A stretch of DNA of 30,500 bases, from IMG/VR virus record IMGVR_UViG_3300046000_008568, positions 1-30,500 of that record. The stretch is one strand, 5' to 3'. The notes under the pieces are model-generated. The model was not told the origin of the DNA. It did not search any database and saw only the letters and a list, made by a program, of their open reading frames with translations. A program made the translations under genes and the position numbers. Within the stretch, counting starts at the first letter, position 1. Each line of letters opens with the position of its first letter. This document shows positions 1 through 30,500 of the stretch, in pieces. This DNA comes from a virus. Its lineage: Duplodnaviria; Heunggongvirae; Uroviricota; Caudoviricetes.

Positions 1-20
1 AAAGAGGGATAAAGAAGTAG

Positions 21-179
21 AAACGAGCTAAAGAAAAACACCATTATTCTAGTAAAAATAAAATACTAATAGACGACAAACCAGAAACAATTGATAATTG
101 GAATAATGCTGGTGGAATAGGAATATTATATAAAAACACACCCGATACTCTTAAACAATTAAAAAAATTAGGGCTATGA
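21..179 (+). CDS. C-terminal fragment of a HAD-family 5'(3')-deoxyribonucleotidase-like protein (5' end not recoverable)
   Basis: Hand translation KRAKEKHHYSSKNKILIDDKPETIDNWNNAGGIGILYKNTPDTLKQLKKLGL*. LIDD and W..AGGIGI are typical HAD motif IV features. Its TGA overlaps the next ATG (ATGA 176-179). In-frame TAG at 18-20. Confidence 0.6.
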   Translation, partial: KRAKEKHHYSSKNKILIDDKPETIDNWNNAGGIGILYKNTPDTLKQLKKLGL

Positions 180-442
180 TAGATCCATACGTAAATCTAG
201 AAACTACAGATAAACACATAATTCGCGAATTTAGTGATAAAACAGATATCATTGATTTTATGTGGCATCGTGACAATGAAGATAGATTAGTTGAAGCACT
301 TCACGATACAGATTGGCAAGTACAACTTGATAATGAATTACCCACATCGCTAGATAAACCAATATTTATACTAAGACACCACTATCATCGAGTAATCAAA
401 GGTAATGGAAATTTACGCGTTAAAATCAATAAATTACCATAA
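176..442 (+). CDS. small cupin-like phage protein
   Basis: 88 aa, beta-rich, with WHRD..EDR and HYHRVIKG His motifs resembling the two cupin metal-binding motifs. Coupled to both neighbours (ATGA and TAATG overlaps). Confidence 0.55.
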   Translation: MIDPYVNLETTDKHIIREFSDKTDIIDFMWHRDNEDRLVEALHDTDWQVQLDNELPTSLDKPIFILRHHYHRVIKGNGNLRVKINKLP

Positions 443-837
443 TGGAAGATATAAATAAAAAAAAATTAAGCGGAGAAGTAACAGCAAATAAACTAGTTGA
501 TAAACTCAACTCAGGATTATTTAAGCAACTATCAGCTCACGAGTTAGATGTTTTTAAACAACATATAGCTAATCGTTTAAAATTAGTTCAAGACGGTCCT
601 CCATCAAATATAAACGAAAATAATTTATCTATTACCGAAAGACTTAAAAATATGATCCGTAAAGAACTTATGGGTGATACTGAGGATGAAGAGGTTCTTA
701 GAGACAAATACATGTATAAGTTAAATGCTTATAAAAACATGAAAAAAAATAACAGAAGTAACTTTGAAATTGACCAAGCTAGAAAAGATTTAGTAGACGC
801 CGCTAAAGCATACGGAATTAATCTACCAGCACAATAA
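442..837 (+). CDS. hypothetical protein, candidate internal head protein
   Basis: 131 aa with INE and ITE sites followed by an RLKNMIRKEL helix. ATATTTAT lies upstream at 362-369. Confidence 0.6.
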   Translation: MEDINKKKLSGEVTANKLVDKLNSGLFKQLSAHELDVFKQHIANRLKLVQDGPPSNINENNLSITERLKNMIRKELMGDTEDEEVLRDKYMYKLNAYKNMKKNNRSNFEIDQARKDLVDAAKAYGINLPAQ

Positions 838-846
838 CATATCTTA

Positions 847-3800
847 ATGAGACCAATAGATAAATTTATATTACACGTTATTCATAATTGGAAAAATAAT
901 CTGAATGAAGCTTATGCTCCTTCTGTTATGACTAAATTAATGGATAAGTTTAAAGAGGAAGCTGACGATTTAAACATTGAAATTAATGACGAACAATTAA
1001 AAACATATATTGAACGTTTTGATACTATGAAAAATTCTCCTAAAATCACGGAGAAGGATTTATTTAAGTATTCATTATCTCAATTAATTAAATTAGTTAC
1101 CGCTTCTCAAGGTGCTGAAGCACCCGAATCAGCTGATATTACTCCTGATGTGGTTTATCATAATGATGATAATACTATTGTTGTTTATAATGGTTCTAAG
1201 GAAGACAATTGTATTACTTATGGGCGTGGTGAAAGATGGTGTATTACTAAAGGTTCATATGCTACATATAGATATAGCGCTGATAGATCATATCCAACAT
1301 TTTATTTAGCTCAAAATAATAATTTATCAAGTGATGATGCTTTAAGCTTTGTTGCTATTCAAGTTAGAGACCCTAAAACAACATCGGAAAACCAAAGATA
1401 CGTTTATACAAATCGTCAAAATTCTCCTCATGAATCTCAACCAATGAGTTTTTCTCAATTAGAGAGAGAAGTCCCTTGGTTACGTGAAATTCCAAATGTA
1501 CAACAAGTACTTAAATACATACCATTAAACACAGGAGAAAAACTAACTCAACAATATAAAAATAAACCTATTGGTATTAGAGAATGGGTTAAATTACCAT
1601 TTAATGTTAAACAACAATATTTAGTAGTTAGAAAAGAAAAAAAATTGTTTGATGATGTTTCTAATGATGAATTTTTATCTAAATATTTATCTAAATTTCC
1701 TCAATTAGCTGAATTTATTGCTATTACTCCTGGGATAATTGAAACTGAAGAATTATTAAAACATTTAGATTCTTTTTCAAATAATGATAGAAGATCAATC
1801 ATAGCTAATATGAGAGATAAAGTAAAGTTATCTAATCTTAAATCTGAAACTTTTCCGTTTGATGTTAAAAAATTATTAACTACATTAGATAAATGGGATT
1901 TAACTAATAATGAAAGAATATACGTTACTAAAGATGGTAACGCTATTGTTAAATTAGATTTAGGAGATAATATTACTGTAGGTATCTATACTGCTGAAGA
2001 TGATTATCCTAGCATTAAATTAAATAAAAGAACATCAAAATATCTTACAGATTATCCTGAACTAGATAAAATACCATTTAGAGATTTAGCTAAATTAGTT
2101 TCTGATGAAGTAATTGATCAAACACTTTTAGACCAAACCCTAGAAGCAGCTAAAAATGATCCGGATTCTGCTATTGTAGTTAAAGATACAGATAATGGAC
2201 AAATCATTGTAGATTCAAATTCATTTGCTTCATATAAAATAGAAAATGGTAAAATAAATCAAATACCATTTGATAGTGAAGAAGTACAAGCTGTATTTGA
2301 TGAACAAGGTGATAATGAAGCTTTTCAAGAAAATGTATTAAAATTATTTAATTCTCGAGAAAATATACCTTCTCAAATAGATAGAGTAGGTTTAACTTCC
2401 ATTTTAAAATCAACTTCAAATGAAAAAAGAACAATTAGCAATGCAGACTATTCTAACTCCCCAGTAGGTATATTAACAACGGATGAAGAAAACCCACTAA
2501 TATTTACAGCTATTGCTCTTCCTAATTTTCGAGGAGAAAGTCCATTTTATGCTAAAACAGTATACGGAAAAAGAAGCGACTGGAGAGATGCATCTACTAA
2601 TGAACGCTTTACTCCAGCAATGGTAGATGCTTATTTTGCTTATTTAAGAGGATTAAATCAAACATTTACAGATGACGGTTTAATTAATGCTCTTTCATCA
2701 TATGGAATGCCAACTGATCTTAAAAGATCAATATTAACAGACCCAAATTTACCTTTACAAGACACAAATATATATCGTCCTGCAGAATATAATGGTACTG
2801 TATATCTAATTAATACCCAAAACCCAGCTAATAGTAAAAAATTATCTGATACTTCAGGTAAATTAATTAAAGCAAATATTAATGCTACTGCCGCTAGACG
2901 TTTATTAAGAACCCAACAAGCAGAACCAGAAGCAGAACCGGAAGCTGAAGCTGAACCAGGAGCAGTAGTACGTGTCCCTCGAGACAATGCACCTCAAGCA
3001 CCACCAGCTGGAGCTCCAGGAGAACGTAGAAGAGGAAGACCAGCAGGTGTCGCAAATACACCTCGTGAAGCACAACCAAGACAAAGAGGTGATGTTAGTA
3101 TATCAACTCAATTTGATGATAGAGGTTTAAGAATTGGATTTGGTGGTTTACCTAGAAGTGATTTTAGAAGATTAAATGTTGATGATGCTGTACAAGTACC
3201 TAGAATAGGGGATAGAGGAGCATCTGCTAGAGATAATCAATTAGGAAGAGCAGGTCAAGTAACTAGTGTTTTTAGTGTAGGACAAAGCAAAATATATTTC
3301 ATTAGACTAAATACTCCTGAACCAACAACAATAGCATCTATTAATATCCAACCAGGAAATAGAAATTATGTTGTAATTGGTAATAGATCTTATTCTTTAA
3401 ATTCACCACGTGAATTAATGACATTTTTACAAAACAGAGATTTAGCAGAAGGTTTGAGAACGTCTATGTTTAAATTACATTTACAAGAAAACCCTCACAT
3501 GATTGATGAAATTAAACAATTAAAAAACAACCCAACAATGGAAGAAGCATATAGCACAGAAGAAAGTTTTAAAGATTATTCAAACGATGCACTTACTGAT
3601 ATGATAATTAATTCATCTAGGTTTGAAGGTAACGAAGAGGGAATTGCAAGAGTAAAAGCTGAATTAGAACGACGTAGACAAAATAAACAAACAACAGATA
3701 ATAAAATGACTAAAGAAGATTTAAAAAACTATATAAGAGAAGCACTTAAAAAACGCTTATCTGAAAACCAACCAGCTCCTTCAAGAGAAACTAGACCTGG

Positions 3801-3954
3801 TGAGACAGAAACTATCCCTGATAAAGGTACTGAAGAAGAGAAAAAACGTCGTCGCATTGGAAATCCAAATGTTGATCCAAAACCAAAAGCGATGAATGAG
3901 ACTGAACAAGAAATGGTAAAACGAATTGTAGCACGATATAAATCTAAAAAATAA
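847..3954 (+). CDS. large modular protein, candidate internal head polyprotein with an AT-hook
   Basis: 1035 aa. N-terminal LNE site, conserved-looking CITYG..RWCITKG domain, AEPE repeat linker, RRRGRP AT-hook at 3025-3042, and C-terminal modules separated by LAE/MEE/LSE/MNE. Confidence 0.7.
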   Translation: MRPIDKFILHVIHNWKNNLNEAYAPSVMTKLMDKFKEEADDLNIEINDEQLKTYIERFDTMKNSPKITEKDLFKYSLSQLIKLVTASQGAEAPESADITPDVVYHNDDNTIVVYNGSKEDNCITYGRGERWCITKGSYATYRYSADRSYPTFYLAQNNNLSSDDALSFVAIQVRDPKTTSENQRYVYTNRQNSPHESQPMSFSQLEREVPWLREIPNVQQVLKYIPLNTGEKLTQQYKNKPIGIREWVKLPFNVKQQYLVVRKEKKLFDDVSNDEFLSKYLSKFPQLAEFIAITPGIIETEELLKHLDSFSNNDRRSIIANMRDKVKLSNLKSETFPFDVKKLLTTLDKWDLTNNERIYVTKDGNAIVKLDLGDNITVGIYTAEDDYPSIKLNKRTSKYLTDYPELDKIPFRDLAKLVSDEVIDQTLLDQTLEAAKNDPDSAIVVKDTDNGQIIVDSNSFASYKIENGKINQIPFDSEEVQAVFDEQGDNEAFQENVLKLFNSRENIPSQIDRVGLTSILKSTSNEKRTISNADYSNSPVGILTTDEENPLIFTAIALPNFRGESPFYAKTVYGKRSDWRDASTNERFTPAMVDAYFAYLRGLNQTFTDDGLINALSSYGMPTDLKRSILTDPNLPLQDTNIYRPAEYNGTVYLINTQNPANSKKLSDTSGKLIKANINATAARRLLRTQQAEPEAEPEAEAEPGAVVRVPRDNAPQAPPAGAPGERRRGRPAGVANTPREAQPRQRGDVSISTQFDDRGLRIGFGGLPRSDFRRLNVDDAVQVPRIGDRGASARDNQLGRAGQVTSVFSVGQSKIYFIRLNTPEPTTIASINIQPGNRNYVVIGNRSYSLNSPRELMTFLQNRDLAEGLRTSMFKLHLQENPHMIDEIKQLKNNPTMEEAYSTEESFKDYSNDALTDMIINSSRFEGNEEGIARVKAELERRRQNKQTTDNKMTKEDLKNYIREALKKRLSENQPAPSRETRPGETETIPDKGTEEEKKRRRIGNPNVDPKPKAMNETEQEMVKRIVARYKSKK

Positions 3955-4958
3955 TGGCTAGACTGTTAGAGATAGAATACGAAAAGATATTTAAACCTGA
4001 AACTATGGCTTTGCTTAAAGGCAAGTCAGGTGAATCTTTACGTGACACACTTGGTACTAAAAATCTTCAACAAGTAGTACAACGTTCTGCTGAATTAGTT
4101 CCTGAAATCATAGAGGCTGAAAATGGATATCGTGATCATTTAGAATTACTTGCTGCTGATATTGTAACAAAAGCATACCCTATTATTGATTATGCTAATA
4201 TAAAAATAGATGCTAAAATAGTAACTATGGGGGATCTTAAGATTCCTGAAGAATCAGATGAAGTACCTGTAGAAGATACACCACCGGAAGCTGAACAAGC
4301 TAAACGTCGTATTATAAATGGTATTACACAAGGTGCTTCTATTAGAGGTTCATTTGCATTCTTATTGTTTAGAGATTATTTAGATGCTTTTGATGAAGAA
4401 TTAGTAGCAAAATATAATGAAATATTAAAATTATCGTTTGGTATTTACGATGACGAAAATGCAATCGCTATGTTATTAGCTATGATTGCACAACAACAAA
4501 ATATGCCGGGTGGAGAAAGTGAAATGGTTTATGATGAAGACGAAGAACAATTCGTTATCAAAGCTAGAGCTATTTGCTTTCCTATGTTAGTACATGAAAT
4601 AGTAAAAGGATTATATGAAATTGTGGGTACAGAAGGGTTTGGAGCGGATAAAGAAAAAAATCAAGCAATCGTTAATACTGTGGATAAATTATCCAATGAA
4701 CCTAATGATTTGCGTTTTGGAAAGTTTATTTACGATGCTATATCAGATATATACAATGATGGAAATATAAATGATCCTCGAGTTAGAGAGCTATTATTTT
4801 CAGAAATATATAAACTATCAGAAGAAGAATTTGTTCCATTTATTGAAAACGCTGTTAACAACATATTAACATCACAACAAAAGAAATGGGCAGCTGATAC
4901 AATGCGTGACATTAAAGACGACCTTAGAAAAGACGATACTGGATTAGCTGGATTATAG
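3954..4958 (+). CDS. hypothetical acidic phage protein (head region)
   Basis: 334 aa, TAATG-coupled, N-terminal RLLE. KRRIINGITQGA and FPMLVHEIVKGLYE (HExxK) look like conserved motifs. Confidence 0.7.
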   Translation: MARLLEIEYEKIFKPETMALLKGKSGESLRDTLGTKNLQQVVQRSAELVPEIIEAENGYRDHLELLAADIVTKAYPIIDYANIKIDAKIVTMGDLKIPEESDEVPVEDTPPEAEQAKRRIINGITQGASIRGSFAFLLFRDYLDAFDEELVAKYNEILKLSFGIYDDENAIAMLLAMIAQQQNMPGGESEMVYDEDEEQFVIKARAICFPMLVHEIVKGLYEIVGTEGFGADKEKNQAIVNTVDKLSNEPNDLRFGKFIYDAISDIYNDGNINDPRVRELLFSEIYKLSEEEFVPFIENAVNNILTSQQKKWAADTMRDIKDDLRKDDTGLAGL

Positions 4959-4983
4959 TTAATATTTATAATAAATTATATTA

Positions 4984-6051
4984 ATGAGTGATTTTAACCT
5001 ACATAACTTCTTAACCGAACATAAGTTAACTCGTAATTCGGTATTATTAGAAAATGATAATGCTCCTAGTTTTACTAAACAGGAGATGAGATTTTTTAAA
5101 CCTGAAGAAGCAAAATGGAATGGAGAAATGGATGGACTTACTCCTATTGTAACATATAAAGGACATTCATATAAACTAGATGGACCTACTGATACAAACA
5201 ATATAGAAAGAGAACCAGGAGAATCATCAGCAGCAGGAGATGCATATATGTCTACAGATAAACTACCTGGGGCTTGGTTTAAATTTAGTGCTTATTTTGA
5301 ATATGATGGTGACGGATATGGACTTGAAGATCTACTAGATCTAGAAGAAGTAGATCAAGACCCAGTATGGGAAATAGACCCAGACTCAGAAGACATCCCA
5401 GATGAAGAAGAATTTGACTTTGGTGATGAATTAGATGAACGTGACATAAAGGGTAAAGAAGAAAGAATCGTTAAAGCATTAAAAAAAACAGGAAAATATA
5501 GTAAAGACGATCCTGAACTATATAGATTAGCAGCAGGTATAATGAAAAAACAAAAATCAATGAAAGAAGATATAGATGTAGGCCATCAAGATAATGAACC
5601 ACATATGCTTAAAAGCGATGTTTATAGAACTGCTAAAATGGCAGCTATGTTATATAAGCAACTAGACAAATATGACAATGGTCAAGAAGTTGATTTTCCA
5701 CATTGGTGGCAAGCTAAAATAATTAAAGCATACGATTATTTACAAAGCGCTTATGGATATTTAGATGGTGAAGAAAAAGTAACAGCTATTGATTCAATGA
5801 TGAATGAAGTACAAGGCGAAGAATTGAGTCACGATATTGCTCTTATAGGTGGTACATTAAAAAAAATTGAAACAATGATTGACTTTGGTAGAGATCAAGA
5901 TCAAGACGTTGAAGAAGGATTACAAACTGTACTTAATATTTTAATTGATATTCAACATAAATTAGAAACAACCACTAAAGATGCCTCAGATATGGGTGGT
6001 GCTAGTAAATTTTATCAAATGGAAAATATATTAAAACAAATGGGTAAATAA
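4984..6051 (+). CDS. modular acidic protein with targeting-like leader, candidate internal head protein
   Basis: Begins [23 protein letters not shown]. Modules are delimited by LDE, MKE and MNE, and one is the helical [13 protein letters not shown] module. Confidence 0.7.
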
Positions 6052-6536
6052 TGGAATTTAAAACAAAAAAAGAACTAGAAGATTTTATTCGCGGGCGTGT
6101 ACGTCAACGTTTGAAAAAAACTGATACTGAAGCCTACCAAGGTGATCCTAGCTCCCCTATGAATATAATGTTGGCTCGTTTCCCTGAGTTAAGACAAACA
6201 TTAGAGAAGCTATTATCAATGCAATATAGATTGTTTGTTAGTGATATTGAATGGGTTGCTCCAAAACCAACTACATTTAAAATTCTATTACCTAATAAAC
6301 AATATTTTAATTTAATATGGAATACCGAAGATTTTATTGCTAAGGTATCGGGTATGAAATATGATATGCTTACTCTTCAAGAACGTGAGAGAGCGACTAA
6401 AGCTATATCGGAGTTACTTCAATTTGGCCCTGTACACGCTAATCTATCACCAGAAGAATTAGCTCAACAAGATCTAACACCAGCTAAAGGAGAAGCAGCT
6501 GCTCCACCTCCATTATCTCCAGAAGAATTAAGTTAA
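6051..6536 (+). CDS. hypothetical phage protein
   Basis: 161 aa, TAATG-coupled, with N-terminal KELEDFIRGRVRQRL helix, WVAPKPTTF core and Pro-rich tail. Confidence 0.7.
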   Translation: MEFKTKKELEDFIRGRVRQRLKKTDTEAYQGDPSSPMNIMLARFPELRQTLEKLLSMQYRLFVSDIEWVAPKPTTFKILLPNKQYFNLIWNTEDFIAKVSGMKYDMLTLQERERATKAISELLQFGPVHANLSPEELAQQDLTPAKGEAAAPPPLSPEELS

Positions 6537-6537
6537 A

Positions 6538-6569
6538 TTTGGCTCCCGCAAGGAGCCTTATTACATTTA
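6538..6569 (+). promoter_or_regulatory. Bacteroidota sigma-A-type promoter with a GC hairpin as spacer
   Basis: TTTG (6538-41), 20 nt, TACATTTA (6562-69). The spacer holds GGCTCC-CGCAA-GGAGCC, a probable terminator stem for the upstream operon. Confidence 0.65.
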
Positions 6570-6591
6570 AACCCTAATTTAACATTACGTT

Positions 6592-7371
6592 ATGAACAAA
6601 AAGAAAAGATTATTTTTCGACATTGAAACAAGTCCGAACGTTGGATTTTTCTGGCAATCAGGATACAAACTGAACATTCCCTACACCAATATTATTAAAG
6701 AAAGAGCTATTATCTGTATTTGCTATAAATGGGCAGATGAAGACAAAGTATATTCTTTACAATGGGATAAAAATCAAGATGACAAGGCCATGTTAGAAAA
6801 ATTCATGGTTGTAGCTAACGAAGCTCATGAATTAGTAGGACATAATGGGGATCGATTCGATTTACCTTGGATCAGAACACGTTGTTTATTTCATGGTATT
6901 TCATGTTTTCCAACTTATGCTACTATCGACACATTAAAACATTCTCGTTCTAAATTTAGATTTAATAGTAATCGTTTAGATTATATTGCTAAATACTTAG
7001 GTGTGGGAGAAAAATCTGAAACCGGTGGTTTTGATTTGTGGAGAAATATCGTATTAGATAACGATAAAGACGCAATGAACACAATGGTGGAATATTGTAA
7101 AAATGATGTTGTTATACTTGAAAAAGTATATAATCACATTAAAAACTATGTACCACATAAAACACATTATGGTGCTTTAGAAACAGGAGAAAAAACATGT
7201 TGTCCTGAATGTGGATCAACTGATTTAAGACATTCACAAACTCGTTATTCTGCTGCTGGTACTCCACGTATCCAAATGCAATGTAATGATTGTCACAAAT
7301 ACCATACTGTTGCTAGTAGAACATATGATGCAATAATTGCTAAACAGTTTGAAGGGGAAGAGGAAGAGTAA
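6592..7371 (+). CDS. DEDDy/RNase_H_2-type 3'-5' exonuclease with C-terminal zinc ribbon
   Basis: Exo I FFDIETSP, Exo II GHNGDRFDLPWI, Exo III YCKNDV, then CPECG...CNDC. Confidence 0.85.
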   Translation: MNKKKRLFFDIETSPNVGFFWQSGYKLNIPYTNIIKERAIICICYKWADEDKVYSLQWDKNQDDKAMLEKFMVVANEAHELVGHNGDRFDLPWIRTRCLFHGISCFPTYATIDTLKHSRSKFRFNSNRLDYIAKYLGVGEKSETGGFDLWRNIVLDNDKDAMNTMVEYCKNDVVILEKVYNHIKNYVPHKTHYGALETGEKTCCPECGSTDLRHSQTRYSAAGTPRIQMQCNDCHKYHTVASRTYDAIIAKQFEGEEEE

Positions 7372-7393
7372 ATATTTATTATAAAATATTTGC

Positions 7394-9886
7394 ATGGACA
7401 ATTTTGACTTAAAACGTTTTCTAATTGAAAATAAATTAACTCGCAACTCAATATTATTAAAAGAAAATATAAACATTGATAAACAGGGAAATCTTATATA
7501 TTCCTTAGAAGATGCAGGTATTGATTATAGTGATAGTTCTGAGATATTATTAACATGGGAAATTGATGAGATAAATCCAAATTTAATAAGAAAGTTTGAA
7601 TGGGATGATACTGAAGATACTATTCATACTTATATTGATGTTGATGAACTTAAAGATTTTATTAAAAATCCTGTAGAACTTATTAAAAAATTTGAAGCAC
7701 CTAATGGGTATGTTGTAGTAGATAAACAGGATGCACGTGATTTAATGGAATCATATTATGAAAACTTTGAGGATGAAATTGACCCTGAATTAAATGAAAA
7801 TCACTTAACTCGTAATTCACAATTAATAGATGAAGCTGTCCAAATAGCTACAGACTATCAATTTAGTCCTGAGCAATATGATGTATTAAAAAAGTTTGGA
7901 GCTAAACTTCATCTTAATGGTCGTGAACTTTTACTCCCAGCAAGAATATATGATGATTTAGAAAAACATGTTAGTAAATCTAATTTTAAACAGGAATTTT
8001 ACAAAACAGTAAAAAATATAGGAGGTGAATCTATAATTTCCCAAATATTAACGGCATTAAAATACTCATTATCTTCAGGGAATACAGCTAATGTAGAAGG
8101 TAAAACATATTACGTTTTACAAGGGAAATTAACTAGAAATGGAAATTTTAATTTTCCTAATCCTTCTAGAACTGGTGGAGCTATAGTTAAAACTAAATTT
8201 CAAGATATAGAACCAGAATCAGAACCAGAAGACATAGCAAATATATCTAAAAAATATAATAAATGGGATGTAGATGCTATAGAAAAAGAAGCTGCTAAAT
8301 ATACTAAAGCTTTTGAATTTGAAAAAGCTAACAGAAATGCCTATAGAGCTTATAGAAGAGCAGTTGACCAAGGTTTAATTCAAAACAAATTTGAAATAGA
8401 TATTAAATGGACTAAAGATGCTATAGAACAAGAAGCAGCTAAATATAACAAACCAAGTGAATTTCAAAAAGCAAATCCAAATGCTTATATAGCATACAGA
8501 AAAGCAGTCAACAAAGGTATTATCCCAAATAAATTTGAAGAACCTTTTAAGTGGACTATTGAAAAACTAGAACAAGAAGCAACCAAATATAATACATCTG
8601 GTGAATTTTCTAAAGCAAGTCCAAATGCTTATGTAGCATACAGAGCAGCAGTCAACAAAGGTATTATCCCAAATAAATTTGAAGAAAATGTTAAATGGAC
8701 TAAAGATACCCTAGAACAGGAAGCTGCTAAATACAATACAGCAGGTGAATTTTCTCAATTAAATCCAAATGCTTATGCAGCATACAGAACAGCAGTTAGA
8801 AAAGATATTATTCAAAACAAATTTGGAGAACGAAAGTATGATATAAAGTGGACCAAAGACGCTTTAGAACAAGAAGCATCTAAGCATAATAGACCAATTG
8901 ACTTTCGAAACTCAAATCCAAATGCTTATAGTTTATACCGAATAGCAGTTAGAAACGGCATAATTCAAGACAAATTTAAACAGAGTAAAACTACTTCTGC
9001 TGATCCTTCCACAACAACATCACAATCTACAAATCCAACTCAATCAAGTAATCTATATAATAATCCCTATTTTGGAAATACAACAACAACATTCGATAAA
9101 TTAAAAGAAAATAAAATGCAAGACTTTGACTTAAAACGTTTTCTAGTTGAAAACAAAATGACTAGAAACTCAAGACTACTAAATGAAAATCTTACCTACG
9201 AAACACTCCCACCAGAGGTAAAACAACGTTATGAAAATAATGGTAGAATAGGGGTTGCTTTTGTAAAAGCAAATGGAGCTGTACGACATATGTCATTTAG
9301 TAAAACACTTAAAGCATACCAACCAAGCACAGCTGCTAAAACAGATGCTCAAGCTAATTATCGTCAAAACAATAATTTATGGAGTGGGTATGATGTAAAT
9401 GAATTTATAAAAGCTAAAAAAGAAACGGGAGATGATGCTGCTGCTGCTAAACAAAGTTTTAGAAACTTTAAATTAGAAAATGTATTAGCTTTTTCTGCTG
9501 GTGGTAGAATATTTGATATGCGTGATTTAAATAACATTGTTGAAAGATTTGGTGAAGATGTAGCAGATCAATTAACCAAAACCATGATTCAATCCCTAGA
9601 AAGAGATTCAGCTGCTACTGAACCAACAGTAGATGAATCTCAATTAAATGAAAATATGTCTGATTTAGTAGTTACTTACTATAAAGATAAAGATAGTTAT
9701 GATGAAAAAGGTCTAGCTGATGGTTTTCATGAAGAAGAAGGAAAAAAAGTAAAATTCATTGTTGGGTATGATGATATGGATGAAATAGATGATATAGGAT
9801 ATATCTATTCAAAAAGTGGAAAGGATATTGAAACTGAATACACTGAAGATGATTTAGATAATACTTTTATGAATTCATTACAATAA
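7394..9886 (+). CDS. modular polyprotein-like protein with three leader copies, five helical repeats and a WYL_2/Sm-like domain
   Basis: 830 aa. Leader at 7394, 7790 (partial) and 9116, KW...EA.KY repeats at 8261-8977, and FVKANGAVR...YDV...SFRNFKLENV at about 9240-9490. Confidence 0.75.
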   Translation: MDNFDLKRFLIENKLTRNSILLKENINIDKQGNLIYSLEDAGIDYSDSSEILLTWEIDEINPNLIRKFEWDDTEDTIHTYIDVDELKDFIKNPVELIKKFEAPNGYVVVDKQDARDLMESYYENFEDEIDPELNENHLTRNSQLIDEAVQIATDYQFSPEQYDVLKKFGAKLHLNGRELLLPARIYDDLEKHVSKSNFKQEFYKTVKNIGGESIISQILTALKYSLSSGNTANVEGKTYYVLQGKLTRNGNFNFPNPSRTGGAIVKTKFQDIEPESEPEDIANISKKYNKWDVDAIEKEAAKYTKAFEFEKANRNAYRAYRRAVDQGLIQNKFEIDIKWTKDAIEQEAAKYNKPSEFQKANPNAYIAYRKAVNKGIIPNKFEEPFKWTIEKLEQEATKYNTSGEFSKASPNAYVAYRAAVNKGIIPNKFEENVKWTKDTLEQEAAKYNTAGEFSQLNPNAYAAYRTAVRKDIIQNKFGERKYDIKWTKDALEQEASKHNRPIDFRNSNPNAYSLYRIAVRNGIIQDKFKQSKTTSADPSTTTSQSTNPTQSSNLYNNPYFGNTTTTFDKLKENKMQDFDLKRFLVENKMTRNSRLLNENLTYETLPPEVKQRYENNGRIGVAFVKANGAVRHMSFSKTLKAYQPSTAAKTDAQANYRQNNNLWSGYDVNEFIKAKKETGDDAAAAKQSFRNFKLENVLAFSAGGRIFDMRDLNNIVERFGEDVADQLTKTMIQSLERDSAATEPTVDESQLNENMSDLVVTYYKDKDSYDEKGLADGFHEEEGKKVKFIVGYDDMDEIDDIGYIYSKSGKDIETEYTEDDLDNTFMNSLQ
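8261..8977 (+). repeat. five tandem 144-153 nt (48-51 aa) coding repeats
   Basis: Units start at 8261, 8405, 8549, 8693 and 8846. Consensus KWTKDAxEQEAAKYNxxxEFxKANPNAYxAYRxAVxKGIIxNKF. Confidence 0.95.
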
Positions 9887-9944
9887 ATCTATAAACATAC
9901 AGACTAGATTCATATCCTAGTCGCTCGTAAGAGATAAATTTTAG

Positions 9945-9983
9945 AGAGATGTGGCCTCAGTTTTTGAGACCACATCTTTTTTT
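9945..9983 (+). terminator. intrinsic terminator
   Basis: AGAGATGTGGCCTCA / TGAGACCACATCTTT stem (one mismatch, one G-U) running into T7. Confidence 0.8.
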
Positions 9984-9993
9984 CGTATATTTA
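9963..9993 (+). promoter_or_regulatory. Bacteroidota sigma-A-type promoter overlapping the terminator
   Basis: TTTG (9963-66), 19 nt, TATATTTA (9986-93), ending 20 nt before ATG 10014. Confidence 0.7.
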
Positions 9994-10013
9994 ACAGTTC
10001 AAAAATTATAAAC

Positions 10014-11342
10014 ATGAGTAAAAAAATAGTAATCGTTGGAGCCGGTGTAGCAGGTATTAATGCTGCTACAAAATTAGTAGATAATGGATATCCGGGTGAA
10101 TTAATTACCATTATTGATATGGGGAAAGATCCCCATAAACGATTACCAAGTGAAGTAATGACTGGTATGTTAGGTGCTGGTGGTTGGTCTGATGGTAAAT
10201 TAACATACCATACAGCCATTGGAGGTCAATTATCTAAGTACTGTGGTGAAGACAAAGCTATGGAGTTAATGGATCAAGTTATTACTAACTTTAAACGTTT
10301 TCACCCTAAACCTGAAGAAGTACAGTGTTCAAATCCTGTTGCTGAACCTGATTTTATTAAACCCCAATTTGGTTTACGTTTATTTCCTGTATGGCACGTT
10401 GGAACTGATTATCTATCTGAAATAGCTAAAAATTGGTATGAGTATTTAGTTGATAATGGAGTTAAATTTATTTGGGAAACTAAGGTAACCAATATTAATT
10501 TTGATGGAAATGCCTTGTTGTATGTAGATGATAATAATGGACCCGGGAATTCTGAATTAAAACCATTTTCATATGATGAACTTATTTTTGGTGTAGGTAA
10601 ATCAGGTATTGACTTTGGTAAAAAACTAGCCGAACAATATGATCTACCAACTGAACCAAAATCAGTACAAATTGGTGTTCGTTTTGAAGCACCACAAAAA
10701 CACTTCCAAAAATTAATCGATGTGTCCTATGACTTTAAGTTATATAGAAAATTTGATGATAAAGGAGTATCATTACGTTCATTCTGTACTAACAATAATG
10801 CAGCATACGTTGCAGTAGAAGAAACATACGGAAACTACTCATACAACGGCCATGCTAAGAAAGATGAGAAGTATAGAAACGATATGACTAACTTTGGTAT
10901 TATAATGGAAGTAAACGGAATCGAAGATCCATTTACTTGGAGTAGAAATTTAGTTAAAACATTACAAATTGGTAATAAAGGGTTATATTATTCTCCCTCT
11001 AGAGTACCTTCACTAACATCAGAAGGTAAATTCGTAGATGCAACTCAAATAAATGATGCTGTAATGCATGAAGTAAGAGAGGCATTTGAAGGTTATTTCA
11101 GTTACATTGATAGTTTTATTGATGGAATGAAAAAAATCTTCCCAACATTAAAAGACGATTGGGGTATGTACATACCTGAAGTAAAATATCTATCTCCTGA
11201 GCCACTTGTTGATTATACCAATTTAGCCCTGACCAAGTATCCTAACGTACATTTCGTTGGTGATGCACTTTCCGCTAGAGGTATAACAGTAAGTGGTGCA
11301 CAAGGAATCTACGTTGCCGAAGATATTTTGAAACATCAATAA
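10014..11342 (+). CDS. FAD/NAD(P)-dependent oxidoreductase (COG2509-like)
   Basis: Rossmann IVIVGAGVAG, GAGGWSDGKL, IGVRFE, RSFCTN, NGH, NFG and FVGD..RGI motifs. Start moved from GTG 9951, which lies in the terminator, to ATG 10014. Confidence 0.85.
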   Translation: MSKKIVIVGAGVAGINAATKLVDNGYPGELITIIDMGKDPHKRLPSEVMTGMLGAGGWSDGKLTYHTAIGGQLSKYCGEDKAMELMDQVITNFKRFHPKPEEVQCSNPVAEPDFIKPQFGLRLFPVWHVGTDYLSEIAKNWYEYLVDNGVKFIWETKVTNINFDGNALLYVDDNNGPGNSELKPFSYDELIFGVGKSGIDFGKKLAEQYDLPTEPKSVQIGVRFEAPQKHFQKLIDVSYDFKLYRKFDDKGVSLRSFCTNNNAAYVAVEETYGNYSYNGHAKKDEKYRNDMTNFGIIMEVNGIEDPFTWSRNLVKTLQIGNKGLYYSPSRVPSLTSEGKFVDATQINDAVMHEVREAFEGYFSYIDSFIDGMKKIFPTLKDDWGMYIPEVKYLSPEPLVDYTNLALTKYPNVHFVGDALSARGITVSGAQGIYVAEDILKHQ

Positions 11343-11357
11343 AAATTCGTATATTTA
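11327..11357 (+). promoter_or_regulatory. Bacteroidota sigma-A-type promoter
   Basis: TTTG (11327-30), 19 nt, TATATTTA (11350-57). TTCGTATATTTAAC is identical to 9982-9995. Confidence 0.7.
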
Positions 11358-11362
11358 ACTCT

Positions 11363-11632
11363 ATGGGAAGACGTAAAATAATAAAACCAGTCCAATCGGA
11401 AAACCCAAATAAATATACTCGTGTATATGAGGATGATGAAAGTATAACTACTTGGACTTTTAATTTAGATATATTCCCTAACGGACCTATATCGGTAGAT
11501 ATAAAACATAAAACAGAATTAAACAAACCCAAAAAAGATGGAAAAAAAATTAAAGACTCCGGACGGACAAACGTTGTATCTAACACAGACGAAACGCCTA
11601 GGACACGACGTTCAAGACAAAAACGATCCTAG
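11363..11632 (+). CDS. hypothetical protein
   Basis: 89 aa directly after the promoter. The basic tail overlaps the next ORF by 95 nt. Confidence 0.55.
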   Translation: MGRRKIIKPVQSENPNKYTRVYEDDESITTWTFNLDIFPNGPISVDIKHKTELNKPKKDGKKIKDSGRTNVVSNTDETPRTRRSRQKRS

Positions 11633-11816
11633 AGCCAACGAAAAAATTTGGGTACTACATAATACAGAAGGCCCAGCATTAATTAAAGCAGATGGTAAGA
11701 AAGAGTATTACTTCTGGGGAATATTCCAAGGTACTACTATAGAGGCAATTAGGGAATTAAAACGTAATCATACTGGTTTACCACCAGCAAAGAACCCTTT
11801 ATTTAAAACTAAATAA
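11538..11816 (+). CDS. hypothetical protein with one LH(R/N)xxGPA beta-repeat unit
   Basis: LHNTEGPALIKADGKKEYYFWG resembles the viral LHREDGPA repeat. TAATG-coupled to the next gene. Confidence 0.65.
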   Translation: MEKKLKTPDGQTLYLTQTKRLGHDVQDKNDPRANEKIWVLHNTEGPALIKADGKKEYYFWGIFQGTTIEAIRELKRNHTGLPPAKNPLFKTK

Positions 11817-12346
11817 TGAAAATAGGATTTGCAGGAACCATGAGTGTAGGAAAAACTACACTAGTAAAAGCATTAGCTGAATTACCTGAATTTAAGGATT
11901 ATTTTATTGCTACTGAACGCAGTAAATATTTACGTGATCTAGGCATTCCATTAAATACAGATTCATCTCTACCAGGACAAATTATATTTTTAGCAGAACG
12001 TGCGAGCGAGATTATGCGAGATAACGTACTAACTGATCGTACTATTTGGGATGTGTGTGCATTCACAGACAATGCAAAATCTATTGATGTATATGCGAAA
12101 TATCGCTATATAGAATTAGCAACATGTATGGGAGATCAATATGATATTGTATTTTATATATCTCCTGAAGGAATAGAAATCGAAGATAATGGCGTACGTG
12201 AGATTAATGCAGAATATAGAGATGTAATTGATGAAACTATTGTTGCTTTGATAAATAGATTTCCACCAAAACGATTAATTAACATTAAGGGTACAACAGA
12301 AGAGCGTATCGCGCTTGTGTTAGAAGCATTTTATAAATATTTATAA
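11816..12346 (+). CDS. P-loop kinase/ATPase, AAA_28 / NadR-type
   Basis: MKIGFAGTMSVGKTT Walker A, LTDRTIWD, YDIVFY and EDNGVR lid motif. Confidence 0.8.
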   Translation: MKIGFAGTMSVGKTTLVKALAELPEFKDYFIATERSKYLRDLGIPLNTDSSLPGQIIFLAERASEIMRDNVLTDRTIWDVCAFTDNAKSIDVYAKYRYIELATCMGDQYDIVFYISPEGIEIEDNGVREINAEYRDVIDETIVALINRFPPKRLINIKGTTEERIALVLEAFYKYL

Positions 12347-12367
12347 TAAATGTAAACTCAAATAATA

Positions 12368-13030
12368 ATGAAAATATCCGAATTAAAAGAAACTATTCGA
12401 GCTAAAGTACGCAAAAAACTTAGTGAAGCAACTATTGATGTTACTAACCCTGCTACAGAAACTCCTCAAACTAAAAAATCAAAAATAGATATAGCTAGAA
12501 GAATAACAGGAAATAAAAATCTTGGAACAGAAAAAGATCCAGTTGAATTTATTGAAGAAACCAATAAATTTACTGCGGATAGAATTAATAAAATGGGTCG
12601 TACCGAATTAATCGATTTTTTAGGTTTAACTAGAGAAGAAGCTAGAAACTGGTCGGATACTCAACTATTTGGAGCTGCTAGAGAATTAGCAGATGATATG
12701 AAAGAACCAGTAGATGAAGCAGATTATATTGATGATGACGATACTGTTCATGAAGGTGTAGATGATGATAATACTGATTTTAAAGACTACGATTCAATAT
12801 ATGAGGATATGGAAGATACTTCTCCAAATGTAGACAAATATAAATTAGGAGAAATAGAAAGAAATGATGAATTTAGAGCTAACGTTGGTTCTGGACATCG
12901 TGGAGTATCTGTTAAATCACACCCAATGGATCCTCGTTTAATAATAATATCTCAAGACAATGGACAAAGAGTTGTAGTTGAGGTTGAAGATATTAATAAT
13001 TTAATTAATGTCTTACAAGACTTAACATAA
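12368..13030 (+). CDS. acidic modular protein, candidate internal head protein
   Basis: Starts MKISELKETIRAKVRKKLSE and contains IEE, VDE, VHE and IYE sites. ATATTTAT lies at 12337-12344. Confidence 0.7.
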   Translation: MKISELKETIRAKVRKKLSEATIDVTNPATETPQTKKSKIDIARRITGNKNLGTEKDPVEFIEETNKFTADRINKMGRTELIDFLGLTREEARNWSDTQLFGAARELADDMKEPVDEADYIDDDDTVHEGVDDDNTDFKDYDSIYEDMEDTSPNVDKYKLGEIERNDEFRANVGSGHRGVSVKSHPMDPRLIIISQDNGQRVVVEVEDINNLINVLQDLT

Positions 13031-13056
13031 TTAAACACCCGTATAATAAGTTACAT

Positions 13057-13088
13057 AAAGGTCTGGCTCATTTTAAGTTAGGCCTTTT
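13057..13088 (+). terminator. terminator-like hairpin before terminase
   Basis: AAAGGTCTGGCT / AGTTAGGCCTTT stem with three G-U pairs and a short T run. Confidence 0.45.
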
Positions 13089-13113
13089 GTATATTTATAT
13101 ATAAAAATACTAC

Positions 13114-14697
13114 ATGAGTGAACAACAAAACATAAAAGAGATAATCAAACAGGAATACATTAAATGTATGACAGATCCTGCTCATTTTATGAAAAAATAT
13201 TGTATGATTCAACATCCAACAAGGGGAAGAATACAATTTAATTTATATCCGTTTCAAGAAAAGGTTTTATTTCAATTTCAAAAAAATAATTACAACGTTG
13301 TATTAAAATCTAGACAGTTAGGTATATCAACCCTAGTAGCTGGTTTTTCTTTATGGTTAATGTTATTTCAAAGTGATAAAAATATACTTTGTATAGCGAC
13401 AAAACAAGAAACAGCTAAAAACATGGTAACAAAAGTACGATTCATGTACGATAATTTACCATCTTGGTTAAAAGGAGCCGAGAAACCCTTGGAGAACAAC
13501 AAACTCTTACTTAAATTACCAAACGGATCTCAAGTTAAAGCAGTATCAGCAGCTGGGGATGCCGGTCGTTCAGAAGCCGTATCTTTACTTATAATAGATG
13601 AGGCCGCGTTCATTGATAGTATACATGAAATATTTGCTTCTGCTCAACAAACATTAGCAACGGGAGGAGGATGTATAGCATTATCTACTCCAAACGGAAC
13701 CGGAAACTGGTTTCACCAAACATGGCAAAAAGCAGAAATAGGATCCAATTCATTTGTTCCAATTAGGTTAAAATGGAATGTACATCCTGAACGAAATCAA
13801 GTATGGCGTGATCAACAAGATGCCGATTTAGGAATTAAAATGGCTGCTCAGGAATGTGATTGCGATTTTAATACTTCCGGAGATACAGTATTCGAAGCTG
13901 ATGTAATGCAATGGGTTGAAGCAAATATTGTAGAACCTGTTGAAAAGCGAGGAACCGATGGTAATCTATGGATTTGGGAACAACCAGATTATAATAAATC
14001 ATATTTAGTAACAGCAGACGTTGCACGAGGAGATGGAAAAGATTACTCAGCATGCCATGTTTTTGATCTTGAAACATCAACACAAGTAGCCGAATATAAA
14101 GGACAAATAGGAACTCGCGATTACGGACATTTATTAGTTGGTTTAGCAGCAGAATACAATGATGCTTTATTAGCAATTGAAAATGCAAATGTGGGTTGGG
14201 ATACTGTACAAACAGCAATCGATAGAGGATATAAAAACTTATATTACTCACCTAAAACAGAAGCATACACATCAGATCAATGGGCTAGACGATCAGAAAA
14301 TCTAGATAGTTTAGTAGCTGGTTTTACAACATCAGTTAAAACACGCCCTTTAATGATTGAAAAATTTAGAGAATATACTCATGAAAAAGCATGTGTTATT
14401 AAATCTAAACGTTTATTAGATGAAATGAAAGTGTTTATCTGGAAAAACGGTAAACCACAAGCCCAAGAAGGATACAATGACGACGCCGTAATGTCATTTA
14501 GTATGGGATTATATTTAAGAGATACAGCATTAAGATTTAGAAAATCTAATGTAGAATACGATAGAACAAATTTAATGAATATGACTATGGATAGAGGTAC
14601 CATGAATGCTATAAACGCACACGGGCAACAAATGGCTAATCCATGGGCTATACAAGCAGATCATGGTAAAGAAGATATTACCTGGTTATTAAGATAA
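13114..14697 (+). CDS. terL: terminase large subunit (T4 gp17-like)
   Basis: LYPFQ Q-motif, KSRQLGIST Walker A variant, LIIDEAAF Walker B, STPNG coupling motif and RNase H-fold nuclease ADVARGDGKDYS...NDD. Confidence 0.95.
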   Translation: MSEQQNIKEIIKQEYIKCMTDPAHFMKKYCMIQHPTRGRIQFNLYPFQEKVLFQFQKNNYNVVLKSRQLGISTLVAGFSLWLMLFQSDKNILCIATKQETAKNMVTKVRFMYDNLPSWLKGAEKPLENNKLLLKLPNGSQVKAVSAAGDAGRSEAVSLLIIDEAAFIDSIHEIFASAQQTLATGGGCIALSTPNGTGNWFHQTWQKAEIGSNSFVPIRLKWNVHPERNQVWRDQQDADLGIKMAAQECDCDFNTSGDTVFEADVMQWVEANIVEPVEKRGTDGNLWIWEQPDYNKSYLVTADVARGDGKDYSACHVFDLETSTQVAEYKGQIGTRDYGHLLVGLAAEYNDALLAIENANVGWDTVQTAIDRGYKNLYYSPKTEAYTSDQWARRSENLDSLVAGFTTSVKTRPLMIEKFREYTHEKACVIKSKRLLDEMKVFIWKNGKPQAQEGYNDDAVMSFSMGLYLRDTALRFRKSNVEYDRTNLMNMTMDRGTMNAINAHGQQMANPWAIQADHGKEDITWLLR

Positions 14698-14713
14698 AAA
14701 AATATTTATAAAC

Positions 14714-16576
14714 ATGATAGATACATCCTTATTTGGTAGATTAAAACGATTATTCTCAAACGACGTAATCATTAGGAACGTTGGTGGGAGCCAAATACAA
14801 GTAATAGACAGTGATCACATCCAAGCAACTGGTGTGGTACAAACCAATATGTACCCGGAAAGATACCAACGTATCTATACTGGAGGTTTAGGCACATATG
14901 TTGGTAACTCTCCCTACTCCAACTATACAGTATTAAGACCTCAACTATATAATGATTATGAGGTAATGGATGGTGACCCAATTGTTGCTTCTGTATTAGA
15001 TATTGTAGCAGATGAGTCTACATTGAAAAATGGAGCAGGTGAAGTATTAGCTATTAAATCTGCTGACGAAAATATTCAAAGAATATTATACAATTTATTT
15101 TACGATGTACTTAATATCGAATTTAACCTTTGGGGTTGGGTTCGTTCAATGTGTAAGTATGGTGATTTTTATTTACATATGCATATTGCTGAAAAGTATG
15201 GTGTGTATCAAGTTGTTCCACTTAACGTTTATAACGTAATTAGAGAAGAAGGGTTAGATCCTAAAAATCCATCATATGTTCAATTTAGAGTTGAACCAAA
15301 TGCAGCATATACAGGTGTATTAGGTGGGTTAGATAATAAAGACATGGTTTTTGAAAACTATGAGGTAGCCAACTTCAGACTATTAGGTGATTATAACTTT
15401 CTACCTTATGGAAGATCATATATCGAACCAGCTCGTAAAATATTTAAGCAATTAGCGTTGATGGAAGATGCAATGTTAATTCACCGTATATTAAGAGCAC
15501 CACAACGTAGAGTTTATTACGTGGATACTGGAAATGTTCCACCAAATGAAATTCCTGCGTTCATGGAAAAATTAAAAGGACAAACTCAACGTACTCCTAT
15601 GGTTGATCCAAAAACAGGTGAATACAATTTACGTTACAACATGATGACTGTAAATGAGGATTTCTATATACCTGTTAGAGGTGGAAACACATCAACTAAA
15701 ATTGATACTTTACCTGGTCTTGAATACAACGCTATTGATGATGTTGTTTACTTAAGAGACAAAATGTTATCTGCTATGAAAGTGCCAAAAGCATTTTTAG
15801 GATATGAAGCAGATGTTGAAGGTAAATCTACATTAGCACAACAAGATATTCGTTTTGCTCGTACAATTGAGCGTATTCAACGTATTGTTGTATCTGAATT
15901 AACTAAAATAGCATTAGTTCACTTATATGCTCAAGGGTATACTGATGAGAACTTAACAAACTTTGAATTAGAATTAACTACTCCATCTATTGTTTACGAT
16001 CAAGAAAGAGTAGCATTAATGAAAGAAAAAGTTGATTTGGCTAAACAAATCATGGATGCTAGTTTATTCCCAACTGACTATATTTACGATTATTTATTCC
16101 ATATGAGTGAAGACAAATATGATGACATGAGAGATCTTGTTGTTGAAGATAAAAAACGTATGTTTAGATTATCTCAAATTGAAAACGAAGGTAATGACCC
16201 TGTTACAAGTGGTCAATCATATGGAACACCACATGATCTTGCTTCACTGTATGGTAAAGGAAGAAACGATATGGGTGTACCACCACCATATGATGAAGAA
16301 GTACCTGTTGGAAGACCACAAGAAAAAACATCTGTTTATAATACACAAAAACGTATATTAGGTAAAGATCCACTTGGTAAATCTAGAGATCTTAACCCGG
16401 ATACACCAGCGGCTCCAACCCCTAAAGGTGGTTCACCATTAGCGCTTGAGTCAACTAAAGCAATATATGCACAAAATAAACAAATGCTTAGTGAAATGTT
16501 TGTTAAATCTAATGTATTTAGTAAAGAAGAAACAGGTTCCTCATTATTAGATGAATCAAATCTTAAAGATCTATAA
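14714..16576 (+). CDS. portal protein (T4 gp20-like)
   Basis: LMEDAMLIHRILRAPQRRVYYVDTGN, EDFYIPVRG..TKIDTLPG and DIRFARTIERIQ are gp20-family motifs. Directly follows TerL. Confidence 0.93.
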   Translation: MIDTSLFGRLKRLFSNDVIIRNVGGSQIQVIDSDHIQATGVVQTNMYPERYQRIYTGGLGTYVGNSPYSNYTVLRPQLYNDYEVMDGDPIVASVLDIVADESTLKNGAGEVLAIKSADENIQRILYNLFYDVLNIEFNLWGWVRSMCKYGDFYLHMHIAEKYGVYQVVPLNVYNVIREEGLDPKNPSYVQFRVEPNAAYTGVLGGLDNKDMVFENYEVANFRLLGDYNFLPYGRSYIEPARKIFKQLALMEDAMLIHRILRAPQRRVYYVDTGNVPPNEIPAFMEKLKGQTQRTPMVDPKTGEYNLRYNMMTVNEDFYIPVRGGNTSTKIDTLPGLEYNAIDDVVYLRDKMLSAMKVPKAFLGYEADVEGKSTLAQQDIRFARTIERIQRIVVSELTKIALVHLYAQGYTDENLTNFELELTTPSIVYDQERVALMKEKVDLAKQIMDASLFPTDYIYDYLFHMSEDKYDDMRDLVVEDKKRMFRLSQIENEGNDPVTSGQSYGTPHDLASLYGKGRNDMGVPPPYDEEVPVGRPQEKTSVYNTQKRILGKDPLGKSRDLNPDTPAAPTPKGGSPLALESTKAIYAQNKQMLSEMFVKSNVFSKEETGSSLLDESNLKDL

Positions 16577-16610
16577 ACAAATACATATTTATAAACAGTA
16601 AATTAACAGA

Positions 16611-17462
16611 GTGAAACTAAAACATAACAAATTTAAGAACACTGGTATATTATTTGAATTACTTACCAGACAGATCACCGCAGATATTATGTCTAATAAA
16701 GACTCCGCGGCTGTTGGTATTGTTAAAAAATATTTTTCTAAAGGGGAAATAGGCAAAGAATACAAATTATACCAAGCTTTAACTAAGGCTGCTTCTTTAA
16801 ACGAAGTAAAAGCTGAAAGTATTATATCCTCTACAATTAAGTTAGCGGAACGATTAAATCGTACTGCTTTACGTAAGGAAAAATATAACCTTATTAAGGA
16901 ACTTAAGCAACATTACGATTTAGAGGAATTTTTTAAAGCAAAAATTCATAACTATAAGGCACATGCCTCTATTTATAATTTAATTGAAGCTCAAATATCA
17001 TTAGAATTTATAGATCCATCATTTATAATTGATAACAAAATAACTTTACTTGAATTCTTGACAAAACAAGATATAGATAAGGATAAAGTTGAAAATCAAG
17101 TGATGCTTGAATATGCCTCTCATGATAAAGCAACTCGTGCTTTGATTTCACAAATAATGATTGAGAAATTTAATGAAAAATATGCTAATTTAATACCGGA
17201 ACAACGTGAAGTATTAAGAGTATACATTAATAAAATCTCTAATACTGTTTCTTTAAAAGAATTCATTAATGAAAACTTAGAAAGTATTAAAAATTCATTA
17301 GAATTATTACAACATAAAGTAGCAGATCAAAGAACAAAAATTAAACTTAAAGAGTTAGCATCTATAATTAAACCTTTAGATAAAAACGAACAAGTACAAG
17401 ACGAGGACATATTAAATATCCTCCAGTTTCATGAATTAATCCATGAAATAAAAGCTCTATGA
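16611..17462 (+). CDS. helical head-module protein of unknown function
   Basis: 283 aa, GTG start, N-terminal KHNKFKNTGILFELL. Lies after the portal with ATATTTAT at 16585-16592. Confidence 0.75.
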   Translation: MKLKHNKFKNTGILFELLTRQITADIMSNKDSAAVGIVKKYFSKGEIGKEYKLYQALTKAASLNEVKAESIISSTIKLAERLNRTALRKEKYNLIKELKQHYDLEEFFKAKIHNYKAHASIYNLIEAQISLEFIDPSFIIDNKITLLEFLTKQDIDKDKVENQVMLEYASHDKATRALISQIMIEKFNEKYANLIPEQREVLRVYINKISNTVSLKEFINENLESIKNSLELLQHKVADQRTKIKLKELASIIKPLDKNEQVQDEDILNILQFHELIHEIKAL

Positions 17463-17983
17463 TACCAGACAACATTAAAAAAATAATAGACGAATTACTT
17501 GATAGTGTTCTTTCAGAAGATGGTGGGGGTAGTGTTAGTACTACCGCTAGCGCTGGTGGTGAATATACTGGAAAATATTTTGGAGGTAAAGCAGATATTA
17601 GCACATATACTAAAGACGGATTTAAAAAAGTAAAACCGGGTATGCCTTCTGATTCTAAAATATATGATTACAAACAATTCCCATCAACTCCAAAACCAAA
17701 ATCTGTTAAACTTTATAAAGAAGAACAATTAAACGAAATATCTTATCGTCGTTTTAATGAAAATGTTTCTAAAGTAACTCCGGAACGTAAAATTACTCGC
17801 GCATTAGGTGAAGTAAAAAAGCGTATTAAAGAAATTGAGCAAGTAATTGAATATTCTGCTCGATTAAAAGACGAAAATGCAGTAAAAAAAGATACATTTT
17901 GGACATCTAAAGTAGAACAACTTAATGATTTGTCTGAAAGATTACATGAGTTATCTCAAAACGTTAAAAAACTATCAAAATAA
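17459..17983 (+). CDS. hypothetical protein, candidate prohead core/internal protein
   Basis: N-terminal IKKIIDELLDSVLSE helix, LNE site and coiled-coil C-terminus. ATGA-coupled. Confidence 0.7.
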   Translation: MIPDNIKKIIDELLDSVLSEDGGGSVSTTASAGGEYTGKYFGGKADISTYTKDGFKKVKPGMPSDSKIYDYKQFPSTPKPKSVKLYKEEQLNEISYRRFNENVSKVTPERKITRALGEVKKRIKEIEQVIEYSARLKDENAVKKDTFWTSKVEQLNDLSERLHELSQNVKKLSK

Positions 17984-18510
17984 TGAAAGACGAAAGTAAA
18001 AAAGTATTAAGTAAAGACCAACTTAAATCTAAATTAGACGAACTAGGCGATGAAATTAAATATCGTGTAGAAGAAGCTAAAAAATCTGGTGCTAGTATTG
18101 GTGGTGCTCATAAAACTGACATTGGTGAGTTAATGAAAGATTATCGCATAATGAAAGAAGCATATGGTCGTATATTAAACACTGAAAAAGAATCTTTACA
18201 ACTTGAAGATATTTTATCTACATTAGCTGAAGAAAAAGAAGAAGATTCTAAAAAAGTAAAGGAAAGAGAAGAAATTCAAGTATCTAGAATAGATTCATTT
18301 GGTGAACTTATTGAACTAGTTACTAAAATTAAATCTGCTTTACCTAAAGCTAAAAAAGAAACTGAAAAATATTATAAAACAAATCCTAAATCATACGCTG
18401 TAGTATTTCCTACTGACCAAATGAAAAAAGATTTAGAAGATATATTAGAAAAATTAGTAGGAAAAGATGAAACTGTTGACGAAAGCGTTGACGATAATAC
18501 TGAAGAATAA
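17983..18510 (+). CDS. hypothetical charged helical protein, candidate prohead core protein
   Basis: 175 aa, Lys/Glu rich, TAATG-coupled on both sides. Confidence 0.7.
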   Translation: MKDESKKVLSKDQLKSKLDELGDEIKYRVEEAKKSGASIGGAHKTDIGELMKDYRIMKEAYGRILNTEKESLQLEDILSTLAEEKEEDSKKVKEREEIQVSRIDSFGELIELVTKIKSALPKAKKETEKYYKTNPKSYAVVFPTDQMKKDLEDILEKLVGKDETVDESVDDNTEE

Positions 18511-19853
18511 TGAAAAACATTAGCACTCAATACCAAGAGTTACAAGAAGGTAGAATGACCAAACATCAATTTTTGCGTAATGCAAGAATGATGTTTCCTA
18601 GTTTTGTTACTAACCAAAACTCATTTGCTGATTCAGTAGCTATCCTAAAAACTAAAGGAATGCTAGTAGAAGGGGATGCTGTTAAAGGTACACCTGATAA
18701 AGAACCAACATACGATTCACCAACACCAGATGCTAAAACTAAATACAAAAAAGTTGAGCAATCTCCTGAGGTAGATGAACAAGATGGTATTTATCCTGCT
18801 ACAACATTAACTGATATACCAAAAATTAAAGCAAATAAAAAAGTTAAAGATACATCTTCTGGTTTAGAGCCTATTAAAAACAACGATACTAAAAACGAAT
18901 TAAAAAAAGTTAAAGTCGTTAAAGAAGGTGTTGATACTGAGATTAAAAAATTAATTGATACTAAAAAAATTGATCCTGCAAAAGTAAAAGCAGCAGCTGA
19001 AAAAGCAATGCGTGGTGATTCAACTGAATTAGCTTTTCTAATGGCTTTTGGTGACAAAGCAAAACCAGTTGGAGAAAATGTATCACCTGAAGATCTTAAA
19101 GGCGCTGAAAAAGAAATTACTAAAAACGACGCTTCTATTCAAACAATGGCTGATAGATTAGGTATATCTCAAGAAGAATTATTTAAAATGCTATTGAAAC
19201 GTTTAGGTGGTTTAAAAGAATACAACAGCTACGATGACGAACCGTACTATAGCGATGTGCCAAAATCAACTCCAAATAAAGATTGGGATACTGATGATGA
19301 TGTATCAGATAGATATGATGACTATGAAGATATAGATGAGAATGAAAAATCATTTGACGACGTTTTAAAAAATTTCTTAGACACAGACAATTCTACTGAA
19401 ATTAAAGCATATCTTAAAGCAAAAGGTAGAGATGCTATTACTAAAATTAAAGCTAAATTACCTGCACTTAAAGATCAAGCTAGACAAAAATTAGCTAAAT
19501 TAATGAAAATTGAATTAGACGAATCTAGACTTAATAAAGAAGCTCAAACCCAAACCCCGGCAGATGCAACATCGGTAACAGCGTTACTTGGTAGAGTACC
19601 TATGATTGATCAAAAACTTCAATTAATTAATAATGCTGCTGAATTACAACCTATATTTGATTATATTTTAGATAGAGTTAATCCTTCTTTAGAAACTAGT
19701 GTTACTCAATTAAGAACAGCTCTTAACCAAGCAATACAAGTTAATCTAGATACTAAAAAATCAGAAAAATCAGGGAATAATAATATCAAAGAAAGACTAA
19801 AACCGGCAATAACAAAACTAGTTCAAGAAGTACTAGACGAAATGGGTCAATAA
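18510..19853 (+). CDS. modular protein, candidate prohead core/internal protein
   Basis: 447 aa with LVE, VKE, VGE, LKE, IDE and LDE sites and C-terminal RLKPAITKLVQEVLDE helix. Immediately precedes the protease. Confidence 0.7.
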   Translation: MKNISTQYQELQEGRMTKHQFLRNARMMFPSFVTNQNSFADSVAILKTKGMLVEGDAVKGTPDKEPTYDSPTPDAKTKYKKVEQSPEVDEQDGIYPATTLTDIPKIKANKKVKDTSSGLEPIKNNDTKNELKKVKVVKEGVDTEIKKLIDTKKIDPAKVKAAAEKAMRGDSTELAFLMAFGDKAKPVGENVSPEDLKGAEKEITKNDASIQTMADRLGISQEELFKMLLKRLGGLKEYNSYDDEPYYSDVPKSTPNKDWDTDDDVSDRYDDYEDIDENEKSFDDVLKNFLDTDNSTEIKAYLKAKGRDAITKIKAKLPALKDQARQKLAKLMKIELDESRLNKEAQTQTPADATSVTALLGRVPMIDQKLQLINNAAELQPIFDYILDRVNPSLETSVTQLRTALNQAIQVNLDTKKSEKSGNNNIKERLKPAITKLVQEVLDEMGQ

Positions 19854-19854
19854 T

Positions 19855-20496
19855 ATGAGCAAACAACTATTAATAGAACGTATTTCCAATTTTACTTTAA
19901 CGCCCCAACTATTACAAGAGTCAGTTAGAGTAAATAAAGGCCGTCTTATTGTTGAAGGAGTAGTACAACGTGCTAATGCTGAAAACGGTAATAGACGTGT
20001 TTATCCTGAGGATACTTTAAGAAGAGAAGTACAGAAATATAAAGACACATATATTAAGGAAAATAGAGCATTAGGTGAATTAGATCATCCTGAATCTCCA
20101 ATTATCAATTTAAAAAATGTATGTCATAATATATTAGATTTATGGTGGCAAGGTGATGATGTAATGGGTAAAATTGAAATATTACCTACACCATCTGGAA
20201 ACATATTAAAAGAATTACTTTTAGCAGGTATTACTGTTGGTATTTCTTCTCGTGCTATGGGGTCTGTAAAACAAATTGGTGAAACAGTTGAAGTACAAGA
20301 CGATTTAGATATCGTATGTTGGGATTTTGTTTCAACACCATCAACACAAGGTGCGTTTATGGAAATTGTAAATGAATCTCTTAATCATAATGCACCAAAA
20401 CAACAACCACAATTGCAAAAAATTAACGAATTAATAACAGATATTCTTTGCAACAGAGCTGGATTTTGCTCTTGCGATTTACCAAATACCAAATAA
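19855..20496 (+). CDS. prohead core protease (T4 gp21-like)
   Basis: NGNRRVYP, ALGELDHP (catalytic His), GISSRAMGS (catalytic Ser) and WDFVSTPST. Confidence 0.95.
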   Translation: MSKQLLIERISNFTLTPQLLQESVRVNKGRLIVEGVVQRANAENGNRRVYPEDTLRREVQKYKDTYIKENRALGELDHPESPIINLKNVCHNILDLWWQGDDVMGKIEILPTPSGNILKELLLAGITVGISSRAMGSVKQIGETVEVQDDLDIVCWDFVSTPSTQGAFMEIVNESLNHNAPKQQPQLQKINELITDILCNRAGFCSCDLPNTK

Positions 20497-20497
20497 C

Positions 20498-20869
20498 ATG
20501 GAAGAATTAGCATCAATTTTATTACACTCACAAACACAAACTCATATATTTCATTTAGGAGTAAGTGGAGCTGGAGCATATGCTGCTCATAAAGCACTTC
20601 AAAAATATTATGAAAGTATTGACGGTGTAGTTGATGGGTTAGTTGAATCCTACCAAGGTAAAAATGGATTAATCGAATTTAAACCAGTAATGGGGTTAGA
20701 TAATAATTGTGATACAAGAAACATAATTGCTTATTTTGATAAAATATGTGCTATTGTAAAAACATTACGTCAAGCTCCTGATCTAGCTGATAGTTATATT
20801 CAAAATCAAATAGACACGGTTGAAGATTTAATATACTCAACTAAATATAAATTAATAAACTTACAATAA
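20498..20869 (+). CDS. ferritin/Dps-like four-helix protein
   Basis: HIFHL...YAAHKAL.KYY...DGLVESYQG and terminal YKL pattern, with His/Asp/Glu spacing like Dps ferroxidase helices. Confidence 0.7.
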   Translation: MEELASILLHSQTQTHIFHLGVSGAGAYAAHKALQKYYESIDGVVDGLVESYQGKNGLIEFKPVMGLDNNCDTRNIIAYFDKICAIVKTLRQAPDLADSYIQNQIDTVEDLIYSTKYKLINLQ

Positions 20870-20870
20870 T

Positions 20871-21146
20871 ATGCCATTTCCATCAGCTGTCCTAGTACTA
20901 GCAGGACAATCAATAACAGGCTCATATAATAGATTTCAAGTACTAGCTTCGGGTTCAGTAGTATCCGCAGGAGGATCAGCATTTGCAGTTGGTCATATTT
21001 CTGCATTAAGAGATGGTAATGGAAATGCCTTTACCTTTTCTACAAGTTCCGGAATATTCTTACCTCCAGGTACAGTTGTAGATTTAATGATAACAAGCGC
21101 TTCTTTAGATACAACAAGTGCTCCAATAATGTTTTTTCAAGTATAA
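20871..21146 (+). CDS. small beta-rich protein, candidate capsid decoration
   Basis: 91 aa, Ser/Gly/Thr rich, with TGSY, SGSV, TSSG and SASL motifs. Tightly packed in the head operon. Confidence 0.55.
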   Translation: MPFPSAVLVLAGQSITGSYNRFQVLASGSVVSAGGSAFAVGHISALRDGNGNAFTFSTSSGIFLPPGTVVDLMITSASLDTTSAPIMFFQV

Positions 21147-21164
21147 AATAATAAATTTATTCCA

Positions 21165-21311
21165 ATGGCAGCAAAGGCAAAAACCAGTTCCGTTATTAGT
21201 TATATAGCGAAACCAAAAAGAAAAAGACCAGGTGTTCATTCAAAAAATAAAACATCTAAGTTAAAAAATTCAAAAAATTACAAAAAACTATATATAGGTC
21301 AAGGAAATTAA
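21165..21311 (+). CDS. 48-aa highly basic protein (not in the ORF track)
   Basis: Hand translation MAAKAKTSSVISYIAKPKRKRPGVHSKNKTSKLKNSKNYKKLYIGQGN*. It fills the gap before a terminator. Confidence 0.8.
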   Translation: MAAKAKTSSVISYIAKPKRKRPGVHSKNKTSKLKNSKNYKKLYIGQGN

Positions 21312-21316
21312 AAAAG

Positions 21317-21341
21317 AACCGCAACGATGTTGCGGTTTTTT
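21317..21341 (+). terminator. intrinsic terminator, possibly bidirectional
   Basis: Perfect stem AACCGCAAC-GAT-GTTGCGGTT, flanked by an A run and a T run. Confidence 0.85.
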
Positions 21342-21352
21342 ATTTTATACAT

Positions 21353-21464
21353 ATATTTATTAAGGACCAATGAGATATCCTTATATATCTCGTCACTACA
21401 AACACAAATCCCTATTAAGCTTTTACTCAATAAGCTTATTCCACAAAACAAATTTTAGGAAAAA
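21353..21464 (+). promoter_or_regulatory. late-promoter motif plus structured 5' leader of the scaffold-capsid operon
   Basis: ATATTTAT at 21353-60, hairpins at 21372-91 and 21416-38, and a weaker one at 21439-61. Confidence 0.6.
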
Positions 21465-22634
21465 ATGAAAGACACAAAAGCCCTTTTAAAGGAAGCTATT
21501 GCTGATGCTAAAGCCGTTCGTGAAACCGCTCTTACACAAGCAAAACTTGCTCTTGAAGAAGCCTTCGCTCCACGTCTACAGTCAATGTTCTCTGCTCGAT
21601 TAAGAGAAGAATATGAAGCTGAAGGTCAAATGGATGAAGAATTCGACGAAAACATGATGAATGATATCCCTATGGAGGGACATGACCAAGACAACTCTAT
21701 AGACGAAATCGACCTTGACGAAATTCTTGCAGAATTAGAAAATGAATTAAACGAAGCAAAAGACGAAGACGAAGAAGAAATGATCGACGCTGAAGAAGAT
21801 GCTGAAGACATTGAAGATGATGCTAAAGAAGACGAAGAAGAGGAAAAAGAAGTTAAAGACTTATCTATGGATGAGTTAGAAAGTTTAATTAAAGACATCA
21901 TCTCTCAGGAAACTGGAGGTGCTGGTGACGGAGAAGGCTACGAAGACGAAGCTGAAGTTGACGCTATGGATATGGCTGGTGATGCAGAAATAGCTGCAGA
22001 CGAGGAAGACATAAATTTAGAAGAAGACTTAGACGACATCTTAGCTGAGTTATTAGGTGAAAAAAGAGAAAGCCGTGCTGAAAGATCTAAAGTAGACAAA
22101 TATGAATACGAAAAAGGTAAAAAAGCAGGTGAATTAGACGAACGTAAAAAACAAGGCTACGACGATCGTGAAGACGAAAGAGAAGCAGGAAAACATGGTA
22201 AAATAGGTTCAAAAGATCTTAATACTACTAAAGCCCGCAGAGATGATGCCGGATTTGAGAAAAGAATGAATGAAGAATTAGCATTAGCTTTAGAAGCTGT
22301 TAAAACTCTTCGTACTGAACTTAATGAAGTTAATCTATTAAACGCTAAGTTACTTTACGTTAATAAAATCTTTAACGCTAAAAACTTAAACGAGTCACAA
22401 AAATTAAAAGTTGTGAAAGCATTTGACAAAGCAGAATCTGCTAAAGAAGCTAAATTAGTATATGAGTCACTTTCAGAAGCATTCGTTGCTCCTACTAAAG
22501 GTAAAACTCAATTGAAAGAATCATTAGGATTCGCTTCTAAAGCTGCAGGTATGGCTCCTAGAAAACTAATCGTTGAAAACAACGAATGGATAACTAGAAT
22601 GCAAAAATTAGCAAACATAAACCAAACAAATTAA
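21465..22634 (+). CDS. prohead scaffold/core protein (T4 gp22 analogue)
   Basis: Very acidic, helical, LLKEAIADAKAVR N-terminus, EVNLLNAKLLY coiled coil and RMQKLANI C-terminus. Directly upstream of the MCP. Confidence 0.85.
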   Translation: MKDTKALLKEAIADAKAVRETALTQAKLALEEAFAPRLQSMFSARLREEYEAEGQMDEEFDENMMNDIPMEGHDQDNSIDEIDLDEILAELENELNEAKDEDEEEMIDAEEDAEDIEDDAKEDEEEEKEVKDLSMDELESLIKDIISQETGGAGDGEGYEDEAEVDAMDMAGDAEIAADEEDINLEEDLDDILAELLGEKRESRAERSKVDKYEYEKGKKAGELDERKKQGYDDREDEREAGKHGKIGSKDLNTTKARRDDAGFEKRMNEELALALEAVKTLRTELNEVNLLNAKLLYVNKIFNAKNLNESQKLKVVKAFDKAESAKEAKLVYESLSEAFVAPTKGKTQLKESLGFASKAAGMAPRKLIVENNEWITRMQKLANINQTN

Positions 22635-22644
22635 AATTAAAAAA

Positions 22645-24312
22645 ATGGACAATTTAAACATGCTCTTAGAAGGAGCAAATCCATGGAAAAGCCAACAAGC
22701 AGAAGCAGCAAGAGTTGCTACTAAATGGCAAAAAAGTGGACTTCTTGAAGGAATCAGTAACCAAGTTGAGAAAAACAACATGGCTGTTATCCTTGAAAAC
22801 CAGGCAAAACAGTTAGTAGTTGAAACTAACGTTACTTCTGGTACAAACTCAATGTTAGGTGGTACTGGTGAAAACTGGGCTGGTATTGCATTGCCTTTAG
22901 TACGTAGAGTATTCGCTGAAATCGTAGCTAAAGAATTCGTATCTGTACAACCAATGGCTATGCCTTCTGGTCTTGTATTTTATCTAGATTTCCAATACGG
23001 AAATAATAAAACTCCGTTCCAACAAAATAAATCACTTTACGGTTCATTAGCTGATGTTCAAGCTACAAATGCTGATATCTCTAACGTTAACCCAACAGGT
23101 GGTCTTTACGGACAAGGTAGATATGGTTACTCAATGAACCAATTCTCACAATCTATAGCTTATTCTGCATCTTTAGTAAATTCATTAAGCCAAGTTAACT
23201 GGGATTCTCGTTACGAGTCTTCTACTGGGTCATTATATGTAATTAACTTCTCAGCAGCCTCAGCTTCTTTACTTACAAATGCTGACTTCTTAGCTGCAGC
23301 TGCATTTATTCCAAGTAGCTCTTTGATCAATGGATTAAACGTATTACAACAGTTTACTAACTACGTAAGTAGCTCATCAACTGCACAATTAACATTTGTT
23401 ACAACAGCTGCTTTAACGGGTGCTAATTCATCTGGTTCTTGTACAGTTTACTTTGAAAAACAAACTACTCCTGCATTAAGAGGTGATTTTGAAGCTGATA
23501 ATACTGGAATCGCTATTCCTAACTCATTGAGTGAAACTCAAATCGTTATTCCAACCGTTAACATCCAAATGAAATCAGATGCTATCGTTGCGAAAACTCG
23601 TAAATTGAAAGCACAATGGACTCCTGAGTTAGCTCAAGATTTGAATGCTTACCAAAACATCGATGCTGAAGCTGAATTAACTGGATTGTTATCTCAATAC
23701 ATCGCTATGGAGATTGACTTAGAAATCTTAGGTATGTTGACTGAAGAAGCAGCTACTACAGGATACTGGTCAGCAGAAAACAATAAAGTTTGGAATGGTT
23801 CAACATTCGTTCAAACTTCAACTACAACTGGTGGTTTCTATAACACACAAGGTGGTTGGTTCGCAACTTTAGGTACAGTATTACAATCAGTATCTAACAA
23901 AATCTTGCAAAAAACTCTTAGAGGTCAAGCTAACTTCTTGGTAATTTCTCCAGCAGTAGCTACTATCATGCAGTCTATCCCAGGATATGCTTCTGATGCA
24001 GGTGCTGAATTGGATAAAGTATTCAACTTTGGTAGCCAAAAAATTGGTTCTCTAAACTCTCGTTACAAAGTATATGTAAATCCTTACTTTAGTGATAACG
24101 TAATCCTTATGGGTTATAAAGGTGCTCAATTCTTGGAATCAGGTGCTGTTTATGCTCCATACGTTCCGTTGTTAATGACTCCACTTGTGTACGATCCTGA
24201 AACTTTCACACCAAGAAAAGGTATCATGACTCGTTACGCTAAGAAAATGGTACGTCCTGAATTCTACGGTAAAGTATTCGTTAATGGTTTAAATGCCTTA
24301 GGTATTAACTAA
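22645..24312 (+). CDS. major capsid protein (T4 gp23-like)
   Basis: PLVRRVF, VSVQPM..PSGLVFYL, KTRKLKAQWTPELAQDL, EIDLEIL, YAPYVPL and PRKGIMTRY motifs, with high-expression codon bias (TTC, AAC, ATC, TAC, CGT). Confidence 0.97.
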   Translation: MDNLNMLLEGANPWKSQQAEAARVATKWQKSGLLEGISNQVEKNNMAVILENQAKQLVVETNVTSGTNSMLGGTGENWAGIALPLVRRVFAEIVAKEFVSVQPMAMPSGLVFYLDFQYGNNKTPFQQNKSLYGSLADVQATNADISNVNPTGGLYGQGRYGYSMNQFSQSIAYSASLVNSLSQVNWDSRYESSTGSLYVINFSAASASLLTNADFLAAAAFIPSSSLINGLNVLQQFTNYVSSSSTAQLTFVTTAALTGANSSGSCTVYFEKQTTPALRGDFEADNTGIAIPNSLSETQIVIPTVNIQMKSDAIVAKTRKLKAQWTPELAQDLNAYQNIDAEAELTGLLSQYIAMEIDLEILGMLTEEAATTGYWSAENNKVWNGSTFVQTSTTTGGFYNTQGGWFATLGTVLQSVSNKILQKTLRGQANFLVISPAVATIMQSIPGYASDAGAELDKVFNFGSQKIGSLNSRYKVYVNPYFSDNVILMGYKGAQFLESGAVYAPYVPLLMTPLVYDPETFTPRKGIMTRYAKKMVRPEFYGKVFVNGLNALGIN

Positions 24313-24335
24313 TAATTAAATATTTAGTAAAGATT

Positions 24336-24366
24336 AGAGTCGAGCGCAAGCTCGGCTCTTTTTTTT
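24336..24366 (+). terminator. intrinsic terminator after MCP
   Basis: AGAGTCGAGC-GCAA-GCTCGGCTCT with a GNRA loop and T8. Confidence 0.92.
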
Positions 24367-24396
24367 CATATTTATACGAAACCAAAACGTTACATT

Positions 24397-25083
24397 ATGG
24401 CTTCAAACCATCACACCGATGAAGTTTTCACTCCAAAGAGAAAACCAAAAAACCCAATTAAGTTCAACCTTCAACTTAATGAAGAACAAAAAGAAGCGAA
24501 AGCTTTAATCGTAGAGAATCCCGTAGTAGTATTAAAAGGAATGGCCGGTAGCGGAAAAACACTTGTTGCCGTTCAAGCCGCGTTAGATATGCTATTTAAG
24601 CGCGAAGTAGATAAAATTGTAATAACAAGACCTACAGTAGCTAAAGAAGAATTAGGATTTTTACCCGGCGATTTAAAGGAAAAAATGGATCCATGGTTGG
24701 CTCCAATTTATCATAATCTTTATATGTTATACGGTAAAGATAAAGTTGATAAAGAATTAGAAAACGGCAATATTGAAATAGTACCATTTGCTTTTATGCG
24801 TGGTAGAACATTTGTTAAATCATTTGTAATAGTAGATGAAGCACAAAACGTTACACACGATCAAATGGAAACTGTTCTAGGAAGACTAGGTAAAGGATCT
24901 AAAATGGTGATATGCGGGGATTTAGCTCAAATAGATTTAAAAACTAAAAAAGATACAGGATTTTCATTCTTAACTAGAGTTGAGGAACATGTAAAAGGAT
25001 TTAAAGTATTTGCTTTAAAAGCAAACCATAGACACGAAATAGTATCTCCTATACTTCAAGTATACCAAGAATTCAGAGACTAG
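24397..25083 (+). CDS. phoH: PhoH-family ATPase
   Basis: GMAGSGKT, ITRP, LGFLPGDLKEKMDPW, AFMRGRTF, VDEAQN, GDLAQID and HRH motifs. Confidence 0.95.
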   Translation: MASNHHTDEVFTPKRKPKNPIKFNLQLNEEQKEAKALIVENPVVVLKGMAGSGKTLVAVQAALDMLFKREVDKIVITRPTVAKEELGFLPGDLKEKMDPWLAPIYHNLYMLYGKDKVDKELENGNIEIVPFAFMRGRTFVKSFVIVDEAQNVTHDQMETVLGRLGKGSKMVICGDLAQIDLKTKKDTGFSFLTRVEEHVKGFKVFALKANHRHEIVSPILQVYQEFRD

Positions 25084-25122
25084 TAACTAGTTAATATTTA
25101 TCGATAGTAATCCCACATACAC

Positions 25123-25503
25123 ATGGCCGCAGGTAAATATTCTTTTACAATTGAACAAGGTTCAACAGTTGATATCCCACTAATCTATAAAGATAATCTT
25201 GGGGTACCTGTTAATCTTACTCAATATAGTTCTAAAATGCAAATTAGAAACTCATATAGTTCTAGTATTCCTATTATTACGTTAAGTAGTAGTTTAAATC
25301 CCGATGGTACGGGATTAAACATGTCTAATGCGGTATCTGGAGGAATTACTATATACATCGCTTCATGTACTTCTTCTATGTTTAATTTTTACGATGCCGT
25401 TTATGATCTAGACATAATCTCCGGAAGTGGAGATTGTCCTATAGTTAGCAGAATACTTGAAGGTAAAGTTAGATTAAGTAAAGAAGTTACTGTAGTGAGC
25501 TAA
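25123..25503 (+). CDS. virion structural protein, Ig-like/BppU-type adaptor
   Basis: IEQGST...VNLTQY..KMQIR...AVYDLDI...RILEGKV pattern typical of phage fibre-attachment beta-sandwich proteins. Confidence 0.65.
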   Translation: MAAGKYSFTIEQGSTVDIPLIYKDNLGVPVNLTQYSSKMQIRNSYSSSIPIITLSSSLNPDGTGLNMSNAVSGGITIYIASCTSSMFNFYDAVYDLDIISGSGDCPIVSRILEGKVRLSKEVTVVS

Positions 25504-26186
25504 TGAGTCAGATCCAAATCAATAATACAATTAATAGTGTTAATGTAGAGAGTACATTTAACACAGTAGATGTTAATAATGATATTAGCAATATACTGGT
25601 TATACCTCAACAAGTCACTAATGTTGTTGAAATTGTTACTCCTGGTCCTCAAGGACCCCCTGGACCAAGTTCGTTTACTAATACTGGATCCTTCTTAACT
25701 ACTGCATCTTTTAATTTATTTACTTCATCGTATACTACTGGATCTTTTACTGGATCTTTTACAGGTGATGGTAGTGGGTTAATCAATATTCTTAGCGCAT
25801 CATACGCATTAACGGCATCGTATTTTAGTGGTTCTATATCTAATGCTATATCCTCTTCATACGCTGAAACGGCATCTTTTGTTTTATTTAATGGTTTAGA
25901 AAATTACGTAGCTCTATTTACCTCTAATAGTGATCTTACATCAAGTAATATTTATGTTACTGAATCTGGAGTATCGGTTAATACAACATCAAGTAATGCT
26001 GCTTTAACAGTTAATTCAACAAATATTAGTAGAGATGCACTACAGATCCAAATTACAGGAAGTACATACTTTGCTGTTAATAATGAAGGAGTAATGGTCT
26101 TATCCCCATTTTACAATACACCCACAGCAATATCAGGAGGATTTATCTACTCTGCTAGTGGAGAATACTTTATTGGTGTTCCTTAA
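25503..26186 (+). CDS. fibre-like structural protein with short collagen segment
   Basis: GPQGPPGP followed by many TGSF/TASF/SASY motifs. Confidence 0.7.
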   Translation: MSQIQINNTINSVNVESTFNTVDVNNDISNILVIPQQVTNVVEIVTPGPQGPPGPSSFTNTGSFLTTASFNLFTSSYTTGSFTGSFTGDGSGLINILSASYALTASYFSGSISNAISSSYAETASFVLFNGLENYVALFTSNSDLTSSNIYVTESGVSVNTTSSNAALTVNSTNISRDALQIQITGSTYFAVNNEGVMVLSPFYNTPTAISGGFIYSASGEYFIGVP

Positions 26187-26238
26187 TATTTATCATCAAA
26201 AAATAACAATAATTATTAATATAAAATAATACAACATA

Positions 26239-27513
26239 ATGGCAGAATGGAAAAAGCTCGTCACGTCGGGCAGTAATATATCACAATTAAATAATGATGC
26301 TGGATATTTAACCTCAGCAACAGTACCATCTAAGAATGCATTTGCAACTGCTTCTATAAATGGAACAGTTTTAATAGCAGATTCTCCATCAGGATCTTTA
26401 AATTTTACTTCATCATCTGGACAAGGTTTAACCATCTCAGGTAACTCAGGAACGGATACGCTAACATGGGGTTTAGCAGCTATACCAAATTCTAGCTTAC
26501 TTAATTCTGGTTCTATAATTGGAACAACGCCTGTAAATTTAGGTACTACTGTAACCTCTATTGCTGGTTTAACATTAACTACTGCAGTTGTTTCTGGTTC
26601 ATTATTCGGAACTGCTTCTTGGGCAACTAATGCAATAACAGCAGCATCAGCAAGTACAGTAGCAGTAACAGATACTACAACAGGTACAGGTCCTTATTAT
26701 ATTATGTTTGCCGATGGTACAACAGGTAATAGAGCAGTACGAGTAGATTCAAGTACATTAACATTTAATGCTACAACAAACACATTAACAGTTACTTCAT
26801 CATATGCAATTAGTGCTTCTCAAGCTCTAACAGCATCATTTGCTTTAAATGCTAATTCTGATTTAGCTATTGCTGGTGATACAGGAACAGGTACAGTAGA
26901 TTTACAAACTCAAACATTAATAGTTTCCGGTACAGCGAATGAAATAACAACAACTGCTTCTGGTCAAACTATAACAATCGGTTTACCTACAAATGTTACT
27001 ATAGCAGGTGATTTAGCAGTAAATGGTGGTGATATAACAACAACACAATTAACAGCTTCATTATTCAATTCAACAGCAACTCAAGTTAATATTGGTGGTT
27101 CTGCACTTCAAATGAGAATTGGTAATGCTGCTGGAACAATTACTATTCCTGGTAATTTAACAGTACAAGGTACAACAACAACAATATCATCCTCAGTATT
27201 AGAGATTGCCGATCAATTTATATTATTAGCCTCTGGTTCAAATACAAATGTAGATGGTGGTCTTATTGTACAAAACGCAACTGATGGTTCAGGACATGCT
27301 TTTGGATATGGAACACCTGAAAATAGATGGGTAATGCAATCAAGCTTAAACAGCTTGTCTTCATCATTTGCTTCTATTGATGGGTATGTTACAACGACAC
27401 AATATGGATTATCAGGGGCTAAACCAGCTAACCCATCTTATGGTGGTGCTACTTATGGGTATGGTAACATATATACAGCCACCGATACAGGTGAAATATT
27501 TATCTACGCATAA
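26239..27513 (+). CDS. Ser/Thr/Gly-rich fibre or decoration protein
   Basis: SQLNNDAGYL, IAGDTGTGTVDL and GNLTVQGTTTTI..LEIADQFILL fibre-type segments. Confidence 0.75.
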   Translation: MAEWKKLVTSGSNISQLNNDAGYLTSATVPSKNAFATASINGTVLIADSPSGSLNFTSSSGQGLTISGNSGTDTLTWGLAAIPNSSLLNSGSIIGTTPVNLGTTVTSIAGLTLTTAVVSGSLFGTASWATNAITAASASTVAVTDTTTGTGPYYIMFADGTTGNRAVRVDSSTLTFNATTNTLTVTSSYAISASQALTASFALNANSDLAIAGDTGTGTVDLQTQTLIVSGTANEITTTASGQTITIGLPTNVTIAGDLAVNGGDITTTQLTASLFNSTATQVNIGGSALQMRIGNAAGTITIPGNLTVQGTTTTISSSVLEIADQFILLASGSNTNVDGGLIVQNATDGSGHAFGYGTPENRWVMQSSLNSLSSSFASIDGYVTTTQYGLSGAKPANPSYGGATYGYGNIYTATDTGEIFIYA

Positions 27514-27531
27514 AAATAAATTAAATTAGTT

Positions 27532-27705
27532 ATGGCTTTAATTGATAAAGTTGAGGGACCTAAACAACCTCAACCAATTGAATACAATAAAGAAGAAATT
27601 GAATTTCTATTAAGAATAATTAAAGATGCAACTTTTAAGGGTGGGGAACTACCCTTATTAGTTAATCTAGTTAATAAACTTCAACAACAATACCAATCCC
27701 TTTAA
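27532..27705 (+). CDS. 57-aa helical protein, candidate fibre chaperone (not in the ORF track)
   Basis: Hand translation MALIDKVEGPKQPQPIEYNKEEIEFLLRIIKDATFKGGELPLLVNLVNKLQQQYQSL*. ATATTTAT lies at 27496-27503. Confidence 0.7.
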   Translation: MALIDKVEGPKQPQPIEYNKEEIEFLLRIIKDATFKGGELPLLVNLVNKLQQQYQSL

Positions 27706-27716
27706 AATTATAAGTT

Positions 27717-27881
27717 ATGTTTACACTACAAGAACTAATTGTATTACGTTCATCTCTTGAACACATTCAAATTTTAGGAAAAGATGCTAAAGCAATTGCT
27801 TCACTTCAAACTAAATTAGAAGAATTAGTAGCTCAAAAAGAGCAATCTCAAAACGAAATTACACCACAAAGTAAAAAGTAA
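27717..27881 (+). CDS. 54-aa helical protein, candidate fibre chaperone (not in the ORF track)
   Basis: Hand translation MFTLQELIVLRSSLEHIQILGKDAKAIASLQTKLEELVAQKEQSQNEITPQSKK*. Confidence 0.7.
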   Translation: MFTLQELIVLRSSLEHIQILGKDAKAIASLQTKLEELVAQKEQSQNEITPQSKK

Positions 27882-27956
27882 CTAATCGTACCGCCATATT
27901 TATACTATGAAACACTGTCGTGTAATAAATCATAGTAAATAATAAAATATTCTATA

Positions 27957-30500
27957 ATGGCTCTATATAACTGGCTAGTCCAAAGTTGCTGCAATCCCTC
28001 TATTACTAAAGTTATTAAATATACCCGTATTCTATATACAGGTATAATTTTTCAAGATTCTTTAAGTAATTGCTATCAAGTAATAGCTCCAACTAACGCT
28101 ACACCAAATATATCCCTCCCAGACCTTGTACCTCTTTATAACACTTGTGATGATTGTTTAATCGATTTACCACCATGTAATCCTAAAGAACCTACTACAG
28201 TTTGGTTAGTTCAAAGCTGCTGTGATAAAGCAATTACCCAAATAGTTGTTAATAATAATATAATCCCTGGAGATATATTTCAAGACTCATTAGGTGATTG
28301 TTATACTGTATTAACAGTTACCGAAGGCAATCCTACTATAGTAATAATAGATGAAACTATATATAAAACATGTGAAGATTGTAAACCTTGTGTTTCAACA
28401 TCACCTACACCAACACCATCTATAACACAGTCACCGTTTCCTACTCCTAGTATAACGCCCTCTGTAACGGTTACACCATCACCATCTCCTGTTACGTTTG
28501 TTAATAGTTCACCTAGTCCAACACCAACAGTAACTGTTAGTAGAACACCTAGTGTAACACCATCTCCTGGAACCCCTGAATGTAAATGTATTACTTATAT
28601 TAATACTAGTGAATTTAGTTCATACCAAAGTTTTTATACAACTTGTGATGGATTTGTTGGAGCTCAGTTTACAATAGCTCCACAACAAACAATTCAAATA
28701 TGTGGTAGCAATCCATCTGCAGGAAACCCTGCCGTAACATTTTATACAGGAAGTTATTGCCAAAATGAAGAATGTGTTGCTCCTGACATTTCCCCATCAC
28801 CAACACCAACTCCATCAGCTACTTTAGTTACTGTTCCTGTATTTGAACCAGAGCCTTTATGTATGGATGTAGTGTTTGGTCCTGCACCATCACCTAGTGC
28901 AACTCCTTCTATAACAGTATCAGCAACACCATCTGTAACAGTAAGTACATCACGATATCCAGAGTTTCCTTCATTAACACCTACATCGACACCATCTGTT
29001 ACTCCTAGTATTACGCCAACTAAAACACCGTCTATTAGTGTTTCATCAACACCAAGTGTTACTCCTAGTGTGACACCAACAAAAACGGCTACACCAAGTG
29101 TTACTCCTAGTAAAACACCATCGATAACAGTATCACCAAGTAAAACACCAACACCTACACCTAGTCCGTCCTCTAATGCTTTAATAGTATCTGAGTGTTC
29201 TGTAATATATAATGGTGGGGGACCTAATCAAGTTTATGCTTATAACAGTACTACTAATGTTTCTACTTTATTAAATTTAGGTACGTCTCCACTACAAGTA
29301 GGTTCATCTGATATTGCTCATACTAATACAAAATTGTGGTTATATGCCTCTTTAAATGGTGCTACTAGTACTATTTTTGAATATAATATAACATTAAGCC
29401 CTTTTACATCTGTATATAATAGAGCTATTAATATCCCCGTAGGAATTGCTTTAGGATCAGGTATATGCGCTATTGATAATACAACCTTATTATCCTCAGA
29501 TCAATTTAATAATGATCAAATTATTCAAATTACATTAAATCCTTCACCGGATAATACTGTTGTTATAACAAATTTATTTACTTTATCTTCTGGAAGAGTA
29601 ATATCCGGAGATTTATTATACACAACAGATGGGAAGGTTATTGTAACAACACAAACGCGAAATGCTCCTTATTCATATTGGATTTCTCAATATACTTTAG
29701 GAGGAACATTAGAATTTGATTTACCTATTACTTCAACTGCTCCTTTTCCTTATGGTTTAGCTACAATAAATGGTGGTATTTATATTTTTAGTGGGAGTAA
29801 TCTTAAACAAATAAGTACTACATTTCCATATACTATTACTCAAGTAAATAATATTGGTAACGCGTTAGCCGGAGCATCACAAGTACCAAGTTGTTGTAAT
29901 GTTTCATTTCAACCAAATGTAATAGGTGTCTCATCATCACCGACACCAACGCCTACTAAAACAGTAACACCGTCAATAACACCAACACCAAGTACAACAC
30001 CGTTTAGAACGCCTACACCAACACCATCAAAATCACCACCAAATAATATACCGTGTACTGGAAATGGAGCACTACCTTTACCTGGAAATAATGTTACCTA
30101 TAATGGAGTTACTATAACAATATCAGGAACGGGAAATATTAGTTTATATCCTAATGCTTGGGCATCGTGTAACACAACAACTCCTGCTAACACAGCATGG
30201 TTAGGTTTATCCGGAGCTTTTACATATATTTTAACATTTAGTCAACCTGTTAATAATATTAGAATACCTATAACTGGTTTAAGTACTGATTTTGATGAAA
30301 ATATTTTTGAAATTTTTACATTTACTACAAGTGGAGGAACTCCAACAATAACAAGTCCTAATAATTGCTTTAGCGCAATAACAGGAAATCAAATTTCCTC
30401 TAATGGTACAGAAGACACTAATAATGGTGGAGGTTTATTTACTATTTCTTCTCCTAGCTCATTTAATACATTAACCATAACAGGTCAAGGAGGAAGTGGT
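27957..30500 (+). CDS. large Cys-rich, Pro/Thr/Ser-linker multidomain virion protein (3' partial, not in the ORF track)
   Basis: Open for 848 codons to the window end, starting MALYNWLVQSCCNP. Two Cys-rich repeats, TPSVTPS linkers, a propeller-like region and a beta-sandwich-like region. Confidence 0.85.
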   Translation, partial: MALYNWLVQSCCNPSITKVIKYTRILYTGIIFQDSLSNCYQVIAPTNATPNISLPDLVPLYNTCDDCLIDLPPCNPKEPTTVWLVQSCCDKAITQIVVNNNIIPGDIFQDSLGDCYTVLTVTEGNPTIVIIDETIYKTCEDCKPCVSTSPTPTPSITQSPFPTPSITPSVTVTPSPSPVTFVNSSPSPTPTVTVSRTPSVTPSPGTPECKCITYINTSEFSSYQSFYTTCDGFVGAQFTIAPQQTIQICGSNPSAGNPAVTFYTGSYCQNEECVAPDISPSPTPTPSATLVTVPVFEPEPLCMDVVFGPAPSPSATPSITVSATPSVTVSTSRYPEFPSLTPTSTPSVTPSITPTKTPSISVSSTPSVTPSVTPTKTATPSVTPSKTPSITVSPSKTPTPTPSPSSNALIVSECSVIYNGGGPNQVYAYNSTTNVSTLLNLGTSPLQVGSSDIAHTNTKLWLYASLNGATSTIFEYNITLSPFTSVYNRAINIPVGIALGSGICAIDNTTLLSSDQFNNDQIIQITLNPSPDNTVVITNLFTLSSGRVISGDLLYTTDGKVIVTTQTRNAPYSYWISQYTLGGTLEFDLPITSTAPFPYGLATINGGIYIFSGSNLKQISTTFPYTITQVNNIGNALAGASQVPSCCNVSFQPNVIGVSSSPTPTPTKTVTPSITPTPSTTPFRTPTPTPSKSPPNNIPCTGNGALPLPGNNVTYNGVTITISGTGNISLYPNAWASCNTTTPANTAWLGLSGAFTYILTFSQPVNNIRIPITGLSTDFDENIFEIFTFTTSGGTPTITSPNNCFSAITGNQISSNGTEDTNNGGGLFTISSPSSFNTLTITGQGGSG

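Follow-up and report, generated by a model that had tools for sequence, protein, structure and literature searches.

Two forward-strand ORFs, ORF A (4984-6051, 355 amino acids) and ORF B (7394-9886, 830 amino acids), share a peptide that we call the tag. They lie in a stretch of 30,500 nucleotides (the window) of a 165,861-bp phage genome, which also encodes head proteins typical of T4 relatives (Table 1). The tag consensus is M-x-x-F-D-L-K-x-F-L-x-E-N-K-L-T-R-N-S-x-L-L-x-E (23-25 residues), and the genome contains five copies in three genes. A first-pass annotation had reported four copies in the window, at 4984, 7394, 7790 (internal and partial) and 9116 (internal), and all four are present at these places. 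Each ends in a hydrophobic-x-E site (LLE, LKE, IDE and LNE) and then gives way to a different sequence, as had been described. The exact 21-mer TTTGACTTAAAACGTTTTCTA, said to be shared by the 7394 and 9116 copies, does occur in the window at two places only, 7403 and 9125, with 0 occurrences expected in 100 shuffles. The decayed copy inside ORF B has lost the first half of the tag, where it reads NFEDEIDPEL, and has retained the second half with its I-D-E site; its LNENHLTRNS part begins at nucleotide 7790. A profile scan of all forward-strand ORFs of at least 50 amino acids in the whole genome, the forward strand being the coding strand of nearly all genes, detected no further significant copies, and a profile scan detected no weak relatives of the tag in the head-core proteins of this genome.

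Table 1. Features of the tag genes and the head genes (positions in the window, except for the third tag gene)
Feature	Position	Strand	Basis or remark
Promoter-like motif ATATTTAT, 22 nt upstream of ORF A start	4962..4969	+	
Tag copy 1, 23 aa, ends LLE, N-terminus of ORF A	4984..5052	+	Profile score 47 bits
ORF A cargo, acidic, pI 4.4	5053..6051	+	Beta domain (~residues 30-127) and low-confidence helical modules
Motif ATATTTAT, 22 nt upstream of ORF B start	7372..7379	+	Motif also conserved in this slot in relatives
Tag copy 2, 24 aa, ends LKE, N-terminus of ORF B	7394..7465	+	Profile score 50 bits
B module 1, 99 aa, pI 4.1	7466..7762	+	No family match
Decayed internal tag in ORF B, residues 124-147	7763..7834	+	Profile score 39 bits
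B module 2, 420 aa, basic, pI 9.3	7835..9094	+	phrog_20046, E 7e-23
Junction DKLKENK, extra hydrophobic-x-E site (LKE) just upstream of internal tag	9095..9115	+	
Tag copy 3, 24 aa, Met start, ends LNE, internal in ORF B, residues 575-598	9116..9187	+	Profile score 51.5 bits
B module 3, 232 aa, pI 4.6	9188..9886	+	Conserved ~150-aa domain (phrog_2267)
Prohead protease, S77 (gp21-like), presumed tag-removing enzyme	19855..20496	+	Peptidase_S77 E 2.4e-28; phrog_207 head maturation protease E 4e-57
Acidic scaffold-like protein, candidate docking partner	21465..22634	+	Position between protease and capsid gene; composition
Major capsid protein, gp23 family, N-terminal propeptide	22645..24312	+	Pfam Gp23 E 2.8e-79, domain from residue 76
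Third tag gene, 160-aa ORF, tag at N-terminus, outside the window	139010-139492 of genome		Profile scan

The cargo of ORF A has no Pfam or PHROG match, and its family of 39 metagenomic members is marked by cassette-like insertions and deletions. Only the beta domain is confident in the AF2 model of ORF A (mean pLDDT 48), and the matches from a wide structural search were generic helical hairpins only (Z<=7). Module 2 of ORF B contains five 48-aa helical repeats (8238-8980; families D1/D2) and a Ser/Thr-rich tail; in the relative P0005, the module downstream of the decayed tag has a full N-terminal tag instead. After its conserved domain, module 3 has a Q-L-N-E site (9641-9652) and then a tail that is hypervariable, such that sequences past the QLNE or QIDE site are completely different between relatives. 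Many relatives encode module 3, whose AF2 model is of low confidence (mean pLDDT 49), as a tagged gene on its own.

In these models, the tag is not part of a fold. Residues 1-25 of ORF A have a pLDDT of ~37, beside a beta domain at 75-86, and two short helices are predicted at residues ~6-12 and 17-22. In module 3, a clear helix is present at residues 6-12 only, and residues 16-25 are of low confidence. The tag region has no match in Pfam-A or PHROGs in proteins A, B and C or in 86 representatives. Matches of tagged proteins fall in the modules only (WYL_2 in one family, phrog_20046, phrog_2267 and one DVNP), and the PHROGs matched in the scan of the 86 representatives are of unknown function.

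The tag profile matches 842 protein clusters at E<=1e-3 among 1.84 billion metagenomic representatives, and 223 proteins were recovered with a word-indexed search. Flavobacterium phage immuto is the only cultured phage with the tag: tblastn against 50,697 phage records, at E values of up to 1, matched only four immuto (Immutovirus) records. The tag pattern used has no match in 185,579 prokaryote genomes, which speaks against a bacterial or prophage origin, and by these sequence searches the tag is phage-only. The 250 retrieved proteins contain 339 copies, of which 246 begin at Met1, 81 lie internally and 12 lie at the C-terminus. Downstream of the tag in these proteins are at least 94 BLAST-distinct modules, and identical modules are found both alone and fused; the proposal of a portable tag on unrelated modules is supported by these numbers. 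Tagged modules are 76% acidic (median pI 4.6, versus 5.4 for the genome), unlike the internal proteins of T4, which are basic, and this composition may speak against a loading tag of the T4 kind. We found no description of the tag peptide in the literature, and no virion proteome for Immutovirus.

The motif ATATTTAT also lies 37 nt upstream of the third tag gene (139010). It occurs 48 times in forward and 9 times in reverse orientation in the genome, is concentrated in structural regions and rare in the replication region, and also precedes TerL, portal, tail and other structural genes. The first-pass annotation expected diverse downstream domains encoded in the head region. The diversity is evident, but the location holds only in part, as tag genes are found in replication modules of relatives too, yet with the structural-gene motif, since the genes inserted there keep ATATTTAT. 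In one relative a tag gene is directly 3' of the protease gene. Of the four tag genes of immuto (gp003, gp076, gp077 and gp092), two adjoin SSB and primase genes, an arrangement that speaks against a loading tag. Within a hypervariable slot flanked by a conserved exonuclease (89-97% amino acid identity) and an oxidoreductase (75-90%), modules have been exchanged, joined and separated among related phages, always with the tag as the breakpoint. This slot holds one gene of 147-830 amino acids or, in one relative, two tandem tag genes, and all of these genes start with the tag. One complete relative has a single tag gene, so the system is accessory.

Sites that resemble protease targets bracket the tag. 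A [LIVM]-x-E site ends 18-20 residues past the anchor Phe in 320 of the 339 copies (94%), and this putative cut site fits the hydrophobic-x-Glu rule of gp21-family proteases. A second hydrophobic-x-E site lies at most 12 amino acids upstream in 90% of 93 internal copies, compared with a background of 29% for positions drawn at random from these proteins, and the trailing site is retained in 5 of 12 C-terminal copies versus 317 of 327 others (Fisher p 1.4e-7), although these statistics are not fully independent, because the sequences are related and Glu/Lys-rich linkers are a source of such sites. The upstream sites represent 61 distinct junction strings, among which PT[LI][KN]ENK and FDKLKENK are conserved ahead of internal tags and behind three different upstream modules.

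An enzyme that might use these sites is encoded in the window, together with a T4-type portal (Portal_T4, E 8e-68). In the capsid protein, we presume a probable V-V-E cut site at 22816-22824 from the N-terminal sequence of T4 gp23. The scaffold-like protein contains 17.7% Glu and 21 hydrophobic-x-E sites and has homologues in relatives; a complex prediction for the tag (35 aa, 19-row alignment) and this protein (389 aa, 4-row alignment) gave no answer (score 0.00). Every complete relative encodes a gp21-family S77 protease, a T4-type portal and a capsid protein, and when five long tag-bearing contigs were tested, the S77 protease was found in immuto and in 3 of 3 non-fragment contigs, a co-occurrence of tag and protease for which shared ancestry is a confounder, since every carrier comes from a single phage lineage. 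Proteases of the gp21 family cut after x-X-Glu and remove N-terminal propeptides of 20-24 residues and also C-terminal propeptides (PMC10052503, PMC9026906).

The closest parallel is the capsid targeting sequence (CTS) of T4, which is present on IPI, IPII, IPIII and Alt and is removed by the prohead protease gp21 (Mullaney and Black 1996, reviewed in PMC9026906, PMC5694885 and PMC3012670). Targeting resides in the N-terminal part of the CTS and processing is directed by residues 8-10 (PMC9026906), and within a variable set of internal proteins the CTS alone is conserved (PMC3012670, PMC9026906). Like the CTS, the tag is a short N-terminal peptide on otherwise unrelated proteins, has a candidate targeting half followed by a Glu-ending processing site, is encoded along with a protease of the gp21 family and with a portal and capsid of the T4 type, and alone is conserved while the cargo varies in plastic loci. 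T4 likewise has C-terminal propeptides (Alt, gp21). Unlike the CTS, the tag is 23-25 residues long rather than 10-19 (PMC9026906), and it is additionally found inside long proteins, between their modules, and at C-termini; moreover, the function is demonstrated for T4 and only proposed for the tag. Because there is no sequence match and the length differs, the tag is not a homologue of the CTS and is at most a functional analogue. Its length is twice that of T4's signal, and its conservation (invariant L, E, N and T) is far stronger than a loose amphipathic signal requires, both of which speak against a loading tag and could instead indicate recognition by a specific enzyme or a different partner.

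We nevertheless favour capsid loading, on the grounds of the portability of the tag, its bracketing by sites, the T4-type head machinery, the ATATTTAT context, the hypervariable slot, the modelled flexibility of the tag and its restriction to phages. The two-part layout of the tag matches that of the CTS (PMC9026906), and the decayed copy in ORF B keeps the site-bearing half alone. That the tag is a protease-removable loading signal similar to the CTS, with polyproteins jointed at protease sites, seems to us about evenly poised between right and wrong, and we see a comparable balance for the idea that it is a lineage-specific counterpart of the CTS, longer and unrelated in sequence. Under the capsid-loading explanation, tag genes would be transcribed together with structural genes, and the first half of the tag (F-D-L-K-x-F-L) would dock the protein on the assembling scaffold core or inner shell. 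Once the shell has closed, the S77 protease would cut after the Glu of the tag-end sites and of the extra sites preceding internal tags. Single proteins would thereby shed their tag, and multi-module proteins such as B would be split into separate modules. Tag fragments would exit the head, and the modules would remain inside or act as auxiliary core material. Since any module behind the tag would be loaded, we propose that plug-in evolution is characteristic of the loci that carry them. The sequence data establish the anatomy and distribution of the tag, its bracketing by sites, the protease gene, the promoter-like motif and the shuffling of modules; docking and cutting, like the presence of the proteins in virions and their injection into the host, are steps that we infer. 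A broader scenario, which we put forward only tentatively, is that T4-like phages of Flavobacteria practise plug-in delivery, in which any tagged modules, single or strung into polyproteins with protease sites as joints, are loaded into the prohead, freed there by S77 cleavage and injected along with the DNA, forming an arsenal that evolves fast. It is similarly doubtful, although conceivable, that this arsenal includes acidic DNA mimics or other anti-defence proteins and that the tag is a transplantable packaging signal for Bacteroidota phages.

The tag might instead be a docking motif for a hub other than the capsid, such as the replisome, a clamp, a transcription factor, a chaperone or a leader-recognising modifying enzyme. 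Linear motifs that bind hubs are likewise found at N-termini, in linkers and at C-termini, and the strong conservation of ~20 residues, the modelled flexibility of the tag and the presence of some tag genes in replication modules are all compatible with such a role. However, a hub motif predicts neither the bracketing by hydrophobic-x-Glu sites nor the loss of such sites in C-terminal copies, nor that a structural-gene motif would be carried into replication modules, and it is left without a candidate partner. The sole neighbouring enzyme candidate is the FAD oxidoreductase beside ORF B, whose absence from both immuto and G001, a complete genome with the tag, rules it out as an obligate partner according to a RiPP-like leader logic. 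We consider a hub motif unlikely. We are also sceptical, with little probability assigned, that the tag is an intrinsic mini-domain or propeptide (a helper in oligomerisation or folding, or an inhibitory prosegment) of proteins that are not packaged. The short predicted helices, two in ORF A and only the first in module 3, would suit a mini-domain, and the conserved Glu sites could allow activation by the S77 protease or another Glu-specific enzyme. Yet at least 94 unrelated modules would need the same helper, the decayed and C-terminal copies indicate that modules tolerate loss or displacement of the tag, and the only Glu-specific protease family detected here works inside proheads (gp21; PMC5694885).

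A further explanation is that the repeat is a DNA or RNA element at the 5' end of a mobile cassette, acting as a recombination patch or translation enhancer, with the peptide incidental. The cassette would then comprise a promoter, an A-rich region around the translation start and ~70 coding nucleotides. A precedent is provided by the PeSL elements of T4-type phages, conserved patches through which shuffling takes place (PMC2839356); cassettes with their own promoter-like motif do move among genome modules, and the 21-nt identity of the two B copies uses rare codons (GAC, CGT, CTA). However, 35 distinct tag DNAs exhibit synonymous variation at nearly every codon position while the peptide is retained (e.g., Arg as AGA/CGC/CGT/CGA, Asn as AAC/AAT 18:17 and Ser as TCT/TCA 16:16). 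Thus, selection acts on the peptide, and a DNA-level function is ruled out as the main constraint. At the DNA level, the tag copies of A and B share only 67% identity, and the earlier suggestion that the DNA repeat is a recombination handle appears weak, as synonymous sites vary freely and full identity is confined to the 21-nt patch inside B. Any recombination at the tag may still be a by-product of shared sequence. Also, 35 of the 93 internal copies lack Met and 12 copies are C-terminal, so the copies cannot all be translation starts, and that role is excluded for these ones. PeSL cassettes (PMC2839356, PMC4122927) do resemble the tag in that conserved patches lie 5' of variable genes, in hyperplastic regions where close relatives shuffle modules. 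Their conservation resides in non-coding, intergenic DNA with an early promoter and stem-loop, however, whereas the tag repeat is translated and varies at synonymous sites in the 35 copies. Both the DNA or RNA element and its proposed cassette composition are very improbable.

Other systems share some of these properties. Propeptides of head and ejection proteins in phages phiKZ, 201phi2-1 and SPN3US are cut by gp21-like proteases at (A/S/G)-x-Glu (PMC10052503, PMC5694885). The protease family and cleavage after Glu are the same as proposed here, several sites yield small fragments, paralogous ejection proteins share conserved N-termini, and short propeptides of 20 and 24 residues exist. Most of these giant-phage propeptides, however, are 100-250 residues long and each is specific to one protein, and no single portable tag is found on ~100 module families. 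Encapsulins use a conserved N- or C-terminal peptide to address diverse cargo to the inside of a shell with the HK97 fold. This similarity, a short terminal peptide that loads diverse cargo, is one of functional analogy only, as the encapsulin peptide is not removed by a protease, belongs to a cellular compartment rather than a virus and has no sequence relation to the tag.

The availability of a cultured carrier and host, phage immuto on Flavobacterium sp. LMO8, makes the question directly testable. If the tag is a capsid-loading signal, the principle of the T4 CTS would extend to a distant and environmentally common lineage of Bacteroidota phages, in a format that differs from that of T4 by being longer, by its position at either end or between modules, and by its protease-jointed polyproteins. 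Hundreds of dark metagenomic protein families would then gain an address, the virion interior, and would form a pool of candidate injected effectors, and the tag would provide a testable packaging signal for engineering Flavobacterium phages.

The window (30.5 kb) opens a 165,861-bp virus record with a GC content of ~32%, in which the + strand codes for nearly all genes, and its head module is of the T4 type, with small core proteins between 16611 and 19853. Among cultured phages, Flavobacterium phage vB_FspM_immuto (host Flavobacterium sp. LMO8; genus Immutovirus; 160 kb) is the nearest. A peptide of 23 to 25 residues that ends in hydrophobic-x-Glu, here called the tag, had been noted in the first-pass annotation at the starts of ORFs A and B and at two places within B. 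All four copies are present, and the 21-mer said to be shared by two of them is exact, occurring at 7403 and 9125 only (expected 0 in shuffles). A fifth copy lies at the start of another gene (ORF C), and a profile scan of all + strand ORFs of at least 50 aa found none further above noise. In the decayed copy of ORF B the F-D-L-K-x-F-L half is gone and the L-T-R-N-S-x-L-I-D-E half is retained; in one relative, the module behind this copy carries a full tag at its head.

Coordinates of tag copies, candidate second-tag ORFs and head genes (window or genome positions; L numbers are IMG/VR loci)
Feature	Position	Remark
Tag copy, N-terminus of ORF A	ORF A 4984-6051	355 aa
Tag copy, N-terminus of ORF B	ORF B 7394-9886	830 aa
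Tag copy, internal	ORF B residues 124-147	first half decayed
Tag copy, internal	ORF B residues 575-598	full, Met at start
Fifth tag copy, N-terminus of ORF C	139010 of genome	160 aa
Second-tag small ORF	genome 139779-140075 (L001:5780-6076)	
Second-tag small ORF	L007:11676-12140	
Second-tag small ORF	L002:25061-25456	
Second-tag small ORF	L013:12304-12711	
Second-tag small ORF	L021:1561-1881	
Large terminase	13114	head module
Portal	14714	Portal_T4, E 8e-68
Prohead protease	19855	Peptidase_S77, E 2.4e-28; ends at 20496; immuto counterpart gp070
Acidic scaffold-like protein	21465	head module
gp23-family capsid protein	22645	E 2.8e-79

The observation of tag repeats is confirmed and greatly extended beyond this genome. 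A search profile built from its five copies retrieved 223 proteins from a word-indexed collection and, at E<=1e-3, 842 clusters among 1.84 billion representatives; 23 tag loci were collected from IMG/VR. Immuto phages are the only carriers among 50,697 cultured-phage records, with four tag genes: gp003 by the SSB gene, gp092 by the primase gene, and gp077 and gp076 immediately upstream of terminase. Their tags close with LINE (gp003), LKE (gp076), LKE (gp077) and LLE (gp092). The tag was found in none of 185,579 prokaryotic genomes, and no Pfam or PHROG models were found over the tag region.

Among 339 tag copies in a sample of 250 retrieved proteins, 246 are located at Met1 and 93 are internal, including 12 at the extreme C-terminus. 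Residues L10, E12, N13 and T16 are invariant, and F4, F9, K14, N18 and E24 nearly so. An [LIVM]-x-Glu ending lies 18 to 20 residues past the anchor Phe in 94% of copies. An extra [LIVM]-x-Glu is present within 12 residues upstream of 90% of internal tags, compared with 29% of random positions in the same proteins, and these upstream sites span 61 distinct junction strings (e.g., PTLKENK-M, FDKLKENK-M, VEALQE-G, KAELKE-G and LAENTNT-M). C-terminal tags, which have no downstream part to release, keep the trailing site in 5 of 12 cases, versus 317 of the 327 other copies (p 1.4e-7); conservation of the Glu site appears to depend on the presence of something to separate. In ORF B, protease cuts would be predicted after residues 24, 147, 571, 598 and 753. 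Within the family of ORF B's last module, relatives diverge completely directly past a conserved Q-[LI]-[ND]-E (window 9641-9652). This divergence, the loss of trailing sites from C-terminal copies and the half-decayed copy in ORF B suggest a bipartite tag, in which one half is conserved and docking-like and a Glu site forms the other part. AF2 models the first 25 residues of ORF A as two short helices (pLDDT ~37), whereas the adjacent beta domain, spanning residues 30-127, scores 75-86. The tag is thus modelled outside any fold, which is weak evidence; ORF B module 3 gives a similar model of lower quality.

Proteins split at their tags yield 324 modules belonging to at least 94 BLAST-distinct families. 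Members of one and the same family may form a tagged gene of their own or the second or third module of a fusion. In related contigs, the slot of ORF B is flanked by an exonuclease (89-97% amino acid identity) and by the FAD-dependent oxidoreductase that adjoins ORF B (window 9951-11342), which is kept in close relatives at 75-90%. The slot is occupied by a single gene (147, 215, 277, 385, 392, 550 or 830 aa), except in one relative with a tandem pair of tag genes (285 and 215 aa); each gene starts with the tag and carries one to three tags. The predicted location of tag genes in the head region holds only in part: one lies immediately behind the protease gene in L020, and others lie in the replication module, between recombinase and 5'-3' exonuclease, in L011 and L018. 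Other tag genes precede the baseplate region (L023, L025 and ORF C).

Known families are almost absent from the modules, the exceptions being WYL_2, seen in a single family, and DVNP, seen in a single protein. The latter match (PF19060, E 4.6e-14), in a tag-bearing metagenomic protein, is to viral/dinoflagellate DNA-binding nucleoproteins, and such a cargo would fit packaging together with DNA. Acidic modules make up 76%, with a median pI of 4.6 versus 5.4 for the genome. ORF B module 2 is basic, and holds a tandem array of five helical repeats, each of 48 aa (144-nt period; window 8238-8980), that match phrog_20046, for which no function is assigned; many tag-bearing relatives have the same repeat module. 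The ORF A family shows insertions and deletions in a cassette manner, with one module relocated. The DVGHQD... module of ORF A (window 5573-5808) has 85% DNA identity to a stretch within immuto gp079, a large protein upstream of the immuto tag genes, which suggests that modules are also exchanged between a tagged protein and its giant neighbour.

The genome has 48 forward and 9 reverse occurrences of the motif ATATTTAT, a candidate late promoter element. They cluster in the two structural regions, where they precede terminase, portal, tail and baseplate genes, and are few in the replication region. Ahead of structural genes the distance to the start codon is 12-112 nt (in the window at 362-27903, and across the genome), and upstream of the three tag genes it is 22, 22 and 37 nt. 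In relatives, TATTTAT is found 17-31 nt upstream of most unit-starting tag genes, including the replication-module insertions.

Scaffold C-termini of the lineage all close with ..TR[MW]Q[KQ]LA[GN]I (here window 22580-22634). Several small ORFs, which often adjoin tag genes, open with MKKQ[FI][IL][TS]E..[RK][LM]Q[KQF]LAGI[IL][TN]E, again ending in hydrophobic-x-Glu. This motif looks like a second portable tag, perhaps one that imitates the scaffold tail and directs proteins to the capsid. In a more remote relative (L029:1316-7331), the large terminase is in two ORFs (284 and 385 aa, ~740 nt apart) and the portal ORF has 1081 aa instead of 620. Another, complete one (L047; G001:C1:36000-55000) is without A/B genes upstream of terminase, and many of its small proteins open with another recurring amphipathic pattern (e.g., ..L.DILKEI.., ..LLEILKEA..).

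In T4, IPI-III and Alt are sent to the scaffold core by N-terminal propeptides of 10-19 residues, which gp21 removes. Targeting depends on the N-terminal part of this capsid targeting sequence (CTS) and processing on its residues 8-10; C-terminal propeptides occur too, on Alt and gp21, and T4 relatives retain the CTS with a variable set of internal proteins (PMC9026906, PMC5694885, PMC3012670). In giant phages, related proteases cleave behind x-X-Glu at several sites per propeptide, and some propeptides removed have 20-24 residues (PMC10052503). The present tag fits the CTS/gp21 logic feature by feature. However, it shares zero sequence with the T4 CTS, is longer, occurs also inside polyproteins and at C-termini, and has mostly acidic cargo, which argues for filing it as a functional analogue and not a homologue.

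An element acting at the DNA level is very improbable and fits the data less well. When 35 distinct DNA versions of the tag are compared, synonymous changes affect almost all codons while residues are kept, and the copies of ORFs A and B have only 67% DNA identity; selection therefore acts on the tag peptide. The proposal of the DNA repeat as a recombination handle is weak. The identical 21-nt patch within ORF B contains rare codons and fits recent conversion or common descent; at most it would offer marginal homology. The tag might instead dock onto some other hub or enzyme, which we consider unlikely: this leaves the bracketing by Glu sites and the promoter-like motif unexplained, and the sole neighbouring enzyme candidate, the FAD oxidoreductase, fails the co-occurrence test, its gene being absent from immuto and from one complete tag-bearing genome. 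An intrinsic helper or prosegment also fits less well, and is slightly less probable still.

The first interpretation is supported in part: a tag with protease-type sites on diverse modules survives, and the DNA handle is only weakly supported. Injection of the payload is plausible but unproven, and we advance it tentatively. The most likely mechanism, to which we give roughly even chances, is that the peptide is a capsid-loading tag removable by protease.
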